A stretch of 29,924 nt of DNA from a virus (Duplodnaviria > Heunggongvirae > Uroviricota > Caudoviricetes): the IMG/VR virus record IMGVR_UViG_2541047891_000002; one strand, given 5' to 3'. Positions 1 to 29,924 of the stretch are shown piece by piece (positions within the stretch are counted from its first letter, which is position 1; the number at the start of each line of letters is the position of its first letter). The position numbers and the translations under genes are program-made. Below the pieces are notes generated by a model, which was given only the letters and a program-made list of their open reading frames with translations, did not search any database and had not been told where the DNA came from.

Positions 1-1485
1 GCATCCCGTCGCAATGTTCACAAAAGTGAATTTGACGAGGATGCCTGGCAGTTTCTGATTGCAGATTATCTGCGACCGGAAAAACCCGCCTTCCGCAAAT
101 GTTATGAGCGTCTGGAACTGGCAGCCCGCGAGCATGGCTGGAGTATTCCCTCCCGTGCCACGGCCTTTCGCCGGATTCAGCAACTGGACGAGGCAATGGT
201 TGTTGCCTGTCGTGAAGGTGAACATGCACTGATGCATCTGATACCGGCACAGCAGCGAACTGTGGAACACCTGGACGCCATGCAGTGGATCAACGGCGAC
301 GGTTATCTGCATAACGTCTTTGTACGCTGGTTTAACGGTGATGTGATCCGTCCGAAAACATGGTTCTGGCAGGATGTGAAAACCCGAAAAATTCTGGGCT
401 GGCGCTGCGATGTGAGCGAGAACATTGATTCAATTCGCCTCTCGTTCATGGATGTTGTGACTCGCTACGGTATCCCGGAGGATTTTCACATCACCATTGA
501 TAACACCCGTGGTGCTGCGAATAAATGGCTGACGGGAGGCGCGCCAAATCGCTACCGCTTTAAGGTGAAAGAGGACGATCCAAAGGGGCTGTTTTTACTG
601 ATGGGAGCGACCATGCACTGGACAAGCGTTGTTGCCGGTAAAGGCTGGGGCCAGGCAAAACCTGTAGAACGTGCTTTCGGTGTTGGTGGCCTTGAGGAAT
701 ACGTTGATAAACATCCGGCACTGGCTGGCGCATATACGGGGCCAAATCCGCAGGCAAAACCTGATAACTATGGCGATCGTGCTGTTGATGCAGAGCTGTT
801 TCTGAAAACCCTTGCCGAAGGTGTGGCGATGTTCAATGCCAGAACAGGTCGTGAAACAGAAATGTGCGGGGGTAAACTCTCGTTTGATGATGTTTTCGAG
901 CGTGAATACGCCAGAACGGTTGTGCGTAAACCAACCGAAGAACAAAAACGGATGCTGTTATTGCCTGCTGAGGCGGTGAACGTTTCACGCAAAGGCGAGT
1001 TTACGCTTAAAGTTGGTGGCTCCCTTAAAGGCGCGAAAAACGTTTATTACAACATGGCATTAATGAATGCCGGAGTGAAAAAAGTTGTGGTCAGGTTTGA
1101 TCCACAGCAGCTACACAGCACGGTTTATTGCTACACCCTGGACGGTCGGTTTATCTGTGAAGCGGAATGTCTGGCACCAGTTGCATTTAATGATGCTGCG
1201 GCAGGCCGTGAATATCGCCGCCGCCAGAAACAACTGAAATCTGCAACTAAAGCAGCCATTAAGGCGCAGAAACAAATGGACGCGCTGGAAGTTGCTGAAC
1301 TGCTGCCGCAGATAGCCGAACCAGCAGCACCAGAATCAAGGGTTGTTGGTATTTTCCGGCCTTCCGGTAACACGGTGCAGGTGAAATACCAGGAAACCGA
1401 TGATGAATATGAAACCGATCGTGATGAATATCTGAATCACTCGCTGGATATTCTGGAACAGAACAGACGTAAAAAAGCCATTTAA
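1..1485 (+). CDS. A: DDE transposase MuA, C-terminal ~495 aa; 5' end of gene is outside the window
   Basis: Frame 1 is open from position 1 (no stop) into the track ORF 196-1485; translation contains Mu A catalytic-core blocks ([27 protein letters not shown]) and the C-terminal domain. Confidence 0.93.
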
Positions 1486-1523
1486 TTAACGTTTAAACAA
1501 AATTTAATTACGAGGTTATTCAG

Positions 1524-2462
1524 ATGAATATTTCTGATATTCGCGCAGGACTGCGCACGCTTGTAGAAAGCGAAAAAACAACTTATGCGCAAATCGCCCG
1601 TGAATCTGGAGTTGCCGCAGGAACGTTAAGCGCGTTCGTGAATAACAAGTACAACGGCGATAATGAGCGTGTTGCGCAGACGCTGGAACGCTGGCTGGAG
1701 AACTATCACCGCGCCGCAGAACTGCCAGAACCCCCTCGTTTTGTGGAAACCAGAACAGCACGTCAAATCTGGACGAGTATGCGCTTTGCCAGCCTGACTG
1801 AAAGTATTTCCGTTATCTGCGGTAATCCAGGTGTGGGAAAAACTGAAGCAGCCCGCGAATTTCGTCGCACCAATAACAATGTCTGGATGATCACCATTAC
1901 CCCATCCTGCGCCAGTGTTCTGGAATGCCTGACTGAACTGGCTTATGAACTGGGAATGAATGATGCACCGCGTCGTAAAGGGCCACTCTCCCGCGCTTTG
2001 AGACGCCGTCTCGAAGGTACACAGGGGCTGGTCATTATCGACGAAGCTGATCATCTTGGCGCAGAAGTTCTGGAAGAACTCCGCCTGTTACAGGAATCCG
2101 CCCGTATTGGTCTTGTTCTGATGGGGAATCACCGCGTTTATTCAAATATGACTGGCGGAAACAGAACGGTTGAATTTGCCCGCCTGTTTTCCCGTATTGC
2201 AAAACGGACGGCAATCAATAAAACCAAAATTGATGATGTAAAGGCCATTGCGGATGCCTGGCAAATTACCGGCGAAAACGAGCGGGAATTATTACAGCAG
2301 ATTGCGCAAAAGCCAGGTGCACTTCGTATCCTGAACCACTCGCTGCGCCTTGCTGCCATGACTGCCCACGGCAAAGGTGAACGTGTTAATGAAGATTATC
2401 TGCGTCAGGCTTTCCGTGAATTAGACCTGGATGTTGATATTTCAACCCTGCTGCGTACGTAA
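1524..2462 (+). CDS. B: MuB-type ATP-dependent target DNA activator (AAA+ ATPase)
   Basis: 312 aa; N-terminal [15 protein letters not shown]; Walker A GNPGVGKT; Walker [11 protein letters not shown]; immediately downstream of A. Confidence 0.93.
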
Positions 2463-2475
2463 GGAGAGAGAAATC

Positions 2476-2703
2476 ATGATGTCACGGAATATCAAAATGG
2501 CAACGGAAGTAAAGACATGGTTACAGGCACGCGGCAGCCACGTTAATGAGTCATATCTCGGTGTTGCACGCCCGATTCTTGAGATTACCTGCCCACCACC
2601 GGAGCTGGTCAGGAGCGCCATCAGAATTATGGAGCATAAATCAGGAATTGCCCGTTCAGTATGGACAGCCCGATTTAATGGTTGTCAGATTATCTGGAGA
2701 TAA
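2476..2703 (+). CDS. Small early protein, Kil-like by position and size (possible host cell-division inhibitor)
   Basis: 75 aa ORF starting ATG 2476 with AGGAGAG 9 nt upstream; first gene after B as kil is in Mu; identity by synteny only. Confidence 0.55.
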
Positions 2704-2951
2704 TGATGAGCTCTGAAGCTGAAAAATATATTAAATGGGTTAAACAAGCACAGAATAACAATGTAGCCCTGTGTGCGTTTAATTGCCCTAAATGCAAAGA
2801 ACAAATCATGACGCAATGCTCACCTGAAAATAAAGTATGGGATTCCTTTGCATGTTGTCCGTGGTGCAATGCGGTTTACTTTAAACAGGTACAAGGTACG
2901 AAGGTAAAAGCCAGCGTAGTTATTATTCAGAATTCAATAAGCAGGCAATAA
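2703..2951 (+). CDS. Small Cys-rich zinc-ribbon-like protein (hypothetical)
   Basis: 82 aa from ATG 2703 (alternative starts 2682, 2706); paired CxxC motifs (CPKC ... CPWC); AT-rich; TAATG overlap with upstream stop. Confidence 0.5.
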   Translation: MMSSEAEKYIKWVKQAQNNNVALCAFNCPKCKEQIMTQCSPENKVWDSFACCPWCNAVYFKQVQGTKVKASVVIIQNSISRQ

Positions 2952-2953
2952 AA

Positions 2954-3223
2954 ATGGCAAAAGTAATCTTTGAGTTTAACAATACAGAAAATATTGAGTT
3001 TCAGGAAAATGGAGGTTTTGCCGTAAATATGAATGTGCGGCTGGAAGAATCCTCACCTGAGGACCAGACCGGGCCACATGACGTAATGGCAGGCATCATC
3101 AAGAGCATGGCTCCTGAAATCATTAAAAAAGCGACCGAGGAGTTGTTGAAATCAGCCAGGGAGCTTGGGCTGGAAGCTGAGGGGGAACTATTCAGCTATA
3201 ACCCAAATGCAGCCAGACATTAA
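2954..3223 (+). CDS. Hypothetical early protein (89 aa, acidic)
   Basis: ORF in early operon orientation, tightly packed after previous stop; AT-rich. Confidence 0.5.
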   Translation: MAKVIFEFNNTENIEFQENGGFAVNMNVRLEESSPEDQTGPHDVMAGIIKSMAPEIIKKATEELLKSARELGLEAEGELFSYNPNAARH

Positions 3224-3243
3224 TTCACAAAGGAACGCTGACA

Positions 3244-3663
3244 ATGAACGTCAAAATCCGAAATGAAATTCAGGCATTAATCCGAATTCAGGAACGCAAT
3301 AACAACGGTGGTGAATTACGCGAGTTTATTTGCGCCCGGAAAGTTGATGGTTGTGATGAAAAAACTTACCTGATTGCTTTCGACCATTACAGCATCTGTG
3401 CGCGTTATTGCGGCGAAAGTATATCCCGCGCCATTGCATTTGGCGGTGCGTTCAACGTGGATTTATGGGAGTACGTCATGGACCGGGAATACATCTGCGC
3501 ATCAGACCCTGAAGCCCGTGAAATGTGGCAGCGTATCTGGCGCGATTACCGGTTAATGGCAAAAGGCTGGGCGCACTGCTGTTATTCCTCGCTTGCCCTG
3601 AAAGCGGTTCAGCTATCGCTGCGGCATATTCCGGCATCGCAGCGTGAGCCTCTGCTGTACTGA
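3244..3663 (+). CDS. Hypothetical early protein (139 aa, Cys/Trp-rich)
   Basis: ORF with AAAGGAACG upstream of ATG 3244; same strand and packing as early operon. Confidence 0.55.
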   Translation: MNVKIRNEIQALIRIQERNNNGGELREFICARKVDGCDEKTYLIAFDHYSICARYCGESISRAIAFGGAFNVDLWEYVMDREYICASDPEAREMWQRIWRDYRLMAKGWAHCCYSSLALKAVQLSLRHIPASQREPLLY

Positions 3664-3963
3664 ATGGTGGCTGACATGAAGTGTCATCGTAAACGCTGGT
3701 CACGCGAAGACCGGGAATTTATCGAAGCCAACGTCGGGAAAATGACCGTTGAAGAAATGGCGGAAAAACTGAAAGTCGCCACAACCGCCCTCCGGGCACA
3801 TGCCAGAAGGCACGGAATATCATTGTGTGTATACCGAATCAGTGAACACGACAAATATTTATGCCGTGAACTTTATAAAGAAGGGCTGGATATTCATGTC
3901 ATTGCCCGAAAGATGGAATTAAGCAATCGAGCTGTATCCAGCATTGTATACAGCGGATATTAA
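3664..3963 (+). CDS. Hypothetical early protein with possible helix-turn-helix segments (99 aa)
   Basis: ATG 3664 directly follows upstream stop (alternative ATG 3676); HTH-like stretches MTVEEMAEKLKVATTALRAHARRHGIS and LDIHVIARKMELSNRAVSSIVY. Confidence 0.5.
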   Translation: MVADMKCHRKRWSREDREFIEANVGKMTVEEMAEKLKVATTALRAHARRHGISLCVYRISEHDKYLCRELYKEGLDIHVIARKMELSNRAVSSIVYSGY

Positions 3964-3982
3964 TTAACAGGAGCTTTAATTT

Positions 3983-4507
3983 ATGGCTAAACCAGCAAAA
4001 CGCATCAAAAGTGCCGCAGCGGCTTATGTGCCACAAAACCGCGATGCGGTGATTACCGATATTAAACGCATCGGGGATTTACAGCGCGAAGCATCACGTC
4101 TGGAAACAGAAATGAATGATGCCATCGCGGAAATTACGGAGAAATTTGCGGCCCGGATTGCACCGCTTAAATCCGATATTGAAACCCTTTCAAAAGGCGT
4201 TCAGGGATGGTGTGAAGCGAACCGCGACGAACTGACGAACGGCGGCAAAGTGAAGACGGCGAATCTTGTCACCGGTGATGTATCGTGGCGGGTCCGTCCA
4301 CCATCAGTAAGCATTCGTGGTATGGATGCAGTGATGGAAACGCTGGAGCGTCTTGGCCTGCAACGCTTTATTCGTACGAAGCAGGAAATCAACAAAGAAG
4401 CAATTCTGAATGAACCAGGCGCAGTTGCCGGTGTTGCCGGAATTACGGTTAAGTCTGGAATTGAAGATTTTTCCATTATCCCGTTTGAACAGGAAGCCGG
4501 TATTTAA
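3983..4507 (+). CDS. gam: Gam, Ku-like DNA-end-binding host-nuclease inhibitor
   Basis: 174 aa; sequence MAKPAKRIKSAAAAYVPQNRDAVITDIKRIGDLQRE... matches recalled Mu Gam almost throughout. Confidence 0.9.
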   Translation: MAKPAKRIKSAAAAYVPQNRDAVITDIKRIGDLQREASRLETEMNDAIAEITEKFAARIAPLKSDIETLSKGVQGWCEANRDELTNGGKVKTANLVTGDVSWRVRPPSVSIRGMDAVMETLERLGLQRFIRTKQEINKEAILNEPGAVAGVAGITVKSGIEDFSIIPFEQEAGI

Positions 4508-4601
4508 TACCAGCATTAATATTTAATTAATTAACTTTCTTTCAATTATGGCGCGATGCGTCAGGGGATTGCTCGCGCCTGAATCTGAAATGGTGATATT
4601 T

Positions 4602-4856
4602 ATGACGAATCAGGAAATGAAAGAATGCATTGTCTCTTTATGTGCATGGCATAAAGCACGCGTGGAGGAATGTCGTTTTTTTATCGATAAAAAAGATGCG
4701 GATATTACCTTCGACAATGACGGTGAGAAATGCGTTATCCCTGCACATTCAAAGGAAGCAAACCTTCTGAGACTTGGGGCAAGGCTTGCCCTTTTCATAT
4801 TCGAAAAATTTCCTGTAACGCTGAATGTAAAGGATGACGAAGATGACGAGGAATAA
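4602..4856 (+). CDS. Hypothetical early protein with polyacidic C-terminal tail (KDDEDDEE)
   Basis: Track ORF 4548-4856; most plausible start ATG 4602 (MTNQEMKE...); alternative starts 4548 and 4590. Confidence 0.45.
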   Translation: MTNQEMKECIVSLCAWHKARVEECRFFIDKKDADITFDNDGEKCVIPAHSKEANLLRLGARLALFIFEKFPVTLNVKDDEDDEE

Positions 4857-5070
4857 GCAACAAGCACCGGAAATAACAGCGGAGGTGTTGATTAAAGACA
4901 GCGCCGAATGCCTAGCATCAGTACCTGCATTGATTCAACAGGCGAATGCAAAAAATCTCCGTCGTGCAGCTTCGTTTATTCGTGCAGGCATTGCCCGCCA
5001 GATGATGATTGCGCAGATGTGTATGCGCGAAGCACAGCGTCTGGAACATATGGAGGCAAATGGTGATTAA
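4834..5070 (+). CDS. Hypothetical early protein (78 aa)
   Basis: ORF overlapping the 3' end of the previous gene in early operon orientation. Confidence 0.4.
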   Translation: MTKMTRNKQQAPEITAEVLIKDSAECLASVPALIQQANAKNLRRAASFIRAGIARQMMIAQMCMREAQRLEHMEANGD

Positions 5071-5260
5071 GTCAATTGGCTTTGTCCTGCTGGTTAGCAC
5101 CTGCGGGAACGATGCCTGCGATGCCATACCCGTAACGGAAAGAATCTGGCCCACGGAGCAGATATGCAGGCAGGTGATGGAACACGTGCAAAAACGTTAT
5201 CCCAATGAGATTTTTTATTGCGAAGAGGTATTAAGAAATGAAAATACAGAGCATTACTGA
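5060..5260 (+). CDS. Small putative secreted or lipoprotein-like protein
   Basis: Track ORF 5009-5260; internal ATG 5060 preceded by GGAGG gives MVIKSIGFVLLVSTCGNDAC (signal-peptide-like with Cys after hydrophobic stretch); start uncertain. Confidence 0.35.
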   Translation: MVIKSIGFVLLVSTCGNDACDAIPVTERIWPTEQICRQVMEHVQKRYPNEIFYCEEVLRNENTEHY

Positions 5261-5549
5261 TGCTGACTTGATGGCTGCTACATTAATTTCCAGTGGCATA
5301 CCAGAACAAAAGGTGAATGATTTTCTGAATAATGTTGTGTATCAACGTTATGAGCAGGCCAGAGAAGATTTAATTTCAGAAAAGCGCGCGATAATCGCTG
5401 AATCCTTAAGTTATGCATGGATTATCGAAGAGTTGCGGGGAATCATTGCCGGTCAGGATAAACTGGCGGCAGTTGCCGCCCTTGATGTGCTACAACGGAT
5501 GAGTAAGGATTTATTCCATACCGAGTTTATTTTTAAAGAACTGGGCTAA
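5238..5549 (+). CDS. Hypothetical protein (103 aa), part of an AT-rich insertion
   Basis: ORF with protein-like composition in a region visibly lower in GC than flanks; converges on and overlaps the reverse-strand gene 5511-5915 by 39 bp. Confidence 0.5.
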   Translation: MKIQSITDADLMAATLISSGIPEQKVNDFLNNVVYQRYEQAREDLISEKRAIIAESLSYAWIIEELRGIIAGQDKLAAVAALDVLQRMSKDLFHTEFIFKELG

Positions 5550-5915
5550 TAAACTTTTGCTGATGTCTTTTACAACATCAAATGGGGCATCAGCAAACTC
5601 ATTTTTTATCCGTTCAAGGATGGGTTTCTTATGTAATGCGTTGGCAAAGTCGTGGCCTGTCTGGGTTAGTCTTATCGGTATTGCATTCCAGACAAATCCC
5701 TTAGTGGTTGGTATAAGCCCTATACATTTAGGAGATCCTGTTTCCAGATTTCTGTTACTGATAAGACCATTTTCTGTCAGCAACAATAAATGGAAAATTA
5801 GTTTCTGTTCATCATGTGATGTATTGATGCCAATATCACTAAGGGTGATAAAAGCATCATTTGAATCCAGAAAAACATCCAGAATCCGGGCCAGTTCATC
5901 ATAGTCAATTTTCAT
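5511..5915 (-). CDS. Hypothetical protein (134 aa) on the reverse strand inside the early region; function unknown
   Basis: Reverse-strand ORF with balanced, protein-like composition and AAGGAA 6 nt upstream of its ATG; the overlapping + strand ORF 5557-5904 is Ser-rich and low-complexity like an antisense shadow; start is 30 bp from and divergent to gemA start. Confidence 0.55.
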   Translation of the reverse strand: MKIDYDELARILDVFLDSNDAFITLSDIGINTSHDEQKLIFHLLLLTENGLISNRNLETGSPKCIGLIPTTKGFVWNAIPIRLTQTGHDFANALHKKPILERIKNEFADAPFDVVKDISKSLLAQFFKNKLGME

Positions 5916-5945
5916 ATCTCATTCCTTAATATGAGAGGTGATCAA

Positions 5946-6497
5946 ATGAGTCGCACATCACTGATTAAATTAATCCATGTAGCCCGTCGTAATCTACAAC
6001 TTGACGACGACACCTACCGTGCCTTTCTGATGCAGAACACGGGCAAAATTAGTTGCCGTGAGCTGACCGTCGCGCAACTGGAGCTGGTGCTCGATGCCAT
6101 GAAAGAACGCGGTTTTAAGAAGCAGAATAAACACCCACGCCGTCGCTTTAAGGGGCATGTCACGCCCCGCGAAAAGGTATTAAAAATCTGGCAGCAAATG
6201 GCAGAAGACGGTTTTATTGCCGATGGCAGTGATACAGCACTGGATAAATACGTCGAACGACTGACAGCCAGACGTAATGGCGGACAGGGTGTTTCCACGC
6301 TGGCGTGGTGTCACGGAGAATCGTTACAAATTGTGCTTGAAACCCTGAAACAGTGGCACATCCGCTGTATCCGTGAAGCCTTTTCCCGTTATGGACTCCC
6401 GTTGCCGGTCAGCCCGTCCGGGCGTGAACTGCGTGGCTATGATGCCATGACAGCAGCTTATGCCCGTGCAAGAAAAACACGGAGACTGGCACAATGA
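5946..6497 (+). CDS. gemA: GemA-like early protein
   Basis: Track ORF 5931-6497; start ATG 5946 with GAGGTG upstream; ~183 aa directly upstream of mor with ATGA overlap, as in Mu. Confidence 0.75.
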   Translation: MSRTSLIKLIHVARRNLQLDDDTYRAFLMQNTGKISCRELTVAQLELVLDAMKERGFKKQNKHPRRRFKGHVTPREKVLKIWQQMAEDGFIADGSDTALDKYVERLTARRNGGQGVSTLAWCHGESLQIVLETLKQWHIRCIREAFSRYGLPLPVSPSGRELRGYDAMTAAYARARKTRRLAQ

Positions 6498-6883
6498 CGC
6501 AGGATTTGTTTGGCGACTTTCAGGATGACAGTATCCTGGCTCATCTTGACAATGAATCCGGGGATACGTCACGATTTCCGGCACTGCTGGCGGAACTGAA
6601 CGATGTGCTGCGTCAGGAACTGTCCCGGCTGGGCGTTGAACCTGCGCACTCTCTGGAGATTGTTGTGGCTATCTGTAAACATCTTGGCGGTGGTCAGGTC
6701 TATATTCCTCGTGGGCAGGTGCTGGATTCACTGGTTCGGGATTTACGAATCTGGAATGATTTTAACGGGCGCAATGTTCACGAACTGGCAATTCGTTATG
6801 GTGTGACGTTTAACACTGTCTATAAAGCCATCCGACGAATGCGGCGTATAAAGTATCGTCAGTATCAACCCCCTCTGTTTTAA
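6494..6883 (+). CDS. mor: Mor, activator of the middle promoter
   Basis: 129 aa; C-terminal block YIPRGQVLDSLVRDLRIWNDFNGRNVHELAIRYGVTFNTVYKAIRRMRR matches recalled Mu Mor and is paralogous to C. Confidence 0.88.
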   Translation: MTQDLFGDFQDDSILAHLDNESGDTSRFPALLAELNDVLRQELSRLGVEPAHSLEIVVAICKHLGGGQVYIPRGQVLDSLVRDLRIWNDFNGRNVHELAIRYGVTFNTVYKAIRRMRRIKYRQYQPPLF

Positions 6884-6888
6884 ACAGT

Positions 6889-6913
6889 AAAGCCGGTTAA
6901 TCCGGCTTTTTTT
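6889..6913 (+). terminator. Rho-independent terminator ending the early transcript after mor
   Basis: Stem AGCCGG (6891-6896) / CCGGCT (6902-6907), 5-nt loop, then a run of 7 T; begins 6 bp after the mor stop. Confidence 0.75.
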
Positions 6914-6965
6914 ACGCCCTCAATATTCTGTTGTGACGATAAAACGTTCATTACAGGAGGGCAAC
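6914..6965 (+). promoter_or_regulatory. Candidate middle promoter region (Pm-equivalent, expected to be Mor-dependent)
   Basis: Position only: between the early terminator and the first middle-operon gene; contains TGACGATAAAAC; no element verified. Confidence 0.3.
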
Positions 6966-7526
6966 ATGCCTGAGTTTTCCCCTGCATTCCTTCATTCGCT
7001 GAATTTTGTTATACGGCCTGATGTTGAAGGTGGTTACGTTAATGATCCCACTGACCGTGGCGGCGAAACCAAATACGGCATTTCTGACCGTCGCGACGGC
7101 GTTATTGATGGCAAAACCGATGTTAACGGTGACGGGAAGCCTGATACCCGTATTAAAGATTTAACCCACGAGCAGGCGGCGCAAATCTACTGGCGTGATT
7201 ACTGGCTGGCGGCAAAGTGTAACGAATGGCCTGATGGTGTTTCCTTATTCGTCTTTGATGCTGCCGTTCAGCACGGTGTTAAACGCGCAATTCAAATCCT
7301 CCAGGCGGCAGCAGGTGTTGATGATGATGGCATCGTCGGCAAAAACACCCGCGCAGCCGTTCTGCGTGCCGACACTGACTGGCTGCTGTTGCAGTGTTTC
7401 CTGCGTCGTTCCCGCTATTACGCAGGGATTATCAAATCCAGTGCCTCGCAGGGGAAATATCTGAACGGCTGGTTTAACCGCCTGGATCTGCTCGCCAGCG
7501 TCTGCCGGGAGGTTCTGCATGGGTAA
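6966..7526 (+). CDS. GH108-family muramidase with C-terminal peptidoglycan-binding domain
   Basis: Track ORF 6933-7526; start ATG 6966 with AGGAGG 5 nt upstream; N-terminal EGGYVNDPTDRGGETKYGI motif typical of glycoside hydrolase family 108; C-terminal DGIVGKNTRAAV resembles PG_binding_3. Confidence 0.75.
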   Translation: MPEFSPAFLHSLNFVIRPDVEGGYVNDPTDRGGETKYGISDRRDGVIDGKTDVNGDGKPDTRIKDLTHEQAAQIYWRDYWLAAKCNEWPDGVSLFVFDAAVQHGVKRAIQILQAAAGVDDDGIVGKNTRAAVLRADTDWLLLQCFLRRSRYYAGIIKSSASQGKYLNGWFNRLDLLASVCREVLHG

Positions 7527-7737
7527 AGGGTGGGATGCGTCCTTTCGGTTTGGCAGACGCGAACGTTTACGACAGGAGGTGTTACATCGGGAGGCCGGAG
7601 GTCCACCACCAAAGCCAATGGATTACACAGGGCACGATGGCACCCACGGGAGCTATTACATGAAAGGCTGGCAGTCAGTCGATATGCCAGAAATTATTCA
7701 CCACTGCCAGCGTTACAGGGAAAAGCATCATGTTTAA
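7519..7737 (+). CDS. Hypothetical small basic, His-rich protein (72 aa)
   Basis: ATG 7519 overlaps the stop of the GH108 gene (coupled arrangement). Confidence 0.4.
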   Translation: MGKGWDASFRFGRRERLRQEVLHREAGGPPPKPMDYTGHDGTHGSYYMKGWQSVDMPEIIHHCQRYREKHHV

Positions 7738-8110
7738 GCGTTTCTGTTATTTGTTACCAAATTGTCTGCCGGTCATGTTGCTGGCGCTGATTCTGATTAT
7801 CAGCGTGTTTTATGGTTTGCGGGCGGTGCTGTTCTGGAATGCTGCCGTTTTCAGTGTGGCGCTGTGCTTTACCGGCACTATTTTTGATGATCTGTCCCGG
7901 ACAGGAAAAATCCGACGTTATGCTTCTATTAATGCCATTGATTTTCTTGGTGGCCTCGTCGGGTTAAGTCTTTCGGCTATTGCAACCGGGCTTTTAGAAG
8001 AAGTGCATCAGTTCACGATTTATGCTTTATCTGGCTTCTGTAGCATATGGTTTTGCTTTCGCCTCCATATCTGTCTGCGACGTTCAGTACCGTCTGGCGC
8101 GGAGGCATGA
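7730..8110 (+). CDS. Multi-pass membrane protein (126 aa), holin-like candidate
   Basis: At least three hydrophobic helices (VMLLALILIISVFYGL, AAVFSVALCFTGTIF, FLGGLVGLSLSAIATGLL); start overlaps previous stop. Confidence 0.5.
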   Translation: MFKRFCYLLPNCLPVMLLALILIISVFYGLRAVLFWNAAVFSVALCFTGTIFDDLSRTGKIRRYASINAIDFLGGLVGLSLSAIATGLLEEVHQFTIYALSGFCSIWFCFRLHICLRRSVPSGAEA

Positions 8111-8232
8111 TGTACAGAAGATTCAGTAATGAATGTTCCGGCATGGCTACGTTGCTGATGGTGATGAAGGGTATCACAGTTATTGCACTGCTTGCCGTAG
8201 TCACGGGGATCTGTCTGTTAGTTTTTCGCTGA
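8107..8232 (+). CDS. Small single-pass membrane protein (~41 aa)
   Basis: Track ORF 8047-8232; ATG 8107/8110 next to GGAGG; one hydrophobic helix ITVIALLAVVTGICLLVF. Confidence 0.35.
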   Translation: MMYRRFSNECSGMATLLMVMKGITVIALLAVVTGICLLVFR

Positions 8233-8242
8233 TGGGGGCAAA

Positions 8243-8653
8243 ATGACAAATCAGCAGGATTTATTTGAACATGATCCGGCTGTAAGCCAGTTAATGGATC
8301 ATATCGACAATATACCGGCTCCTGAGCAGGAGGCCCGCTGGCCCCGCGCGCTGGTTGAGCTGGTTGACGTTCTGGAAACAGAACTGAAACGTCAGGGCGT
8401 GGATGATGCACGGAGCATAGCCCGTAAACAGGTGATGTCCTTATCATGGTTCCTGGGGGGACGGCAGTATTACATCCCCCGGGGTGATGCACTTCTGGCA
8501 GCGTTGCGGGATGATCTGATTTACTGCCAGTTTAACGGTCGGAACATAGAGGAGCTGCGGCGTGAACATCGTCTGTCACAACCGCAGATTTACAAGATTA
8601 TTGCCCGGCAGAGAAAACTTCATTCACGGCGACATCAGCCCGATTTATTCTGA
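8243..8653 (+). CDS. C: C, activator of late transcription (Mor/C family)
   Basis: 136 aa; C-terminal block YYIPRGDALLAALRDDLIYCQFNGRNIEELRREHRLSQPQIYKIIARQRK paralogous to Mor; directly upstream of lys as in Mu. Confidence 0.85.
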   Translation: MTNQQDLFEHDPAVSQLMDHIDNIPAPEQEARWPRALVELVDVLETELKRQGVDDARSIARKQVMSLSWFLGGRQYYIPRGDALLAALRDDLIYCQFNGRNIEELRREHRLSQPQIYKIIARQRKLHSRRHQPDLF

Positions 8654-8686
8654 GTAACAGCAATCAATCGGTGCAGGCCGGTTGTG

Positions 8687-8755
8687 TTAATTAATAATAA
8701 CCCCGCCTGCAAATTCCCCTGAGTTACCCTCCTTTTATTACCGAAGGAGGGTTTC
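8687..8755 (+). promoter_or_regulatory. Candidate C-dependent late promoter region for lys
   Basis: 12-mer ATAACCCCGCCT at 8697-8708 is repeated exactly at 15903-15914 upstream of I; both followed within ~10-15 bp by TCCCC; also a near-dyad TTAATTAATAATAA at 8687-8700. Confidence 0.4.
8726..8752 (+). promoter_or_regulatory. Hairpin sequestering the lys ribosome-binding site
   Basis: ACCCTCCTT (8726-8734) pairs with AAGGAGGGT (8744-8752) around a 9-nt loop; the right arm contains the AGGAGG Shine-Dalgarno 5 nt before the lys ATG. Confidence 0.45.
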
Positions 8756-9184
8756 ATGAACGATTTTAAAAAACGTCTCCCCCGCATCATCAGAACACTT
8801 GCCATCGTGGTACTGGCGGCATGTGGTGGCTGGCAGTTGTCCGGCGATGGTGATTCATCGCTGGTTTCTGTTCAGTACCTTCCATACACAGACCAGCACG
8901 GCGAACTGACAGTTTGCCTTAACCATCACGGTCCTGATATTCAGCAACGCCCTTACAGCTATGGTGAATGCATCATGCTGTTGAAAGCAGATTTGAAGCC
9001 TGTTTATGACACGTTAAATACCCATCTGAACAGGCCACTGACAGAGGAACAAAAAAATGCACTGGCGGTGTTTATGTTCAGCGCCGGTTCTGGTGCTGTG
9101 CCCGCTCCCCGTAATAATCAGCTGCTGAATGATGATGTGTTACCGGTGCCGGGATTAATGCCGGGTATGTCGTCAGGGCTGTAA
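8756..9184 (+). CDS. lys: Lysozyme-fold endolysin homologue with SAR-type N-terminus, possibly degenerate
   Basis: 142 aa; N-terminus MNDFKKRLPRIIRTLAIVVLAACGGWQL (two Lys then a weakly hydrophobic Gly/Ala-rich segment); core YLPYTDQHGELTVCLNHHG aligns to the Y.PY.D.....T.C.GH block of SAR lysozymes; see findings for missing Glu. Confidence 0.7.
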   Translation: MNDFKKRLPRIIRTLAIVVLAACGGWQLSGDGDSSLVSVQYLPYTDQHGELTVCLNHHGPDIQQRPYSYGECIMLLKADLKPVYDTLNTHLNRPLTEEQKNALAVFMFSAGSGAVPAPRNNQLLNDDVLPVPGLMPGMSSGL

Positions 9185-9196
9185 ACAGGAGAGCGT

Positions 9197-9496
9197 GTGG
9201 ATATTTATTCAGTGCTGACCTACTCGATAGGCAGTGGCAGCACCATTGGTGGCATTTTGTGGTGGGCGGTGAGGCGTACATTTGCCAGCACGGAACGTGT
9301 GGAGCAAATCGAAAGCCGTTTAACCGCGCTTGAAACGAAGTGCGAAAACATGCCCAGTGCACAGGATTTACATGCTGTCCGGTTACAGACCGCAGAAACC
9401 AATGGTGAAGTGAAAGCGATGAACCGGCACATACAGGTGCTGACCCATCAACTGGAGCTTTTGCTCGAAAAGGCGCTCGGAGAGAACAACAAATGA
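9197..9496 (+). CDS. Membrane-anchored coiled-coil protein (i-spanin-like or releasin-like)
   Basis: GTG start 9197 with CAGGAGAG upstream; N-terminal hydrophobic helix SIGSGSTIGGILWWAV followed by a helical/coiled-coil region (EQIESRLTALETKCE ... HQLELLLEKAL). Confidence 0.5.
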   Translation: MDIYSVLTYSIGSGSTIGGILWWAVRRTFASTERVEQIESRLTALETKCENMPSAQDLHAVRLQTAETNGEVKAMNRHIQVLTHQLELLLEKALGENNK

Positions 9497-9783
9497 TTGA
9501 CGACATTCTGACGCAGGATCGCCGCCTGGTCATCCTGCGTTCACTGATGGACTGCAATAACGAGGCTAACGAATCCATTTTGCAGGATTGCCTGGATGCT
9601 TACGGGCATAACGTTTCACGTGATGTGGTTCGTGGTCAGATTGACTGGCTGGCAGAACAGCAGCTTGTCACCGTGGAAAACCTGCGCGGCTTTTATGTCG
9701 TGACACTGACCTCCCGTGGTCAGGATGTGGCTGAAGGCCGGGCTCGTGTTTCCGGTGTCAAACGTCCACGTCCCCGCTTCTGA
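9493..9783 (+). CDS. Conserved Mu-like late protein, soluble (96 aa)
   Basis: ATGA overlap with upstream gene; no hydrophobic segment; sits between the lysis genes and the D-like gene. Confidence 0.55.
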   Translation: MIDDILTQDRRLVILRSLMDCNNEANESILQDCLDAYGHNVSRDVVRGQIDWLAEQQLVTVENLRGFYVVTLTSRGQDVAEGRARVSGVKRPRPRF

Positions 9784-9791
9784 ACGGAGGC

Positions 9792-10370
9792 ATGATGGAC
9801 AGGAAAACTCGGGGACGGGCTTCAAAAGTGGATTTGCTGCCGGAAAACGTGCGCAAAACACTGCATGAAATGCTGCGTGACAAGGCAATCCCACAGGCCC
9901 GCATTCTGGAAGAAATTAACGCCCTGATTGAAGATGCCGGACTGCCTGATGACATGAAACTCTCCCGTTCCGGCCTGAACCGTTACGCGACAAACGTCGA
10001 ACAGGTAGGCCATAACCTGCGACAGATGCGTGAAATGACGTCAGCACTGACCGCAGAACTTGGCGACAAGCCAATGGGGGAAACCACAAAGCTGATTCTG
10101 GAAATGGCCCGCAGCCAGCTTTTTAAGGCCATGATGCGGCAAATCGAAAACCCGGAATCAGATGTGGATATTGACCTGCTTAAAAACGCCATGCTGGCAG
10201 CACAGCGTCTGGAATCCACGGCAATGTCCAGCCACAAACGCGAGAAAGAAATCCGTCAGGCATTCGCGGAAGAAGCGGCGAACGCTGTCAGTGAAGAACT
10301 GCGCGGGCAGGATGGCATCAGCGAAGAACTGGAGCAGCGTATCCGTGATGTGCTGCTGGGAAAAGCGTAA
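9792..10370 (+). CDS. D: Mu gp27 (D)-like protein, probable small terminase subunit
   Basis: 192 aa immediately upstream of the large-terminase region, in the position of Mu D; GGAGG next to the start. Confidence 0.65.
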   Translation: MMDRKTRGRASKVDLLPENVRKTLHEMLRDKAIPQARILEEINALIEDAGLPDDMKLSRSGLNRYATNVEQVGHNLRQMREMTSALTAELGDKPMGETTKLILEMARSQLFKAMMRQIENPESDVDIDLLKNAMLAAQRLESTAMSSHKREKEIRQAFAEEAANAVSEELRGQDGISEELEQRIRDVLLGKA

Positions 10371-10383
10371 AGGAGAAAATGTA

Positions 10384-10578
10384 ATGGCTGTTGAAACCAA
10401 AGAAAAAACGTCTGCGGAAATTGCCCTGAAACTCAAACCCATCGTCGAAGCGGCGCTGGCTGAGGAGGGCAATATTCATATCGTCACAAAAGCCGAATCA
10501 CTGTATCTGTTAATGCAGATTGTGGTTGGCCCGCGTATCGCGGGCCAGATCATCAGAGAGTCACAAATTAATCAGTAA
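10384..10578 (+). CDS. Hypothetical small protein (65 aa)
   Basis: ATG 10384 preceded by AGGAG (10371-10375) at 8-nt spacing; lies inside track ORF 10162-10578, whose upstream part overlaps the D-like gene. Confidence 0.4.
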   Translation: MAVETKEKTSAEIALKLKPIVEAALAEEGNIHIVTKAESLYLLMQIVVGPRIAGQIIRESQINQ

Positions 10579-10753
10579 TCATTGCCTCCAACAACTGATA
10601 AATATGTTTTAACAACTCCCGTTCTGACTTCACATTTTGATCAGAACCGGCAAGACACGCTGGCTGTTTATTCGTATTCATGCCAGCGATAACAAAGTCA
10701 CTTGCTATTTTTGCAATCTCAATTTTTTGGTCAATGGTCAGCTTTTCTTTCAT
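10568..10753 (-). CDS. Hypothetical small protein (61 aa) on the reverse strand between D and E
   Basis: Reverse-strand ORF with AAGAGG upstream of its ATG and a TATAAAT-like element ~35 nt upstream; AT-rich against GC-rich flanks; 3' end overlaps 10384-10578 by 11 bp. Confidence 0.4.
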   Translation of the reverse strand: MKEKLTIDQKIEIAKIASDFVIAGMNTNKQPACLAGSDQNVKSERELLKHIYQLLEAMITD

Positions 10754-10807
10754 AGCAACCTCTTTTTACTGATTAAAGCCTGAAAATTTATACCGGATTT
10801 TTCACCT

Positions 10808-12463
10808 GTGAGCACCAAAGAAAGCAAACTTAAAGCCCTTCATGCACCCCGCAAAATCGACCTGCGCAAGGAGGCCGAACTGCTTGGCGTGAATATCGTG
10901 ACCGATATCGGGGAAGCGCAGCCCCGCAATGAACCGGTTTTCCTAGGCTATCAGCGCCGCTGGTTTGAGGATGAAAGCCAGATTTGCATTGCTGAAAAAT
11001 CCCGTCGTACCGGTCTGACATGGGCCGAAGCGGGCCGCAATGTCATGACGGCCGCAAAGCCGCGTCGCCGTGGTGGTCGCAACGTCTTTTATGTGGGTTC
11101 CCGTCAGGAAATGGCGCTGGAATACATCGCCGCCTGTGCCCTGTTTGCCCGCGCCTTTAACCAGCTGGCAAAGGCTGACGTCTGGGAGCAGACCTTCTGG
11201 GACAGCGACAAAAAAGAAGAAATCCTCACCTACATGATCCGCTTTCCGAATAGTGGATTTAAGGTGCAGGCGCTTTCAAGCCGCCCGTCTAACCTGCGTG
11301 GTTTACAGGGGGATGTGGTGATTGATGAAGCGGCATTTCATGAAGCCCTGGACGAACTCCTGAAAGCGGCCTTTGCGCTCACCATGTGGGGTGCCCGCGT
11401 GCGGATCATATCGACACATAACGGCGTCGATAACCTGTTTAACCAGTACATTCAGGATGCACGCGAGGGGCGCAAGGATTACAGCGTTCACCGTATCACG
11501 CTGGACGATGCCATCGCTGACGGGCTGTACCGACGTATCTGTTATGTCACGAATCAGCCGTGGTCGCCGGAAGCGGAGAAAGCCTGGCGTGATGGCCTGT
11601 ACCGGAACGCGCCGAACAAAGAGAGCGCCGACGAGGAATACGGCTGTATTCCCAAAAAATCCGGTGGCGCTTACCTGTCCCGTGTCCTGATTGAAGCTGC
11701 CATGACACCCGCGCGGGATATCCCGGTTCTGCGTTTTGAAGCCCCGGACGATTTTGAATCGCTGACACCGCAGATGCGCCACGGTATCGTTCAGGACTGG
11801 TGTGAACAGGAGCTGCTCCCGTTGCTCGATGCGCTGTCGCCGCTCAATAAACACGTACTGGGCGAAGACTTTGCACGCCGTGGCGACCTGACGGTGTTTG
11901 TGCCGCTTGCCATCACTCCAGACTTACGCAAACGCGAATGTTTCCGCGTGGAGCTGCGTAATGTGACCTATGACCAGCAGCGACAAATCCTTTTATTCAT
12001 TCTGTCCCGTTTACCCCGTTTTACCGGCGCTGCATTTGATGCCACCGGTAACGGCGGTTATCTGGCAGAAGCCGCCCGTCTGATTTATGGCCCGGAGATG
12101 ATCGACTGTGTGAATCTGACCGCGTCCTGGTATCAGGAGTGGATGCCAAAACTGAAAGGCGAGTTTGAAGCGCAGAACATCACGATTGCCCGGCACCAGA
12201 CCACACTTGATGACCTGCTCCACATCAAGGTGGACAAAGGTATTCCGCAGATTGATAAGGGGCGCACAAAAGATGAAGGCGGTAAAGGCCGACGACATGG
12301 CGACTTTGCCGTGGCGCTCTGTATGGCTGTCAGGGCGTCTTATATGAATGGTTTTGTTATCGACGAGGACAGCATACAGGCGCTGCCACCACGCCACCGT
12401 GGTGATGATGTTGATAACGATGATTTTGATGATTATCACCAGTTTGAACGAGGGGGCTGGTAA
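10808..12463 (+). CDS. E: Terminase large subunit
   Basis: 551 aa; ATPase-like block GDVVIDEAAFH; followed by portal with TAATG overlap; start taken as GTG 10808 (no clear SD, alternative GTGs at 10889/10898). Confidence 0.85.
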   Translation: MSTKESKLKALHAPRKIDLRKEAELLGVNIVTDIGEAQPRNEPVFLGYQRRWFEDESQICIAEKSRRTGLTWAEAGRNVMTAAKPRRRGGRNVFYVGSRQEMALEYIAACALFARAFNQLAKADVWEQTFWDSDKKEEILTYMIRFPNSGFKVQALSSRPSNLRGLQGDVVIDEAAFHEALDELLKAAFALTMWGARVRIISTHNGVDNLFNQYIQDAREGRKDYSVHRITLDDAIADGLYRRICYVTNQPWSPEAEKAWRDGLYRNAPNKESADEEYGCIPKKSGGAYLSRVLIEAAMTPARDIPVLRFEAPDDFESLTPQMRHGIVQDWCEQELLPLLDALSPLNKHVLGEDFARRGDLTVFVPLAITPDLRKRECFRVELRNVTYDQQRQILLFILSRLPRFTGAAFDATGNGGYLAEAARLIYGPEMIDCVNLTASWYQEWMPKLKGEFEAQNITIARHQTTLDDLLHIKVDKGIPQIDKGRTKDEGGKGRRHGDFAVALCMAVRASYMNGFVIDEDSIQALPPRHRGDDVDNDDFDDYHQFERGGW

Positions 12464-14001
12464 TGGGCCGTATTCTGGATATTTCCGGGCAGCCGTTTGA
12501 TTTTGACGATGAAATGCAGACCCGCAGCGATGAGCTGGCAATGGTCATGAAGCGCACGCAGGAGCATCCCTCCAGTGGCGTGACGCCGAACCGGGCCGCG
12601 CAGATGCTGCGTGATGCCGAACGCGGTGATCTGACAGCACAGGCTGACCTGGCCTTTGATATGGAAGAAAAGGACACCCACCTTTTTTCCGAACTGAGCA
12701 AACGCCGCCTTGCCATTCAGGCGCTGGAATGGCGCATCGCTCCGGCACGTGATGCCAGCGCACAGGAGAAAAAAGACGCCGACATGCTGAATGAATATCT
12801 GCATGATGCGGCGTGGTTTGAAGATGCCCTGTTTGATGCCGGTGATGCCATTCTCAAGGGTTATTCCATGCAGGAGATTGAATGGGGCTGGCTGGGAAAA
12901 ATGCGCGTGCCGGTGGCGCTGCATCATCGCGATCCGGCGCTGTTCTGCGCGAACCCCGACAATCTGAACGAATTACGTCTGCGTGATACGTCTTATCACG
13001 GGCTGGAGCTGCAACCGTTCGGCTGGTTTATGCACCGGGCCAAATCCCGCACCGGGTATGTCGGCACCAATGGCCTTGTGCGCACGCTTATCTGGCCTTT
13101 TATTTTTAAAAACTATTCCGTGCGTGATTTTGCGGAGTTCCTGGAAATTTATGGACTCCCTATGCGCGTCGGTAAATATCCGACCGGCTCCACGAACCGC
13201 GAGAAAGCCACGTTGATGCAGGCCGTGATGGATATCGGGCGACGTGCCGGTGGCATTATTCCGATGGGGATGACGCTGGATTTTCAGAGCGCCGCAGATG
13301 GTCAGTCAGACCCCTTTATGGCGATGATTGGCTGGGCAGAAAAAGCGATTTCAAAAGCCATTCTGGGCGGCACCCTGACCACAGAGGCCGGAGATAAAGG
13401 TGCGCGGTCGCTGGGTGAAGTGCATGACGAGGTTCGCCGGGAAATCCGTAACGCGGATGTGGGCCAGCTTGCCCGCAGTATTAACCGTGACCTGATTTAT
13501 CCCCTGCTGGCACTGAACAGTAACAGCACCATTGATATTAACCGCCTGCCGGGCATTGTATTTGATACCAGTGAAGCGGGTGATATTACGGCACTGTCTG
13601 ACGCCATTCCGAAACTGGCGGCAGGAATGCGTATTCCGGTCTCCTGGATACAGGAAAAACTTCATATTCCACAGCCGGTCGGTGATGAAGCCGTGTTTAC
13701 TGTACAACCGGTTGTCCCGGATAACGGTTCGCAGAAAGAGGCCGCATTATCCGCTGATGATATCCCGCAGAAGGATGATATCGACCGGATGAGCGTTTCA
13801 CCGGAAGACTGGCAGCGTTCGGTTGATCCCCTGCTGAAACCCGTCATTCTTTCTGTGCTGAAAGATGGCCCGGAAGCCGCCATGAACAAAGCCGCTTCAT
13901 TATATCCGCAGATGGATGATGCAGAACTTATCGACATGCTGACCCGTGCCATTTTTGTTGCCGATATATGGGGGCGTCTGGATGCCGCAGCAGACCATTG
14001 A
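12463..14001 (+). CDS. H: Portal protein (Mu gp29/H-like, DUF935 type)
   Basis: 512 aa directly after the terminase gene; conserved portal position in Mu-type head modules. Confidence 0.88.
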   Translation: MGRILDISGQPFDFDDEMQTRSDELAMVMKRTQEHPSSGVTPNRAAQMLRDAERGDLTAQADLAFDMEEKDTHLFSELSKRRLAIQALEWRIAPARDASAQEKKDADMLNEYLHDAAWFEDALFDAGDAILKGYSMQEIEWGWLGKMRVPVALHHRDPALFCANPDNLNELRLRDTSYHGLELQPFGWFMHRAKSRTGYVGTNGLVRTLIWPFIFKNYSVRDFAEFLEIYGLPMRVGKYPTGSTNREKATLMQAVMDIGRRAGGIIPMGMTLDFQSAADGQSDPFMAMIGWAEKAISKAILGGTLTTEAGDKGARSLGEVHDEVRREIRNADVGQLARSINRDLIYPLLALNSNSTIDINRLPGIVFDTSEAGDITALSDAIPKLAAGMRIPVSWIQEKLHIPQPVGDEAVFTVQPVVPDNGSQKEAALSADDIPQKDDIDRMSVSPEDWQRSVDPLLKPVILSVLKDGPEAAMNKAASLYPQMDDAELIDMLTRAIFVADIWGRLDAAADH

Positions 14002-15301
14002 TCTGGCGTATGCCGCACGCCTCCCGCCAAAGGAGGCTGTCGCGTATTTCCGCGCCAAAGGCTACAACATCACCTGGAACTGGTACGAACAACTGGCAGA
14101 CGCGCACGCCCGTGCCTTTACCGTTGCCAAAGCTGCCCGGATGGATGTCCTGACCACAATCCGTGAGGAAGTGGAGCGGGCTGTCAGTGAGGGTATCACC
14201 CGTGAGGAATTTACCCGCACACTGGCTCCCCGGTTGCAAAAGCTCGGATGGTGGGGAAAACAAATCATTGTGGATGCAGAGGGAAACGCGAAGGAAATCG
14301 AACTGGGCAGTCCGCGTCGTCTGGCAACCATTTATAACGTCAATACCCGTACAGCGTACGGGGCGGGACGTTATGCACAGATGATGAATACCGCAGACCT
14401 GTATCCGTACTGGCAGTATGTCGCCGTTATGGACAGCAGAACGCGCCCGGAACATGCCCGGCTGCATAATATGATTTTCCGGTATGACGATATTTTCTGG
14501 CAGACACATTACCCGCCCAATGGCTGGAGCTGTCGCTGCCGCGTTCGTGCGATATCTGCGACCCGAATGAAAGAACTGGGATTACAGGTCAGCTATGGTG
14601 CTTCATTCATGGATACCCGCGAAGTGGAGGCCGGCACGGATGAAAGCACAGGAGAGATTTTCCGCACATCGTCAACCACGTTTGACAACGGTCGGGTAAA
14701 AATGACGCCGGACGTTGGCTGGTCATATAACCCCGGTTCGGCGGCATTCGGTACTGATCAGGCGCTGATTCGAAAACTGGTGGAAGTTCGTGACGCGCAG
14801 CTGCGTGAGCAGGTTGTACAAACGCTGAATAACAGCCGGGAGCGCCAGCTTGCTTTTTCCCTGTGGCTTAATCGTCTGGCGAAATCACGTCACGCCGGGC
14901 GTGAGATCCGGGCACTGGGTTTTATGACGGAATCGGTAGCTGAAGCCGTACATCAGCGCACCGGGAATATGCCAGCCCGTTTACTGGTGATGAATGGAGA
15001 AAGTCTGGCTACCGCTGCTGATGCTGCCCTGAAAGCAGAGGATTTACAGCGTCTGCCGTCTCTGATGGCAGAACCACAGGCGGTATTGTGGGACAGAAAA
15101 AATCACCAGCTGCTGTACGTTGTGGCAACCCGTGACGGCACGGCCCAAATTGTGGTCAGAACATCACAGACAGTCGGCAGGCAGAATGACCGGGCGGATG
15201 TGCTGGTCAGTATCAGCCGCGTATCTGCACAGTCGCTTGAAGCCGCGATTGCTGACGGGATGATTGACGTACTGGAAGGGCATGTGGAGGTGAATAAGTG
15301 A
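13982..15301 (+). CDS. F: Head morphogenesis protein F (Mu F / SPP1 gp7 family)
   Basis: Track ORF 13946-15301; preferred start ATG 13982 with GGGGGCG upstream; contains RTRPEHARLHN ... PPNGWSCRCR block typical of the Mu F family. Confidence 0.85.
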   Translation: MPQQTIDLAYAARLPPKEAVAYFRAKGYNITWNWYEQLADAHARAFTVAKAARMDVLTTIREEVERAVSEGITREEFTRTLAPRLQKLGWWGKQIIVDAEGNAKEIELGSPRRLATIYNVNTRTAYGAGRYAQMMNTADLYPYWQYVAVMDSRTRPEHARLHNMIFRYDDIFWQTHYPPNGWSCRCRVRAISATRMKELGLQVSYGASFMDTREVEAGTDESTGEIFRTSSTTFDNGRVKMTPDVGWSYNPGSAAFGTDQALIRKLVEVRDAQLREQVVQTLNNSRERQLAFSLWLNRLAKSRHAGREIRALGFMTESVAEAVHQRTGNMPARLLVMNGESLATAADAALKAEDLQRLPSLMAEPQAVLWDRKNHQLLYVVATRDGTAQIVVRTSQTVGRQNDRADVLVSISRVSAQSLEAAIADGMIDVLEGHVEVNK

Positions 15302-15768
15302 GTCTTGATATGAACGTTGCCGTGGATGTGCGACGTATCCGGCTTGCTCTTGATGATCTGGCAACGGTAACGCATGACGGATATGTGCCACGTGTGATGG
15401 CTGCGGCATTGCTGTCGTCTTCTGAACAGGCTTTTGAACGGCAGGCAGACCCGGACACGGGCCAGAGCTGGGAGTCATGGAGTGACCCGTGGCTGGCATG
15501 GCGTCAGGAGCATGGTTTTGTTCCGGGTAGCATTCTTACCCTGCATGGCGATCTGGCCCGCAGCATCACTTCCGCTTACGGCCCGGATTATGCCCTGATT
15601 GGCTCACCAAAAGTTTACGCTGCTATTCATCAGTGGGGCGGTAAGCCTGATATGCCCCCCGGTCCGGCAGGTGTTCCTGCACGTCCTTATATGGGGCTGG
15701 ATAAGAGCGGTGAGCAGGAAATTTATGATGCCATCAGAAAACGCGTAAGCGCCGCTCTGACGCAGTAA
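15298..15768 (+). CDS. G: Virion morphogenesis protein G
   Basis: 156 aa; GTG 15298 with GGAGG 7 nt upstream, overlapping the F stop; position between F and I as in Mu. Confidence 0.8.
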   Translation: MSLDMNVAVDVRRIRLALDDLATVTHDGYVPRVMAAALLSSSEQAFERQADPDTGQSWESWSDPWLAWRQEHGFVPGSILTLHGDLARSITSAYGPDYALIGSPKVYAAIHQWGGKPDMPPGPAGVPARPYMGLDKSGEQEIYDAIRKRVSAALTQ

Positions 15769-15954
15769 CCAGATACAGAGATAAAATCACGCGATAAAGA
15801 ATTTTTGAAGGTTCTGTGGCGTTTTTGAAGGGGTTTTGAAGGGGGTAGCGTCATGCATTTCCCTTCCCCTTTATCTTTCTCCTACAGAATTACTAAAACT
15901 GGATAACCCCGCCTTTTCTCCCGTTCCCCGCACACTGGCTACTCACAAATCACG
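15769..15954 (+). promoter_or_regulatory. G-I intergenic region: candidate late promoter for I and positional equivalent of the Mu strong gyrase site
   Basis: 186 bp without a credible ORF; three direct repeats of TTTTGAAGG; inverted repeat GAAGGG / CCCTTC; 12-mer ATAACCCCGCCT (15903-15914) identical to the one upstream of lys. Confidence 0.5.
15802..15845 (+). repeat. Three direct repeats TTTTGAAGG(G)
   Basis: Copies at 15802-15811, 15822-15833 and 15834-15845 (spacing 20 and 12 bp), read directly from the sequence. Confidence 0.8.
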
Positions 15955-17055
15955 ATGAGCAGGCCGGACATGAAAAAACACGCGATTGGTATTGCTGCGC
16001 TGGGTGCGCTGTCCATTGACGATGACGGCTGGTGCCAGCTATTGCCTGCCGGTTATTTCAGTGCCCGTGACGGTCGCCCGTTTGATGTAACAACTGGTCA
16101 GGGCTGGTTCATCGACGGAGAAATTGCCGGACGCCTGATTGAAGGTATCCGCGCACTTAACCAGGACGTGCTGATTGATTACGAGCATAACCAGCTGCGT
16201 AAGGACAAAGGATTACCCCCGGAACAACTGGTCGCGGCTGGCTGGTTTAACGCCGATGAAATGCAGTGGCGTGAAGGTGAAGGGTTATTTATCCACCCAC
16301 GCTGGACAGCGGCAGCCCAGCAGCGCATCGATGACGGTGAATTTGGTTATCTCTCTGCGGTTTTTCCGTATGACACCGCCACTGGTGCGGTACTGCAAAT
16401 CCGCCTTGCTGCGCTGACCAATGATCCCGGGGCCACCGGCATGAAAAAGCTGACCGCACTGGCGGCAGACCTTCCCGACATCCTTCAACAGGAGAACAAA
16501 CCCATGAATGAAACGCTGCGCAAGCTGCTTGCGCGTCTTGGGGTGACTGTCCCCGAAAATGCAGACATCACCGATGAACAGGCAACAGCGGCACTGACCG
16601 CGCTGGACACGCTGGAAAGTAACGCCGGGAAAGTGGCGGCGTTGTCTGCCGAACTGGAAAAGGCACAGAAAGCCGCCGTTGACCTGACGAAATACGTCCC
16701 GGTGGAAAGCTACAACGCCCTGCGTGATGAACTGGCACAGGCGACTGCACAAAGCGCCACAGCCAGCCTGAGCGCCGTTCTGGACAAGGCGGAACAGGAA
16801 GGCCGCATTTTCAAAAGCGAACGTACCTATCTGGAACAGCTTGGCGGTCAGATTGGCGTGGCGGCACTGTCGGCACAGCTTGAGAAAAAACAGCCCATCG
16901 CTGCGTTATCTGCCATGCAGACCACCACAGCGAAAATCCCGTCGCTGGAAAAACCGGCGGTGGCGGTGCTGTCTGCTGATGAACAGGCAGCAGTGAAGGC
17001 GCTCGGCATTACTGAGGCTGAGTATCTGAAAATGAAACAGGAACAAGAAAAATGA
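15955..17055 (+). CDS. I: Head protease / scaffold protein I (scaffold Z expected from an internal start)
   Basis: 366 aa; N-terminal half protease-like, C-terminal half Ala/Glu/Leu/Gln-rich helical scaffold-like sequence; directly upstream of major capsid gene. Confidence 0.85.
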   Translation: MSRPDMKKHAIGIAALGALSIDDDGWCQLLPAGYFSARDGRPFDVTTGQGWFIDGEIAGRLIEGIRALNQDVLIDYEHNQLRKDKGLPPEQLVAAGWFNADEMQWREGEGLFIHPRWTAAAQQRIDDGEFGYLSAVFPYDTATGAVLQIRLAALTNDPGATGMKKLTALAADLPDILQQENKPMNETLRKLLARLGVTVPENADITDEQATAALTALDTLESNAGKVAALSAELEKAQKAAVDLTKYVPVESYNALRDELAQATAQSATASLSAVLDKAEQEGRIFKSERTYLEQLGGQIGVAALSAQLEKKQPIAALSAMQTTTAKIPSLEKPAVAVLSADEQAAVKALGITEAEYLKMKQEQEK

Positions 17056-17969
17056 TTGTCACCCCGGCATCCATTAAAGCCCTGATGACCTCCTGGCGTA
17101 AGGATTTTCAGGGCGGTCTTGAAGACGCCCCGTCGCAGTACAGCAAAATTGCAATGGTGGTGAACTCCTCATCCCGCACTAATACCTATGGCTGGCTGGG
17201 TAAATTCCCTGCCATGAAAGAATGGGTGGGTAAGCGAACCATTCAGCAAATGGCAGCGCATGGCTACTCCATCGCCAATAAAACGTTTGAAGGCACCGTG
17301 GGCGTAAGCCGTGATGACTTCGAGGATGACAATCTGGGTATTTATGCGCCGATGTTTCAGGAGATGGGCCGTTCTGCGGCAGTTCAGCCGGATGAGCTGA
17401 TTTTTAAACTTCTGAAAGATGGCTTTACCCAGCCCTGCTATGACGGTCAGAACTTCTTCGACAAGGAGCATCCGGTATATCCGAATGTGGACGGCACGGG
17501 CAGCGCGGTTAATACCTCCAACATCGTTGAGCAGGACAGCTTCAGCGGTCTGCCATTCTATCTGCTGGACTGCTCCCGCGCAGTCAAACCGCTGATTTTC
17601 CAGGAGCGCCGCAAACCGGAACTGGTCGCACGTACCCGTATCGATGACGACCACGTTTTTATGGATAACGAGTTCCTGTTTGGTGCCAGCGCCCGCCGTG
17701 CTGCCGGTTACGGCTTCTGGCAGATGGCTGTCGCGGTAAAAGGCGATCTGACGCTGGATAACCTCTGGAAGGGCTGGCAACTGATGCGTTCTTTTGAAGG
17801 TGATGGCGGTAAGAAGCTGGGCCTGAAGCCGACGCATATCGTTGTACCGGTCGGACTGGAAAAATCCGCAGAGCAACTGCTTAACCGTGAGCTGTTCGCG
17901 GATGGCAATACCACCGTCTCTAACGAGATGAAGGGTAAGCTGCAACTGGTTGTCGCTGACTACCTGTAA
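17052..17969 (+). CDS. T: Major capsid protein T
   Basis: 305 aa; ATGA overlap with I; followed by a strong terminator; sequence matches recalled Mu T. Confidence 0.88.
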   Translation: MIVTPASIKALMTSWRKDFQGGLEDAPSQYSKIAMVVNSSSRTNTYGWLGKFPAMKEWVGKRTIQQMAAHGYSIANKTFEGTVGVSRDDFEDDNLGIYAPMFQEMGRSAAVQPDELIFKLLKDGFTQPCYDGQNFFDKEHPVYPNVDGTGSAVNTSNIVEQDSFSGLPFYLLDCSRAVKPLIFQERRKPELVARTRIDDDHVFMDNEFLFGASARRAAGYGFWQMAVAVKGDLTLDNLWKGWQLMRSFEGDGGKKLGLKPTHIVVPVGLEKSAEQLLNRELFADGNTTVSNEMKGKLQLVVADYL

Positions 17970-17977
17970 CCGTCGTT

Positions 17978-18001
17978 AAAAGGCGGTTCAGGCCGCCTTT
18001 T
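17978..18001 (+). terminator. Rho-independent terminator after the major capsid gene
   Basis: AAAAGGCGG (17978-17986) / CCGCCTTTT (17993-18001) perfect 9-bp stem with 6-nt loop and T-run in the 3' arm. Confidence 0.75.
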
Positions 18002-18035
18002 AACCTGATTTAAAGGAAAAGGAGGAGCATGTGTT

Positions 18036-18446
18036 ATGTCAGGCACTTCGCTTAATTCACAACGGCTGGACACTTCTCGCATCACTTGCACGGCGATTAT
18101 TAAATGTCTTCGCCCGGTCTACCGCCGCGCCGGTATCGCCTTTACGCGTGGCGAAAACACAGTGGAAGTCACCGAAGAACAACTGGCGATCATCCGTGCC
18201 GACAGCGTGTTGTCTGTTGTATCGACAACGGCAGCAGAAACGCTCGCTGAGGCTGGGGGGCTGGACGTTCTGGGTGTGGGCGATCTGAACGCCCGTATCC
18301 GTGCGACCGTTGCCGGTCTGGATCAGGCAAACCCGGAACACTTTACCGCAGGGGGAGAACCCAAAGTGAAAGCGGTCAGTGCGGTGCTGGGGGAAAACGT
18401 CACTGCGGCACAAATCAAAGCAGCACTAGCTGAGGCACAAGCATGA
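18036..18446 (+). CDS. Mu gp35-like head-associated protein (hypothetical)
   Basis: 136 aa; AAGGAGGAG ~10 nt upstream of ATG 18036; position between T and J. Confidence 0.55.
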   Translation: MSGTSLNSQRLDTSRITCTAIIKCLRPVYRRAGIAFTRGENTVEVTEEQLAIIRADSVLSVVSTTAAETLAEAGGLDVLGVGDLNARIRATVAGLDQANPEHFTAGGEPKVKAVSAVLGENVTAAQIKAALAEAQA

Positions 18447-18865
18447 GCTATGCCTCTCTTGACGACATGGTAAAGCGTTACCAGCGCAGCAATCTGGACA
18501 AACTGACCGCTGATAAATCGGACAACTTTGAACCAGATGATGCACTGATTACGCAGGCGTTACAGGATGCCAGCGCGCTTATCGACGGTTATATCAGTCC
18601 CCGTTACCAGCTGCCATTGTCAGTGGTTCCTGTAACGCTGGTTCGTGTTTGTTGCGATATTGCTTTTTATTACCTGTGTGATGAACAGGCAACAGAGCAA
18701 TGCACACAACGTTACAAAGACGCCATCAGGTGGCTGGGGGTGGTTCTCGACGGAAAATTACCGCTTGGCGCAGATGTGCATGGTGTTGAACCGGTCAGCG
18801 AAAATCTGGTTGAGGTGCAGTCTGACGCAGCCATTTTCTCCCGCAACCAGAAGGGGTTTATCTGA
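18443..18865 (+). CDS. J: Head completion / connector protein J (gp36-like)
   Basis: 140 aa; ATGA overlap with upstream gene; position and size match Mu J. Confidence 0.7.
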   Translation: MSYASLDDMVKRYQRSNLDKLTADKSDNFEPDDALITQALQDASALIDGYISPRYQLPLSVVPVTLVRVCCDIAFYYLCDEQATEQCTQRYKDAIRWLGVVLDGKLPLGADVHGVEPVSENLVEVQSDAAIFSRNQKGFI

Positions 18866-19413
18866 TGATTGCCACCACAGAAGCTGCTTTGCTCGATGCT
18901 GTTCGTGGGTTGTTCGGACGGACGCTGCGGGATGTAAAAACGCATCCCGGCACCTGGTCTGATGCCGCAATTAAAAAAATCCTGATTGCGCCGCCGTCTG
19001 TTTATCTGGCGTGGCTGGGCTGCGGTGAAGGCCGCACCCGCCGTGAAGTGGAAAGCCGCTGGGTGTTTTACGTGGTGGCAAAAATGCTGAACGGTCGGGA
19101 AACCGACCGTCCGGGGATTTACCAGATTGTTGAGCGCCTGATTGCCGGAATGAACGGACATACATTTGGCCCCACAACCGGCCTGCGTCTGACCAGCGTC
19201 CGCAACCTGTATACCGATGCCCAGAGTAATTCAGGAGTCGCATTGTACGGTATCTATTTCAGTGGCATCACGCCGTTACCGTCCGGTGTGGATCTGGACT
19301 CGCTGGATGATTACGAGCGCCACTGGCAGACCTGGAAATTCCCGGACGAAACCCCGGAATTTGCCGCACATATCAATGTGAATCAGGAAAAGGATCATGA
19401 TGCTGAAAATTAA
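18865..19413 (+). CDS. K: Tail-proximal neck protein K (gp37-like)
   Basis: 182 aa; overlaps J stop; position and size match Mu K. Confidence 0.7.
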   Translation: MIATTEAALLDAVRGLFGRTLRDVKTHPGTWSDAAIKKILIAPPSVYLAWLGCGEGRTRREVESRWVFYVVAKMLNGRETDRPGIYQIVERLIAGMNGHTFGPTTGLRLTSVRNLYTDAQSNSGVALYGIYFSGITPLPSGVDLDSLDDYERHWQTWKFPDETPEFAAHINVNQEKDHDAEN

Positions 19414-19603
19414 ACCCGCAGCGGGAAAAGCCATCCGTGACCCGCTCACGATGAAATTACTGGCTCCGGAGGGAGAAGAAAAGCCCCGTAACAGTTTCTG
19501 GATACGTCGCCTTGCAGCCGGTGATGTGGTTGAAGTCGGGAGCACCGAAAACACGGCGGATGATACCGACGCTGCGCCGAAAAAACGGAGTAAATCGAAA
19601 TGA
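19397..19603 (+). CDS. Small conserved protein preceding the sheath gene (gp38-like)
   Basis: 68 aa; overlaps K 3' end and sheath start. Confidence 0.55.
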
Positions 19604-21087
19604 GCGATATTTCATTTAACGCGATCCCGTCAGATGTTCGCGTTCCCCTGACGTATATCGAATTTGATAACAGTAATGCCGTCAGCGGAACACCGGCACC
19701 CCGTCAGCGCGTGCTGATGTTCGGGCAAAGCGGAAGTAAAGCCAGTGCGGCACCAAACGTGCCTGTCCGTATCCGTTCCGGCTCACAGGCCAGTGCGGCG
19801 TTTGGTCAGGGTTCCATGCTGGCACTGATGGCAGATGCATTCCTGAACGCTAACCGCGTGGCGGAGCTGTGGTGTATCCCGCAGGGGAACGGCACCGGTA
19901 ATGCTGCTGTCGGTGAAATCTCACTGTCAGGAACGGCAGGCGAAAACGGCTCGCTTGTGACTTACATTGCCGGTCAGCGACTGGCGGTATCTGTCGCAGC
20001 AGGTGCAACGGGAGCGGCGCTGGCTGACCTGCTGGTTGCCCGAATCAAAGGCCAGCCTGATTTACCGGTGACGGCAGAAGTTCGCGCAGACAGCGGGGAT
20101 GATGACACCCATGCAGATGTGGTTCTGAGTGCAAAATTTACGGGTGCATTATCTGCCGTGGATGTGCGCTGGAACTATTACGCGGGTGAAACCACCCCTT
20201 ACGGGATTATCACGGCATTCAAAGCCGCATCCGGGAAAAACAACAACCCGGATATCAGCGCCAGCATCGCGGGGATGGGTGATCTGCAATACAAATATAT
20301 TGTGATGCCTTACACCGATGAACCAAACCTGAATCTGTTACGCACTGAATTGCAGGAACGCTGGGGGCCGGTCAATCAGGCTGATGGCTTTGCAGTAACG
20401 GTGTTGTCCGGCACGTATGGGGACATTTCCACGTTTGGTGTCAGTCGTAACGACCATCTGATCTCCTGTATGGGAATTGCCGGTGCACCGGAACCGTCAT
20501 ATCTGTACGCCGCCACACTGTGTGCCGTTGCCAGTCAGGCGCTTTCCATCGACCCGGCACGTCCGCTCCAGACGCTGACGCTGCCCGGAAGAATGCCGCC
20601 TGCGGTGGGTGATCGTTTCACCTGGTCAGAACGTAATGCCCTGCTGTTTGACGGCATCTCCACGTTTAACGTGAATGATGGTGGTGAAATGCAGATTGAA
20701 CGCATGATCACGATGTACCGCACAAACAAGTACGGTGACAGCGATCCGTCTTATCTGAACGTGAATACCATCGCCACGCTGAGTTATCTACGTTATTCGC
20801 TGCGAACCCGCATCACGCAGAAATTCCCGAACTACAAACTGGCAAGTGATGGCACCCGCTTTGCCACTGGTCAGGCCGTGGTGACGCCATCCGTGATCAA
20901 AACGGAGCTGCTGGCACTGTTTGAAGAGTGGGAAAGCGCCGGGCTGGTTGAGGATTTCGACACGTTCAAAGAGGAGCTGTACGTTGCACGTAACAGCGAT
21001 GACAAAGACCGTCTTGATGTGCTGTGCGGCCCGAATCTGATTAACCAGTTCCGCATTTTCGCGGCACAAGTTCAGTTCATTCTGTAA
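19600..21087 (+). CDS. L: Contractile tail sheath protein L
   Basis: 495 aa; followed by tube protein gene; size and position typical of Mu L. Confidence 0.88.
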
Positions 21088-21096
21088 GGAGCATTT

Positions 21097-21453
21097 ATGG
21101 CTGGAAATCAGCGTCAGGGGGTGGCGTTCATCCGTGTCAATGGCATGGAGCTTGAAACGATGGAGGGGGCCTCCTTCACACCTTCCGGCATCACCCGTGA
21201 AGAAGTGACCGGCTCGCGGGTTTATGGCTGGAAAGGTAAACCACGTGCCGCAAAGCTGGAATGCAAAATTCCGGGCGGTGGTGATATCGGTCTGGATGAA
21301 ATCATCGGCTGGGAAAATATCACGGCAGAGTTTCAGGCAGATACCGGGGAAACCTGGATGATGGCGAATGCCTGGCAGGCAGATGAACCGAAAAACGACG
21401 GCGGCGAAATTTCGCTGGTACTGATGGCAAAACAAAGCAAACGCATTGCATAA
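21097..21453 (+). CDS. M: Tail tube protein M
   Basis: 118 aa immediately after sheath gene. Confidence 0.82.
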   Translation: MAGNQRQGVAFIRVNGMELETMEGASFTPSGITREEVTGSRVYGWKGKPRAAKLECKIPGGGDIGLDEIIGWENITAEFQADTGETWMMANAWQADEPKNDGGEISLVLMAKQSKRIA

Positions 21454-21462
21454 GGGGAAACA

Positions 21463-21897
21463 ATGGACGAAATGAATTTAAGTCCTGAAGCACAGGAACT
21501 GCGTGACAGTATTGTGGCGGAGCTTCAGTCCGGTGGGCTGAAACTGAAAGACGGCCTGCCGTTCGGCACCGGTGACGAGACTGAAATGCAGTATGACGTC
21601 ACACTGCGTGAACTGACCGCAGGCGATCTGATTGATGCCCAGGCGGCTGCTGAAAAGCTGGTAATGAGCAAGGAAGGCCCGGTGCTGGTCAGTTCCCCGT
21701 CCCGGATGGGACTGGAAATGCTGCGCCGACAGATTGCCAGCGTGGGTTGCATCAAAGGCCCGTTATCGCTGGCGCTGATGCGCAAGCTGTCTGTTGATGA
21801 CTTCCAGCGTCTGTCGCTGGCTACAGAGATGCACGACATGGCTGTGGCGGCATCGCTGACGCAAGAACGGGGGCGAGTGGCTGCGGTGCCGGAATGA
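21463..21897 (+). CDS. Tail assembly chaperone (gp41-like)
   Basis: 144 aa between tube and tape-measure genes; an alternative frame stays open to 22027 (see findings). Confidence 0.7.
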   Translation: MDEMNLSPEAQELRDSIVAELQSGGLKLKDGLPFGTGDETEMQYDVTLRELTAGDLIDAQAAAEKLVMSKEGPVLVSSPSRMGLEMLRRQIASVGCIKGPLSLALMRKLSVDDFQRLSLATEMHDMAVAASLTQERGRVAAVPE

Positions 21898-22041
21898 TAT
21901 TGAGAAAGCGGCGACAGCGATTGGCGTTATTCTGAAAAGTGGCCCGGAATGGGCCTTGTCTCTCCCGCTGTCCCGCTTTTTCCGGCACTGCCAGCAGGCT
22001 AAAACCCTCTCTCAATATCACCGTTAAATCAGGAAATATCT

Positions 22042-24153
22042 ATGACCGGGAAACGCTTAAAAGCGTCAGTCATTATTGACCTTAATGGCAATCTTTCCCG
22101 GCGTTCCCGCCAGTATTCGAACCAGATAAACGCCCTGTCCCGTAGTGGGCAAAGTTCCCTGCGTGCCCTGCGTATGGAAGTGGTGCGCGTGTCTGGTGCC
22201 ATCGACAGAATGGGTTCTCTCTCAACCCGTACATTCCGAATGCTGTCAGCCGGGGCGCTGGGTGTTGCCGGGGTGGGTTACACCGCCAATAAACTGTTTA
22301 TCAGCGCAGCAGCTCAACGTGAACAGCAGATTATCGCCATGAACTCGCTGTATCACGGCGATAAGGCCAGAGCGCAGGCAATGATGGTCTGGGCGAAGCA
22401 GAACGCGAAGGACACCACGTGGGGGCTGAGTGGTGTTCTTGATGAGATCCGTTCGTCGAAAGGCTTCGGCATGACGGATGAACAGACGAAACAGTTCATC
22501 ACCATGTTGCAGGATCAGGGGGCCATGCACGGCTGGGATTTACCCACTGCACAGGGTGCCTCACTGCAACTGAAACAGATGTTCGCCCGCCAGCAAATCA
22601 CAGCGGCGGATGCCAACCTGCTGACCGGTTACGGTATCAACGTTTATCAGGCGCTGGCGGATGCAACGGGAACGGACGTTAAAAAAATCCGTGATCTGGG
22701 GACAAAGGGCAAGCTGGGCATGAAATCCATTCTGACGGTATTCAGAACACTGTCAGAACAGTCAAAAGGTGCACAGGCCAGTGCGATGAACTCCTGGGAC
22801 GGGATGTTCGCCCAGATGGAAGCCAACCTGCTTGAATTTCGCATAAAGGTGGCAAACAGCGGCCCTTTTGAAGAAATCAAGAATGAGATGCGCCGGGTGC
22901 TTAACTGGCACGATGCGGCGGATAAATCCGGGGAGCTTGATAAACGGGCTGATGAAATTGGTCAGAAATTCCTGACCACATTCAGAACCCTGAAATCTGC
23001 GGCACAGGAGTTATGGCGCTGGCTGAAACCGGGTAAAGATGCGCTGGCATGGGTTGACCAGAATATTGTCAGCCTGAAAAAACTGGCTGCTGTTCTGGTG
23101 TCTGTCTGGCTTGCCAATAAAGCACTGAGGGCGGGCTGGGCCGTGGCGAAGCCATCATGGCAGGTTGCCAGCTATCCGTTCAAAACCGGGCGTCGAATGT
23201 GGCGCTGGATGCGAAAACGCAAACATGGACAGACAGGCATTCCGGCACCGGATGCGCTACCTGCTACAGAACTACTGCGGGAACTGACAGTTCAGCGCGT
23301 TTTTGTGACTAACTGGCCCAACGGGTTCGGTGGATATGGCGGATTTTCCCGATACGGAGGTAAAACACCGGCAGCATTGCCCCGCCAGCCGTTATTGCTG
23401 TCCGGGCCACAACCGCTGGCACTTCCGGCCCCACGCACTGTTCCCGCATTACCAGCACCGAAACCACTGGCATTACCTGCACCATCCCCGGTACTGGCAT
23501 TGCCATCTCCCGGTGTGCCGGGGGCCACACGGCGCACATCGTTACCTTTACCCGGCAAATCCGGTCTGTTGAGCAGGCTTGCAGGCAGTGCTGCCGGACA
23601 ACTGGTTACGGGAACAATCGGAAAGCTGGCTGGTGCCGGTCGTACCGTTGGCGGGTTGTTTTCCGGTATCGGAAACAAACTTGCAGACAGTGCCATTGGT
23701 CGGGTTGTGACAAAAGGGGCCGGGGCGCTGGGCTGGATGGGGAAAGGCGCGGGTCGTGCACTGTCACGTCTTGGCGGTCCGGTGATGGGGGCACTCCAGC
23801 TTGCTCCCGTTCTGATGGATGAACAGGCATCAACTCATGAAAAAGCCGGAGCAATTGGCAGCACTGCCGGCGCCTGGCTCGGCGGTGCCGTTGGCAGCCT
23901 TGCCGGACCGCTGGGCACGGTTGCCGGTGCCACGCTGGGCAGTGTCGCCGGGGAATATCTGGGCGGTTTTGTGACTGACCTGTATCAGAAATGGACGGCC
24001 CCGGAAAGGGAACCGCAGGAACAAAAAGTGAATGCGGAAGCATCGCTGCGTGTCGAGCTTGGCGAAGGATTACGTCTGACCAGTTCCCGCGTCACCGAGG
24101 ATGGTATGGGGCTGAATATTTACGCGGGCGATAACTACATTACAGGCTGGTAA
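22042..24153 (+). CDS. Tail tape measure protein
   Basis: 703 aa; helical N-terminal half, Pro-rich repeat region and Gly/Ala-rich C-terminal part; canonical position after the chaperone. Confidence 0.85.
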
Positions 24154-24157
24154 AACC

Positions 24158-25645
24158 ATGTTTGAAGATGCTTTAAATGCCGTTAATTCTGTCCGGGATA
24201 AAATCGGCGGTGGTAAGAAAACAACCGGCAAAGGCACGTTCCGTAACGTGCCGTTTCTCGTCATTGAGGAGCAAAAACAGGCTGGCGGACGTCGTCTGGT
24301 TAAACGCGAGTACCCGTTACGTGATACCGGCGGTGTCAATGACCTGGGGAAAAAACTTCGCTCCCGCACATTCAGCATCTGCATTCTGAACAGCAACGCA
24401 GAGACTGCCAGAGATGAAGCGGGTGCGCTGATGGATGCTCTTGATGCACCGGGCAGCGGCGAACTGGTGCATCCAGAGTTCGGCACTGTGGACGTCATGG
24501 TGGATTCATGGGAATGCCGTACTAAAGCGGATGAACTGAATTATTACGCGTTCACCGTTACCGTTTATCCGTCGTTGCAGGATACAGCCCCGGACGCAGA
24601 AACAGACACCAGTACAGCCGTATCTGCACAGGCCGTTGCTGTAACTGGTTCGCTGGGGGATACGTTGTCCTCTGTCTGGCAGACCGTAAAAGATGGCACA
24701 GCGGCGGCAACAGCCGTAATGGATGCCGTAACCGGCGTCATCGATGATATCTGTGATGCGGTGGATAATCTGGGGATCACCCAGACTATCAGCGGCCTGA
24801 TGGGGTCACTTTCTGCAATGAAAGGTTCTGTGACCGGCCTGATAAATAAACCAGCCATGCTGACATCTTCACTGATGGGGGCGTTATCCGGCGTTTCATC
24901 GTTATGCGATACCCGGACAGCATTTTCCACCTGGAACCGTCTGGCGCAGCGGTTCGAAAGCCGACATGCCTCCACCACTGACAGACAAGGTGCCATTACC
25001 ACTTCATACAGCAGCCCGGTTGCAGAAAAAAATATTGCCACACTGAACTACGTCATGCTGGCAGCAGCACAGACATACCGGGCGGAGGCAGCAAGCCAGG
25101 CACTGACTGCGGCACTGGATTCCAGCCGTCAGATGGATAATGCCGCCCGTGCACCGGCGCTGGATGTATCAGTCACAACAACCGGCATCGCCAGTGGTGC
25201 CAGCAGCACATCGTCCACGGTCACACAAAGCCAGTTGCAGTTAACCGGGATAACCCCGGACGGCGGCTTTTCACCAGTATCCTTTTCAGACAGTAGCACA
25301 GCCACGCCCCCGGTATTTGAAAGCGTGTCCGATATCGAAAAAACAACTGCCATGCTGGGGGCGGCGCTGGATAGCGTCATTCTGACGGCATCTGAGCAGG
25401 GTTTTTCGACAGACAGTGTTCAGCTTACGCAACTGCGTCTGCTGGTTGTTGCCGACCAGGAAAAACGCGGGCTGCAACTGGCGGGTAGTGAATCACACCA
25501 CCTGCCGGAAACGCTCCCGGCAATGGTGGCACTGTACCGGTTCACCGGAAACAGCCGGAACTGGCAACGGCTGGCCCGCAGGAACGGTATCAGCAACCCG
25601 TTATTTGTTCCCGGTGGTGTCAGTATTGAGGTGATTAATGAGTAA
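24158..25645 (+). CDS. N: DNA circularisation protein N
   Basis: 495 aa directly after tape measure; position and size match Mu N. Confidence 0.8.
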
Positions 25646-26777
25646 TACCGTTACACTGCGAGCGGATGGCAGGCTGTTTACCGGCTGGACGTCAGTCTCT
25701 GTCACCCGCTCCATTGAATCCGTAGCCGGATATTTTGAGCTGGGGGTGAATGTGCCACCGGGTACAGATTTATCCGGGCTGGCACCGGGGAAAGCGTTCA
25801 CGCTGGAAATCGACGGGCAGATTGTCTGCACCGGTTACATCGATTCGCGGCGACGCCAGATGACCGCTGACAGCATGAAAATCATTATTGCCGGGCGCGA
25901 CAAAACGGCTGACCTGATTGACTGTGCAGCCGTTTACAGTGGCGGGCAGTGGAAAAACCGCACACTGGAACAGATTGCGCGTGACCTGTGCGCTCCTTAT
26001 GGCGTTACCGTTCGCTGGGAGCTTTCCGATAAGGAAAGTTCGGCAGCTTTTCCCGGCTTCACGCTGGACCATTCAGAAACCGTTTATGAGGCGCTGGTGC
26101 GTGCCTCCCGCGCACGCGGTGTACTGATGACCAGCAATGCCGCAGGAGAGCTGGTATTCAGCCGGGCTGCCAGCACAGCCACTGATGAGCTGGTTCTCGG
26201 AGAAAATCTGCTGACACTGGATTTTGAGGAAGACTTCCGCGACCGGTTCAGCGAATACACCGTCAAGGGGTATGCCCGCGCAAACGGTGCTGAGGGTGAT
26301 GATATTGATGCGAAAAGTATCGTCTCCCGGAAAGGGACCGCCACTGACAGTGATGTGACCCGTTACAGACCGATGATCATCATTGCCGACAGCAAAATTA
26401 CGGCGAAGGATGCACAGGCCCGCGCCCTGCGTGAGCAACGCCGCAGACTGGCAAAATCCATCACCTTTGAGGCAGAAATTGACGGATGGACACGCAAGGA
26501 CGGGCAACTCTGGATGCCGAACCTGCTGGTCACTATTGATGCCTCGAAATATGCCATCAAAACCACAGAATTACTGGTCAGCAAAGTCACCCTGATACTG
26601 AATGACCAGGACGGGCTGAAAACCCGCCTCAGCCTTGCACCACGCGAAGGCTTTCTGGTGCCGGTTGAAAGCGACCGTAAAAACAGGAAAGGCGGCGACA
26701 GTAACGGCGGTATTGATGCGCTGGTTGAAGATTATTATCGCAGACACCCGGAGAAAACGCCGCCGTGGAAAGAGTAA
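25638..26777 (+). CDS. P: Baseplate hub protein P (phage late control gene D family)
   Basis: 379 aa; overlaps N stop; position and size match Mu P. Confidence 0.82.
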
Positions 26778-27358
26778 ATGATTCCGCCATGAACCGCCTG
26801 TTGACACCGCTGATGCGTCGTGTGCGTCTGATGCTTGCGCGTGCCGTTGTTAACGTGATTAACGACGGGCGAAAGGTTCAGAACCTGCAGGTCGGTCTGC
26901 TGGATGATGAGGAATCTGATGAAGTGGAGCGCCTGCAAAATTACGGGCATTTCAGCGTTCCCCTGCCGGGCGCAGAGGCGCTGATTGCCTGTGTGGGTGC
27001 ACAACGTGATCAGGGGATTGCCGTTGTGGTGGAAGACCGCCGCTACCGCCCGACAAATCTTGAACCGGGTGATGCAGGCATTTACCACCACGAGGGGCAT
27101 CGAATCAGGCTGACAAAGGACGGGCGCTGCATCATTACCTGTAAAACGGTTGAGGTTTACGCTGATGAAGGTATGACCGTTGATACACCCAGAACCACAT
27201 TTACCGGCGACGTTGAGATCCAGAAAGGTCTGGGCGTTAAAGGTAAAAGCCAGTTCGACAGCAATATTACTGCCCCGGATGCCATCATCAATGGCAAATC
27301 GACGGATAAGCATATCCACCGCGGCGACAGCGGCGGAACCACGGGGCCGATGCAATGA
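26765..27358 (+). CDS. Q: Baseplate central spike protein Q (gp45-like)
   Basis: 197 aa; C-terminal HIHRGDSGG; overlaps P stop. Confidence 0.8.
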   Translation: MERVNDSAMNRLLTPLMRRVRLMLARAVVNVINDGRKVQNLQVGLLDDEESDEVERLQNYGHFSVPLPGAEALIACVGAQRDQGIAVVVEDRRYRPTNLEPGDAGIYHHEGHRIRLTKDGRCIITCKTVEVYADEGMTVDTPRTTFTGDVEIQKGLGVKGKSQFDSNITAPDAIINGKSTDKHIHRGDSGGTTGPMQ

Positions 27359-27792
27359 CCGATTTAGCCATTATCTGGACGAACGGACGCGGCGATATTG
27401 CACAGGATGGCATTGATATGCTGACCGACGACAGCCTGACAACCGATGTGACAATCTCCCTGTTTACAGACCGGCGCGCGCTGGATTCTGACACGCTGCC
27501 GGATGGTTCAGATAATCGCCGTGGATGGTGGGGGGACAGTTACCGCGACCGCCCCATCGGTTCGCGGTTGTGGCTGTTGTCACGTGAAAAAGCCACGCCG
27601 GATACGCTGGAACGCGCCAGAGGGTATGCCGAAGAGGCGCTGGAATGGCTGAAAACAGCGGGCCGGGTAAGTGCGATTAACGTCAGAGCGGAACAGTTAC
27701 ATCAGGGCTGGTTATACCTCTACATTGCACTGACATTACCGGATGGTTCCGTTATTCCTTATGAGTTTAAAGCAGCATTTAACGGGGTTTAA
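27355..27792 (+). CDS. V: Baseplate wedge protein V (gp46 / T4 gp25-like)
   Basis: 145 aa; ATGA overlap with Q. Confidence 0.8.
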   Translation: MTDLAIIWTNGRGDIAQDGIDMLTDDSLTTDVTISLFTDRRALDSDTLPDGSDNRRGWWGDSYRDRPIGSRLWLLSREKATPDTLERARGYAEEALEWLKTAGRVSAINVRAEQLHQGWLYLYIALTLPDGSVIPYEFKAAFNGV

Positions 27793-28875
27793 ATGGCTTA
27801 TTCACCACCGACATTATCATCGCTGATTGCCCGTACAGAACAGAATATTGAACAGCGCCTGCCGGGTAGCTGGCCTCAGGCCCGTGAAAAAACGCTGAGT
27901 GCCATTGCTTACGCCCAGGCAGGGCTTGCTGCCGGTTGTCACGAGCATATTTCGTGGGTTGGGCGGCAGATTATCCCGTCGACAGCAGATGAAGATGAGT
28001 TGCTGGAGCACTGCCGGTTCTGGGGTGTGCGCCGCAAACAGGCGACAGCCGCCAGCGGCCCGCTGACTGTCACCACATCGGCAGCGACAACCATTCCTGC
28101 CGGTACACGCTGGCAGCGTGCTGATGGTGTGGTTTACAGCCTGGCTGATGCCATTGTGATTGACCATGCAGGAACGACGGAAATTACCGTTACCGCACTG
28201 GCTGCCGGTGAGGCAGGAAATACCGGTGAGAATACCCTTTTAACGTTGATCACCCCGGTTGCCTGTGTTGTTTCCGATGCCATCACTGTAAAAGGGTTTT
28301 CCGGTGGGGCTGATATTGAGAGTGCAGCGGAGCTGCTGTCACGGCTGGAATATCGTGTCCAGTACCCTCCGTTCGGCGGTAATCAGTTTGATTATGTTCG
28401 CTGGGCACGTGAAGTCAGCGGCGTTACCCGTGCCTGGTGTTTTCCGACATGGAAAGGCGGTGGCACAGTCGGGGTGACGTTTGTTATGGATAACCGGAGC
28501 AATATTTTTCCACAACCGGCAGATGTGGAACGCGTGGCGGATTATATCGCCGGTCATACAGACCCGATAACCGGCCTGATTGTCGGACAGCCTGACGGTG
28601 TAAATGTCACGGTATTTGCGCCAAAGGCAAAGCCGGTAAATCCACGGATTTATATATCACCGAAGACAGCCGAACTGAAACAGGCTATTACCCACGCCAT
28701 TAATACTATGTTTTTTAATGAAGTGACGCCGGGCGGCGCACTTGCTCCCTCCCGTATTATCCGTGCGGTGGCAGGTGTTACCGGTCTGGATGATTTTGAA
28801 GTGCGTTTCCCGACAGAGATCCAGCGTTCGGAGAATACGGAACTGTTAACACCGGGGACAATTGAATGGCTGTAA
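27793..28875 (+). CDS. W: Baseplate J-like protein W (gp47-like)
   Basis: 360 aa; position and size match Mu W. Confidence 0.82.
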   Translation: MAYSPPTLSSLIARTEQNIEQRLPGSWPQAREKTLSAIAYAQAGLAAGCHEHISWVGRQIIPSTADEDELLEHCRFWGVRRKQATAASGPLTVTTSAATTIPAGTRWQRADGVVYSLADAIVIDHAGTTEITVTALAAGEAGNTGENTLLTLITPVACVVSDAITVKGFSGGADIESAAELLSRLEYRVQYPPFGGNQFDYVRWAREVSGVTRAWCFPTWKGGGTVGVTFVMDNRSNIFPQPADVERVADYIAGHTDPITGLIVGQPDGVNVTVFAPKAKPVNPRIYISPKTAELKQAITHAINTMFFNEVTPGGALAPSRIIRAVAGVTGLDDFEVRFPTEIQRSENTELLTPGTIEWL

Positions 28876-29408
28876 CACCCTATCAGACGGCCTTTCTGCA
28901 ATTACTGCCGTCAGGGCTTGCCTGGAATAAAAGCCCCGACAGCAAATTATCTGCGCTGGCGCAGGCCATCAGTGACGTGATTGCCACTGCGGCGGATGAT
29001 GCGCGGCAAATGCTGCGGGAGCGTTTCCCTTCCACATCCCGCTGGTATCTGGGGGAGTGGGAATCATTTCTGGGGTTGCCGGACTGTACCAGCGAAAACG
29101 GCACCCTGTCAGAACGCCAGCGGGCTGCCGCAAATAAAATGCGTATGACCGGCAATCTGAGCAGGCGCTTTTATGAATGGCTGGCTGCGCAGTACGGTTT
29201 TACCGTCAGGCTGACGGATTCCACAGAAGGCCAGTGGGTTACGCAGGTCAATATTTACGGTATTAAAAATTATCGCAACGCAACGGTGCTGGATAATGTT
29301 CTGACGCCGTTACGTGTTTATGAATCGGGTGCGCTGGAGTGTTTACTGGAGAAATATAAACCCGCGCATCAGATTTATAAATTTGTTTACCATGACGGAG
29401 ATAACTAA
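28866..29408 (+). CDS. R: Baseplate / tail protein R (gp48-like)
   Basis: 180 aa; overlaps W stop; precedes tail-fibre gene. Confidence 0.78.
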   Translation: MAVTPYQTAFLQLLPSGLAWNKSPDSKLSALAQAISDVIATAADDARQMLRERFPSTSRWYLGEWESFLGLPDCTSENGTLSERQRAAANKMRMTGNLSRRFYEWLAAQYGFTVRLTDSTEGQWVTQVNIYGIKNYRNATVLDNVLTPLRVYESGALECLLEKYKPAHQIYKFVYHDGDN

Positions 29409-29924
29409 TGTTTTATATTGATAATGACAGCGGCGTAACCGTCATGCCGCCCGTATCCGCCCAGCGTAGTGCTATCGTTCGCTGGTTTTCAGAAGGTGAC
29501 GGGAATAATGTTATCACATGGCCCGGCATGGACTGGTTTAATATTGTGCAGGCGGAGTTATTAAACACGCTGGAAGAAGCCGGTATTCAACCGGATAAAA
29601 CAAAATTAAACCAGCTTGCACTGTCCATTAAAGCCATCATGAACAAGAATGCGCTGCTGATAAAAAATAACCTCAGCGAAATTAAAACAGCCGGGGCATC
29701 AGCACAGCGTACAGCACGTGAAAATCTGGATATTTATGATGCCAGCCTGAACAAGAAAGGACTCGTCCAGCTAACCAGTGCAACTGACAGCTCCAGTGAA
29801 ACGCTGGCAGCCACCGCAAAAGCAGTGAAAATTGCGATGGATAATGCCAATGCCCGACTGGCAAAAGACCGGAACGGAGCAGATATTCCCAATAAGCCGT
29901 TGTTTATCCAAAACCTCGGTTTAC
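29408..29924 (+). CDS. S: Tail fibre protein S, N-terminal part; 3' end of gene is outside the window
   Basis: ATG 29408 overlaps R stop (TAATG); frame open to the window end (MFYIDNDSGVTVMPPVSAQRSAIVRWFSEGDG...). Confidence 0.75.
   Translation, partial: MFYIDNDSGVTVMPPVSAQRSAIVRWFSEGDGNNVITWPGMDWFNIVQAELLNTLEEAGIQPDKTKLNQLALSIKAIMNKNALLIKNNLSEIKTAGASAQRTARENLDIYDASLNKKGLVQLTSATDSSSETLAATAKAVKIAMDNANARLAKDRNGADIPNKPLFIQNLGL

Follow-up and report, generated by a model that had tools for sequence, protein, structure and literature searches.

Why does a Mu-like prophage of Escherichia coli carry, within an early region that otherwise runs in one direction, an AT-rich gene that reads the other way, and what ties this gene to the forward gene whose 3′ end it overlaps? 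The question was raised by a 29,924-nucleotide stretch of viral DNA, referred to here as the window, for which a preliminary description had proposed that the two genes form a foreign cassette in the early operon, possibly a superinfection-exclusion, toxin-antitoxin or anti-defence module. The two genes are termed gene A (forward) and gene B (reverse) below.

A convergent gene pair in the early region of a Mu-like prophage

The window was a Mu-like E. coli prophage with the Mu-type early genes for transposase A (partial) and B, followed by gam (3983-4507), gemA and mor (6494-6883), and with further + strand genes for a GH108 lysin, C, terminase, and head and tail proteins. According to the ORF list, every other credible gene of the early region lies on the + strand, in agreement with the preliminary description, and the two ORFs of the pair, their strands and their convergent 39-bp overlap were likewise confirmed (Table 1). 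The ribosome-binding site that had been reported for gene B, AAGGAA (complement of 5922-5927), was indeed present, 6 nt upstream of the start codon ATG (complement of 5913-5915), within a 30-bp divergent spacer that also holds the gemA ribosome-binding site GAGAGG (5933-5938). The spacer length follows from the gemA start at 5946, the one chosen by gene callers. Gene A is co-directional with the early operon and translationally chained to it, its start overlapping the preceding ORF (5063-5260), and over its final ~12 codons it runs antisense to the gene B 3′ end.

Table 1. Coordinates of the A/B gene pair and associated features in the window
Feature	Position	Strand	Description
Gene A	5238..5549	+	103 aa; PHROG 1988
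Gene B	5511..5915	-	134 aa; predicted winged helix; PHROG 585; GC 37%
Tail-to-tail A/B overlap, 39 bp	5511..5549		Convergent ORFs
Divergent spacer B/gemA, 30 bp	5916..5945		Both ribosome-binding sites inside
GC-rich hairpin GGCGGCAACTGCCGCC	5465..5480	-	31 nt past the B stop, inside A (AAVAAL motif)
gemA	5946..6497	+	Conserved right-hand anchor of the variable slot
Allelic replacement block versus E. coli SE11 prophage	5200..5915		50-80% identity inside

The segment had been described as visibly lower in GC than its flanks, and windowed GC values made the pair the lowest-GC stretch of the window. The GC content was 0.370 for B, 0.410 for A and 0.392 for A+B, versus 0.524 for the whole window; 0.17% of 405-nt windows had a GC content as low as that of B, and across the 29.9-kb window the only 678-nt segment as low as A+B was the pair itself. 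Independent gene callers gave the same layout at 8 further loci from E. coli or metagenomes, the exact 103-aa A protein was found in 308 blocks of public assemblies with the layout always the same, and alleles from E. coli, Salmonella and Edwardsiella all kept the 39-bp overlap exactly. Both are genuine genes on which purifying selection acts, with pN/pS values of 0.19-0.24 for A and ~0.1 for B, the latter between alleles with saturated synonymous sites.

Other features of the window were recorded alongside the pair. The 65-aa early ORF just 5′ of gene A (5063-5260; PHROG 16556) begins MVIKSIGFVLLVSTCGNDAC, and its product, with a hydrophobic N-terminus followed by a Cys, may be a small exported protein or lipoprotein. 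Two lysozyme-type genes were present, one (6933-7526; GH108 plus PG_binding_3) directly 3′ of mor and one of the Phage_lysozyme family (8756-9184) after C, together with a Mor/C paralogue pair; Mu has a single lys gene, located after C.

The gp13-gemA slot in Mu, SfMu and D108

A reverse gene at this position had been regarded as alien to the Mu early operon, a view that comparison with sequenced relatives overturned. Mu gp15 (88 aa; complement 7896-8162) occupies the same slot in the same orientation, overlapping gp14 by 62 bp and lying 70 bp from gemA, SfMu gp16 is the same gene in the same slot, and D108 carries there an unannotated 119-aa reverse ORF that is absent from its RefSeq annotation. 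The Mu gp14/gp15 pair (L019:2156-2663) and the pair of D108 gp14 with the 119-aa ORF (L016:2334-2931) were non-homologous convergent pairs with overlaps of 62 bp and 53 bp, respectively. Like A/B, they consist of a forward gene of ~100 aa overlapping the 3′ end of a reverse gene, here by 53-62 bp; they lie 69-70 bp from gemA, whereas A/B lies 30 bp from it.

Position and orientation were all that B shared with Mu gp15, as BLASTP gave no alignment at E<=100; homology of B to the 119-aa reverse ORF of D108 was not detectable, and A showed no homology to the Mu gp14 family (hhalign probability 0.25%). Homologues of both A and B were not a general feature of Mu and most Mu-like phages, Mu having neither, in keeping with the earlier view that the pair is not conserved backbone. 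The slot was surveyed in 45 IMG/VR loci with gemA at least 81% identical: it held B in 11 loci, a gp15-like gene in 14 and a D108-like ORF in 5, and the rest had a small reverse ORF or none. A gemA scan of genome contigs yielded 9 loci only, and a literature search on Mu gp15 found nothing. One Salmonella Mu-like prophage had a reverse 134-aa gene and a forward 67-aa gene between gemA and mor (L009:3765-4386), of which the reverse gene was unrelated to B (hhalign probability 0.2%).

Genes A and B are exchanged and moved together

An E. coli SE11 prophage was almost identical to the window outside the A/B region. Identity was 98-100% at 3900-5200 and 5900-6950 and 50-80% across 5200-5900, the replaced block being exactly A+B, with amino acid identities of 50% for A and 62% for B. 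Identity to sequenced Mu-like phages also resumed exactly at the gemA start (5946). The pairwise identities of A and B were correlated across alleles (r=0.73 over 66 non-independent pairs), a result that linkage alone could equally give.

HMM searches located the same tail-to-tail arrangement, A forward and B reverse, at three other kinds of site: between gemA and mor (L119 and L124), in a lambdoid Arc/antirepressor fragment (L145), and between the baseplate spike and W genes of one myovirus family. The A/B junction across sites was either a gap of 0-3 nt or an overlap of 15-39 nt. The spike and W genes abut in 76 of the 80 loci of the myovirus family, and A+B was present there as an ~820-bp insertion in three loci from two diverged lineages; in one baseplate-site locus a clean deletion has removed the B ORF, leaving A and the upstream spacer in place. 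At every site with A+B, A follows the lytic operon and B opposes it. In all contexts, the GC content of B was 6-13 points lower than that of its flanks, and the pair displayed two features typical of morons, namely presence or absence among collinear relatives and a deviant base composition. Collectively, A and B behaved as one exchangeable, AT-rich, horizontally moving unit. The cassette of the preliminary description was supported, the pair having been replaced as a block between near-identical prophages and inserted together elsewhere.

Loss of the two genes was asymmetric. Among 45 close gemA loci (not dereplicated), A+B was found in 11, A only in 16, neither gene in 18 and B only in none; one Mu-like locus (L110), whose contig ends 314 nt after B, may be B-only. 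B was lost with A kept at least three times independently (the SfMu type, the L062 type and L148), and the A-only forms, the SfMu type among them, retain in the A tail a stretch antisense to the former 3′ end of B, which indicates that they derive from A+B by loss of B. A occurred without B in SfMu and in Yersinia Mu-like phages. B without A was confined to other backbones: phage-plasmids and, in reverse orientation, a Yersinia lambda-like tail island, a P2-like prophage and an integron cassette; no recurrent partner for B was found outside Mu-like phages. A reading of A as mere backbone and B as a single-gene moron was initially favoured on the basis of the A-only loci, the B-only loci and the lack of a recurrent partner, and was dropped in view of the SE11 block swap, the A+B pairs at other sites, the baseplate insertion and the census with no B-only locus.

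The integron-like array with a B homologue (45% identity; L021:4322-5510, also L022 and L023) encoded an IntI-type integrase and contained attC-like repeats of 77 nt that include an internal palindrome, and the two-gene cassette consisted of the B homologue and an upstream 187-aa ORF with no Pfam or PADLOC match. The L145 record (NZ_CP148432.1), a 4452-bp 'plasmid' carrying an antirepressor, YlcI/YnfO, Arc, a frameshifted B and A, looks like a circularised antirepressor fragment of a lambdoid prophage and not a true plasmid.

Predicted properties of the A and B proteins

Neither protein had been assignable to a family in the preliminary description. Profile comparisons now placed A in PHROG 1988 (E=1.6e-40 over residues 1-101) and B in PHROG 585 (E=1.2e-26 over residues 1-133), both full-length profile matches to families without an assigned function, and B at the periphery of DUF2513. 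The match of B to Pfam DUF2513 (PF10711) scored 21.1 bits (E=4.1e-4), short of the gathering cut-off of 29.6 bits. Fifteen of 19 B relatives matched this family at E<=0.01 (best, 1.7e-5), all with scores below the gathering cut-off, and the homologues of B in SE11 and on plasmids are named 'DUF2513 domain-containing protein' by NCBI. Judging from these profile scores, B appears to be a peripheral sister group of DUF2513 and not a core member. DUF2513 itself, likewise a family without an assigned function, was mentioned in a single paper of the searchable literature, and there in passing.

The B profile matched 376 clusters at 50% identity, with stand-alone relatives of 130-145 aa. The AlphaFold model of B (pLDDT 92.9) predicted an N-terminal winged helix followed by three C-terminal helices, and the wing (residues 52-81) was the most variable part of the protein. 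A fold search with this model returned generic winged-helix matches only, the best being MarR, PadR, HxlR, TubR and viral F93, with weak scores. The A protein is acidic (pI 4.8) and predicted to be all-helical; its AF2 model was poor (pLDDT 66), with tail residues 93-103 below 50. Non-overlapping versions of A lack the C-terminal tail, showing that the overlap with B is secondary.

No solved relative was found in the PDB by sequence with the A profile, nor with the B sequence or the B profile, and the NCBIfam profiles gave only matches far below cut-off. The PADLOC profiles did not match A, B or their neighbours, the sole PADLOC matches (RmrA and capH) being HTH-domain matches to an HTH+S24 repressor beside the B homologue of L109. 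A search with Rfam returned nothing relevant.

Expression signals and genomic context of B

The preliminary description had placed a promoter for B inside gemA. The 30-bp spacer is too short to hold a promoter, so that any promoter of B would lie in the 5′ end of gemA as predicted; a consensus site was not visible there, since a search of the - strand at 5916-6500 for sigma-70 consensus promoters found none. A TGnTATTTT element ~45 nt upstream of B was conserved in the baseplate-site copies only.

The GC-rich hairpin past the B stop was considered as a terminator of B and is not claimed as such (z=-0.98 versus shuffles). Its perfect 6-bp GC stem encodes the AAVAAL motif of A, at 5465-5480 and at homologous sites. 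Across relatives the hairpin showed mixed covariation, with one compensatory type versus four mismatch types; the compensatory type, seen in SfMu-type copies, was synonymous (GCAGC...GCTGC), and the evidence for a selected structure is accordingly mixed. A different GC-rich hairpin, GGCGGTG...CACCGCC, separated the B start from the gemA ribosome-binding site in Salmonella Mu-like prophages (L006:4931-5000; also L101 and L113). It was followed on the early strand by CTCTTTTTTT, giving a terminator-like element just before gemA, and on the B strand by a TATTAT -10-like hexamer; this element is absent from the window.

Of 31 full-length IMG/VR loci, at least 26 had B opposed to both of its neighbours. 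In L108 and L109, the gene immediately preceding B, in the same orientation, encodes an Arc-like or an HTH+S24 repressor, and these repressors face Bro-N, ORF6N, P22_AR_N or ANT antirepressor genes; the Arc-B arrangement was found again in L145. By its gene order, the position of B in L108 and L109 appears to be the lysogeny-expressed side of an immI-like module, and from gene context a lysogeny-side or exclusion role for B is plausible.

Discussion

We propose as the most likely reading, tentatively and with slightly less than even confidence, that B is expressed in lysogens and blocks the development of phages, and that A is its antagonist, encoded in the lytic operon. B would be transcribed independently, on the lysogeny side, and made while the Mu early promoter is repressed; after induction, convergent early transcription would run over B. 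A would be made only when the surrounding lytic operon fires, would antagonise B, probably by direct binding, and would protect the resident phage from its own B in lytic growth. B would most likely act against superinfecting phages, or otherwise block phage development, its rapidly evolving wing perhaps recognising a protein or nucleic acid of the phage. Such an antidote model would account for the fixed orientation, the co-transfer and the allelic co-replacement of the pair. It would also allow A-only loci, as well as B-only loci in unrelated phages, and would fit with B-only loci being unseen in self-related backbones. The lack of B-only loci in the census, together with the losses of B that kept A, is what would be expected of a defence that can be kept only together with its antidote. 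Against the antidote model, the search for a B promoter was negative, the terminator candidate is weak, A is intact in many phages without B, where it may have a B-independent role, the B-only loci include a P2-like myovirus, and the timing of A would not be uniform, being expected early in Mu-like phages and late at the baseplate site.

A comparable organization has been described in JBD26, a Mu-like phage of Pseudomonas aeruginosa, in which tab is a small minus-strand gene with its own promoter inside the plus-strand lytic operon, and anti-tab lies on the plus strand in the late operon, immediately upstream of tab and convergent with it (PMC10884400). Anti-Tab binds Tab, deletion of anti-tab was possible only when tab was deleted too, and the authors of that study noted that a defence of this type could not persist unless its counter-defence was present too (PMC10884400). 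Tab/anti-Tab and A/B are alike in that a reverse gene is set against a lytic operon with a convergent plus-strand partner immediately upstream, that the module is dispensable and variably present, and that the defence gene without its partner is unseen in a sensitive backbone. They differ in that Tab has 83 aa and no known domain, whereas B is a 134-aa predicted winged-helix protein, and in that A/B lies before gemA, whereas tab/anti-tab lies between the genes for the small and large terminase subunits. The two pairs showed no sequence similarity, and tblastn against 50,697 phage records matched no Pseudomonas phage; A/B may therefore work like Tab/anti-Tab without being a member of that system.

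Exclusion is coupled to escape of the resident phage in other prophages as well. In P22, SieB/Esc combines prophage exclusion with a built-in escape function, Esc being an in-frame internal product. BstA/aba is a prophage defence with self-immunity (PMC8585504). Both systems share this logic with the reading proposed here and neither is homologous to A/B; the antidote is a DNA element in the case of aba and an internal product in that of Esc, whereas the putative antidote A would be a separate convergent protein gene.

A second convergent pair of the same design as A/B was observed in the window at 10384-10753. Its forward member (10384-10578, +) is a 64-aa ORF starting 14 nt after a Mu gp27-like gene, and its reverse member (10568-10753, -) is a 61-aa ORF with a GC content of 0.371, assigned to PHROG 25148, which overlaps the forward ORF by 11 bp and ends 54 nt short of the large terminase gene. 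In JBD26, tab/anti-tab occupies precisely this position. E. coli SE11 has the pair as well, conserved and annotated. The 61-aa ORF was considered as a Tab homologue and rejected, tblastn having found no match in 50,697 phage records.

The co-occurrence of A and B could also be explained without any functional tie between them, if B were a stand-alone lysogeny-side moron and A an ordinary early accessory gene, and the two travelled together from their 3′ overlap only, recombination then tending to carry both. Such a scenario would agree with the 16 of 45 close relatives that have A without B, with the at least eight other contexts in which B occurs without A and with no recurring partner, and with the missing A tail in non-overlapping versions, which marks the overlap as secondary. 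However, in two lineages with relatives devoid of both genes, a full-length A under purifying selection (pN/pS 0.24) arrived at the baseplate site along with B, and the pair moved to the gemA-mor site too. Because the A/B gap at the baseplate site is 0-3 nt, with no overlap, physical overlap cannot explain the co-transfer, and we consider a purely physical linkage rather unlikely. Less likely still is that B is a PadR/MarR-like DNA-binding transcription regulator acting on prophage or host genes, serving for example an extra layer of immunity or antirepressor control, with A, if linked, acting as an anti-repressor. The structural matches were to winged-helix DNA binders, the H3 helix of B ends in the PadR-like motif LLxENGLI, and B adjoins Arc-like or LexA-like repressors in antirepressor modules. 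B resembles the PadR, MarR and HxlR regulators in its N-terminal winged helix, its C-terminal helices and a similar H3-wing motif; unlike them, it is acidic, has a hydrophobic 'recognition' helix and shows no sequence-profile membership, the Pfam MarR and PadR profiles giving no match. The net charge of H3 is -1 and the median pI of the B family is 5.4, pointing to the absence of a basic recognition helix.

The remaining explanations concern the nature of the locus itself. Being small, paired and AT-rich, and lying where host-interaction functions are known to reside, the two genes might form a toxin-antitoxin module or a cassette for anti-defence in lytic infection, and integron cassettes, one of which contains a B homologue, often carry toxin-antitoxin or defence genes. 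Against this, no toxin-antitoxin, PADLOC or Pfam toxin/antitoxin match was obtained, the genes are convergent and not co-operonic, each is stably kept alone, contrary to what is expected of a type II system, and an anti-defence gene used at infection would be expected to follow the direction of the early operon. A module of this kind is highly improbable; of the types offered in the preliminary description, exclusion is plausible from context, and toxin-antitoxin, with convergent genes and no such domains, lacks support. Only marginally credible is the notion that the unit of antisense transcription is what has been conserved, its leftward transcript gating read-through before gemA-mor and timing the early-to-middle switch, with coding content secondary. 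Unrelated reverse genes (Mu gp15, the D108 ORF and B) do share slot and orientation, with overlaps of 39-62 bp, but roughly one in three close relatives lacks a reverse ORF in the slot and the B protein is under strong purifying selection. Moreover, B is reverse in unrelated operons too, so that the orientation is a property of the gene rather than the slot. That the reverse ORF is a chance open frame which is not expressed might be argued from the lack of a recognisable promoter; this is effectively refuted by the pN/pS of ~0.1, the pLDDT of 92.9, the 376 clusters of relatives, and the Pfam and PHROG matches.

If the antidote model proposed above is pursued further, A/B would represent a new and widespread prophage defence/counter-defence family with Tab/anti-Tab logic that hops between operons. 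By extension, the gp13-gemA slot of enterobacterial Mu-like phages, including Mu gp14/gp15 and the D108 pair, would be a hotspot of interchangeable convergent defence/antidote pairs, and A-only phages such as SfMu would use A as a counter-defence against B-expressing lysogens. We regard this broader picture as possible but doubtful. Should B be only a regulator or a neutral moron, the locus would reflect ordinary phage mosaicism. Should the antidote model be confirmed, a function would be provided for two uncharacterised families, the DUF2513-like B group (376 clusters) and PHROG 1988, and prophage defence with a linked self-antidote would extend from Pseudomonas to enterobacterial Mu-like phages with a different fold. 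Mu gp14/gp15, unexplained since the Mu genome was sequenced, would gain a testable role. Such systems would also have a genomic signature, in which a forward gene of the lytic operon converges with an AT-rich reverse gene and A-only forms exist, whereas B-only forms do not.

Follow-up and report, generated by a model that had tools for sequence, protein, structure and literature searches.

Whether a peptidoglycan hydrolase gene that lies upstream of C in a Mu-like E. coli prophage forms a lysis system of its own, supplements the classical Lys, or stands in for it is the question raised by the middle operon in the window, the 29,924-nucleotide stretch of viral DNA analysed here. The reading favoured below, with a probability of roughly 0.7, is that the product of this GH108 gene is an endolysin in an ancestral Mu-like slot and the only credible muralytic enzyme of the window. 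The relevant features are as follows.

6494–6883, plus strand: mor, middle operon activator, 129 aa (Pfam Mor, 3.9e-33)
6884–6935, plus strand: Pm region, with the dyad AAAGCCGGTTAATCCGGCTTT (6889–6909) and a T-run, then the conserved −10 region CCTCAATAT(T/C)CTGT
6966–7526, plus strand: predicted GH108 N-acetylmuramidase gene with C-terminal PG_binding_3, 186 aa, no signal or TM (GH108 domain ~7023–7277, Asp-rich insert 7089–7145, PG_binding_3 ~7284–7484)
7519–7737, plus strand: Mu gp18 homolog (PF26867, Phage_Mu_gp18), 72 aa, soluble, His-rich, basic
7730–8110, plus strand: Mu gp19 homolog, multi-pass inner-membrane protein, 126 aa
8107–8232, plus strand: Mu gp20 homolog, single-pass membrane protein, 40–41 aa (start 8107, or 8110 by Mu analogy)
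8243–8653, plus strand: C, late transcription activator, 136 aa (Pfam Mor family, 2.1e-32)
8756–9184, plus strand: “lysS”, truncated GH24-like protein in the Mu lys slot, 142 aa, no catalytic Glu, lipobox LAAC (Cys23), Pro-rich tail
9197–9496, plus strand: DUF2730 protein (so annotated in RefSeq), homologous to the Mu gp25 releasin, directly after lysS

Evidence that the 6966–7526 product is a muramidase came from profile searches. An earlier note, made from the letters alone, had named the first gene past the early terminator as GH108, with a C-terminal peptidoglycan-binding-like segment, and both domains were recovered: Glyco_hydro_108 (PF05838) at residues 20–104 (E 3.1e-24, 85.8 bits against a cutoff of 21.2) and PG_binding_3 (PF09374) at residues 107–173 (E 6.9e-14, 52.2 bits against 24.6). 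The protein also matches PHROG 315, “endolysin”, at 4e-51, and its RefSeq name is already “glycoside hydrolase family 108 protein”. The catalytic motif EGGYVNDPTDRGGETKYGI, which begins at nucleotide 7026, aligns with the same motif in PDB 2IS5/2IKB (E 8e-20) and 7DNP; it reads E21-G-G-Y followed by DxGGxTxxGI and is kept in the enterobacterial relatives. Structure homologues over both domains (E 8e-20 to 3e-5) are Neisseria meningitidis NMB1012 (2IKB/2IS5), the “secretion activator protein” (7DNP/2NR7) and the Salmonella TtsA family (6V3Z/6V40), all without the 14-aa Asp-rich insert that the window protein shares with an enterobacterial clade. The founding member of GH108 is coliphage N4 gp61, which reportedly has an EGGY motif whose Glu is needed for activity. 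N4 gp61 belongs to the same catalytic family as the window protein but is less than 35% identical to it, and neither its genomic surroundings nor its lysis partners correspond; tblastn with the window protein also matched N4-like phages. The start at ATG 6966 is favoured over GTG 6933 because a strong SD, AGGAGG, lies 7 nt 5' of the former. No stretch of 19 residues reaches a KD value of 1.5, and the protein, having no hydrophobic segment, therefore has neither a signal nor a TM. Its dN/dS among four lineages is 0.04–0.09, indicating strong purifying selection (lysS, 0.15–0.21). These data support the assignment to the GH108/PG_binding_3 muramidases, with predicted muramidase activity.

The gene is the first behind the Pm/Mor-site region and lies upstream of C. 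The mor product is 93–100% identical to Mu-type Mor of relatives, and the stretch from the mor stop codon to the −10 region is invariant with Mu; in an alignment of Pm with Mu, Yersinia phage vB_YpM_5 and a near-identical GH108-carrying contig (L007), positions 20–57 and 59–67 do not vary. The Mu record annotates this element as “middle promoter, activated by Mor” together with a terminator. The dyad and T-run are predicted to serve as the early terminator and Mor-binding element. The hairpin at 6889–6913, which does not differ from the terminator/Mor-site element of Mu, has a folding energy of −12.2 kcal/mol (z −4.4). A terminator consensus scan did not list it, probably because the maximal stem takes up part of the T-run; the terminator assignment was settled by the folding and by identity with the annotated Mu terminator. 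Identity of the promoter with that of Mu suggests that GH108 shares a Pm transcript with gp18, gp19, gp20 and C. Canonical lysis cassettes are expressed from a late promoter and GH108, judged by sequence identity, is behind Pm. Lysis genes are not typically expressed from a middle promoter, and this counts against the favoured reading.

The next three genes were described in the earlier note as a small His-rich basic protein, a multi-pass and a single-pass membrane protein, all coupled to the muramidase gene by overlapping start and stop codons and followed by C. Hydrophobicity and composition agree with these descriptions, and the overlaps can be read directly from the sequence: ATGGGTAA for GH108/gp18, ATGTTTAA for gp18/gp19, and ATGATG with TGA for gp19/gp20. 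C begins 10 nt past gp20 and hence adjoins it with no overlap. The notion that the downstream genes are partners of the muramidase was not supported: they are homologs of Mu gp18 (85% identical), gp19 (37% over the full length; PHROG 4975 at 3e-56) and gp20 (38%), and Mu has them without GH108. The membrane proteins at 7730–8232 are thus, by sequence comparison, ordinary gp19 and gp20 homologs. The first has clear hydrophobic segments at residues 12–30, 33–51 and 67–88 plus a weaker fourth, and four TMDs with N-in, C-in topology are predicted for gp19 in the Mu record; the second has a single TM at residues 22–40. The gp20–C segment has 72.5% DNA identity to its Mu counterpart. The gp18 homolog carries 7 His and a net charge of +3; it had no match in the local Pfam copy and none among PDB sequences even at E 10, and its AF2 model, a three-helix bundle (pLDDT 85.7), returned nothing below E 1 from the PDB with Foldseek. 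PHROG 2121 (284 positions), which matches both gp18 and a 200-aa holin-like protein, prompted the idea of a gp18–holin fusion. This was dropped; only 14 clusters were found when 1.84 billion representatives were searched exhaustively, and the two long matches were a gp19 frameshift fusion and a repeat artefact. Reading the module as a defence system was likewise rejected, as PADLOC matched none of the five proteins searched.

GH108 could also be read as working with the gp19/gp20 homologs in a holin(/antiholin)–endolysin module of its own, a second system beside an active classical Lys. A signal-less muramidase needs a membrane lesion, and its gene is translationally coupled to those of two small membrane proteins; Samanta et al. 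reportedly proposed gp19 and gp20 as the holin–antiholin pair of Mu. Relatives also encode a 4TM protein in their GH108 cassettes, in the place of gp19; phmmer finds no similarity between the two and hhalign gives a probability of 55% (E 1e-4), and the 4TM protein is treated as a positional analog of gp19 and possibly its ortholog. However, cells expressing Mu gp19, gp20 or both remained viable when treated with DNP, whereas the control holins lambda S105 and phage 21 S68 were lethal, and the Mu proteins, once tested, were found to be neither holins nor needed for lysis. The classical Lys in the window, moreover, has no catalytic Glu. An independent module of this kind is therefore unlikely. 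Most relatives have a holin-type gene of ~150–200 aa (PF11351) two or three genes downstream, and the holin of phage HS6 matches this family at 5e-11. The earlier description of a “holin-endolysin style module” thus holds as ancestry but not for the present locus, from which any homolog of the relatives' PF11351-type 200-aa gene is absent. With the homologs of that holin searched for, no holin was found in the window, and Mu gp19 and gp20 act as non-holins; both observations weigh against the favoured reading as well.

In lysS, the GH24-like protein encoded after C, the Pfam Phage_lysozyme match spans only positions 7–93 of the 125 in the model. At 142 aa, as compared with 171 aa for Mu gp22, the protein has lost the C-terminal third, its own C-terminal region cannot be aligned, and the complete lysozyme fold of GH24 SAR endolysins of the Mu gp22/phage 21 R type is not present. 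Alignments to Mu gp22 and to 3HDE/4ZPU place a Val opposite E37 of Mu gp22 and E35 of R21, and a Mu gp22 E37A mutant is inactive. Of the E-D-T triad, all five members of the lysS family lack Glu, one lacks Asp and one lacks Thr. lysS is probably not muralytic, with a non-canonical catalytic mechanism formally possible. It nevertheless appears to do something, as its dN/dS of 0.15–0.21 shows that it is still under purifying selection. Two unrelated peptidoglycan hydrolases, as counted in the earlier note, can be claimed for this phage at the level of Pfam families; as a count of active enzymes this is misleading, the second protein having no catalytic Glu. The surroundings of lysS also differ from those in Mu, where an active SAR endolysin (gp22), the spanins gp23/23.1 and gp24 lie downstream of C. 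No tblastn match to Mu gp23, gp23.1 or gp24 was found in the window, and neither an i-/o-spanin pair nor a u-spanin was recognised, the sole lipobox or lipoprotein-like ORF being lysS itself. The C–lys intergenic region aligns poorly with Mu Plys. A separate proposal, that Mu gp24 is what remains of the TraR zinc-finger gene known from relatives, had no BLASTP or Pfam support and was set aside.

The distribution of the two genes points in the same direction. GH108 is present in nine of nine independent lysS-type contexts that have upstream DNA, and lysS without GH108 was not found in any of the 57 gp18-anchored loci. Full-length GH108 occurs in 43 of these loci, 33 of them without any GH24 lysozyme; in 13 of the 57, GH108 is missing and the Mu-type lys is intact, and one (L128) has only a partial GH108 match. 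gp19 comes and goes independently of GH108. Because lysS lacks the Glu and the C-terminal third, carries a lipobox, is not followed by spanins and always occurs with GH108, the latter is most likely the sole endolysin, and thus probably the only working cell-wall hydrolase of this prophage.

Evidence for the slot itself came from synteny. In the 77 GH108-anchored viral loci, gp18 lies directly downstream in 75 (within 80 nt in 74, at ~90 nt in one), and the remaining two end at contig ends before gp18. The order mor-GH108-gp18-4TM-holin-like-TraR-DUF2730, without C and without a GH24 lysozyme, was found at more than 100 Mu-like prophage loci in Klebsiella, Serratia, Brenneria, Shewanella, Pseudoalteromonas and other hosts. 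The cassette from GH108 to DUF2730 occurs in genomes or phages of Klebsiella, Raoultella, Pluralibacter and Kluyvera, and of Serratia, Brenneria, Pseudoalteromonas and Shewanella; the genome scan by gp18 alignment (one pattern, 17 loci) is adequate for host names and not for frequencies. Proteins with GH108 and PG_binding_3 are listed as endolysins of Mu-like Vibrio phages (Chamblee et al. 2022, Table S1). These Vibrio myophage proteins, Pseudoalteromonas HS6 gp39 and Shewanella MuM16-2 p20 have the same architecture, are also signal-less, and are encoded in the same place: after Mor, with a gp18 homolog immediately downstream and DUF2730 following a few genes later. Between gp18 and DUF2730, those phages carry a gene for a holin-type or large TM protein and one for a TraR zinc finger, and they have no second Mor-family activator. 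In the window, by contrast, this segment is gp19-gp20-C-lysS, which formally makes its GH108 a “middle” gene that precedes the late activator. Contrary to the earlier view of GH108 as sitting outside the classical lysis position, the synteny indicates that Mu-like prophages commonly have their endolysin slot at mor-GH108-gp18 and that the C-lys arrangement of Mu is the special case.

Comparison with Mu itself raises a different explanation, in which a Mu genome recently gained GH108 as a moron at the site behind Pm, as opposed to Mu having lost an ancestral gene. The Mu middle operon has a near-identical Pm/Mor site and the same gp18-gp19-gp20-C order with the same overlapping start and stop codons, and has 28 nt where the window has the 586-nt GH108 gene and leader; Mu and contig L007 are likewise separated by a clean 28/586-nt indel. 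Such a discrete indel within Mu sensu stricto fits an insertion, and in the phage collection a close GH108 copy is found in only two sequenced Muvirus phages. However, GH108 lies directly 5' of gp18 in every more distant Mu-like lineage examined, including Alteromonadales phages in which gp18 is only 32–38% identical, and GH108 identities (65–75%) parallel those of gp18 and mor at the same loci. Recent insertion is accordingly very improbable. Re-acquisition of GH108 by recombination with a Mu-like relative is possible and would look the same as ancestral retention.

In the plaque-forming Yersinia phages vB_YpM_5 and vB_YpM_6 (Muvirus), GH108 is 98% identical, lies at the same site behind Pm and is coupled to gp18. 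They differ from the window in that gp19 is missing and that Mu-type gp22, spanins, gp24 and gp25 are intact; with GH108 and an intact gp22, they do carry two muralytic enzymes. These variants suggest how an ancestral slot could have given rise to the present arrangement. In the Mu lineage, the holin-type segment of relatives may have been replaced by gp20-C-lys(SAR GH24)-spanins. GH108 would then have been deleted in Mu, D108 and SfMu, both enzymes retained in the Yersinia phages, and, in the window, the GH24 gene would have decayed to a non-catalytic, truncated, lipoprotein-like protein, with loss of the spanins. GH108 is dispensable in a Mu background, since Mu-type phages lyse well without it, which also weighs against the favoured reading. 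In the favoured reading, the first gene behind the Mor-activated promoter, directly upstream of gp18, would still be that of the endolysin. Pm would drive a translationally coupled polycistron, GH108-gp18-gp19-gp20-C; the muramidase, harmless in the cytoplasm because it has no export signal, would build up from middle times and reach the murein once the inner membrane is breached. Candidates for helping it to cross are the gp19/gp20 homologs, the DUF2730 protein and a membrane-anchored lysS.

The prophage could instead be lysis-defective, as no spanin was found. It would then be a relic in which GH108 is hitch-hiking DNA or benefits the host without lysis, for example through TtsA/T10SS-like local opening of murein for protein release, or through wall remodelling. 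Besides the absent spanins, there is no recognisable holin and the GH24 protein appears dead, and GH108 with PG_binding_3 is the architecture of TtsA-type secretion muramidases, as reflected in matches to PDB 6V3Z/6V40 and to NCBIfam NF040573; TtsA acts in non-lytic toxin secretion under PhoP control (PMC13284979). While this architecture is shared, the window protein scores far below the NF040573 cutoff of 240 (69.5 bits) and is not a TtsA equivalog. GH108 also occupies a conserved lysis slot of bona fide phages, and the terminase, portal, head and tail genes of the prophage are intact ORFs. The architecture has been kept in four lineages at dS 0.5–1.5, with strong purifying selection on GH108, gp25, gp27 and others, a pattern that a decaying relic would not show. 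A relic with a non-lytic GH108 thus seems quite improbable.

Neither GH108 endolysins of Mu-like phages nor the Mu middle operon is new. What appears to be undescribed is the combination of a Mu-type Mor/C circuit, an ancestral GH108-gp18 pair behind Pm, and a Glu-less, truncated, lipobox-bearing GH24 “Lys” under purifying selection; a full-text literature search combining “Mu-like” and “GH108” yielded papers on Phage WO and no others. A more speculative extension, put forward tentatively, is that gp18, gp19 and possibly gp20 of Mu are relics of an ancestral GH108–holin cassette, and that this prophage lineage is a living intermediate in which cytoplasmic GH108 brings about lysis without canonical holin or spanins, through the DUF2730 “releasin” or lysS as a membrane-breaching or timing device. 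If true, this would represent a new mode of export for a soluble endolysin and a case in which an endolysin had become a lysis factor without enzymatic activity. The combination itself offers an evolutionary explanation for the Mu orphan genes gp18 and gp19, which are non-essential middle genes that have long been unexplained. The natural backgrounds with GH108 only, both enzymes or GH24 only are suited to testing DUF2730 proteins with cytoplasmic endolysins, a question that comes from Chamblee et al. For annotation, “Phage_lysozyme” labels in such prophages may mark non-enzymes, and in the records of vB_YpM_5 and vB_YpM_6 it is GH108 that is labelled just “hypothetical protein”.

The window is a Mu-like prophage, and over positions 6400-8800 it shares 99.5-99.6% identity with prophages of E. 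coli PEC422, TUM9757 and SE11, in which RefSeq already annotates the same genes. The local gene order is given below; the DUF2730 gene is followed by gp26-like and gp27-like genes, terminase and further genes.

5931-6497, gemA
6494-6883, mor, followed by a hairpin and promoter region
6966-7526, GH108 gene (Pfam, PHROG)
7519-7737, 72-aa ORF, gp18 homolog
7730-8110, 126-aa membrane ORF, gp19 homolog
8107-8232, 40/41-aa membrane ORF, gp20 homolog
8243-8653, C
8756-9184, lysS, 142-aa 'Phage_lysozyme' ORF (Pfam)
9197-9496, DUF2730 gene

We consider GH108 to be the functional, and probably the sole, endolysin, with a probability of about 0.7. Observed directly are its enzyme family, catalytic motif, missing export signal, gene order, Mu-like promoter, conservation and co-occurrence with other genes. 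GH108 would be made from the middle promoter Pm together with gp18-gp20 and C, would accumulate in the cytoplasm and would degrade murein at lysis.

Pfam searches with the 186-aa product gave Glyco_hydro_108 (E 3.1e-24) and PG_binding_3 (E 6.9e-14), both far above the gathering scores; PHROG 315 'endolysin' matched as well. PDB matches are 2IS5/2IKB (E 8e-20), 7DNP, 2NR7 and the TtsA relatives 6V3Z/6V40, and the EGGY...GGxTxxGI motif aligns residue by residue with solved GH108-type structures. These matches bear out the GH108 signature and C-terminal peptidoglycan-binding segment described in the earlier note. Because a hydrophobicity scan of the product found no hydrophobic stretch, GH108 is predicted to be a cytoplasmic, signal-less enzyme. 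Pairwise dN/dS is 0.04-0.09. That the prophage is defective, or that GH108 serves a non-lytic function, is quite improbable. On the TtsA-type equivalog profile the protein fails, reaching 69.5 bits where 240 are required. A defence-system search of the locus proteins gave zero matches. An Asp-rich insert, RRDGVIDGKTDVNGDGKPD, at 7089-7145 (residues 42-60) contains a DxNxDG-like, calcium-loop-like motif; it is kept in enterobacterial Mu-like GH108 proteins, and neither the Pseudoalteromonas and Shewanella homologs nor PDB 2IKB and 7DNP have it.

Evidence for the transcriptional context came from alignment with Mu, Yersinia phage vB_YpM_5 and L007, a GH108-carrying contig near-identical to Mu. 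The window is nearly invariant from the mor stop codon to the -10 region, a stretch that includes the dyad AAAGCCGGTTAATCCGGCTTT with its T-run (hairpin fold -12.2 kcal/mol, z -4.4) and that the curated Mu record marks both as a terminator and as belonging to the middle promoter activated by Mor. The proposed place of GH108, first in a Mor-dependent middle operon behind a terminator, is therefore well supported as far as homology with Mu carries it. The start/stop overlaps said to couple GH108, gp18, gp19 and gp20 can be read in the sequence as ATGGGTAA, ATGTTTAA and ATGATG with TGA.

The three genes 3' of GH108 are the Mu middle-operon genes gp18, gp19 and gp20, with 85%, 37% (full length) and 38% identity to Mu, respectively. 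Their products agree with the small His-rich basic protein, multi-pass and single-pass membrane proteins noted earlier: the 72-aa product has 7 His and a net charge of +3, hydrophobic segments number three clear and one weaker in the 126-aa product, and a single such segment is present in the 41-aa product. For the gp19 homolog, the RefSeq/PGAP start corresponds to 7775; a start at 7730 is supported by how the protein aligns to Mu gp19 and by the gp18 stop codon, with which it overlaps in ATGTTTAA.

The earlier note suggested that GH108 and these membrane proteins form a holin-endolysin style module. Such a role for gp19/gp20 is unlikely. Mu itself has gp18, gp19 and gp20 but no GH108. When Mu gp19 and gp20 were cloned singly and jointly (Chamblee et al., mBio 2022, PMC9239132), the expressing cells kept viability after DNP, in contrast to those with lambda S105 or phage 21 S68, and the authors judged Mu to be holin-less. 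Moreover, gp19 presence is independent of GH108 across the fetched loci, where all four combinations occur: both genes, neither, gp19 without GH108 (Mu), and GH108 without gp19, the last seen, among others, in Yersinia phages vB_YpM_5/6, which form plaques, and in a Salmonella diarizonae prophage. These data argue that gp19/gp20 are not a dedicated GH108 partner set in the Mu lineage.

Further evidence for GH108 as endolysin came from IMG/VR scans in which the GH108 protein and gp18 served as queries, loci being classified by tblastn. gp18 lies directly downstream in 75 of 77 GH108-anchored loci; the other two stop at a contig edge. Upstream DNA sufficed in 57 gp18-anchored loci, of which 43 encode full-length GH108 (33 of them wholly missing a GH24 lysozyme), 13 have an intact Mu-type lys without GH108, and one (L128) has a partial GH108 match only. 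The commonest layout, gemA-mor-GH108-gp18-4TM protein-~200-aa protein-TraR/DksA zinc finger-DUF2730-gp26-gp27, has one Mor-family gene and no C. Its ~200-aa protein weakly matches PF11351 (GTA_holin_3TM), and the counterpart in phage HS6, annotated as a holin, does so at 5e-11. Hosts of the GH108-gp18-4TM layout are E. coli ETEC strains, Klebsiella, Raoultella, Pluralibacter, Kluyvera, Trabulsiella, Serratia and Brenneria; it also occurs in Pseudoalteromonas phage HS6 and Shewanella phage MuM16-2, with gp18 merely 32-38% identical. Vibrio phage martha differs in having another enzyme in the GH108 slot. Chamblee et al. list GH108+PG_binding_3 proteins as endolysins pairing with DUF2730 in Mu-like Vibrio phages (PMC9239132). 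Given the synteny counts, the host range and that list, mor-GH108-gp18 is the widespread endolysin slot, contrary to the suggestion that GH108 sits outside the classical lysis position; by parsimony it is ancestral and the C-lys-spanins arrangement of Mu derived. Within Mu proper the difference, seen between L007 and Mu, is a clean indel, 586 nt (leader plus GH108) against 28 nt, with flanks 91% and 96% identical.

The gp18 family is very narrow (a search of 1.84 billion representatives gave only 14 clusters at E<=1e-3), with a near-invariant core, MGKGW...GRRDRL..EV...DGTH.S.Y..GW.SV, and conserved His/Cys positions (7519-7737, loci L004-L166). gp18 always follows the endolysin gene, including the non-GH108 enzyme of martha; its AF2 model is a 3-helix protein for which a fold search gave no match. 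Besides an intact lysozyme of the gp22 type, the plaque-forming Muvirus vB_YpM_5 (MT374853) carries a 98% identical GH108 gene at 6567-7127, labelled merely 'hypothetical protein', and represents a naturally occurring Mu with two endolysins.

The two unrelated hydrolases of the earlier note are probably not both active. lysS is 38% identical to Mu gp22 and has Val opposite E37, one of the catalytic residues E37/D46/T52 in the curated Mu record; an E37A mutant of gp22 is inactive (PMC9239132). Alignment with two proteins of known crystal structure, phage 21 R (3HDE) and DLP12 RrrD (4ZPU), shows the same Glu loss, with SLVSVQY opposite GLEGVSY. The Pfam lysozyme match covers positions 7-93 of a 125-position model, the C-terminal third being gone. 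Judging from these losses, muramidase activity is very unlikely. A whole-database search gave five lysS-type proteins (138-142 aa, 64-99% identity), none with the Glu; Asp is also lost in one and Thr in one. All five keep a lipobox-like LA[AV]C, which in lysS is LAAC (Cys23, +2 Gly), and the lysS tail is Pro-rich; no other lipoprotein-like ORF was found in the 29.9-kb window. Because its pairwise dN/dS (0.15-0.21) is clearly <1, lysS is not a neutral pseudogene (gp25, 0.04-0.11; gp27, 0.01-0.04; GH108 also lower); it looks like a dead lysozyme retained for another function. The lysS contexts comprised the window, the PEC422 prophage with IMG/VR counterparts, and one Salmonella, two Logan and three further E. 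coli contigs. lysS is always directly followed by DUF2730, and in every context with upstream DNA GH108 co-occurs and gp23, gp23.1 and gp24 are missing.

No homologs of spanins, gp24, TraR or the ~200-aa holin-like protein were found in the window. In many Mu-like phages a cytoplasmic endolysin is found together with a DUF2730 protein (Chamblee et al., PMC9239132). The DUF2730 protein, lysS and the gp19/gp20 pair, whose Mu counterparts tested negative, are candidates for inner-membrane crossing of GH108 or outer-membrane breach. GH108 endolysins, the Mu middle operon and DUF2730 are known, and RefSeq already names the GH108 gene. New are the hybrid architecture, with a Mor/C circuit, GH108-gp18 behind Pm, and lysS, and the recognition of 'lys' in this lineage as a non-catalytic, selected remnant. 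Likewise new is our inference on Mu gp18, and probably gp19, as what remains of a GH108 lysis cassette. A literature search found no paper on the hybrid architecture, the leftover origin of gp18/gp19 or a non-catalytic lys. These proposals are directly testable and of value to phage-lysis specialists; a new principle would follow solely if holin-less, spanin-less export of a cytoplasmic endolysin is real.

The Mu gp23-gp23.1-gp24 segment is missing between lysS and DUF2730 (9184-9197), and GH108-only relatives have no obvious spanin between holin and DUF2730. The DUF2730 protein (9197-9496) is a homolog of the gp25 releasin of Mu; its N-terminus is Gly/Ser/Thr-rich and much less hydrophobic than Mu gp25 (best 17-residue KD 1.05, against 1.95 in Mu gp25 and 2.03 in the GH108-only lineage). 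Just 5' of gemA, a DUF2513/PHROG 585 gene (5511-5915, minus strand) occupies the position of the reverse-oriented gp15 of Mu. Two small convergent ORFs, 10384-10578 (plus) and 10568-10753 (minus), match PHROG 21398 and 25148 and fill a ~440-nt gap between the gp27-like small terminase and large terminase genes; since these genes adjoin in Mu, the pair is a possible moron.

Follow-up and report, generated by a model that had tools for sequence, protein, structure and literature searches.

The late promoters of phage Mu were reportedly mapped by Margolin et al. in 1989 using S1 mapping. Their coordinates were taken here from the Mu record AF083977.1, which cites PMID 2522923 and annotates Plys at 10403-10469, PI at 17977-18043, PP at 27287-27353, and Pmom at 35693-35759. 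The activator C occupies a 16-bp imperfect dyad that is centred at -43.5, with a footprint from about -30 to -55; Plys requires the region from -52 to -34, and bases just downstream of the dyad reportedly matter for activation (PMC2582627). The consensus of the C site has been given as TTAT-N5-6-ATAA (PMC12867686). In one step, C turns the unproductive complex of RNA polymerase at lys, I, and P into an open complex that is productive (PMC4461284). This needs sigma-70, and according to recent work MuC-dependent transcription also requires the beta clamp as well as the clamp-binding motifs of MuC (PMC12867686). Mu Plys and Pmom are the only promoters for which binding of C and dependence on C and sigma-70 are known (PMC2582627, PMC4461284). 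C was regarded as a dimer in older work and as a tetramer in a 2025 preprint.

[quoted passage not shown] Three sites in the DNA analyzed here, a stretch of 29,924 nucleotides that is called the window in the following, fit this register exactly, with TACCCT, CACACT, and TATCCT as -10 hexamers. Two of them include a copy of the 12-mer ATAACCCCGCCT, which the original prediction had proposed as the mark of C-dependent late promoters that lack a -35 element. The exact register of the 12-mer with the ATAAYC(C/A)C block of the four Mu promoters argues for this proposal, and the two copies are very probably the promoter-proximal part of predicted C sites in the orthologs of Plys and PI, with a third site in the PP ortholog at 25237-25303. 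This reading is built on the sequence itself, its register, synteny, conservation, and the presence of the cognate activator, all of which can be observed directly.

The window is a Mu-like prophage of E. coli, of the rare SE11 type. With megablast it is about 93% identical to Mu, D108, SfMu, and Yersinia Mu-like phages from position 9493 onward, while the C-lys region has no megablast match at this level, and among 5,426 complete genomes of E. coli, just three, SE11 included, have the segment 7700-9600 with at least 99.3% identity. The annotation of SE11 follows the gene order of Mu (repressor, ner, A, B ... mor ... C, a short glycoside hydrolase, DUF2730, terminase, portal, F, G, protease I, T). 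The protein identities to Mu are uneven (Mor 87%, gp18 85%, gp19 38%, gp20 50%, C 75%, Lys 41%, gp25 42%, gp26 97%, gp27 99%), and thus the prophage is mosaic. Compared to Mu, two small genes are present between the genes for the small and the large terminase subunits, at 10384-10578 (+) and 10568-10753 (-); both match PHROGs of unknown function (1.6e-41 and 3.2e-47), and one of them is oriented opposite to the late operon strand.

A search of the whole window returned exact copies of ATAACCCCGCCT at 8697-8708 and 15903-15914, as predicted, both on the + strand, and no third exact copy on either strand. An exact 12-mer common to both 100-bp upstream regions arose in 4.9e-4 of 200,000 shuffles, in agreement with the earlier estimate of 6e-4, and when real 100-bp pieces were drawn from the window and paired at random, an exact 12-mer was common to both at a frequency of 1.5e-3. 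The distances to the genes had been given as 48 bp for lys and 40 bp for I. The former is close, with 47 nt between the 12-mer and the ATG of the lys-like gene at 8756, and the latter holds for the first in-frame ATG of I at 15955, but Mu and SE11 annotate I from the second ATG at 15970. The features on the lys side are as follows:

8243-8653, + strand: C gene, late activator of the Mor/C family, 136 aa, 75% identical to Mu C over 133 aa (Pfam Mor, 111.7 bits)
8665-8684, + strand: terminator-like hairpin ending the middle (C) transcript, found by a terminator scan; its T-rich tail runs into the C site
8686-8701, + strand: predicted 16-bp imperfect C dyad of the lys-side promoter, -51 to -36, containing TTAA-N6-ATAA and sharing the register of the dyads at Mu Plys and Pmom
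8697-8708, + strand: lys copy of the 12-mer, -40 to -29, made up of ATAA as the right half-site, CCCC, which is conserved, and GCCT, which is not
8725-8730, + strand: -10 hexamer TACCCT of the lys-side promoter; its distance of 24 nt from ATAA is that of all four late promoters of Mu
8726-8752, + strand: hairpin in which ACCCUCCUUU is paired with the Shine-Dalgarno sequence GAAGGAGGGU of the 8756 gene (fold -16.4 kcal/mol, z = -3.8)
8756-9184, + strand: truncated lysozyme-like gene, first of the operon, 142 aa, 41% identical to residues 4-114 of Mu Lys

The near-dyad TTAATTAATAATAA at 8687-8700 is present as originally described and lies where the C dyad TTAT-N5-6-ATAA is placed in the literature (PMC12867686; PMC2582627). 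Its halves and spacer, TTAA-TTAATA-ATAA, extend from -50 to -37, the dyad's own position. Counted in the same way, the 12-mer runs from -40 to -29, and its conserved CCCC stands where a -35 element would be. The transcript start is predicted near 8737, and a simple sigma-70 scan found no promoter with a -35 element in 8200-9000. TATTAC at 8736-8741 was considered as an alternative -10 hexamer and was rejected; its register is off by 11 nt, the final T is missing, and an alignment of six lineages supports TACCCT. A second proposed element, the sequence TCCCC, indeed follows each 12-mer, but at offsets of 18 (lys) versus 22 (I) from the A of ATAA, which is 4 nt out of register, and it is absent from the PP ortholog, and was therefore rejected.

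The hairpin at 8665-8684 has a folding energy of -11.9 kcal/mol (z = -2.8), its stem columns are invariant in the six-lineage alignment, and Mu has a terminator at the same position (10383-10406). The second hairpin, at 8726-8752, has a 5' arm that shares bases with the -10 hexamer and is located upstream of 8737, where the late start is predicted, and the transcript from 8737 onward has no significant structure (fold, z = -0.26). This hairpin, which is seen in this lineage only, could be formed only by read-through transcripts from the C operon. It would make translation of the 8756 gene depend on initiation at the late promoter.

The features on the I side are:

15826-15873 (approximate), + strand: terminator-like hairpin between G and I, with a long loop and a U-rich run after it
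15892-15907, + strand: region of the predicted C dyad at the I promoter, -51 to -36, with the register of Mu PI
15903-15914, + strand: I copy of the 12-mer, -40 to -29
15931-15936, + strand: -10 hexamer CACACT of the I promoter, with the spacing of Mu PI (hexamer CAAACT)

The I promoter is identical to Mu PI at 48 of 67 positions. Its transcript start is predicted near 15943, ahead of the I gene from 15970, and the simple sigma-70 scan found no promoter with a -35 element in 15500-16200. A simple terminator scan ahead of PI returned nothing, but folding of 15800-15895 reveals the long-loop hairpin (-29.8 kcal/mol, z = -2.75), and Mu has a terminator at the same place (17908-17953). The G-I intergenic region (15769-15890, compared to 17860-17976 in Mu) is a strongly diverged patch with flanks of about 93% identity. 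In Mu this region holds an annotated gyrase cut site at 17879/17880, and the Mu terminator hairpin is replaced in the window by a different one with GAAGGGG repeats.

The promoter for P had been expected at about 25597, where a weaker relative of the 12-mer was noted. This expectation was not borne out. Two sequences in this part of the window have to be distinguished:

25237-25303, + strand: ortholog of the Mu P promoter (PP), inside N, 59 of 67 positions identical to the annotated Mu PP (27287-27353)
25595-25614, + strand: the weaker relative, AACCCGTTATTTGTTCCCGG, 2 nt from the position first given for it; not a late-promoter element

The PP ortholog has ATAA at 25250, within a third ATAACCCC, and the -10 hexamer TATCCT at 25278-25283. 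Between ATAA and the hexamer only 2 bases are changed compared to Mu PP, just before the hexamer, and the start is predicted near 25290, 348 nt upstream of the ATG of P. The candidate at 25595-25614 contains neither an ATAAYCCC core nor a -10 hexamer in register; Mu has the same sequence, with 100% identity, at 27645-27664 and no promoter annotation there.

A further candidate is located inside F, where a fourth ATAACCCCGG is found at 14727-14736. It is kept in Mu (at 16818) and in the loci L002, L003, L007, and L008, and superficially it resembles PP. As a cryptic promoter it was rejected: no -10 hexamer is in register (TGATCA/GGATCA), and the match to PP after the core, judged by eye without gaps, is weak. 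It is probably conserved as coding sequence. The missing promoter features at this site indicate that the 8-mer alone does not define a promoter.

All three promoters are placed as in Mu, according to synteny with the Mu record and the SE11 annotation, and thus have the same flanking genes, namely C and lys for Plys, G and I for PI, and N, inside which PP precedes P. They share with the Mu late promoters the ATAAYCCC block, the 24 nt from ATAA to a -10 hexamer of the TAnnnT or CAnACT type, the lack of a -35 element, the terminator ahead of Plys and PI, and an activator of the same family that is encoded just upstream. Outside the core and the -10 hexamer, the lys-side promoter has only 23 of 67 bases in common with Mu Plys, and its left half is AT-rich (TTAATTAATA) and closer to TTAT-N6-ATAA than that of Mu Plys. 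In addition, the leader is shorter than in Mu and carries the Shine-Dalgarno-masking hairpin, and the gene that would be driven is a truncated, apparently relic lysozyme.

The right half, ATAA plus CCC, is exact at all three window sites, and the left halves are TTAA, CTAA, and GTTA/TTAA; as poor matches to TTAT, these left halves speak against the assignment as C sites. Imperfect left half-sites are likewise found at Mu Plys, PI, and PP, and the strict palindrome TTAT-N5-6-ATAA matches none of the three promoters of the window nor Mu Plys, PI, or PP. As a promoter detector the strict palindrome was rejected, because it yields only two unrelated matches in the early region, near the chance frequency (2 versus 0.46 expected). 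These matches, at 2627-2639 and 2690-2703, are separated by 63 bp and follow B; both have a GGAG and are probably ribosome-binding regions of small early genes. ATAAYCCC occurs six times in the window (1.3 expected), and together with an in-register nAnnnT it selects exactly the three promoter sites, compared to an expectation of 0.08; none of 100 shuffles reached three.

In addition, 34 loci (598 kb, both strands) were gathered via the C protein from viral contigs, one genome contig, and Mu; viral contigs were scanned first with a single C protein and then with a C alignment, and the scan of genome contigs with a single C protein gave one locus. Across these loci the combination of core and nAnnnT retrieved only homologs of Plys, PI, PP, and Pmom, plus one stray match in a distant phage. 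The Mor-dependent middle promoter served as a negative control. Its ortholog at 6876-6946 is identical to Mu Pm at 55 of 71 positions and does not contain ATAAYCCC, and therefore the motif is specific to late promoters. Mu Pm is comparable in another respect, as it is activated by Mor, the paralog of C in the Mor/C family, from an imperfect dyad centred at -43.5 over the missing -35 element (PMC2582627; PMC4287176). It differs in its DNA sequence, and the Mor of the window is 43% identical to C.

Conservation was analyzed with an alignment of the region downstream of C from six lineages, the C proteins of which are 64-75% identical to that of the window. On the lys side the invariant parts are the terminator stem, AA-CCC of the core, and TTA--CT at the -10 hexamer (the T, TA, and CT columns), at constant spacing. 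In the alignment of the I promoter, also from six lineages, A..T.AA of the left half, all eight bases of ATAACCCC, and the -10 hexamer are invariant. Outside the core and the -10 hexamer the flanks have diverged to near-randomness. An information profile of 14 sites is high only at T-49, A-47, -40 to -33, A-11, C-8, and T-7, and the GCCT at -32 to -29 falls into columns of 0.1-0.6 bits. GCCT is found at this position in none of the other lineages, and in none of them do the lineage's own Plys and PI agree there. Only the first eight bases, ATAAYCCC, are conserved across five to six lineages. Therefore, the conserved functional unit is the 8-mer plus the spacing, and the 12-mer as first proposed adds four lineage-specific bases to it.

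The C protein that would act at these sites is encoded immediately upstream of the lys-side promoter. At the DNA-contact positions listed in the C-TAC preprint (10.1101/2025.05.02.651988), 12 of 16 residues are the same in Mu C and in the C of the window; at one of these 12 the residue differs from that printed in the preprint. The helix-turn-helix region SQPQIY(Q/K)IIARQRK is near-identical, with Q116K in the recognition helix as the single change, and judging from this residue the specificity could differ subtly from that of Mu C. Both clamp-binding motifs are kept, QQDLF at positions 4-8 and QPDLF at positions 132-136.

A match between the lys and I promoters has also been noted in Mu, where it is 10 bp long (PMC4461284, Fig. 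1 legend). It was identified here as TCCCGCACCT, which is located at -36 in Plys and at -26 in PI and is thus out of register, offset by 10 bp or one helical turn, whereas the 12-bp match of the window is in register. Most simply, the GCCT at -32 to -29 arose in this lineage by coincidence or came from an exchange between the two promoters, and chance or exchange is more likely than an extended recognition site. In the case of exchange, the identity of the two 12-mers would stem from recombination, gene conversion between the promoter regions, or a mosaic junction, and would have no function beyond the 8-bp core. The mosaic nature of Mu-like phages is in agreement with this possibility, here visible in the fall of amino acid identity to Mu from 85-99% to 38-75% between gp19 and gp25, as is the divergent G-I intergenic patch between flanks of about 93% identity. 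However, the identity ends after 12 bp, the left flanks (TTAATA and AACTGG) are wholly different, and 12 bp is shorter than typical conversion tracts. Exchange as such is therefore regarded as unlikely, and the present data do not distinguish it from chance.

Alternatively, the whole 12-mer might be the functional unit in this lineage, with GCCT as an extended contact for a variant C (e.g., with Q116K), for region 4 of sigma, or for the beta flap, which would have co-evolved at both promoters. The in-register position of the match at -40 in both promoters, unlike in Mu, would fit, and so would the reports that bases just past the dyad matter and that the footprint reaches -30 (PMC2582627). Furthermore, a divergent segment of the mosaic holds both the C gene and the lys-side promoter, and divergence in the G-I intergenic region likewise exceeds that of the sequence on either side. 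Several observations speak against an extended unit: the positions -32 to -29 carry only 0.1-0.6 bits over 14 sites, no other lineage has matching bases there in Plys and PI, PP of the same window has GGAC instead of GCCT, and four extra matches would arise by chance in roughly 0.4-1% of cases where the stretch is rich in C and G, and were noticed post hoc among several lineages. Such an extended unit is thus very unlikely. A specific version, in which the C site was extended in the rare SE11-type lineage, GCCT became required at both non-coding late promoters and co-evolved with Q116K, and PP, locked in the coding sequence of N, was unable to follow, is improbable to a similar degree; if it were true, the three late operons would be activated with a strength or timing unlike that in Mu. 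That the repeat is a chance match or an unrelated host-factor site with no role in late transcription is almost certainly wrong, since the sole point in its favor, the 8-mer core inside F at 14727 without promoter features, stands against a probability of about 5e-4 for a shared 12-mer, positional orthology to mapped Mu promoters, the invariant core, the fixed distance to the -10 hexamer, and the location at operon heads after terminators, so that the conservation data have effectively refuted it.

The two predicted C sites in the orthologs of Plys and PI, together with that in PP, would fit into the following course of events. C would be made from the middle transcript, which would end at the hairpin at 8665-8684. 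It would then bind the imperfect dyad, the centre of which is placed about 43.5 bp ahead of the start, with a right half of ATAA followed by CCC(C) and a degenerate left half (TTAT/TAAA); this centre is counted from the predicted starts. The C site would overlap the place of the missing -35 hexamer, and C would thereby let the sigma-70 RNA polymerase use a promoter with a -10 hexamer only, 24 nt downstream of ATAA. The late operons, from lys to G and from I onward, would then be fired. In this scheme the binding of C, the starts near 8737, 15943, and 25290, and the dependence on C are expected by analogy with Mu; the starts are extrapolated from the Mu register and would lie about 7 nt past the -10 hexamers.

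The gene behind the lys-side promoter differs from an ordinary endolysin gene. Its product matches Pfam Phage_lysozyme only in part, with 43 bits compared to 130 for Mu Lys, and has 142 aa compared to 168-171 aa in five relatives. The invariant catalytic Glu (E37 of Mu) is replaced by Val, and the Gly-rich SAR segment is replaced by LAIVVLAAC, which is similar to the lipobox of lipoproteins. No frame of the gene at 8756-9184 encodes the last approximately 50 residues of the lysozyme domain. Judged from these features, the product is not an intact Mu endolysin, and may represent either a relic in decay or a lipoprotein with a new role. With tblastn no homologs of the Mu i-spanin gp23, the o-spanin, or gp24 were found anywhere in the window, and the distance from lys to gp26 is 737 bp compared to 1534 bp in Mu. 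Therefore, the lysis cassette appears to be reduced in the region 9185-9496, between the lys-like gene and the gp25 homolog. Another gene of the endolysin type, with GH108 and PG_binding_3 domains, is present at 6966-7526 (Pfam 85.8 bits; PHROG endolysin 4e-51). It is absent from Mu and is located between mor and the homolog of gene 18, directly after the middle promoter at 6876-6946 and thus at the head of the middle operon. Its product could be the working endolysin, with middle rather than late expression.

The assignment of the late promoters matters little beyond annotation, in that three late promoters are placed precisely and have predicted starts, and the expected position of the P promoter is corrected. 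The degraded lysis cassette that follows the lys-side promoter poses a small puzzle of its own. For relatives of Mu, the rule of ATAAYCCC followed, 24 nt after ATAA, by a -10 hexamer picks late promoters with almost no false positives, and the divergent lys-side promoter is a natural variant for studying the degeneracy of the left half of the C site. What is seen here is the conserved sequence of the well-studied Mu late promoters in a diverged relative.

Follow-up and report, generated by a model that had tools for sequence, protein, structure and literature searches.

The lys locus and its gene order

The window analysed here, the whole 29,924-nt stretch of IMG/VR record IMGVR_UViG_2541047891_000002, to which all hairpin coordinates refer, is a Mu-like prophage; three complete E. 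coli genomes (TUM9757, PEC422 and SE11) contain prophages that match it at 99.3-99.7% identity. With the annotated Mu record as the reference layout, the window has in common with Mu the order C, terminator hairpin, C box, -10 hexamer and lys. The C-like protein is homologous to Mu C, and the C gene shows approximately 72% DNA identity to its counterparts in Mu, D108 and SfMu, a similarity that stops at the C stop codon. The features relevant to the start of lys are the following:

8243-8653, plus strand: C-like activator of late genes, a Mor/C-family member that closes the middle operon (DNA ~72% identical to that of Mu C; Pfam Mor, 2e-32; labelled Mor family protein in an E. coli prophage of 99.7% identity)
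8665-8684, plus strand: terminator-like hairpin right after C, at the position of the Mu post-C terminator (flagged by the terminator scan)
8687-8705, plus strand: predicted C-binding box, TTAA-N6-ATAA (8687-8700) and then CCCCG (match to the MuC consensus type)
8725-8730, plus strand: TACCCT, predicted as the -10 hexamer of the C-dependent promoter of lys (Plys) and overlapping the hairpin's 5' arm (offset from the first base of ATAA of exactly 28 nt, as in Mu Plys and PP)
8726-8735, plus strand: anti-SD-like ACCCUCCUU followed by U, forming the hairpin's 5' arm (from folding and complementarity; predicted to be absent from Plys-initiated RNA)
8737-8740, plus strand: predicted start of the late lys mRNA, inside the loop at 8735-8743 (by homology to Mu Plys, PI and PP, where transcription begins 40-43 nt from the first base of ATAA)
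8744-8752, plus strand: 3' arm of the hairpin, carrying the Shine-Dalgarno (SD) sequence AAGGAGGGU (invariant in all six relatives)
8756-9184, plus strand: short lys ORF of 142 aa, first gene after the predicted Plys, encoding a truncated lysozyme-family protein (41% identity to Mu Lys over 111 aa)
8771-8780, plus strand: coding segment AAACGUCUCC, codons 6-9, a weak pairing partner of the SD in the predicted fold of the late mRNA

The terminator-like hairpin directly after C is present in the window, in the relatives L013 and L019 and in Mu, but it is weaker in the window (-10.5 kcal/mol, followed by the U-poor tail UGUGUUAAUU) than in L013 (-15.3 kcal/mol) or Mu (-16.1 kcal/mol). In relatives L015-L018 a two-gene module separates C from lys, and the C box, the -10 hexamer and the SD hairpin remain with lys. 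The module (L015 1830-2348; L018 1729-2262) consists of a minus-strand ORF of 108-113 aa and a plus-strand ORF of 63 aa, neither of which has Pfam matches.

The short Lys protein and the lysis genes

The lys product had been taken for an endolysin in an earlier note on this DNA, a designation that its sequence puts in doubt. The short Lys aligns with only positions 7-93 of the 125 in Pfam PF00959, scoring 43 bits against 130 for Mu Lys, and it is missing the C-terminal ~55 residues of Mu Lys and the C-terminal quarter of the fold. The position of the Mu catalytic residue E37 is occupied by V, A, D, A and D in five homologues, Val being the residue in the window; in Mu gp22, the substitution E37A has been used to inactivate the protein (PMC9239132). 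Mu Lys, by contrast, is a full-length SAR endolysin with an E-D-T catalytic triad. Given its truncation and the absence of the catalytic Glu, the short Lys is probably not the working endolysin. It retains a basic N-terminus, a hydrophobic segment and an invariant LAAC/LAVC-GGWQL motif resembling a lipobox, features consistent with what is probably a non-catalytic, membrane- or lipid-anchored protein kept beside the DUF2730 (releasin-like) gene.

The lysis cassette is rearranged in the short-lys clade. Between lys and the DUF2730 (gp25-like) gene at 9197 (interval 9184-9197) there are no spanin genes, unlike in Mu, where genes 23, 23.1 and 24 are found, and a complete GH108 + PG_binding_3 enzyme is encoded in the middle operon (6966-7526). 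The GH108 gene is inserted directly behind mor/Pm, before the homologues of gp18, gp19 and gp20.

A stable hairpin covers the lys Shine-Dalgarno sequence

The earlier note had reported a perfect 9-bp stem with a 9-nt loop, burying the SD of lys 4 nt before its ATG. The stem is real: ACCCTCCTT (8726-8734) and AAGGAGGGT (8744-8752) are 100% complementary, with 9 nt between them, and in RNA U8735·G8743 forms a tenth pair that leaves a loop of 7 nt. The folding-energy calculation that the note had proposed as a check likewise came out in its favour, with the 27-mer folding at -14.5 kcal/mol against -5.6 +/- 2.1 kcal/mol for dinucleotide shuffles (z = -4.16), none of the 200 shuffles being as stable, and three outer pairs (UGA 8720-8722 with UCA 8754-8756, reaching the A of the ATG) bring the hairpin to -16.6 kcal/mol. 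The SD is indeed buried, AGGAGG (8745-8750) lying entirely inside the 3' arm; the spacing is off by one base, since GTTTC places 5 nt between AGGAGG and the ATG at 8756, and the reported 4 nt apply if the SD is read as AGGAGGG. Among the 33 gene starts of the window, that of lys ranks second both for the stability of its initiation-region fold and for low SD accessibility (probability of being unpaired, 0.11). As in occlusion of the T4 gene e type, the SD of window lys is held in a stable local helix (-14.5 to -16.6 kcal/mol).

Perfect hairpins of at least 9 bp are found at four distinct places in the window (7 overlapping 9-mers), against 1.3 9-mers expected in shuffled sequence, and a 9-bp stem within 30 kb is therefore unremarkable on its own. 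What goes beyond chance is the position of the hairpin and its retention in relatives, rather than the stem itself. The C boxes upstream of the I- and P-type genes are not accompanied by a comparable SD hairpin.

Several other inverted repeats were observed in the window. A second one at 8672-8711 (TGCAGGCCGG / CCCGCCTGCA, 90% complementary, 20-nt loop) flanks the C box, and the CCCCGCC of the C box is able to pair with the lys SD as a weaker alternative to the hairpin. A perfect 12-bp hairpin at 17975-18004 (GTTAAAAGGCGG ... CCGCCTTTTAAC), just past the gene for the major head subunit (17052-17969), probably ends transcription within the operon or stabilises the RNA. Further perfect 9-bp hairpins occur at 9511-9540 and 10527-10547.

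The location of the SD hairpin downstream of C, behind a post-C terminator that is weakened and U-poor in the window, invites the reading that it terminates the C (middle) transcript, in a back-up or primary role, or stabilises the 3' end of that transcript, and that it covers the SD incidentally or secondarily; in keeping with this, UUUUGUG follows the stem in L015, L016 and L019. The stem-loop is also G+C-rich, as intrinsic terminators are, but the run of U expected immediately 3' of the stem is missing: UUCAUGAA, which follows it in the window, holds no U-tract, and in L018 the conserved 10-pair core is followed by GCCAUGAAU. The terminator scan did not flag the SD hairpin, and on this point the earlier note, which had expected poor termination for want of a T-tract, was right. 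Moreover, the window, L013, L019 and Mu all have a separate terminator-like hairpin directly after C, and the SD helix reaches over the start codon with compensating changes for which a terminator would have no need. We consider a terminator or stabiliser role distinctly unlikely.

A C-dependent promoter is predicted to start inside the hairpin

The C protein binds a 16-bp imperfect dyad centred at -43.5, and Mu late promoters possess a -10 hexamer and no -35 element (PMC2582627); the consensus of the MuC box is TTAT-N5-6-ATAA (PMC12867686). Start sites in Mu were derived indirectly, from the design of the oligonucleotides in PMC4461284, which for Plys, PI and PP reach 20 nt downstream of the S1-mapped starts. 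The GenBank 'promoter' feature of Mu Plys (67 nt) disagrees with the interval from -60 to +8 around the oligonucleotide-derived start, and was not used to set +1. Measured in this way, the hexamers of Mu Plys (TAGACT) and PP (TATCCT) begin 28 nt after the start of ATAA, with +1 at 40-41 nt, and the +1 of PI lies 42-43 nt after the start of ATAA.

The region upstream of lys in the window shows, by sequence, each of the elements of a C-dependent Mu late promoter (a C box, a recognisable -10 and no -35), with the box-to-hexamer spacing of Mu Plys, and the TACCCT hexamer takes up the first five bases of the hairpin 5' arm. Boxes of the form ATAACCCCG recur on the plus strand upstream of the I-like gene and, as in Mu, inside the gene preceding the P-like gene, and the hexamers of these I-type and P-type promoters (CACACT and TATCCT, both of the form yAnnCT) stand at the same 28-nt offset from ATAA. 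Nine other relatives hold the box-to-hexamer geometry, with TATTCT, TATCCT, TACTCT or TAACCT at an offset of 27-28. No sigma-70 -35/-10 promoter was found in 8200-9300, as expected of an activator-dependent promoter. A fourth plus-strand ATAACCCC box, at 14727-14734 within the F-like minor head gene, has TGATCA at the 28-nt offset, which does not resemble a -10 hexamer; this box is probably fortuitous, or else a C site without promoter function.

From this geometry we infer that lys transcription starts within the hairpin loop, at 8737-8740. The predicted start thus falls 3' of the 5' strand of the helix, and it follows that lys mRNA made under C control should be without the 5' arm, with its SD exposed. 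The box, the hexamer and the hairpin accompany lys even across the two-gene module of L015-L018, which indicates that Plys is the gene's own promoter.

These observations bear directly on the role that the earlier note had assigned to the hairpin, namely that it might throttle or time translation depending on the transcript that carries it. The hairpin is stable and covers the SD, and it would limit lys translation if lys were expressed mainly from upstream transcripts. That the working lys mRNA carries the hairpin and is throttled or delayed in translation by it is nevertheless highly unlikely, since the C box and the -10 hexamer, at Mu-like spacing, put +1 in the loop, and since box, hexamer and hairpin travel with lys even beyond the two-gene module. 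The note had itself named, as an outcome that would speak against it, a lys transcript whose 5' end lies within the left arm or downstream of it, and such a start is what the promoter geometry predicts (-10 at 8725-8730, +1 at 8737-8740). The broader suggestion of a post-transcriptional control that depends on the transcript survives, and provides the best reading of the hairpin; throttling of the lys mRNA proper does not.

Conservation in the short-lys clade

A search of 5.8 billion sequences for the short lys returned five protein clusters only, with 99, 88, 71, 66 and 64% identity to the window protein, all of 138-142 aa and all from E. coli and Salmonella diarizonae. Other searches added little to this set. 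A profile search of the same 5.8-billion-protein collection found no member outside the five clusters; a scan of metagenome contigs returned two 99%-identical copies only; in genome contigs, the single-protein query gave no match and the alignment query one spurious 23-residue match in Chromohalobacter; distant-mode BLAST against complete E. coli genomes recovered the three near-identical prophages only; and a scan of viral contigs with an alignment of C proteins yielded Mu-type and L005-type loci only, which do not carry a strong SD hairpin. The comparative set consequently comprises six distinct sequences.

The contigs of the short-lys clusters present, upstream of lys, the same succession of C box, hexamer, 5' arm, loop, AAGGAGGGU and start codon. 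The SD-covering hairpin is kept in all five short-lys lineages (88-64% protein identity), with z ranging from -3.0 to -8.4, and in every lineage the -10 hexamer lies within the 5' arm and the predicted start within the loop. The hairpin energies are:

Window: -16.6 kcal/mol, including the three outer pairs
L013: -16.2 kcal/mol
L015: -19.9 kcal/mol
L016: -19.0 kcal/mol
L018: -28.2 kcal/mol (18 pairs, CAUGGC... to ...GCCAUG)
L019: -14.4 kcal/mol

Because the MAFFT alignment shifted the 5' arms by one column relative to the structure, we padded the loops with N to equal length, obtaining a structure-registered alignment of the six sequences. On this alignment a 17-pair helix has 83% of its cells paired, a value that sliding the 3' partner by 1-3 columns lowers to 45-64%, and 59 of the 60 cells in the inner ten pairs are paired. 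Departures from Watson-Crick pairing in the 5' arm amount to 7 G·U cells and 1 mismatch, a pattern compatible with pairing in RNA and incompatible with pairing in DNA; nearly all the 5'-arm changes are C-to-U and preserve RNA pairing. Two pairs have changed on both sides, one of them C-G versus U-A at the first base of the start codon (GUG/CAC, AUG/CAU) and the other A-U versus C-G. Mean pairwise identity is 0.95 in the 3' arm, 0.78 in the 5' arm, 0.59 in the spacer and 0.61 in the loop.

In the shuffle controls, 82 of 500 alignments reached the observed percentage of paired cells and 131 of 500 the observed two-sided changes, values that are not significant, as is explained by the small number of sequences (six) and the invariant 3' arm; we therefore do not claim statistical covariation. 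A rough binomial test of the substitution pattern gives p ~0.01-0.04, a value that depends on the assumed transition fraction. The arms are, in addition, under constraints independent of pairing, ACCCT of the 5' arm as part of the -10 hexamer and the 3' arm as SD. The comparative evidence is hence suggestive, consistent with a conserved RNA helix but not proof of it.

Two further explanations can be weighed against these data. The hairpin could be a functionless coincidence, in which a purine-rich, strong SD happens to lie near a pyrimidine-rich -10 and discriminator and each is conserved separately. The expectation of about one perfect 9-bp stem per 30 kb, the separate maintenance of ACCCU as -10 and of the 3' arm as SD, and the non-significant covariation statistics are all in line with it. 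What makes it unlikely, in our view, is that CCUUU, the portion of the 5' arm outside the hexamer, is absent from the other C-type promoters of the window and yet pairs in all lineages, that the changes are almost all wobble-compatible, that the helix is extended across the start codon in L018 and L015, and that the paired fraction drops from 83% to 45-64% when the partner is slid. Alternatively, the inverted repeat, which covers -11 to +16 of the predicted promoter, could act in the DNA, as a cruciform or a palindromic protein site modulating Plys. This we deem extremely improbable: the T·G oppositions of the relatives are mismatches in DNA, the two arms are unequally conserved, the 3' arm being invariant and the 5' arm variable, and short arms with a 7-9-nt loop disfavour cruciform extrusion.

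A proposed transcript-specific mask on lys translation

The energetic cost of opening the initiation region (-14 to +3) was computed for read-through RNA (-100 to +40) and for RNA beginning at the predicted start:

Window: read-through RNA, 17.0 kcal/mol; predicted-start RNA, 8.9 kcal/mol
Short-lys clade (range): read-through RNA, 15-25 kcal/mol; predicted-start RNA, 7-9 kcal/mol
Mu and full-length-lys relatives: read-through RNA, 11-13 kcal/mol; predicted-start RNA, 4-6 kcal/mol

The contrast between the two RNAs in the short-lys clade is robust to shifts of +/-4 nt in the assumed start, and comparison with Mu and the full-length-lys relatives identifies the strong mask as specific to this clade. 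In the window, RNA from 8737 folds at -9.1 kcal/mol over 59 nt, and the probability of the SD being unpaired rises from 0.11 in the full hairpin to 0.26. In these models the late lys mRNA is freer, with an opening cost 8 kcal/mol below that of read-through RNA, yet its SD can still pair weakly with codons 6-9.

We propose, with a probability of roughly 0.58, that the hairpin is a transcript-specific translational mask, present only on RNA begun upstream of the lys promoter. Such RNA would arise from Pm middle-operon transcripts assumed to pass the weak post-C terminator, and from any other upstream transcription; the weakening of this terminator in the window makes some read-through of middle transcripts plausible. 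On upstream-started RNA, a helix of 10-18 bp would lock up the SD, together with the start codon in the case of the relatives, and ribosomes would be blocked at lys. With the C stop codon 73 nt away, no upstream ribosome would be at hand to melt the helix. Once C protein activates Plys, RNA polymerase would use the -10 hexamer inside the 5' arm and start in the loop, and the resulting late mRNA, devoid of the 5' arm, would offer a very strong SD, free and 8 nt from its 5' end. Untranslated read-through RNA might moreover be exposed to Rho-dependent termination and decay, which would insulate the late operon. A consideration that counts against the proposed mask is that, if the short Lys is inactive, the selective reason for masking it is hard to see.

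Comparison with known systems

In T4, the genes e, soc, 49 and I-TevI have their SD and/or start codon in a hairpin on long, earlier transcripts, whereas their late transcripts do not include one of the strands and are translated (McPheeters et al. 1986, reviewed in PMC3014915). Window lys resembles T4 gene e in being a lysis-type gene whose start site is predicted to be hidden on upstream-begun RNA. The two systems differ in other respects. The T4 late promoter is recognised through gp55 (TATAAATA), whereas that of the window would rely on sigma-70 and an activator of the Mor/C family, with a C box and a TAnnCT hexamer; the window is a temperate, transposable Mu-like prophage, and there is no sequence relationship between the two systems; and gene e encodes a lysozyme, while the window product appears to be a catalytically dead lysozyme homologue.

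Mu itself differs from the window at the same position. The SD of Mu lys is weak (GGA) and is not covered by a strong hairpin, and opening it costs 11.0 kcal/mol on read-through RNA and 5.9 kcal/mol on late RNA, against 17.0 and 8.9 kcal/mol in the window. With no comparable hairpin in Mu, the arrangement is not a general Mu feature.

At com-mom of Mu, a hairpin conceals the translation start region of a potentially toxic late gene. The block on mom is lifted by binding of the Com protein to the mRNA, whereas that on window lys is predicted to be lifted by promoter choice. As an SD-occluding hairpin is at the core of both RNA thermometers and the com-mom system, the window hairpin might be thought a thermometer or the target of a trans-acting translation activator like Com. 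There is, in our estimation, only a very slight chance of this. No Rfam family came near its threshold (the best overlapping match scored 17.8 bits against a gathering score of 55), and there is no ORF like com that overlaps the hairpin or adjoins it: C ends 73 nt upstream, and no plus-strand ORF has its stop nearby. Stems of -14 to -28 kcal/mol are, furthermore, far stabler than those of thermometers.

The literature searchable on Mu and Mu-like phages yielded no description of transcript-specific SD masking. The mechanism proposed here for window lys is thus of a kind already known, from T4, and is new for Mu-like phages as far as that search shows; Mu itself does not have it.

A possible second device at the middle promoter

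A related arrangement was observed at the start of the GH108 gene. Its SD (CAGGAGGGC, 6955-6963; ATG at 6966) pairs with GCCCUC at 6916-6921. Homology to Mu Pm predicts a start near 6937, which would put GCCCUC upstream of it, at about -21 to -16; the landmarks in this region (6889-6970) are the Mor box and terminator AAAGCCGGttaatCCGGCTTTTTTT and a -10 hexamer, TATTCT, at 6924-6929. RNA spanning 6912-6970 folds at -18.5 kcal/mol (z = -3.4), and RNA from 6937 at -2.9 kcal/mol (z = -0.1). The pairing of the GH108 SD is kept in L019 (-20.9 kcal/mol, z = -3.7) and is weaker in L018 (z = -0.85), and the sequences are too similar for covariation to be assessed.

The middle promoter at GH108 may accordingly carry the same design as lys. 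A more tentative extension, which we regard as possible but doubtful, is that in one Mu-like clade the Mor-dependent Pm and the C-dependent Plys have both evolved an anti-SD just upstream of their start, so that the first gene behind each (the GH108 endolysin and the short, membrane-targeted Lys) would be translatable only from its own promoter and silent on read-through RNA. A temperate transposable phage would then have converged independently on what T4 does at gene e, and the device would be linked to the remodelling of its lysis cassette, where the former SAR endolysin is now non-catalytic.

Implications

The lys hairpin suggests a rule for annotation: where a hairpin covers an SD, the position of the transcription start should be considered before the hairpin is labelled a translational throttle. 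The analysis also draws attention to a small clade where another enzyme, probably GH108, has taken over the function of the Mu SAR endolysin, which has yet been kept in a truncated, probably inactive form, a retention that is relevant to work on Mu lysis and the gp25 releasin. If confirmed, a late promoter placed inside an SD-occluding hairpin would bring to Mu-like phages a solution earlier documented for T4, and a second device at Pm and GH108, if confirmed in turn, would add to its interest. [quoted passage not shown]

Follow-up and report, generated by a model that had tools for sequence, protein, structure and literature searches.

Results

Organization of the locus

The window (the whole 29,924-nucleotide stretch of caudoviral DNA analyzed here), which derives from a Mu-like prophage of E. 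coli, contains an ORF of 142 amino acids (ATG at 8756, stop codon at 9182-9184) encoding a homolog of the phage Mu SAR endolysin gp22 (Lys), hereafter referred to as the Lys-like protein, which is surrounded by genes for a GH108 muramidase, a C-type activator, and gp20-like and gp25-like proteins (Table 1). The ORF is a genuine gene rather than a fortuitous reading frame: its product matches Pfam PF00959 above the curated cut-off (E=7e-11, 43 bits versus 22.3; the match is limited to profile positions 7-93 of 125), and a strong ribosome-binding site, AAGGAGG, lies 5 nt upstream of the ATG. The length and the K5, K6, D46, and T52 residues named in an earlier sequence-only reading are all found in the translation, in which YLPYTDQHGELTVC forms residues 41-54 and the codons of V37, D46, and T52 are gtt (8864-8866), gac (8891-8893), and aca (8909-8911), respectively. 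A frameshift or sequencing artefact masking the C-terminal lobe was rejected, as three-frame translation of 9040-9300 and tblastn were negative and the short frame is kept in the five lineages in which the gene was found.

Table 1. Coordinates of the features identified at the locus and within the Lys-like protein.
Feature	Position	Strand	Description
GH108 + PG_binding_3 muramidase, 186 aa	6966..7526	+	PF05838 E=3.5e-24, PF09374 E=7.8e-14
gp20-like 40-aa single-transmembrane protein	8110..8232	+	also in Salmonella lineage L004
C-type late transcription activator (Mor family)	8243..8653	+	75% identical to Mu C
Putative C-dependent late promoter	8696..8730	+	AATAACCCCGCC (8696-8707), resembles Mu Plys CCATAATCCCGC
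Inverted repeat	8727..8751	+	CCCTCCTT (8727-8734) and AAGGAGGG (8744-8751); can pair the ribosome-binding site
Lys-like ORF, 142 aa + stop	8756..9184	+	C-terminally truncated, catalytically degenerate homolog of the Mu gp22 SAR endolysin
N-terminal signal/anchor region, aa 1-23	8756..8824	+	basic n-region, hydrophobic stretch, lipobox
Linker, aa 29-40	8840..8875	+	Gly/Ser/Asp/Pro-rich, variable; includes codon 37 (Val); dN, AlphaFold, alignment
Lysozyme-fold core, aa 41-113	8876..9094	+	AlphaFold, Foldseek, dN/dS
Pro/Gly-rich tail, aa 114-142	9095..9181	+	predicted disordered; pLDDT, hhalign, dN/dS
gp25-like DUF2730 protein (releasin homolog)	9197..9496	+	Pfam PF10805 E=2.9e-16; 42% identical to Mu gp25

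Upstream of the gene, the C-site-like motif is followed by a -10-like TACCCT (8725-8730) at an 18-nt spacing, the same as that of TAGACT in Mu. The motif, the spacing, and AAGGAGG are conserved in all five lineages, and in Mu a late promoter is annotated at the corresponding location, from which we infer a putative C-dependent late promoter. The Shine-Dalgarno sequence (8744-8750) lies within the right arm of the inverted repeat, RNA of the 8700-8775 region is predicted to fold at -16.7 kcal/mol (z = -2.5), and changes between lineages in the left arm mostly preserve G-U pairs.

The gene encoding the gp25-like protein starts 13 nt past the stop codon of the Lys-like gene, adjoins it in all lineages, and shows dN/dS of 0.04-0.13. 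Its product has the same arrangement of a transmembrane domain followed by RR as Mu gp25 and is predicted to adopt an N-out/C-in topology, in which Mu gp25 has also been placed, with almost no periplasmic part (PMC9239132). Both hallmarks of a Mu-type endolysin-releasin pair, a downstream DUF2730 gene and a basic N-terminal tip, are thus found here. The GH108 muramidase, whose gene directly follows Mor in the middle operon, contains neither a signal nor a transmembrane segment. Its gene is intact and under purifying selection (dN/dS 0.04-0.12), and is found alongside the Lys-like gene in each of the five lineages, which supports the earlier suggestion that GH108 is the working muramidase; we presume it to be the enzyme that degrades the wall.

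Homologs of the Mu spanin genes gp23 and gp23.1 and of gp24 were found neither in the window (tblastn) nor in any of the five lineages, a lipobox scan of the window yielded no other credible lipobox or i-spanin ORF that could represent a hidden spanin, and no holin was recognizable. In Mu, lys is followed by the spanin genes and gp24; their absence here had been overlooked in the first reading.

Loss of the catalytic glutamate and the C-terminal lobe

The catalytic residues of Mu gp22 are annotated in its record as E37, D46, and T52, E37 being the general acid that corresponds to E11 of T4 lysozyme. V37 of the Lys-like protein is placed under E37 of Mu gp22 by MAFFT and under E35 of phage 21 R by an independent HMMER alignment (3hde/3hdf), so that the replacement of the catalytic glutamate by Val37, previously proposed by eye, is borne out by both methods, and proper alignment with Mu Lys and phage 21 R, part of the check suggested at that time, reveals no Glu at the catalytic position. 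In an 80-sequence alignment, full-length relatives carry Glu at column 37 in 74/74, Asp46 in 74/74, and Thr52 in 73/74 cases; the six family sequences carry V/A/A/A/D/D at position 37. Alanine is the natural residue in the 99%-identical P0001, which differs from the window protein at two positions, one of them being 37, and in the 88%-identical P0002. Given the loss of Glu37, the occurrence of Ala37 in P0001 and P0002, and the experimentally demonstrated inactivity of Mu gp22 E37A (PMC9239132), the Lys-like protein very probably has no lysozyme activity. The other two residues of the E-8x-D-5x-T triad, although present in the window protein, are dispensable within the family, as each is lost in one lineage (D46G in P0005, T52A in P0004).

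Homology to lysozymes ends at approximately aa 114-118, beyond which Mu Lys comprises 56 more residues and the Lys-like protein 27 unrelated, Pro/Gly-rich ones. By hhalign, this tail shows no similarity to the C-lobe of full-length enzymes, and a tblastn search of the whole window with residues 116-171 of Mu Lys as query found no remnant in any frame. The earlier proposal of a short C-terminal lobe is therefore correct as to the truncation and not as to its extent, which is about 55 residues, the final third of the enzyme, rather than about 20. In the T4-lysozyme fold, the C-lobe makes one wall, or half, of the substrate cleft. The tail is modeled with low confidence (pLDDT 31-40), and its dN/dS (0.34-0.68) is indistinguishable from neutral (Fisher p = 0.27-0.43). 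Two possible origins of the tail, the gp24 C-terminus (through a lys'-'gp24 fusion) and a collapsed C-lobe, were also considered and rejected, since hhalign shows no similarity.

Predicted structure and family-specific residues

An AlphaFold model built with 80 sequences (with 6 sequences, mean pLDDT is only 54) contains a confident core at residues 38-111 (pLDDT 73-90 for aa 41-113) flanked by a disordered linker and tail, with pLDDT below 50 for residues 19-37. The core is formed by a beta-hairpin bearing D46, the family-specific E50 (8903-8905), and T52, a long helix (69-90), and a further helix (97-109). The linker, in which dN is the highest in the protein (0.28-0.82 in all pairs except window-L008, 0.03, and L005-L004, 0.19), stands in for the N-terminal helix that bears the catalytic Glu in active enzymes. 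Foldseek matched the model to phage 21 R (3hde/3hdf) and DLP12 RrrD (4zpu) over 76-84 aligned columns (rmsd 2.4-3.7), with a TM-score normalized to the target of 0.40-0.52. These proteins are the best matches both structurally and among PDB sequences (HMMER E=5e-11, aa 31-118); however, E35 of phage 21 R aligns with a non-acidic residue, and the match spans no more than about half of the enzyme. Structure prediction, which had likewise been proposed as a check, thus points to a retained lysozyme-fold core corresponding to about half of a full enzyme.

Eight positions conserved in at least 90% of active relatives are replaced in the Lys-like family, four of them by new invariant residues (V50E, G56N, N109S, and F115V), and C23 has been gained in addition. 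G56 and N109 are invariant in all 74 active relatives, whereas position 50, occupied by Glu in 6/6 family members, is never Glu in those relatives (V, I, K, or N).

Characteristics of the N-terminus

Residues 1-23 comprise a basic n-region (K5, K6, R7, R10, R13), a hydrophobic stretch of nine residues (T14-A22), and a lipobox (L20-A21-A22-C23). All six family sequences share C23, G24, G25, W26, Q27, and L28, whereas no Cys occurs within the first 30 residues of any of 74 full-length relatives. The basic character of residues 5-7 is kept in all lineages (KKR, or RQR in one of them); in Mu, K6/K7 confer gp25 dependence. The segment contains two glycines, compared with six in the Mu gp22 SAR domain, its best 15-residue Kyte-Doolittle hydropathy is 1.93-2.09 in the family versus 1.35-1.55 for the nearest SAR domains of the Mu type, and R13 lies inside it. 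The description of the N-terminus as SAR-like needs qualification: the segment occupies the position homologous to that of a SAR domain but is not a typical one, having lost the Gly-rich stretch, enclosed an arginine, become more hydrophobic, and acquired an invariant Cys in a LAAC lipobox.

This N-terminus is compatible with the DOLOP definition of a lipobox, in which a basic n-region and then a hydrophobic h-region precede [LVI][ASTVI][GAS]C; PROSITE PS00013 requires a minimum of 10 uncharged residues ahead of the Cys, one more than the Lys-like protein has owing to R13. The lipobox is canonical in 5/6 family sequences and the Cys is present in 6/6, P0002 having LAVC (Val at -1). Because of the nine uncharged residues before Cys23 and the LAVC of P0002, assignment as a lipoprotein is borderline. 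Judged from the sequence, aa 1-23 may act as an export signal, a membrane anchor, or possibly a lipoprotein signal.

Distribution and selection

The family is small (five clusters at 90% identity; 3/5426 complete E. coli genomes) and was seen only in prophages, not in isolated phages. Its five lineages, found in E. coli and Salmonella diarizonae, are 63-99% identical and keep a frame of 138-142 amino acids. When 1.84 billion representatives were searched with a profile, only one representative of the family was retrieved, and the next matches were either Mu-type lysozymes of the ordinary, Glu-bearing kind or fragments with frameshifts. Evolutionary intermediates were not encountered: every gp25-based locus from the GTDB species representatives contained a full-length Glu-bearing lysozyme and spanins, and scans of IMG/VR and JGI metagenomes returned only 99%-identical copies.

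Across the five lineages, whole-gene dN/dS is 0.15-0.24 at dS of 0.46-1.66, and that of the core is 0.03-0.17 (Fisher p = 5e-14 to 4e-8), which demonstrates strong purifying selection in the core and N-terminus at synonymous saturation. Genuinely decayed copies look different, being split into three ORFs (L015) or frameshifted or fused (P0006, P0007, P0119). Purifying selection, the conserved frame length, the new invariant residues, and the different appearance of decayed copies together show that the Lys-like gene is not a decaying remnant. Of the earlier characterization of the protein as an inactive or regulatory remnant, catalytic inactivity is thus very probable, whereas decay is contradicted by purifying selection and the new invariant residues.

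Comparison with known systems

Mu gp22 (AAF01099) and the Lys-like protein share 40.5% identity over aa 4-114, conserved D46, T52, C54, H57, and C72, a basic N-terminal tip (KK at 5-6 here and K6/K7 in Mu), and the same place in the genome, immediately after the C gene, preceded by a Plys-like promoter and followed downstream by gp25-gp27. They differ in the E37 to V replacement, in the last 56 residues, which are exchanged for the unrelated 27-residue tail, and in the Gly-rich SAR stretch, which is exchanged for a more hydrophobic segment ending in the lipobox Cys. The neighboring gp25 is equally divergent from its Mu counterpart (42%); gp26 and gp27 are 97-99% identical to theirs. The possibility that the gene is a recent deletion derivative of Mu lys was rejected, as identity to Mu lys is only about 40% and the DNA alignment is uninformative.

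In Yersinia phages vB_YpM_5 and vB_YpM_6 (Muvirus, MT374853/4), the middle operon likewise includes this GH108 gene (approximately 93% DNA identity). In contrast to the window, they also encode a full 171-aa Mu-type Lys with the catalytic Glu, gp23, gp24, and a Mu-type gp25, so the presence of GH108 does not by itself entail loss of Lys function.

The muramidase domain of SpmX from Caulobacterales (PDB 6h9d) was among the fold and sequence matches, although it is only about 25% identical and its context is unrelated. SpmX is a cellular protein in which a phage GH24 lysozyme domain has been co-opted for non-lytic polar localization, with the complete fold and the catalytic Glu kept. E. coli NlpD and EnvC are degenerate LytM proteins that have lost catalytic residues, are tethered to the envelope, and regulate another wall hydrolase, NlpD being an outer-membrane lipoprotein. 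They differ from the Lys-like protein in their M23 fold and their function in host division, and the comparison is one of analogy only. A published pseudo-endolysin of the Lys-like kind was not found in the literature searched, and neither a defense-system nor an NCBIfam assignment was obtained for the protein.

Discussion

We consider it fairly probable that the Lys-like gene encodes a pseudo-endolysin that arose from a Mu-type SAR lysozyme and has been kept as an exported, membrane-tethered, non-catalytic lysis accessory. The protein would be made late in infection, exported by means of its basic and hydrophobic N-terminal signal, and held at the membrane, most likely by lipidation of Cys23 and otherwise as an uncleaved anchor; if lipidated, Gly at +2 after Cys23 would direct it to the outer membrane. 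A lysozyme-fold remnant of about 70 residues would then be displayed on a flexible linker in the periplasm, where, by binding peptidoglycan or a partner protein without catalysis, it might act as an accessory or regulator of lysis together with the gp25-like protein, wall hydrolysis being carried out by GH108. An analogous role is that of NlpD, a degenerate-LytM lipoprotein that activates another hydrolase rather than cutting. A bolder proposal, which we regard as unlikely, is that this clade of Mu-like phages lyses its host without a recognizable holin, SAR endolysin, or spanin, and that a new mechanism takes the cytoplasmic GH108 to the wall and breaches the envelope; in it, a lipid-anchored dead lysozyme and the releasin-like gp25, perhaps with the 40-aa gp20, would provide the gate or disrupt the membrane.

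It is distinctly unlikely that the protein is instead an outer-membrane lipoprotein replacing gp23/gp23.1 in outer-membrane disruption or envelope bridging, and not a regulator. The gain of the invariant lipobox Cys does coincide with the lack of gp23, gp23.1, and gp24 in all five lineages, the window contains no other credible lipobox ORF, the gene occupies the site of the Mu spanin genes, and the tail is Pro-rich like o-spanins, Mu gp23.1 being a Pro-rich lipoprotein (PMC9239132). However, no candidate i-spanin partner is present, since the gp25-like protein is arranged as Mu gp25 (N-out/C-in), the C-terminal transmembrane segment needed by a unimolecular spanin is lacking, the tail evolves almost neutrally, and the proposal depends on the putative lipoprotein status.

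Quite improbable is continued cleavage of peptidoglycan by a minimal muramidase or transglycosylase in which the acid has been relocated to Glu50, or to Asp37 in two lineages. The position of Glu50 on the active-site hairpin, two residues before Thr52, its invariance in the family and absence from the active relatives, and the retention of D46 and T52 in the window protein agree with such an enzyme, and strong purifying selection on the core would suit it too. Nevertheless, D46 and T52 are each missing from one lineage, the otherwise invariant G56 and N109 are replaced, the roughly 55 residues forming one wall of the substrate cleft are gone, and the acid-bearing segment is now a variable, disordered linker.

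The protein could instead benefit the host and take no part in lysis. One such reading, which we consider very unlikely, is a moron-type envelope protein that helps the lysogen or shuts out other phages, for example by shielding peptidoglycan or blocking the wall-degrading step of incoming phages, unrelated to lysis by its own phage. The periplasmic tethered architecture resembles that of some prophage exclusion lipoproteins, and the family comes only from prophages, whereas the gene lies behind a conserved Mu-type C-dependent late-promoter motif rather than an obvious constitutive promoter, is syntenic with lys, and is co-inherited with gp25, and PADLOC gave no match. Finally, a non-functional leftover between the late promoter and the essential downstream genes, retained, for example, to couple translation or to stabilize the mRNA, could account for the lost catalytic residue and C-lobe, the near-neutral tail, and the P0001 difference at position 37, but is highly improbable in view of the strong amino acid-level selection in the core and N-terminus, the length of 138-142 residues held down to 63% identity, the new invariant residues, and the frameshifted or split form of truly decayed copies.

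If the protein is indeed a selected pseudo-enzyme, the locus would provide a clear-cut natural example of how an enzyme for phage lysis was converted into one, next to a poorly understood releasin (DUF2730) and in phages without spanin genes. Chamblee et al. have asked what DUF2730 proteins do when unpaired with a SAR endolysin (PMC9239132), and this module could provide a tractable model in E. coli for addressing it, as well as for the question of how a signal-less GH108 reaches the wall without a recognizable holin. In databases, a 99.7%-identical DNA copy from E. coli TUM9757 is named 'glycoside hydrolase family protein' by RefSeq (WP_000997677.1), and 'endolysin' is likewise in use for this protein; such names are very probably wrong in functional terms for the Lys-like protein and could mislead endolysin mining.

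Loss of the catalytic glutamate and of the C-terminal lobe

The sequence-only reading had described the Lys-like protein, a homolog of the Mu endolysin gp22 (Lys), as a 142-aa product with K5 and K6, a conserved core YLPYTDQHGELTVC, V37, D46, and T52; all these features are present in the ORF, with the core at aa 41-54. The absence of the catalytic glutamate, proposed at the same time, was borne out by two alignments. The Mu record annotates E37, D46, and T52 as the catalytic residues of gp22, and MAFFT placed V37 of the Lys-like protein beneath Mu E37, while an independent HMMER alignment of the family profile with phage 21 R (3hde/3hdf) and RrrD (4zpu) placed position 37 beneath E35. Among the 74 full-length relatives in an 80-sequence alignment, the glutamate and Asp46 are invariant (74/74 each) and Thr52 is nearly so (73/74). 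In the six short family sequences (the window protein and clusters P0001-P0005), position 37 is occupied by V, A, A, A, D, or D, D46 is replaced by Gly in P0005, and T52 by Ala in P0004; the window protein differs from P0001 (99% identical) at only two positions, one of them being V37A. The whole canonical triad has thus become free to vary.

The Pfam PF00959 match of the Lys-like protein (E=7e-11) covers only profile positions 7-93 of 125, and the protein's similarity to every lysozyme ends at approximately aa 114-118, beyond which Mu Lys has 56 more residues and the Lys-like protein has 27 unrelated Pro/Gly-rich residues. The missing lobe was not found in other frames or elsewhere in the window, and hhalign detected no similarity between the tail and the C-lobe of active enzymes. 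The C-terminal shortening noticed earlier is therefore real, but it amounts to approximately 55 residues instead of the estimated 20. Taken with the triad, this makes it very probable that the protein is not a canonical muramidase.

Conservation and selection

A search of 5.8 billion proteins yielded only the five clusters P0001-P0005 of this kind (138-142 aa, 63-99% identical by MAFFT), from E. coli and Salmonella enterica subsp. diarizonae. When 1.84 billion representatives were searched with a profile, one match had E below 1e-30 and the next (2e-22) was an ordinary Mu-type Lys, and no evolutionary intermediates were found through the gp25 neighbor, in IMG/VR, or in JGI metagenomes; as far as these collections reach, the family is isolated.

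Nei-Gojobori estimates from codon alignments of five lineages gave a whole-gene dN/dS of 0.15-0.24 (dS 0.46-1.66), with 0.03-0.17 for the core (aa 41-115) and 0.34-0.68 for the tail; the neighboring genes gave 0.04-0.13 (gp25-like), 0.02-0.10 (C), and 0.04-0.12 (GH108). Fisher tests of synonymous against non-synonymous changes were highly significant for the core (p = 5e-14 to 4e-8) and not for the tail (p = 0.27-0.43), which is thus indistinguishable from neutral. A position audit identified eight sites, at least 90% conserved in the active relatives, that are replaced in the Lys-like family, four of them by residues that are now invariant (V50 to E, G56 to N, N109 to S, and F115 to V). The family also gained Cys23, the first 30 residues being free of Cys in 74/74 full-length relatives. 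This residue pattern shows a shift in function, not mere relaxation. Of the earlier proposal of an inactive or regulatory remnant, inactivity accords with the loss of the glutamate and the C-lobe, whereas decay is contradicted by the constraint, the maintained length, and the new invariant residues, and the gene is very probably functional.

Frameshifts, fusions, or splitting into several ORFs mark the decayed Mu-type lys copies P0006, P0007, P0119, and L015. At L015 2739-3266 (Kluyvera genomosp. 3), lys is split into three ORFs, a case of real decay in contrast to the intact short family.

Genomic context

The window comprises most of a Mu-like prophage. Its segment 8243-9600 matches chromosomal prophages of E. 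coli TUM9757, PEC422, and SE11 (3/5426 complete E. coli genomes) at 99.3-99.7% identity; in TUM9757, the Mu-like genome is complete (roughly 36 kb) and integrated in yeaE. While gp18, gp26, and gp27 are 85-99% identical to Mu, the gp19-gp25 block is diverged (gp19 38%, gp20 50%, C 75%, Lys 40.5%, gp25 42%), which gives the Lys-like and gp25-like genes the look of an alternative module inherited together.

Gene order around the Lys-like ORF in the window, and segments of its product
Feature	Position	Remarks
Mor		first in the order
GH108+PG_binding_3	6966-7526	after Mor
gp18		after GH108
gp19-like protein		four-transmembrane; after gp18
gp20-like protein		40 aa; after gp19-like
C late activator	8243-8653	after gp20-like
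Lys-like ORF	8756-9184	after C
DUF2730/gp25-like protein	9197-9496	directly after Lys-like ORF
gp26, gp27, large terminase		after gp25-like gene
N-terminus	aa 1-23	basic tip (K5 K6 R7 R10 R13), nine-residue hydrophobic stretch, L-A-A-C; followed by invariant GGWQL
Linker	aa 29-40	variable, Gly/Ser/Asp/Pro-rich; pLDDT below 50; highest dN in the protein
Retained core	aa 41-113	pLDDT 73-90
Tail	aa 114-142	predicted disordered

In the window and seven loci from four other lineages (L004-L010), the Lys-like gene lies in a Mu-like prophage, a 186-aa GH108+PG_binding_3 gene directly follows Mor, and a DUF2730 gene immediately follows the Lys-like gene; neither spanin genes nor gp24 were found at any of them. 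In the Mu record, gp23 (i-spanin), gp23.1 (o-spanin), and gp24 lie between lys and gp25; tblastn and a lipobox scan of the whole window revealed no counterpart of gp23, gp23.1, or gp24 and no substitute. An ORF in another frame within the GH108 gene (7276-7464, plus strand) carries LTGC, the lipobox tetrad also seen in the Mu o-spanin, and was judged a chance match because no hydrophobic h-region precedes it. Two lineages lack the gp19-like gene; gene calls include a gp20-like ORF in L005, L006, L008, L009, and L010, and translation revealed one in L004. The gap between the Lys-like stop and the gp25-like start is only 12 nt (9185-9196).

The GH108 gene is the first of the middle operon, at a site where Mu has nothing. 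Its product matches the NCBIfam 'holin-associated N-acetylmuramidase' weakly (69.5 bits, cut-off 240) and lacks a signal sequence, and no holin was recognizable. The same GH108 (~93% DNA identity) also occurs in Yersinia phages vB_YpM_5 and vB_YpM_6, whose genomes have a normal Lys of 171 aa besides gp23, gp24, and gp25; GH108 and an active Lys can thus coexist. The suggestion that GH108 serves as the working muramidase is likely to be right, given an intact, constrained gene at every locus.

Two small convergent ORFs, 10384-10578 (+) and 10568-10753 (-), encoding RefSeq hypothetical proteins of 64 and 61 aa with no matches in NCBIfam or PADLOC, separate gp27 from the large terminase gene, where the Mu gap spans just a few bases, and possibly represent a moron insertion.

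Domain organization and membrane targeting

The linker stands where active enzymes have the helix bearing the catalytic Glu. Foldseek aligned the model with R21 and RrrD over 76-84 columns (rmsd 2.4-3.7, TM-score to target 0.40-0.52), approximately half of the enzyme. The N-terminus, previously called SAR-like, indeed lies where Mu has its SAR domain, but lacks the six-Gly stretch stressed for gp22 (PMC9239132) and is more hydrophobic, and the protein is probably not a classical SAR protein.

The segment ending in Cys23 agrees with the classical lipobox in five of six family sequences (P0002 has LAVC) and misses the stricter PROSITE lipoprotein pattern by one residue, owing to R13. We slightly favor lipidation of Cys23, in which case Gly at +2 would sort it to the outer membrane; the alternatives are a signal peptide that is cleaved or an anchor that is not, and in all three cases the domain is predicted to be periplasmic.

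Expression signals

Upstream of the Lys-like gene, CCATAATCCCGCC or AATAACCCCGCC, resembling CCATAATCCCGC within the annotated C-dependent late promoter of Mu, is retained in all five lineages. A -10-like TACCCT (8725-8730) follows with an 18-nt spacing, as TAGACT does in Mu, and the ribosome-binding site is a strong AAGGAGG(G). These signals suggest that the gene is set up for late, strong expression, as is lys in Mu.

The ribosome-binding site AAGGAGGG (8744-8751) can pair with CCCTCCTT (8727-8734; -16.7 kcal/mol, z = -2.5), and changes in the left arm between lineages are mostly G-U-compatible. Since this arm overlaps the putative -10, late transcripts would start inside or after it and middle-operon read-through would hold the whole hairpin, which could restrict translation to late mRNA. 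Between C and the Lys-like late promoter, two lineages carry a divergent gene pair (L005 7330-7848; L010 1729-2262; L007 3-308) encoding a protein of 108-113 aa (minus strand) and a 63-aa membrane-like protein (plus strand); L006 has a degraded version.

Proposed role of the Lys-like protein

Mu has no holin; its gp22 is a SAR endolysin, inactivated by E37A, whose release is made dependent on the 'releasin' gp25 by K6/K7, and its spanin consists of gp23 and gp23.1 (PMC9239132). DUF2730 proteins are also found beside non-SAR endolysins, in a role that has not been established (PMC9239132). We consider the Lys-like protein to be probably a pseudo-endolysin that is exported, stays tethered in the envelope, has lost hydrolytic activity, and is kept for a non-catalytic part in the late or lysis program, in which it would bind rather than cut, with the gp25-like protein as its partner and the intact GH108 enzyme degrading the wall.

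Among the alternatives, a substitute for the absent spanins, placed in the outer membrane by a lipidated Cys23, is unlikely. A re-wired enzyme using E50, which is invariant in the family and stands in a protein devoid of the C-lobe, is quite unlikely. A role in the lysogen or in the exclusion of other phages is very unlikely, the gene having late-type signals and a conserved place beside the gp25-like gene. A neutral leftover is highly improbable under the selection acting on the core.

By descent, the Lys-like protein is a member of the GH24/PF00959 superfamily, in the Mu gp22 lineage. Unlike active GH24 members, it has neither the catalytic Glu nor a complete C-lobe, and for this reason it should not be filed as an endolysin, the names used in RefSeq and nr being 'glycoside hydrolase family protein' or 'endolysin'. 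By analogy, SpmX, one of its Foldseek matches, is a precedent for a co-opted phage GH24 domain, and NlpD and EnvC are precedents for degenerate hydrolase lipoproteins regulating other hydrolases. Our literature search found no paper describing a pseudo-endolysin of this kind. The Lys-like protein would be a rare but clean case of a pseudo-endolysin kept by selection beside a releasin, in Mu-like phages devoid of spanins, and the proposal can be tested directly in E. coli.

Observations at other Mu-like loci

At L018 2575-3219 (Erwinia tracheiphila), the cytoplasmic N-terminal tip of a Mu-type SAR endolysin is expanded by tandem (PKS)n repeats (MPKIPKSPKSPKSPKSPKSPKSPKSLKASLL...), multiplying Lys residues in the segment where Mu K6/K7 control releasin dependence. 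Several Mu-like prophages of other Enterobacterales have, just upstream of C in the gp18-gp20 position, a gene for a conserved secreted protein that is 119-153 aa long and bears a signal peptide and the motif ...DPASGFWTCNGI.LHMGV... (L013 1752-2144, L014 1685-2146, L016 1719-2156, and L017 1749-2108).

Follow-up and report, generated by a model that had tools for sequence, protein, structure and literature searches.

We consider it slightly better than an even chance that the prophage studied here, which was recently mobile, lyses its host with a reduced form of Mu's late lysis cassette, where a GH108 muramidase serves as endolysin and no gene is dedicated to disruption of the outer membrane. 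The window, that is the whole stretch of DNA that was analysed, covers 29.9 kb of a Mu-like E. coli prophage in which genes for transposase, GemA, Mor and a Mu-type portal are all found. The late lysis cassette of Mu consists of the SAR endolysin gp22, the spanins gp23/gp23.1, gp24 and the releasin gp25 (Chamblee et al. 2022, PMC9239132; GenBank AF083977), and the Mu annotation gives the order lys, gp23 (i-spanin), gp23.1 (o-spanin), gp24, gp25, gp26 and gp27. In the window, by contrast, lys is followed after 12 bp by gp25-like, gp26-like and gp27-like genes. The features of the region are as follows:

6966-7526, + strand, GH108 muramidase with a PG_binding_3 domain, heading the middle operon (Pfam PF05838 and PF09374; PHROG 315, endolysin)
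7519-7737, + strand, homologue of Mu gp18, 72 aa (85% amino acid identity to Mu gp18; PHROG 2121)
7730-8110, + strand, Mu gp19-like membrane protein with several TMDs, 126 aa (38% amino acid identity; charge-free hydrophobic segments)
8107-8232, + strand, Mu gp20-like peptide with a single TMD, 41 aa (50% identity to Mu gp20; PHROG 19823)
8243-8653, + strand, late-gene activator C of the Mor family (Pfam PF08765, 111.7 bits; position of Mu gene 21)
8665-8684, + strand, terminator-like hairpin following C; Mu has one annotated there too
8696-8707, + strand, conserved element AATAACCCCGCC, aligning with CCATAATCCCGC from within the C-dependent lys promoter annotated in Mu
8720-8756, + strand, RNA hairpin extending to the truncated lys start codon (predicted folding, MFE -16.7 kcal/mol, z -3.3)
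8756-9184, + strand, truncated homologue of gp22/R21-type lysozymes, 142 aa (PF00959; alignments to Mu gp22 and R21)
9197-9496, + strand, DUF2730 protein homologous to the Mu releasin gp25, 99 aa (Pfam PF10805, identity to gp25, charge topology)
9493-9783, + strand, orthologue of Mu gp26, 96 aa, winged-helix, VpaChn25_0724 family (97% amino acid identity; PHROG 436; PGAP name; Mu annotation)
9792-10370, + strand, Mu gp27 (gene D) small terminase subunit and right-hand limit of the region (Pfam PF11985, Phage_Mu_Gp27, 180.7 bits)

A first-pass annotation had described a compact lysis-accessory block with only two ORFs between lys and the D-like gene, and on both points it was right: the coordinates are exact (9197-9496 and 9493-9783, then 9792-10370) and the order lys, gp25-like, gp26-like, gp27-like supports the compact block. 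The start of the 96-aa ORF (9493) overlaps the stop of the DUF2730 ORF in an ATGA. We found no evidence pointing to a lysis role for this gp26 orthologue (9493-9783), which groups with the terminase genes that follow it. The lys and gp25 homologues are about 41-43% identical to their Mu counterparts as against 97% for gp26, hence a mosaic boundary lies at the gp25/gp26 junction.

The 99-aa protein is of the releasin type and not an i-spanin. Its ORF, which starts with GTG, matches PF10805 (DUF2730; 59.9 bits, cut-off 24.9) over profile positions 16-101 of 102, and the product aligns to Mu gp25, type I in PMC9239132, without gaps over 98 of its 99 residues (43% identity, 70% positives, E 6e-31). 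Mu gp25 is likewise 99 aa long and lies at the equivalent position. The N-terminus holds a Gly/Ser-rich hydrophobic segment (residues 5-25), the remainder being helical, and no K/R is found in the four residues before this TMD while three are found in the 15 after it. By the positive-inside rule, the only basis of the topology assignment, the protein is predicted to be anchored N-out/C-in with its helical domain in the cytoplasm. The releasin-type role that had been offered as one of two options thus agrees with family, identity, length, position and predicted topology. For this gene dN/dS is 0.05-0.11. On the sole basis of a PHROG holin match, a weak one at E 3.7e-4, one may further speculate about a holin-like role. 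It should be noted that the one activity demonstrated for Mu gp25 is the release of a SAR endolysin; the adjacent lys-family protein is apparently catalytically dead, so the classical releasin substrate may be missing here.

Outer-membrane disruption had been left unaccounted for, and it still is. Searches of the sequence confirm the loss of the spanin pair gp23/gp23.1 plus gp24 from the prophage: neither these three proteins nor the C-terminal lobe of gp22 gave any tblastn match at E<=1 in the window and the prophage ends. In the whole prophage there was no candidate for an i-spanin-like membrane protein (N-in/C-out TMD, periplasmic coiled coil), and no o-spanin ORF embedded in, overlapping or beside an i-spanin gene was detected in six frames, in 9197-9783 or elsewhere. 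The lipobox scan took every ATG, GTG and TTG start in six frames of the 29.9-kb window and both prophage ends. It was empty over 9197-9783, in agreement with the claim that this interval holds no o-spanin lipoprotein ORF. Within the wider interval of 8700-9800, over which the first-pass annotation had called for such a scan, the adjacent lys ORF (8756-9184) carries LAAC. On the terms that the annotation had set for its own refutation, an adjacent lipobox ORF does exist, yet it has none of the features that mark an o-spanin. No other consensus lipobox exists in the prophage, and the first-pass annotation had overlooked this one.

All other lipobox matches lay out of frame inside large genes (e.g. 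7255-7464 in the GH108 gene) and had no hydrophobic core. The 142-aa protein was rejected as a unimolecular spanin of the T1 gp11 type, its C-terminus VLPVPGLMPGMSSGL being predicted as disordered and not as a TMD. Inspection of the cassette by eye revealed no small cationic disruptin. The gp18 homologue is basic, but it is common to Mu, where spanins are still needed, and of the two ORFs that separate gp27 from gp28 (64 aa and 61 aa) neither is cationic. The best reading is that outer-membrane disruption proceeds here without a dedicated gene in the prophage.

The gene upstream of the DUF2730 gene had been taken as a normal SAR endolysin gene. This does not hold, as it encodes a truncated gp22 homologue (hereafter the gp22 relic) with a lipobox-like motif and no catalytic Glu. 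The match to PF00959 (Phage_lysozyme; 43 bits, cut-off 22.3) covers only profile positions 7-93 of 125, the product aligns only with residues 4-114 of the 171 in Mu gp22 (41% identity), and residues 31-118 align to R21 residues 29-117 (E 6e-11), in line with R21/RrrD homology. A partial lysozyme fold spans residues ~40-113, followed by a Pro/Gly-rich tail (114-142) that is predicted to be disordered (pLDDT <50). Across the six family sequences, which are 138-142 aa long, the position of the catalytic Glu reads V/A/A/D/A/D, the window protein having Val, and the rest of the triad varies as well, with Gly for D46 in P0005 and Ala for T52 in P0004; among the 84 closest representatives of 50% clusters, 78 keep the pattern E-x8-[DC]-x5-T. 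Neither in the window nor at the prophage ends did tblastn (E<=1) detect a separate ORF for the C-lobe. Because the catalytic Glu and the C-terminal lobe are both missing, the 142-aa protein can, judged by these alignments, no longer be a muramidase, and its current labels "endolysin" and "glycoside hydrolase" are probably misleading.

The AF2 model of the protein was poor overall (pLDDT 54) because the alignment was shallow, and although Foldseek returned R21 as top match, the matches were weak with high rmsd; therefore we relied on sequence homology for the lys assignment. As for the tail, its origin as a fusion to the Pro-rich o-spanin gp23.1 or to gp24 was discarded, there being no significant peptide or DNA similarity; the comparison covered all frames of the Mu lys-gp25 interval, and the sole match, of seven residues, was on the opposite strand. 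No Mu-derived remnant was detectable at the lys junction.

The N-terminus of the relic, MNDFKKRLPRIIRTLAIVVLAAC23GGW, is the best lipobox-like start in the window, with five K/R, a hydrophobic core of nine residues and LAAC with Cys23, and the six-frame scan found no second ORF with a consensus lipobox in the whole prophage. The consensus, as cited in PMC6139136, is [LVI][ASTVI][GAS]C with the Cys at 15-35 and K/R near the N-terminus. Five of the six family clusters match it with LAAC, P0002 having LAVC, and Cys23 along with the following GGWQL is invariant in all six sequences. Rules of the PROSITE PS00013 type consider the ten positions before the Cys, where D/E/R/K must not stand at the first six and the last four are restricted to listed residues, mostly hydrophobic or small. 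All six family sequences fail such a rule whereas the Mu gp23.1 control passes; only nine uncharged residues precede Cys23, and the invariant Arg13 stands at -10. The charge-free run is 16-17 residues long as compared to 17 in the SAR domain of Mu gp22, but its first half is strongly hydrophobic, and the run contains LAAC. This short, strongly basic and hydrophobic N-terminus would still export the protein or target it to the membrane.

The truncated lys is under purifying selection. We found five alleles with 63-99% identity, and dN/dS was 0.17-0.21 overall, 0.09-0.14 in the core and 0.35-0.44 in the tail, which is the least constrained part. The alleles have diverged to dS 0.8-1.5, near saturation for some pairs, with the frame open and indels in-frame. 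All five share the architecture GH108, C, truncated lys, DUF2730, the last directly 3' of lys in every case. The relative L013, with a DUF2730 protein 77% identical to that of the window, has GH108 and no lys ORF between C and DUF2730; as L013 is a 9.9-kb metagenome contig, its phage may have a lysis gene elsewhere.

The cassette was found with 99.3-99.8% identity in three prophages, in yeaE in TUM9757, beside ecpD in PEC422 and beside hisP in SE11, with the structural genes otherwise intact. Near-identical prophages at three chromosomal loci indicate that the phage was recently mobile. That these prophages lyse cells is a prediction from their genes. Among 5,426 complete E. coli genomes three have the reduced cassette, as against about 41 with the canonical one, and no isolated phage in the phage collection searched carries it. 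A profile search of 1.84 billion cluster representatives placed the truncated form in a single 50% cluster, the next matches being ordinary endolysins, and the one match in a scan of genome contigs, in Chromohalobacter, was out of frame and spurious. In IMG/VR, two prophage-derived contigs encode proteins 99% identical to the lys product of the window. Our literature search found no paper on a lipoprotein or a dead endolysin in Mu-like phages.

The GH108 gene, which the first-pass annotation left unconnected to lysis, matches PF05838 with 85.6 bits and PF09374 with 52.1 bits. An alternative GTG start exists at 6933, the PGAP start call being used as basis here. The protein shows neither a signal nor a SAR segment. 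It retains the EGGY motif (...RPDVEGGYVND...), the Glu of which we take to be the catalytic residue from the Pfam family description. Its dN/dS is 0.03-0.09, and it is found intact in every locus with a truncated lys or without lys. GH108 also occurs beside full lys-spanin cassettes, in Yersinia phage vB_YpM_5 and several E. coli prophages, and thus need not be the lysis enzyme. Considering its domains and conservation, it is probably the working endolysin of this prophage. In the same operon the gp19-like gene is deleted in the relatives L004, L013 and L021, while the gp20-like gene is kept in L004 and L013.

The regions between C and lys of the window, Mu, L004 and L006 were aligned, and from this we infer that AATAACCCCGCC at 8696-8707 is a C-dependent late promoter. 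Further downstream, the predicted hairpin would pair the anti-SD ACCCUCCUU, its arm at 8726-8734, with the Shine-Dalgarno sequence AAGGAGGGU (8743-8751); equivalent hairpins were found in four other lys alleles, at -16 to -29 kcal/mol with z down to -6.5.

In the reading that we prefer, the C-dependent late promoter would drive the gp22 relic, the DUF2730 protein and the gp26 orthologue, with the ribosome-binding site of the relic locked in the hairpin. Cytoplasmic GH108, made earlier from the middle operon, would degrade the wall, and we suggest the DUF2730 protein as the late factor giving it access, as no other late membrane protein is retained across all variants of the cassette. As no dedicated disruptor exists, the outer membrane would then fail passively after loss of the wall, or the relic would help in some way. 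It speaks against this explanation that GH108 belongs to the middle genes instead of the late ones and has no export signal.

We find it unlikely that the gp22 relic is instead a new outer-membrane lysis factor, i.e. a peptidoglycan-binding lipoprotein that is cut at Cys23, sorted to the outer membrane with Gly at +2, and replaces the spanins, with its Pro/Gly-rich tail as part of the substitute. The only consensus lipobox of the prophage and the Cys23-GGWQL invariant in all six sequences argue for it, as does the position of the relic as first gene of the late lysis operon, under purifying selection; the disordered tail is like o-spanins in composition, and loss of the spanins coincides with the appearance of the relic in all five alleles. 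However, the nine uncharged residues before the Cys, the failure of the PS00013-type rule in every member and the LAVC of one allele fit a lipoprotein poorly, and the charge-free run equals the SAR domain of Mu gp22 in length. With no C-terminal TMD and no i-spanin partner the relic cannot span the periplasm, its tail, the least constrained part, resembles neither Mu gp23.1 nor any spanin family, and the gene is missing in L013. The length of that run would suit a working SAR endolysin freed by DUF2730, which uses another acidic residue (e.g. Glu50) in a phage that has lost only its spanins. The basic K5-K6-R7 cluster matches the K6/K7 that make Mu gp22 releasin-dependent, DUF2730 is always directly downstream, and Glu50, a Val in Mu, does not vary within the family. 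Still, we regard this as quite improbable, since none of the six sequences has the general-acid Glu, D46 and T52 vary while most relatives keep the triad, and ~56 C-lobe residues, half of the T4/R21-type substrate cleft, are replaced by a disordered tail of 28 residues.

Decay is a minor possibility: a deletion would have taken the 3' end of lys with gp23, gp23.1 and gp24, and left a lysis-defective prophage. The rarity of the variant in E. coli genomes, the lack of a carrier among the isolated phages in the collection, and the further losses of gp19 and lys in relatives are what debris would look like. But at the divergence observed an open frame, in-frame indels and low dN/dS are not expected of it, the 41% and 43% identity to gp22 and gp25 points to an old lineage and not to a recent deletion in Mu, the junction holds no Mu-derived remnant, and the prophages at the three insertion sites are near-identical with structural genes otherwise intact. 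The other option that had been offered for the 99-aa protein, an i-spanin acting alone or with an unrecognised partner, is hardly credible. It has an N-terminal anchor and a helical, coiled-coil-like domain and lies within the lysis cassette, but it is a full-length homologue of gp25, a membrane-tethered cytoplasmic protein distinct from gp23, to which it has no similarity; moreover, the positive-inside rule puts its helical domain in the cytoplasm, and no partner was found.

Further, we tentatively raise a scheme of minimal lysis with neither holin nor spanins, doubtful as it is, in which DUF2730 would admit GH108 to the wall and the dead, possibly lipidated relic would be a new envelope or regulatory protein. 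There the relic could be a peptidoglycan-binding outer-membrane lipoprotein replacing the spanins, or a decoy that tunes the releasin. Mu is the model for holin-less lysis, and the role of DUF2730 "releasins" with untethered endolysins is an openly stated question (PMC9239132), which this natural reduced system makes testable in E. coli strains with public complete genomes, including SE11. The relic is also an example of an endolysin gene held by selection after loss of a catalytic residue.

Compared with Mu, the window has in common the C-dependent promoter element, a first gene of the lys family with a basic N-terminus, the 99-aa DUF2730/gp25-type protein just before gp26, gp27 and terminase, and an upstream middle operon that includes gp18/19/20 and C. 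It differs in that gp23, gp23.1 and gp24 are missing, that an extra GH108 gene heads the middle operon, and that the gp22 homologue is truncated, has no catalytic Glu and has a lipobox-like motif in place of the Gly-rich SAR domain. The best relatives of the lys product with solved structures are R21 of phage 21 and E. coli RrrD (PDB 3HDE, 3HDF, 4ZPU); unlike R21 it has no equivalent of Glu35 and nothing past R21 residue ~117, and has at its N-terminus a shorter and more hydrophobic segment with a Cys.

[quoted passage not shown] 2018, PMC6139136). The window resembles the spanin-less phages in having no detectable two-component or unimolecular spanin and differs from phiKT in that no small, highly cationic ORF was recognised in the cassette by inspection; it thereby adds a defined case to the ~13% without a known outer-membrane disruptor (PMC6139136). 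DUF2730 proteins of Mu-like phages are also paired with non-SAR cytoplasmic endolysins (PMC9239132). Like those phages, the one studied here is transposable, and its probable endolysin GH108 has no secretion signal. Unlike them, it has a gp25-like DUF2730 protein, a type that PMC9239132 ties to SAR endolysins, its neighbouring SAR-endolysin gene is degenerate and not absent, and GH108 is a middle-operon gene, five genes ahead of DUF2730 (six by PGAP).

The window covers the greater part of a transposable, Mu-like prophage, spanning transposase through baseplate genes; the genes around its lysis region are arranged as follows.

Upstream of GH108, plus strand: Mor
6966-7526, plus strand: GH108 muramidase with PG_binding_3
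7519-7737, plus strand: gp18-like
7730-8110, plus strand: gp19-like multi-TMD protein
8107-8232, plus strand: gp20-like peptide
8243-8653, plus strand: late activator C
8756-9184, plus strand: Phage_lysozyme-family ORF, 142 aa (truncated lys, the gp22 relic)
9197-9496, plus strand: DUF2730 protein, 99 aa
9493-9783, plus strand: gp26 orthologue, 96 aa
9792-10370, plus strand: gp27/D small terminase, then two small ORFs and the large terminase

The corresponding late interval of Mu reads lys (gp22), gp23 i-spanin, gp23.1 o-spanin, gp24, gp25 releasin, gp26 and gp27. The two ORFs at 9197-9783 lie exactly where the first-pass annotation placed them. A six-frame scan with every ATG, GTG and TTG start detected no signal-peptide/lipobox ORF inside 9197-9783, and, apart from truncated lys (see below), no convincing one in the remaining window sequence or the TUM9757 prophage ends. 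Mu gp23, gp23.1, gp24 and the C-terminal third of gp22 gave zero tblastn matches at E<=1. Strong TMDs were confined to the gp19-like and gp20-like proteins, with no other i-spanin-like membrane anchor. The spanin absence is therefore real and not an annotation gap, and the earlier observation that the region lacks a recognisable o-spanin lipoprotein ORF is confirmed. In contrast, the commoner type of Mu-like prophage in E. coli, present in about 41 genomes, carries a lysozyme, a gp23-like gene, Rz1-like LysC, gp24 and DUF2730. Among phages that infect Gram-negative hosts, about 13% have no dedicated outer-membrane disruptor (PMC6139136), and the window prophage would likewise face the outer membrane without one.

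The 99-aa ORF encodes a full-length DUF2730 protein (59.9 bits, cut-off 24.9); in an ungapped alignment with the equally long Mu gp25 it shows 43% identity. No Lys or Arg precedes its anchor (residues 5-25, rich in Gly and Ser) and three follow directly, so the predicted topology is N-out/C-in, matching Mu gp25 (annotated; reported in PMC9239132). Its helical domain would therefore be cytoplasmic. Of the two roles left open by the first-pass annotation, the gp25-type one stands together with the absence of spanins, while the i-spanin is ruled out by this topology and must be regarded as exceedingly improbable. A weak secondary match to the holin-annotated phrog_1296 (E 3.7e-4; main family phrog_736, function unknown) may at most hint at a holin-like role.

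The 96-aa protein shares 97% of its residues with Mu gp26, so that amino acid identity to Mu leaps from about 42% (gp25) to this level exactly at the gene junction, window 9493. At the nucleotide level, the stretch from 9493 to about 10360 matches Mu, D108 and SfMu at about 91% identity, while upstream of it megablast detects no similarity. The abrupt shift argues that lys and DUF2730 form a separate, old mosaic module. Further downstream, the two small ORFs (10384-10578, plus strand, 64 aa; 10568-10753, minus strand, 61 aa) belong to PHROGs 21398 and 25148 (function unknown) and their 3' ends overlap convergently, whereas in Mu only 7 bp separate the small and large terminase genes. A sigma-70-like promoter match lies by this pair on the minus strand (10734-10707), and similar pairs occur in the related loci L005, L014 and L018.

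The most interesting content adjoins the segment first singled out, namely the GH108 gene and a lys homologue that is dead and possibly lipidated. The first-pass annotation took lys as the usual endolysin gene, but this does not hold: the alignment of its product to Mu gp22 (41% identity) is confined to residues 4-114 of 171, that to R21/RrrD (E 6e-11) covers residues 29-117 of 165, and Val stands at the position of the catalytic Glu (annotated Mu E37). In the structure prediction the core (residues 40-113) reaches pLDDT values around 70-83, and the last 28 residues, rich in Pro and Gly, are predicted to be disordered. Five protein clusters (138-142 aa, 63-99% identity to the window protein) share the truncated form, which makes up one isolated 50%-identity cluster. 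The catalytic position reads V/A/A/D/A/D, with Glu in none; one member has lost Asp46 and another Thr52. E-x8-[DC]-x5-T is retained in 78 of the 84 closest neighbours, counted as representatives of 50%-identity clusters in a set of 1.84 billion proteins. In public annotation the relic goes by 'endolysin' or 'glycoside hydrolase family protein'. A still-active SAR endolysin would agree with a charge-free run of 16-17 residues, the length of the Mu SAR domain; given the missing Glu we find it very unlikely.

That the cassette is debris could be argued from L013, a 9.9-kb metagenome contig with a 77% identical DUF2730 protein. There, 205 bp devoid of ORFs separate C from DUF2730, with GH108 present and no lys-family gene in the C-DUF2730 interval; the relic is dispensable in that lineage. 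We consider debris unlikely. The open frame, in-frame indels and dN/dS of 0.17-0.21 (core 0.09-0.14, tail 0.35-0.44; dS 0.8-1.5, some near saturation) argue that truncated lys is not a pseudogene, and the relic has some selected function. As the core is its most constrained part, a binding role is suggested. A new outer-membrane factor, quite unlikely in our view, would draw on the N-terminus, MNDFKKRLPRIIRTLAIVVLAAC23GGWQL, which contains a consensus lipobox ([LVI][ASTVI][GAS]C, as quoted in PMC6139136) and ranked well ahead of every other lipobox candidate of the prophage in the six-frame scan. Cys23 and GGWQL are invariant across the family, one allele having LAVC. Arg13 is also invariant and leaves only nine uncharged residues ahead of Cys23, so all family members fail the classical PROSITE-type rule, which the Mu o-spanin control passes. 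Judged from sequence, the chances that the product is lipidated appear roughly even. Among distant relatives from the profile search, P0055 (174 aa) combines an intact E-x8-D-x5-T with an apparently genuine lipoprotein signal (MRKFDTLTGLVAGIALGVIGC21) and is possibly a lipoprotein endolysin retaining the catalytic motif, while P0014 has LTSC within a longer SAR-like segment.

The C-lys intergenic region retains a terminator-like hairpin after C, and in alignment AATAACCCCGCC at 8696-8707 matches the C-dependent promoter annotated for Mu lys. In a hairpin at 8720-8756 (-16.7 kcal/mol, z -3.3) an upstream anti-SD pairs with the Shine-Dalgarno and start codon of truncated lys. Equivalents occur in the other four alleles (L004 about 5965-6003, L006 about 5966-6004, L021 about 2378-2416, and L018), the five ranging from -16 to -29 kcal/mol (z -2.7 to -6.5), the best being an 18-bp perfect stem of -29 kcal/mol; the stem at the Mu lys start codon is weaker (z -0.8). 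Covariation is weak, with one compensatory pair, because coding and SD roles limit change in the 3' arm. A start-site hairpin stable in all five alleles suggests that translation is throttled or regulated.

All five alleles share one architecture (Mor, GH108, gp18, (gp19), gp20, C, truncated lys, 12-19 bp, DUF2730, gp26, gp27), and spanins are absent from each. GH108 is intact with its EGGY motif, lacks a signal sequence and is under strong constraint (dN/dS 0.03-0.09). It also occurs in Yersinia phage vB_YpM_5 and in E. coli elppa5 and FDAARGOS_1059, where the lys-spanin cassette is complete. This coexistence with full, reduced and lys-less cassettes suggests a series from GH108 with the full cassette, through GH108 with dead lys and no spanins, to GH108 alone. 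The gp19-like gene is deleted or a remnant in L004 (5206-5470), L013 (640-747) and L021 (1178-1300), with the gp20-like peptide retained; gp19 is hence dispensable in this lineage, in agreement with Mu genetics quoted in PMC9239132. Some alleles carry a two-gene insert between C and truncated lys (L005 5330-5848; L007 117-308; L021 1729-2262), with a 108-113-aa minus-strand ORF and a 63-aa plus-strand ORF with hydrophobic N-terminus, which looks like a moron.

Window 8200-9800 is 99.3-99.8% identical to prophages of E. coli TUM9757, PEC422 and SE11, inserted in yeaE, beside ecpD, and beside an Rpn gene near hisP, respectively. Near-identical cassettes in differently inserted prophages mean that the element was recently mobile, and the reduced cassette would therefore be compatible with a working phage life cycle. 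The SE11 prophage has a 609-bp HTH gene in the repressor region (L017 1477-2085) where TUM9757 and PEC422 have a 525-bp MerR-family gene (L009 4619-5143), and a different transposase allele, yet its lysis region is 99.3% identical; the immunity and early regions are thus mosaic.

From the observed gene content, homologies, catalytic-residue loss, purifying selection and co-occurrence we infer a mechanism in which GH108 from the middle operon would be the working muramidase. DUF2730, being the sole late membrane protein present in every variant, would be the late factor giving it access to the wall. We found no paper describing this type of reduced cassette, which offers a tractable natural system for the role of DUF2730 without a SAR endolysin and the course of lysis without spanins. 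There is so far no evidence of a new mechanism, and the arrangement is best placed as one more form of the lysis cassette known from Mu, rather than another kind of system.

What the first reader, a model, noticed from the sequence alone, without database searches (positions are those of the whole stretch)
10384..10807. Small convergent ORF pair, one on the reverse strand, between the D-like and large-terminase genes
In the classical Mu map D and E are adjacent. Here they are 437 bp apart, and the gap holds a 65-aa + strand ORF (10384-10578, good SD) and a 61-aa - strand ORF (10568-10753) whose 3' ends overlap by 11 bp. The - strand ORF is AT-rich, has its own AAGAGG ribosome-binding site and a TATAAAT-like -10 element, and its promoter would fire against the late transcript. 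Opposite-strand small genes inside a late structural operon are typical of morons or regulatory add-ons.
Basis: partly seen in the sequence, partly recalled or inferred. Interest (0 to 1): 0.5.

Follow-up and report, generated by a model that had tools for sequence, protein, structure and literature searches.

The report
Tab/anti-Tab-like gene pair in Mu-like prophage
Between the two DNA-packaging genes of this Mu-like prophage sit two real, conserved small genes facing each other, laid out exactly like a recently described phage-defence gene and its self-protection partner in Pseudomonas Mu-like phages, although their sequences are unrelated and their function is untested.

Summary
A + strand ORF (10384-10578, 64 aa, not 65) and a - strand ORF (10568-10753, 61 aa) overlap by 11 bp at their 3' ends, in a 437-bp D-E spacer that is 7 bp in Mu.

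- **Both are genes.** They show purifying selection (dN/dS 0.12-0.5) and belong to function-unknown families phrog_21398 ("P") and phrog_25148 ("M").
- **The pair is conserved.** It recurs as a convergent, 3'-overlapping or abutting pair at the small/large terminase junction of very divergent Mu-like prophages, including ones with a different small terminase (DUF1804).
- **M depends on P.** In those loci M never occurs without P, whereas P occurs without M. Alleles differ in one core that encodes both C-termini.
- **There is a precedent.** This is the architecture of Tab/anti-Tab in Pseudomonas phage JBD26: a prophage-expressed assembly blocker on the minus strand and its late-operon antidote after the small terminase. 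No sequence homology to either protein is detectable.

Best reading (about 0.45): M is a prophage-expressed defence protein and P its late-expressed self-immunity partner. The "moron" idea is partly right. The module looks ancestral and decaying rather than a recent insertion.

The parts
9792..10370 (+). D, the gp27-type small terminase gene (192 aa). Left boundary of the module.
   Evidence: Pfam Phage_Mu_Gp27, E = 4e-53. RefSeq names it a DUF3486 family protein. About 93% identical in DNA to Mu-group phages.
10384..10578 (+). P: a 64-aa late-operon gene immediately after the small terminase. Proposed self-immunity (anti-M) protein.
   Evidence: - AGGAG at 10371-10375, and the start lies 13 nt after the D stop.
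- phrog_21398, E = 1.6e-41.
- dN/dS 0.13-0.53.
- Homologues sit at the same place in Tongde, L019, L021, L028, L030, L031, L034 and L040.
- Conserved C-terminal motif (A/E)xLxLxMQxxxGPxxAxxxI.
- The AF2 model is three helices but low confidence, pLDDT 67.
- No Pfam, NCBIfam, PADLOC or PDB match.
10568..10753 (-). M: a 61-aa opposite-strand gene. Proposed prophage-expressed defence (assembly or packaging blocker) protein.
   Evidence: - AAGAGG 5 nt before the ATG.
- phrog_25148, E = 3e-47.
- dN/dS 0.12-0.53.
- The exhaustive profile search finds 38 representatives, mostly small proteins of 61-90 aa.
- The N-terminal motif L-T-I-D-Q-K-I-x-I-A-x-I-A is conserved at protein level while synonymous sites vary freely.
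- AF2 pLDDT 89.6: helices at 7-25, 31-35 and 44-60.
- Only generic helical-hairpin fold matches.
- GC 0.37.
10568..10578 (.). The 11-bp overlap of the 3' ends of the two convergent genes.
   Evidence: The tail-to-tail overlap is kept (11-32 bp) in most alleles and distant relatives, although the sequence differs. In L031 the two genes abut without overlapping. JBD26 atab/tab overlap by 47 bp.
10489..10702 (.). Variable core that is exchanged between alleles. It encodes the C-terminal part of P (codons 36-64) and of M (codons 18-61).
   Evidence: Window versus L010/L016: the core is 42-52% identical, while the flanks (P codons 1-35, M codons 1-17, spacer, E start) are 88-100% identical.
10754..10807 (-). 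The 54-bp divergent spacer between the M start and the E start. It holds the M RBS (complement of 10759-10764) and a TATAAA(T) -10-like element (complement of 10786-10792). No -35 is recognisable.
   Evidence: - Sequence.
- The consensus scan did not call this promoter.
- At the equivalent distance, 8 of 12 other lineages carry an extended -10-like TGnTAAnGT and two carry CATAAT.
10808..12463 (+). E, the large terminase gene (551 aa). Right boundary of the module. It starts with GTG and has no Shine-Dalgarno sequence.
   Evidence: Terminase_6N. Mu E has an ATG preceded by GAGGG.
10527..10547 (.). Perfect 9-bp GC-rich hairpin (TGGCCCGCG-TAT-CGCGGGCCA) inside P, at codons V-G-P-R-I-A-G-Q. Role unknown.
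   Evidence: A 7-bp version is present in L019 and L021, and it is absent in L010.

Best explanation
The D-E spacer holds a two-gene prophage defence / self-immunity module that works like Tab/anti-Tab of Pseudomonas Mu-like phage JBD26, but is built from unrelated protein families.

**M (61 aa, - strand).**
- It is transcribed from its own promoter, independently of the rightward phage operons, and so is made in the lysogen (inferred).
- It is a small, soluble, mildly acidic helical protein.
- Its invariant N-terminal helix is proposed to bind a conserved late protein of incoming related Mu-like phages, either a virion-assembly or a packaging component.
- That binding would block production of infectious particles (inferred by analogy).

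**P (64 aa, + strand).**
- It is the gene immediately after the small terminase in the late lys-D-E transcript.
- It is therefore made only when the prophage itself goes lytic.
- It is proposed to bind and neutralise M, so that the resident phage is not self-inhibited (inferred).

**Secondary effects (inferred).** Late transcription running through the convergent, 3'-overlapping M gene would also damp M expression at that time.

**What is shown here.**
- Both are real, selected genes.
- They form a conserved convergent pair at the small/large terminase junction.
- M is never found without P in the loci examined with intact flanks.
- Alleles differ in one core that encodes both C-termini.

**What is not shown.** Expression timing, a P-M interaction, anti-phage activity and the target.
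For: **1. [quoted passage not shown] - JBD26: gp29 is a DUF1804 small terminase, gp30 is + strand, gp31 is - strand, the 3' overlap is 47 bp, and the large terminase starts 30 bp beyond tab.
- Window: D, then P (+), then M (-), with an 11-bp overlap, and E starts 54 bp beyond M.

**2. Both genes are under purifying selection**.

**3. The pair sits in the same slot in distant Mu-like phages,** with either a gp27-type or a DUF1804-type small terminase.

**4. The presence/absence pattern is the one an addiction-like defence/antidote pair predicts.**
- In 80 DUF1804-type loci, M is in 5 and P in 9, and every M has P (Fisher p = 5e-6, not corrected for phylogeny).
- P occurs alone in Tongde, L041/L042, L078 and L114.
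- In JBD26, atab could not be deleted alone, whereas the double deletion is viable.

**5. Alleles swap a single core encoding both C-termini.** The core is 42-52% identical against 88-100% for the flanks, as expected for a matched interaction surface.

**6. Signs of autonomous expression of M.** It has its own strong RBS, low GC (0.37), and a conserved extended -10-like motif 36-45 nt upstream of the ATG in 8 of 12 lineages.

**7. The module is dispensable for lytic growth.** It is absent from Mu, D108 and SfMu.

**8. A second independent precedent has the same logic.** In Listeria TERi, the 65-aa TerI is on the minus strand of a lytic module and the self-immunity genes are on the lytic strand (bioRxiv 10.1101/2025.02.27.640495).
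Against: - **No sequence homology.** Neither M versus Tab nor P versus anti-Tab is detectable: hhalign probability is below 1% and hmmsearch E is above 0.2. The parallel is positional only.
- **No structural or family link.** There is no fold or family link to any defence protein.
- **Weak promoter in this window.** The element is TATAAA without a -35, and the scan did not call it.
- **No functional data.** There are no expression, interaction or phenotype data.
- **Linkage could explain the joint patterns.** The M-within-P nesting and the shared variable core could both follow from tight physical linkage of two adjacent small genes rather than from function. The Fisher test ignores relatedness of the loci.
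- **P is not tied to M alone.** In one locus (L078) P is convergent with a different 171-aa minus-strand gene.
- **M without P in two fragments.** Two short, apparently degraded contigs carry M next to a truncated DUF1804 gene without P (L032/L033).
- **Where the conservation lies.** The most conserved part of M is the N-terminal helix, while the alleles differ in the C-terminus. Which part would bind the target and which would bind P is a guess.
Confidence: 0.45

Rival explanations
1. There are two functionally independent genes. M is an ordinary moron: a prophage-expressed accessory gene acting on the host or on unrelated phages (lysogenic conversion, exclusion or other). It is parked in a permissive slot before the large terminase gene. 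P is an unrelated small late protein that assists the small terminase or packaging.
For: - The small/large terminase junction is a variable hotspot. The gap runs from -8 to 1739 bp in 71 DUF1804-type loci and holds several unrelated minus-strand ORFs.
- P occurs without M, and once next to a different minus-strand gene.
- In L034, P is fused to another small late ORF.
- M is AT-rich.
Against: - M was never found without P in loci with intact flanks, although most loci lack P.
- The allelic core spans both genes.
- The tail-to-tail arrangement, overlapping in all but one locus (L031, abutting), is kept over deep divergence.
- P is dispensable in Mu, so it has no core packaging role.
Confidence: 0.25
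2. The module is a cis/antisense regulatory device. Convergent transcription from the M promoter, and the 3'-overlapping RNAs, tune read-through of the late transcript into the large terminase gene. In this window that gene has a GTG start, no Shine-Dalgarno sequence and a 229-nt untranslated, C>G leader. The encoded peptides would be secondary.
For: - The convergent 3' overlap is conserved in most loci.
- No terminator separates the genes.
- E lacks a Shine-Dalgarno sequence and starts with GTG here.
- GC skew on the + strand is negative over 10500-10850.
Against: - Both ORFs are under clear protein-level purifying selection.
- The M N-terminal motif is conserved with freely varying synonymous sites.
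- Mu manages D/E expression without the module.
- The poor translation start of E is not general. L021 and L028 have Shine-Dalgarno-like sequences.
Confidence: 0.1
3. M is an anti-defence protein, like an anti-CRISPR or anti-restriction protein. It would be expressed from its own promoter immediately after DNA entry, as with the acr loci embedded in the head-gene region of Pseudomonas Mu-like phages.
For: - M is a small, mostly acidic, fast-evolving protein with its own promoter-like element in the late region.
- Anti-CRISPR genes of Mu-like Pseudomonas phages lie in an accessory, low-GC region of plasticity of the genome (PMC4378225).
Against: - M is lost in the only isolated lytic-propagated phage that keeps the site (Tongde).
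- No isolated phage in the phage collection carries M.
- There is no Aca-like HTH partner.
- The opposite-strand placement with a late-operon partner fits defence plus self-immunity better.
Confidence: 0.1
4. One or both ORFs are chance open frames and are not translated.
For: Both are short. No Pfam or NCBIfam family matches. One distant P homologue was missed by a gene caller (L028).
Against: - dN/dS is 0.12-0.5 in every informative pair.
- Both match PHROG families.
- 38 representatives match the M profile at E below 1e-3, mostly small proteins sharing the N-terminal motif.
- Both have good RBSs.
- The AF2 model of M is confident.
Confidence: 0.02

Closest known systems
Tab / anti-Tab (gp31 / gp30) of Pseudomonas phage JBD26, Casadabanvirus (Patel et al. 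2024, PMC10884400)
   Same: - The host element is a Mu-like transposable prophage.
[quoted passage not shown] - The partner is small, on the plus strand, immediately after the small terminase in the late operon.
- The genes converge with overlapping 3' ends.
- The module is dispensable for lytic growth.
- The defence gene is not kept without its partner.
- M-family genes also occur next to the same small-terminase family as JBD26 gp29 (DUF1804).
   Different: - No detectable sequence similarity of M to Tab or of P to anti-Tab.
- The proteins are shorter (61 and 64 aa against 83 and 83 aa).
- The overlap is 11 bp against 47 bp.
- In this window the small terminase is gp27/DUF3486-type.
- Function, target (the tape measure protein for Tab) and P-M binding are untested here.
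- The paper reports Tab homologues only in close relatives of JBD26.
TERi system (TerI, anti-TerI1, anti-TerI2) of Listeria prophage phi10403S (bioRxiv 10.1101/2025.02.27.640495)
   Same: A small (65-aa) defence protein is constitutively transcribed from the strand opposite to a lytic operon. Self-immunity genes sit on the lytic strand next to it or overlapping it. The defence blocks virion production without stopping lysis.
   Different: It lies in the early lytic module of a Gram-positive siphovirus, not at the terminase junction. It has two immunity proteins.
Morons of lambdoid phages (as described in PMC4378225)
   Same: Extra DNA between two genes that are adjacent in a close relative. 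Deviant base composition. Presumed own promoter and expression from the repressed prophage.
   Different: The classical moron is a single gene flanked by a promoter and a terminator, in the same orientation as its neighbours. Here there are two genes, one inside the late operon and one antisense, with no terminator. The same two families are conserved at the site over deep divergence.
Convergent, 3'-overlapping type I toxin-antitoxin loci of prophages (for example txpA/RatA and bsrG/SR4 of B. subtilis; from my own knowledge)
   Same: Convergent transcription units with overlapping 3' ends, carried on prophages.
   Different: In those loci one partner is a non-coding RNA and the toxin is a hydrophobic membrane peptide. 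Here both partners are selected, soluble-looking proteins and neither has a toxin-antitoxin family hit.

Membership tests
Tab/anti-Tab defence system (JBD26) | [quoted passage not shown] | tested here: met
   D at 9792-10370, P, M, then E at 10808-12463. JBD26 layout.
Tab/anti-Tab defence system (JBD26) | The defence gene is on the minus strand with its own promoter and is expressed from the prophage. | tested here: inconclusive
   Strand and RBS are met. In this window only a TATAAA element is present, with no -35, and the scan did not call it. An extended -10-like TGnTAAnGT is conserved upstream of M in 8 of 12 other lineages. No expression data.
Tab/anti-Tab defence system (JBD26) | The partner gene is on the plus strand directly after the small terminase, in the late operon. 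| tested here: met
   P starts 13 nt after the D stop and has an AGGAG. In distant loci it abuts or overlaps the small terminase stop.
Tab/anti-Tab defence system (JBD26) | Sequence homology to Tab (gp31) and anti-Tab (gp30). | tested here: not met
   hhalign probability is 0.45% (M profile versus Tab) and 0.2% (P profile versus anti-Tab). hmmsearch E is above 0.2. jackhmmer with Tab or anti-Tab finds nothing in any fetched locus.
Tab/anti-Tab defence system (JBD26) | The defence gene is not maintained without the counter-defence gene. | tested here: met
   M occurs in 5 of 9 P-positive loci and 0 of 71 P-negative loci. All enterobacterial M loci have P. Exception: two short degraded contigs, L032/L033.
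Tab/anti-Tab defence system (JBD26) | The defence protein blocks virion assembly of related phages, and the partner binds and neutralises it. | not testable with these tools
   This needs plating assays, electron microscopy, and two-hybrid or pull-down assays.
Moron (lambdoid sense) | Present between two genes that are adjacent in a close relative. | tested here: met
   The Mu D-E gap is 7 bp, against 437 bp here.
Moron (lambdoid sense) | A single gene flanked by its own promoter and terminator. | tested here: not met
   There are two genes. No terminator follows M, and the count of terminator-like sites is at the level of shuffled sequence.
Moron (lambdoid sense) | Base composition deviates from the neighbours. 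| tested here: met
   GC is 0.37 for M and 0.33 for the spacer, against 0.53 for D and 0.55 for E. P is intermediate at 0.47.
PHROG families phrog_21398 (P) and phrog_25148 (M) | Full-length profile match. | tested here: met
   E = 1.6e-41 over 1-64 of 64, and E = 3.2e-47 over 1-61 of 61. Both families are annotated 'unknown function'.
Known toxin-antitoxin or defence protein families (Pfam, NCBIfam, PADLOC) | A significant profile match of either protein. | tested here: not met
   No hit passes its cut-off. The best are DUF6565 at E = 0.035 and Cas2_II at E = 0.04, which are noise.
TERi (Listeria TerI / anti-TerI) | Sequence homology to TerI or to the anti-TerI proteins. | not tested
Only the organisation was compared, from the paper.

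The most novel reading that the evidence does not exclude
[quoted passage not shown] P/M would be the first enterobacterial example.
- It would be a new pair of protein families, with allelic specificity cores.
- It would protect E. coli lysogens by aborting particle production of superinfecting Mu-type phages, including classical Mu, D108 and SfMu, which lack the antidote.
- Other convergent pairs seen at the same slot would be further, still undescribed systems of this kind. One example is a 91-aa + ORF with a 63-aa zinc-ribbon - ORF in L043, L049 and L054.
Probability: 0.35. Interest if true: 0.75.

Novelty: new variant of a known kind. Interest (0 to 1): 0.6.

Why it matters
Tab/anti-Tab (2024) and TERi (2025) introduced prophage defences that block virion assembly or packaging and carry a linked self-immunity gene. 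The Tab authors found homologues only in close relatives of one Pseudomonas phage.

If P/M works the same way, three things follow.
- **The strategy is shared and has arisen more than once.** The same genomic slot would be used across Mu-like phages of many Proteobacteria by unrelated protein families.
- **It becomes easy to test.** E. coli with phage Mu is the best genetic system available, and Mu naturally lacks the module.
- **It offers an annotation rule.** A small minus-strand gene convergent with a small gene after the small terminase could flag such systems among 'hypothetical' prophage genes.

If it does not work this way, the module is still a conserved, fast-evolving, uncharacterised pair of phage genes.

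Tried and rejected
- **Homology searches for both proteins.** Pfam, NCBIfam, PADLOC, and PDB by sequence profile gave nothing significant.
- **The P model.** Its confidence is too low (pLDDT 67) to search with.
- **P as a relocated Mu gp24 (also 64 aa).** No similarity.
- **M and P as paralogues.** hhalign probability 0.1%.
- **M or P homologous to Tab or anti-Tab.** Rejected.
- **M in isolated phages.** tblastn of three M-family members against the phage collection found none. Only P occurs, in Yersinia phage Tongde.
- **A C/Mor-type late promoter upstream of M.** I compared it by eye with the window's lys, I and P upstream regions. I saw no shared motif and did not pursue it.
- **Alternative minus-strand cargo at the hotspot.** No significant Pfam or PADLOC hits.
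- **The genome-contig scan.** The first alignment was too diverse. The second scan returned one locus, because confirmation uses the first sequence only.
- **Type I or type II toxin-antitoxin reading.** Rejected. M would be expressed in the lysogen while P is not, so M cannot be a host toxin that needs P. P has no membrane segment.

Full report
**1. The observation**

The window carries a Mu-like prophage late region. D (gp27-type small terminase, Pfam Phage_Mu_Gp27) ends at 10370. E (large terminase) starts at 10808.

Two ORFs lie in the 437-bp gap.
- A + ORF runs 10384-10578.
- A - ORF runs 10568-10753 and is 61 aa.
- Their 3' ends overlap by 11 bp.
- Both have good ribosome-binding sites: AGGAG 8 nt before the + ATG, and AAGAGG 5 nt before the - ATG.

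GC falls from 0.53-0.55 in D and E to 0.47 in the + ORF, 0.37 in the - ORF and 0.33 in the spacer.

In Mu the D stop and the E start are 7 bp apart. Mu, D108, SfMu and several Yersinia Mu-like phages align across the junction with about 430 bp missing. The nearest complete genome for the spacer is E. coli SE11, at 99.8% identity. RefSeq annotates both ORFs there as hypothetical proteins.

It has no -35, and the consensus scan did not call it.

**2. Both ORFs are genes**

I call the + ORF P and the - ORF M.
- P matches phrog_21398 and M matches phrog_25148, both over their full length and both of unknown function.
- Related alleles were recovered from E. coli assemblies and IMG/VR contigs.
- Nei-Gojobori estimates give dN/dS of 0.12-0.53 for every informative pair in both genes. 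For M, window versus L004 has 12 synonymous and 8 non-synonymous differences. L019 versus L021 has pS 0.89 and pN 0.22.
- An exhaustive profile search over 1.84 billion representatives finds 38 proteins related to M. Most are 61-90 aa; a few long multi-stretch matches are probably spurious.
- The N-terminal motif of M, L-T-I-D-Q-K-I-x-I-A-x-I-A, is invariant or nearly so, while its synonymous sites vary freely. The constraint is therefore on the protein and not on the DNA.
- AlphaFold2 models M confidently (pLDDT 89.6) as a helical hairpin with a short middle helix. P is predicted as three helices at low confidence.

**3. The pair is a conserved module, not two stray ORFs**

In enterobacterial Mu-like prophages there are at least four allelic types.
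- Window/L004: M is 61 aa.
- L010/L016: M is 71 aa.
- L019 and E. coli RM8082: M is 64 aa, and a third + ORF, X, lies between D and P.
- L021 and L027: M is 65 aa.

Distant M relatives (25-44% identity) lie at the same place in Mu-like phages whose small terminase belongs to a different family, DUF1804. The order there is small terminase, P homologue, convergent M, then (once, a methyltransferase and) the large terminase and Portal_Mu.

The tail-to-tail overlap is kept at 11-32 bp in most loci, although the sequence is not. In L031 the two genes abut without overlapping.

I scanned 80 DUF1804-type IMG/VR loci with local HMMs. M was in 5 and P in 9, and every M had P beside it. Fisher's exact test gives p = 5e-6, without correction for phylogeny.

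P occurs without M in Yersinia phage Tongde, L041/L042, L078 and L114. In L078, P is convergent with a different minus-strand gene.

The only M copies without P are two short, apparently degraded contigs.

**4. Allelic structure**

Between the window and the L010/L016 allele, these parts are 88-100% identical: the D end, P codons 1-35, M codons 1-17, the spacer and the E start. A single core made of P codons 36-64 and M codons 18-61 is only 42-52% identical. The exchanged unit therefore encodes the C-terminal parts of both proteins together.

**5. Ancestral and decaying, not newly inserted**

- Tongde keeps X and P but has lost M. Its P stop is followed directly by the same ACCGGATTTTTCACC that precedes E in the window.
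- Of 5,426 complete E. coli genomes, 44 carry a Mu-like D. Only 3 have the window-type module and 1 has the three-gene type.
- Together with the presence of P/M in distant Mu-like phages, this suggests that Mu's tight D-E junction is the derived, fully deleted state.

**6. The site is a hotspot**

In 71 DUF1804-type loci the small/large terminase gap ranges from -8 to 1739 bp, with a median of 223 bp. It holds several unrelated minus-strand ORFs:
- a 63-69-aa zinc-ribbon protein convergent with a 91-aa + ORF;
- families of 162-179 aa, 163-189 aa and 164-171 aa;
- a 246-aa membrane protein.

None has a significant Pfam or PADLOC match.

**7. Expression signals**

Upstream of M, 8 of 12 distinct lineages carry an extended -10-like TGnTAAnGT 36-45 nt before the ATG, and two carry CATAAT. 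The window group has GGTATAAAT at the equivalent distance.

No terminator follows M. P is placed so that it is read from the late lys-D transcript.

**8. What it most likely is**

A literature search turned up an exact architectural precedent. In Pseudomonas Mu-like phage JBD26:
- tab (gp31) lies on the minus strand with its own promoter, and atab (gp30) lies on the plus strand directly after the small terminase;
- Tab is made by the prophage and blocks tail assembly of related invaders, and anti-Tab is made from the late operon and binds Tab;
- atab cannot be deleted alone, whereas the double deletion is viable.

The JBD26 locus has a DUF1804 small terminase, 83-aa gp30 and gp31 overlapping by 47 bp, and the large terminase 30 bp further on.

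The Listeria TERi system follows the same logic, with a 65-aa minus-strand TerI.

P/M reproduces every architectural and population-genetic feature I could test:
- the slot and the strands;
- P placed after the small terminase;
- convergence at the 3' ends, with overlap in nearly every locus;
- dispensability;
- the defence gene never kept without its partner;
- M lost before P.

The sequences are unrelated, however. hhalign probabilities are below 1%, and HMM and jackhmmer searches find nothing. I therefore read P/M as working like Tab/anti-Tab (confidence about 0.45) and not as a member of that family.

**9. Rivals**

- Two independent genes that are merely linked, a moron plus a small late accessory protein: about 0.25.
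- An antisense or cis-regulatory device for large terminase expression: about 0.1. Protein-level selection weakens this reading.
- An anti-defence protein: about 0.1. M's absence from isolated phages and its loss in Tongde weaken this reading.
- Chance ORFs: at most 0.02, effectively excluded.

**10. Limits**

I have no expression, interaction or phenotype data, and the target is unknown. The co-occurrence and shared-core arguments cannot be separated from physical linkage with the present sample. The promoter in this particular window is weak by consensus. The decisive experiments are simple in E. coli with phage Mu, which lacks the module.

Noticed in passing
window 10790-10812: The large terminase gene E starts with GTG and has no Shine-Dalgarno sequence (ccggatttttcacctGTG). 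Mu E has an ATG preceded by GAGGG. Tongde shares the same SD-less leader, with an ATG. The late mRNA would carry a 229-nt untranslated, AT-rich, C>G stretch (the antisense of M) before E. How E is translated, and whether Rho polarity acts here, is open.
   Followed up: partly
window 10527-10547: A perfect 9-bp GC-rich hairpin, TGGCCCGCG-TAT-CGCGGGCCA, lies inside P at the conserved G-P-x-x-A-G codons. A 7-bp version is present in L019 and L021, and it is absent in L010. It lies 21-41 nt beyond the M stop codon on the - strand, without a U-tract.
   Followed up: partly
L019 2809-2978; L002 (Tongde) 2177-2352; L117 1789-1959; L116 994-1185: A third small + ORF, X (about 56 aa, MKNNYKAQLISAHKKAF...), lies between D and P in some alleles. 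It is unannotated in Tongde. It has weak similarity to the N-terminus of the MuF domain (Pfam E = 0.15; phrog_220 E = 0.001). Similar ORFs follow DUF1804 small terminases (L043, L044). Function unknown.
   Followed up: partly
L043 3970-4426 (also L049, L054, L109): Another convergent small-gene pair occupies the same small/large terminase slot. A 91-aa + ORF overlaps by 11 bp a 63-69-aa minus-strand zinc-ribbon protein (MALSRCPKCESTRF...). The spacer to the large terminase is again 54 bp. This could be a further defence/antidote-type module.
   Followed up: no
L044, L087, L089 (162-179 aa); L104, L113 (163-189 aa); L078, L091 (164-171 aa); L103 (246 aa membrane protein): [quoted passage not shown] None has a significant Pfam or PADLOC hit. 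They were not validated as genes.
   Followed up: partly
upstream of M in L021, L027, L028, L030, L031, L040, L090, L097: A motif CTCTGATAAnGTT (an extended -10-like TGnTAAnGT) is conserved 36-45 nt upstream of the M start codon across otherwise diverged spacers. It lies between M and the large terminase start, so a role on the large terminase strand cannot be excluded.
   Followed up: partly
window 6933-7526 and 8756-9184 (annotation from L001): Relative to Mu, this prophage type carries a glycoside hydrolase family 108 gene between the two Mor-family activator genes. Its lysis region has a 142-aa lysozyme-family gene followed directly by the DUF2730 gene, with no spanin or gp24 genes annotated. 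Related prophages (L004-L009) have the Mu-type lysis cassette instead.
   Followed up: no
window 9792-10370 versus NC_011415.1: The spacer is 99.8% identical to E. coli SE11, but the adjacent D gene is only 96.5% identical. The window is therefore a mosaic relative of the SE11 prophage and not that prophage itself.
   Followed up: no

Follow-up and report, generated by a model that had tools for sequence, protein, structure and literature searches.

The gap between genes G and I of a Mu-type prophage as a probable composite of gyrase site, terminator-like hairpin and late promoter

What are three direct repeats, an inverted repeat and a promoter-like 12-mer doing in the gap between genes G and I of a Mu-type prophage? 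The gap lies near the middle of a 29,924-nucleotide stretch of viral DNA (IMG/VR record IMGVR_UViG_2541047891_000002), which is referred to here as the window, and an earlier note made from its letters had singled out these features. We conclude that the gap is very probably a composite control region of about 200 bp derived from the Mu lineage, in which a gyrase site is combined with a hairpin and U-rich tail and with a C-dependent late promoter, PI. This reading is carried by the homology to Mu, the conserved cleavage core, the geometry of the repeats, the location at the prophage centre, a promoter motif that recurs elsewhere in the window and a Mor/C-family gene. The gap is explained by known biology, as a Mu-type centre with gyrase site, terminator-like hairpin and late promoter, and what goes beyond the Mu annotation is limited to a right-arm block that is variant and apparently exchanged, and to the wide conservation of a 20+11 layout.

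The window, a Mu-type prophage, matches Mu coordinates 1835-31974 by alignment, and most of its late genes outside a divergent patch at about 15300-16200 are 93-100% identical to those of Mu. The stretch searched around the gap, 15700-16000, is 100% identical to a prophage of E. coli TUM9757 and 99.7% identical to a prophage of E. coli SE11. The TUM9757 prophage (L078, 4280-40735) is 36,456 bp long and is inserted in yeaE, and its ends are of the Mu type and are flanked by a 5-bp target duplication.

The length of the gap depends on where I begins. The first in-frame ATG of I, at 15955, opens the longest reading frame and would give a gap of 15769-15954, the 186 bp described before, but it is in frame with I solely through a 1-nt insertion relative to Mu. 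Because the ATG at 15970 is the counterpart both of the annotated Mu start and of the start called by NCBI PGAP in TUM9757, comparison with these relatives makes it most likely the true start; the gap would then be 201 bp, and the figure of 186 bp holds if I starts at 15955. No conserved ORF is present in the gap when its short ORFs are checked against the alignment with relatives: those that occur are of only 20-43 codons, cross alignment indels and are without conservation, in keeping with the view that the gap has no credible ORF. An Rfam search of 15600-16100 gave no match up to E = 1. The gene annotated as '31.5' in D108 is probably not a real gene, as its ATG rests on a single A>G change that is absent from Mu and the window.

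The gap aligns end to end with Mu, D108 and SfMu at about 85% identity, and Yersinia Mu-like phages can also be aligned along the whole of it. In the Mu record, G is followed in order by a gyrase cut site, a predicted terminator, the late promoter PI and I (Table 1). The earlier note had taken the gap as the positional equivalent of this Mu interval, with its late promoter and strong gyrase site (SGS), and the base-for-base alignment with Mu, D108 and SfMu bears this out. Relative to Mu the most diverged stretch is 15800-15899, with 55% identity, and the functionally defined pieces of the gap are kept despite the divergence.

Table 1. Features in and around the G-I gap of the window, with the Mu features used for comparison. 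Right-arm junctions are given as distances in bp from the first base of the predicted stagger.
Feature	Position	Strand	Identity or basis
Gene G	end 15768	+	84.7% identity to Mu
Putative SGS left arm	15722-15784 (-63 to -1 from stagger)	+	extent of the 130-bp gyrase motif and Mu alignment
Core region	15769-15800		59% identity to Mu
Gyrase cleavage core ATAAAATCA	15781-15789	+	9/9 identical to Mu 17872-17880
Repeat block	15801-15847		62% identity to Mu
Putative right-arm unit 1, TTTTTGAAGG	15802-15811	+	T/G junction +21.5; aligns with Mu TTTTTAAAAC (junction +20.5)
GC-rich spacer TTCTGTGGCG	15812-15821	+	between units 1 and 2
Putative right-arm unit 2, TTTTTGAAGG	15822-15831	+	junction +41.5, as in Mu
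Putative right-arm unit 3, GTTTTGAAGG then GGGTA	15833-15847	+	junction +52.5; Mu +53.5
Hairpin and U-rich tail	15826-15880	+	5' arm, units 2 and 3; 3' arm, CCCTTCCCCTTT; tail, TTTATCTTTCT
Stretch after the repeat block	15848-15885		45% identity to Mu
Promoter	15886-15957		71% identity to Mu
Predicted C-activator binding region of PI	15892-15914	+	within the equivalent of the Mu PI promoter, 17977-18043
Right half-site ATAACCCC	15903-15910	+	inside the 12-mer ATAACCCCGCCT, 15903-15914
-10-like hexamer CACACT of PI	15931-15936	+	starts 28 nt after the A of ATAACCCC; no -35
Gene I (head protease/scaffold)	15970-17055	+	likely start, matches the Mu annotation and the PGAP call in TUM9757; 93-98% nucleotide identity to Mu
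Mu gyrase cut site (GenBank)	Mu 17879/17880
Mu predicted terminator (GenBank)	Mu 17908-17953
Mu PI (GenBank)	Mu 17977-18043

The cleavage core is kept in full. In cryoEM of gyrase bound to Mu SGS DNA, the scissile bonds lie between A and A in the top strand and at 5'-T/GATTT in the bottom strand, and the 4-bp stagger of Mu is therefore AATC at Mu 17876-17879, the 'cut site' of the GenBank record being the bottom-strand cut. The 133-bp Mu SGS fragment of the Topo-Seq work is centred in accordance with this placement. Since both scissile bonds fall inside ATAAAATCA, the same 9-mer in Mu and the window, the stagger in the window is predicted to be AATC at 15785-15788, with cuts at 15784/15785 on the top strand and 15788/15789 on the bottom strand; the bases directly 3' of the 9-mer diverge from Mu. 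Alignment to the mapped gyrase cleavage site of Mu had been put forward as a way of checking the locus, and it returns a core that is identical at all nine positions and lies at 48.6% of the length of the TUM9757 prophage, compared with 48.7% for the core in Mu. The putative left arm spans the 3' end of G and the first bases past its stop codon. The strength of the gyrase site in the window should not be assumed from Mu, because identity to Mu falls to 59% in the flank of the core, 62% in the repeat block and 45% in 15848-15885.

The three repeats lie to the right of the core. They had been placed at 15802, 15822 and 15834, and all three are present, but the first two coordinates are one base off: the 9-mer TTTTGAAGG is found on the + strand at 15803, 15823 and 15834, with a fourth copy at 17792. 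These four matches in the window compare with 0.37 expected, and four or more were reached in 0 of 100 shuffles. Extended to 10-mers, the three in the gap read TTTTTGAAGG (15802 and 15822) and GTTTTGAAGG (15833), spaced by 20 and then 11 bp. When junctions are counted from the first base of the stagger and taken at the T-to-purine step, those of the window are within 1 bp of those of Mu, and the repeats share alignment columns with Mu TTTTTAAAAC, TTTTTAAACC and TATTTAACGG. The GC-rich spacer TTCTGTGGCG between the first two units also has counterparts by alignment, namely GCGCCACGGGA in Mu, GCGCCACGGCG in Erwinia and TGCTGTGGCG in a second family of E. coli Mu-like prophages described below.

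The corresponding part of Mu has an established role. [quoted passage not shown] Phased anisotropic bending signals and repeat motifs have been described in the right arm, which is wrapped around one GyrA C-terminal domain and becomes the T-segment; in the cryoEM structure the AT repeats of this arm are turned towards that domain and the GC repeats point outward. Because the Mu right arm is known in this way as a wrapped, phased AT/GC arm, the repeats in the window are best read as the phased AT/GC units of an SGS right arm, and the protein that binds them is most likely gyrase itself. The earlier suggestion that the repeats could be protein-binding sites is supported in this form by their match to the right-arm units of the SGS.

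Measures of phasing give modest support for a right arm, at a level close to that in Mu. The AT periodicity of 10.75-11 bp in the right arm ranks in the top 0.9-1.5% of sliding windows here and in the top 0.35-0.7% in Mu. Genome-wide Topo-Seq in E. coli has yielded a gyrase cleavage motif of 130 bp with periodic arms, and comparison of the right arm with this consensus in register, using the consensus string and not a weight matrix, gives a z of 2.4-2.75 for the window and 2.4-2.5 for Mu; such an in-register score is only about the top 1%, and many coding positions score higher. A whole-site gyrase scan with the 133-bp Topo-Seq consensus string, in which positions in the arms counted by AT/GC class and those in the centre by identity of the base, was discarded because it did not rank the Mu SGS at the top in Mu.

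The inverted repeat GAAGGG-17 bp-CCCTTC is confirmed, with the two halves, perfect complements 17 bp apart, at 15838-15843 and 15861-15866. The RNA of 15826-15873 folds into a two-tier stem of -20.6 kcal/mol, with a z of -1.16 relative to shuffles that alone is not beyond chance; its 3' arm is CCCUUCCCCUUU and the tail that follows, UUUAUCUUUCU, is interrupted. At the same place Mu has a hairpin of -19.8 kcal/mol (z -4.07), predicted by TransTermHP as a terminator at 17908-17953. A rule-based promoter and terminator scan of 15500-16200 returned nothing, a result that is uninformative for a large-loop hairpin and an activator-dependent promoter. With moderate support, which includes its agreement in position with the predicted Mu terminator, the hairpin probably ends the late transcript that arrives from upstream (lys to G) by intrinsic termination. 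In 1994 Zha, Zhao and Howe reportedly mapped the end of the Mu lys transcript to the G-I interval. This role of the hairpin, as predicted terminator of the upstream late transcript, was not named in the earlier note.

The overlap of repeats and hairpin raises the alternative that the repeats are only the G-rich 5' arm of an operon-boundary terminator and that there is no functional gyrase site here. Units 2 and 3 do pair with CCCTTCCCCTTT in the minimum-energy fold, and a G-run/C-run hairpin directly after unit 3 is also seen in Mu and in the prophages of an Enterobacteriaceae genome (L012), Vibrio (L015) and Erwinia (L048). However, unit 1 and the spacer are conserved and yet lie outside the hairpin, the core is conserved at nine of nine positions, and the hairpin of the window is statistically ordinary. 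Moreover, the second E. coli family has a separate canonical terminator of its own after the repeat block, and in a further gene context, viral contig L091, about 22 nt separate the end of the block from the I start codon and no terminator is present. We regard a terminator arm as the whole explanation as very unlikely, and continue to read the repeats as a gyrase right arm, two units of which would also form part of a hairpin.

The third component is the late promoter. The 12-mer ATAACCCCGCCT, previously proposed as a promoter motif, lies within the equivalent of the Mu PI promoter, and a second exact copy is found at 8697, upstream of the first late gene at the equivalent of Plys; with one mismatch allowed there are three matches, compared with 0.08 expected. 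The ATAACCCC inside it is invariant across eight aligned Mu-type phages and is common to Mu PI and PP, with a variant, ATAATCCC, in Mu Plys. On the + strand of the window it occurs at four sites, 8697 (Plys), 15903 (PI), 25250 (PP) and 14727 (inside F), of which the first lies directly after the C gene and the last is also conserved in the Mu coding sequence. Mu late promoters have a -10 hexamer and no -35, and the activator C binds a 16-bp imperfect dyad centred at -43.5, a geometry with which ATAACCCC at 15903-15910 agrees. The spacing of 28 nt between ATAACCCC and the -10-like hexamer of PI is the same for TACCCT at Plys (8725) and TATCCT at PP (25278), as well as for the hexamers of the Mu late promoters, and this shared spacing at Plys and PP also favours the promoter reading of the 12-mer. 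In the window, ATAACCCC followed 20 nt later by YAYNCT, a pattern derived after viewing its three sites, matches only the equivalents of Plys, PI and PP.

A full sigma-70 promoter was not found by the scan of 15500-16200, as expected of an activator-dependent promoter. The left half of the C-site dyad is poor, reading CTAA where TTAT is ideal. A Mor/C-family gene is present at 8243-8653, with a match to Pfam Mor (PF08765) at E 2e-32. The 12-mer ATAACCCCGCCT is part of the predicted C-activator site of PI, and the I transcript is predicted to start near 15942-15945; in Mu, the start of the PI transcript has been mapped by S1 nuclease.

A broader comparison shows how far the repeats extend among Mu-like prophages. 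At 66 loci encoding relatives of the I protease, with one genome per species, the gap before I was read in each. A recurring element, composed of TTTRAAC, a GC-rich spacer of about 10 bp, TTTTTRAA(C/G)GG, TTTRAA and then GGGGTA, is carried by Mu, the window, the second E. coli family, Erwinia, Vibrio, Rodentibacter, an Enterobacteriaceae genome and Pusillimonas. Built from nine of these, a model of the element that uses sequence alone has one strong match each in the window, in Mu and in 13 related prophage loci. Every match is on the strand of the genes and lies between G (or F) and I, and the model also finds elements outside its training set in Xenorhabdus, Halomonas, Alishewanella, Rheinheimera and Alkalimonas. 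In 11 of 17 loci the junctions are 20 and then 11 bp apart, and almost every distance falls at 10-12 or 20-21 bp. As recognised by its sequence, the three-unit element is present in Mu-like prophages of many Gammaproteobacteria, and the concern that related phages might lack the repeats is answered by how widespread homologous three-unit elements are.

Related arrangements are seen beyond the matches of the model. Prophages of Pseudomonas and related genera, Halomonas and Thalassospira carry CGTTAGA, CGTTAAA or CTCTTAAA repeats with 11-bp spacing in the same gap. A Mu-like prophage within an Stx2c phage (L081) has no significant model match on the gene strand; inspected by eye, the G-I gap of this prophage shows the units TTTTCTAACC, TATTTAACGG and GCTTTAAAATC spaced by 11-12 bp. 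Phased hexamer pairs occur at 10.0 per kb in the gaps and 2.4 per kb in control segments of the same loci, a difference of about fourfold. In Rheinheimera, Alishewanella and Alkalimonas the element adjoins G and an extra gene lies between it and I, a KAP-family NTPase gene in one of this group. Because the element stays by G when an extra gene intervenes before I, it is not part of the I promoter.

These comparisons bear on whether the repeats could be a functionless by-product of chance or slippage in a fast-evolving spacer, as might be supposed of the interval most diverged from Mu (55% identity in 15800-15899). With four copies of the 9-mer TTTTGAAGG where 0.37 are expected, homologous units at the same spacing in many lineages and the excess of phased hexamer pairs in gaps over controls, such an origin is highly unlikely.

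They also bear on whether a protein other than gyrase binds the repeats in a sequence-specific manner and organises the prophage centre or regulates the late operons, the candidates being a factor encoded by the phage, or a response regulator of the host of the kind whose sites are direct repeats 10-11 bp apart. Direct repeats with 11-bp spacing are typical of some regulator sites. Conservation is at the level of sequence, beyond an AT/GC pattern: the unit TTTRAAC, a spacer of CGCCACGGCG or CTGTGGCG, the 20+11 spacing and a single orientation are kept among prophages whose I proteins are 30-50% identical, and a nearly identical block (44/46) is found in three otherwise unrelated gene contexts. 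Nonetheless, the Mu arm is already explained by gyrase footprinting, deletion analysis and cryoEM; the units drift freely (TTTAAA, TTTGAA, GTTAGA, CTTAAA) with their phasing kept, for which indirect readout is a better fit than base-specific recognition; and no candidate protein co-varies with the element. A dedicated non-gyrase protein is distinctly unlikely, and gyrase is retained as the most likely protein to bind the repeats.

The block shared between head modules adds a further relationship. Window positions 15802-15847 are identical at 44 of 46 bases to a block in the second E. coli Mu-like prophage family, which is present in about 46 complete E. coli genomes. This second family has a length of 34,327 bp and ends of the Mu type, and its block lies between F and I at 45.9% of that length; its I protease is only 30% identical to that of the window, and the flanks of the block are without nucleotide similarity. 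The exact 29-mer core of the block is present in 18 viral contigs, of which 16 have the second-family arrangement, one has that of the window and one, L091, shows a third context, in the order Mor-family gene, block, I and major head gene T. When one genome per species was searched for exact copies of the repeat block, none was found; the block is present in E. coli genomes and viral contigs.

The near-identity of the block across unrelated flanks points to recent lateral exchange rather than constraint by gyrase alone, because Mu, in the same host, has a block just 62% identical to that of the window. A more speculative extension, which we consider unlikely but worth setting out, is that the three-unit TTTRAA element is a discrete and laterally exchangeable module of transposable phages, beyond a bendable gyrase arm. 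In one version the window block may have moved recently between co-resident Mu-like prophages, and in another a further factor, or a particular surface of the GyrA C-terminal domain, may recognise its bases specifically. All three units have changed from A to G in concert, which could also tune the site to the E. coli gyrase consensus of a T-run followed by a G-run.

Returning to the composite control region, the scenario that we favour is that host gyrase would cleave within ATAAAATCA at the stagger 15785-15788, and that the DNA to the right of the cut would wrap one GyrA C-terminal domain and then serve as the T-segment. The three TTTTTGAAGG units alternate with G-rich stretches, have their junctions near +21, +41 and +52, and would act as helically phased wrap signals with AT inward and GC outward. 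Supercoiling at the centre of Mu brings the prophage ends together for replicative transposition, and after induction processive supercoiling at the centre of this prophage would help to join its ends for transpososome assembly and replicative transposition. The hairpin and U-rich tail, with units 2 and 3 as the 5' arm, would probably end the late transcript coming from the lys end, and PI, with ATAACCCC at about -40, CACACT as -10 and no -35, would restart transcription into I. Cleavage by gyrase, the strength of the site, its effect on replication, termination at the hairpin and the start of the I transcript are predictions of this scenario.

The Mu SGS is the reference substrate for gyrase wrapping and supercoiling and a model for the joining of distant prophage ends. 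The window provides a natural variant of it, with the Mu core and phasing and with units of TTTGAA-GGGG in place of TTTAAA, a unit sequence that is also found in the second E. coli Mu-like family. Comparison of the variants could separate what gyrase needs of a right arm (phasing and AT/GC alternation) from incidental features. The 20+11 layout also offers a simple sequence marker for the centre of a Mu-like prophage and the adjoining cargo slot.

Several known systems can be set beside the gap. The anti-CRISPR and cargo slot of Pseudomonas Mu-like phages occupies the same G-I interval and holds small ORFs, whereas the gap in the window has only the non-conserved ORFs of 20-43 codons. The predicted terminator after G in Mu is likewise a hairpin, of about -20 kcal/mol and in the equivalent position, with the conserved T-rich TTTATCTT after it, but its stem is CGGGATT/AATCCCG where that of the window is GAAGGGG/CCCCTTC, in another register to the repeats. 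Because the two stems differ in bases and register, it is structure rather than sequence that appears to be maintained.

With the Mu late promoters PI, Plys, PP and Pmom, PI of the window shares ATAACCCC at the same distance from a weak -10, the lack of a -35 and a T-run after the C site, and with Mu PI it shares the conserved start region CTCACAAA and a Mor/C-family activator encoded upstream. It differs from Mu PI in the -10 hexamer, CACACT in the window and CAAACT in Mu, in the bases after ATAACCCC, which are GCCT as in the Plys of the window and AGAT in Mu, and in 3-nt and 1-nt indels that separate the two.

The closest likeness is to the Mu SGS, with which the locus has in common the G-I position at about 48.6% of the length, an identical 9-bp core, a left arm in the end of G, and three T/A-rich right-arm units that lie at the same distances from the cut and alternate with G/C-rich stretches. 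The units of the window read TTTTTGAAGG where those of Mu read TTTTTAAA(A/C)C or TATTTAACGG, and they have a TG step followed by longer G runs, whereas Mu has TTTAAA with a TA step. The T-runs of the window, at +17 to +21, +37 to +41 and +49 to +52, are within 0-2 bp of the AT-rich positions of the Topo-Seq consensus right arm, +19 to +22, +39 to +41 and +49 to +53, and the G-runs after them match its G-rich stretches. That consensus arm reads TTTGGGGGCCTTTAAGGGGG, a T-run and then a G-run, and in this respect it is nearer to TTTTGAAGGGGG of the window than to the units of Mu.

The window is closely related to Mu on either side of G and the start of I (95-100% identity), but the segment between these flanks, at positions 15300-16200, is a diverged patch in which the coding parts are 81-91% identical to Mu per 100 bp and the lowest value, 55%, falls at 15800-15899. 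The position of the patch between such similar flanks suggests that recombination brought in G, the G-I gap and the start of I from another Mu-type lineage. A second type of departure is seen at 6931-7518, 7860-8104 and 8651-9444, where there is no nucleotide similarity to Mu. In the identical prophage of E. coli TUM9757, the gene immediately following Mor is annotated as a GH108 glycoside hydrolase, and a different glycoside hydrolase follows C; from these annotations, together with the dissimilar stretches, we conclude that the window's lysis genes are replaced relative to those of Mu.

The start of gene I is likely to be at 15970. The earlier note placed it at 15955, ending the gap at 15954, but that ATG shares the I reading frame only through a 1-nt insertion relative to Mu and lacks an upstream Shine-Dalgarno sequence; an ORF caller choosing the longest frame would append five spurious codons (15955-15969). 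In D108, gene '31.5' (L003 775-903) is annotated as a 42-codon ORF spanning the gyrase site. Its ATG is created by a single A to G change in CATAAAATC and is missing in both Mu and the window, and '31.5' is probably not a gene.

We also note that the 133-bp 'Mu SGS' fragment used in Topo-Seq and in vitro work carries a C in place of the G found at position 17881 of the Mu reference; the corresponding window position, 15790, is also a C. The change may correspond to one of Pato's up-mutations (nuB). [quoted passage not shown] No -10-like hexamer is found there at the spacing seen for the three late promoters, and this copy is probably just part of the coding sequence.

Viral contig L091 (IMGVR_UViG_2778261544_000011) shows the repeat block in a third setting, with an exact copy of its 29-mer core at 1995-2023. 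As read from 2.5 kb of the 24-kb contig, a Mor-family gene is followed by the block, the I protease and gpT, the major head gene. About 22 nt separate the end of the block from the I start codon, and this interval contains neither a terminator nor a promoter. A different arrangement is present in the Mu-like prophage within an Stx2c phage (LC727881.1), whose G-I gap (L081 2741-2915) contains the units TTTTCTAACC, TATTTAACGG and GCTTTAAAATC spaced by 11-12 bp with no long spacer, unlike the 20+11 layout of the window-type element; R1, our sequence-only model of the three-unit element, gives no significant match to L081 on the gene strand.

Extra genes preceding I in Rheinheimera and Alishewanella Mu-like prophages, and representatives of a second E. 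coli Mu-like prophage family.
Feature	Locus and coordinates	Description
Extra gene before I	L028 1099-2367	422-aa KAP-family P-loop NTPase (PF07693)
Extra gene before I	L030 1410-2351	No Pfam match
Extra gene before I	L025 1749-2366	No Pfam match
Extra gene before I	L016 1500-2372	No Pfam match
Second-family prophage	L080 8142-42468	E. coli PSS-15, NZ_AP027709.1
Second-family prophage	L010/L079	E. coli STEC388

About 46 of 5,426 complete E. coli genomes carry a second Mu-like prophage family, with at most four matching places per genome. These prophages are 34.3 kb long with Mu-type ends (99% and 87% identical to those of Mu), a Mu-like early region and com/mom, whereas the head module is divergent: F is 254 aa, G has moved downstream of a gp436-family gene, and the I proteases of this family and the window share 30% identity. 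The annotation shows a single Mor-family gene, so the late genes may be activated in another way than in Mu.

Mu-like prophages of Rheinheimera and Alishewanella contain an additional gene between the gyrase-type element and I. This position looks like a cargo slot, the equivalent of the anti-CRISPR slot in Pseudomonas Mu-like phages.
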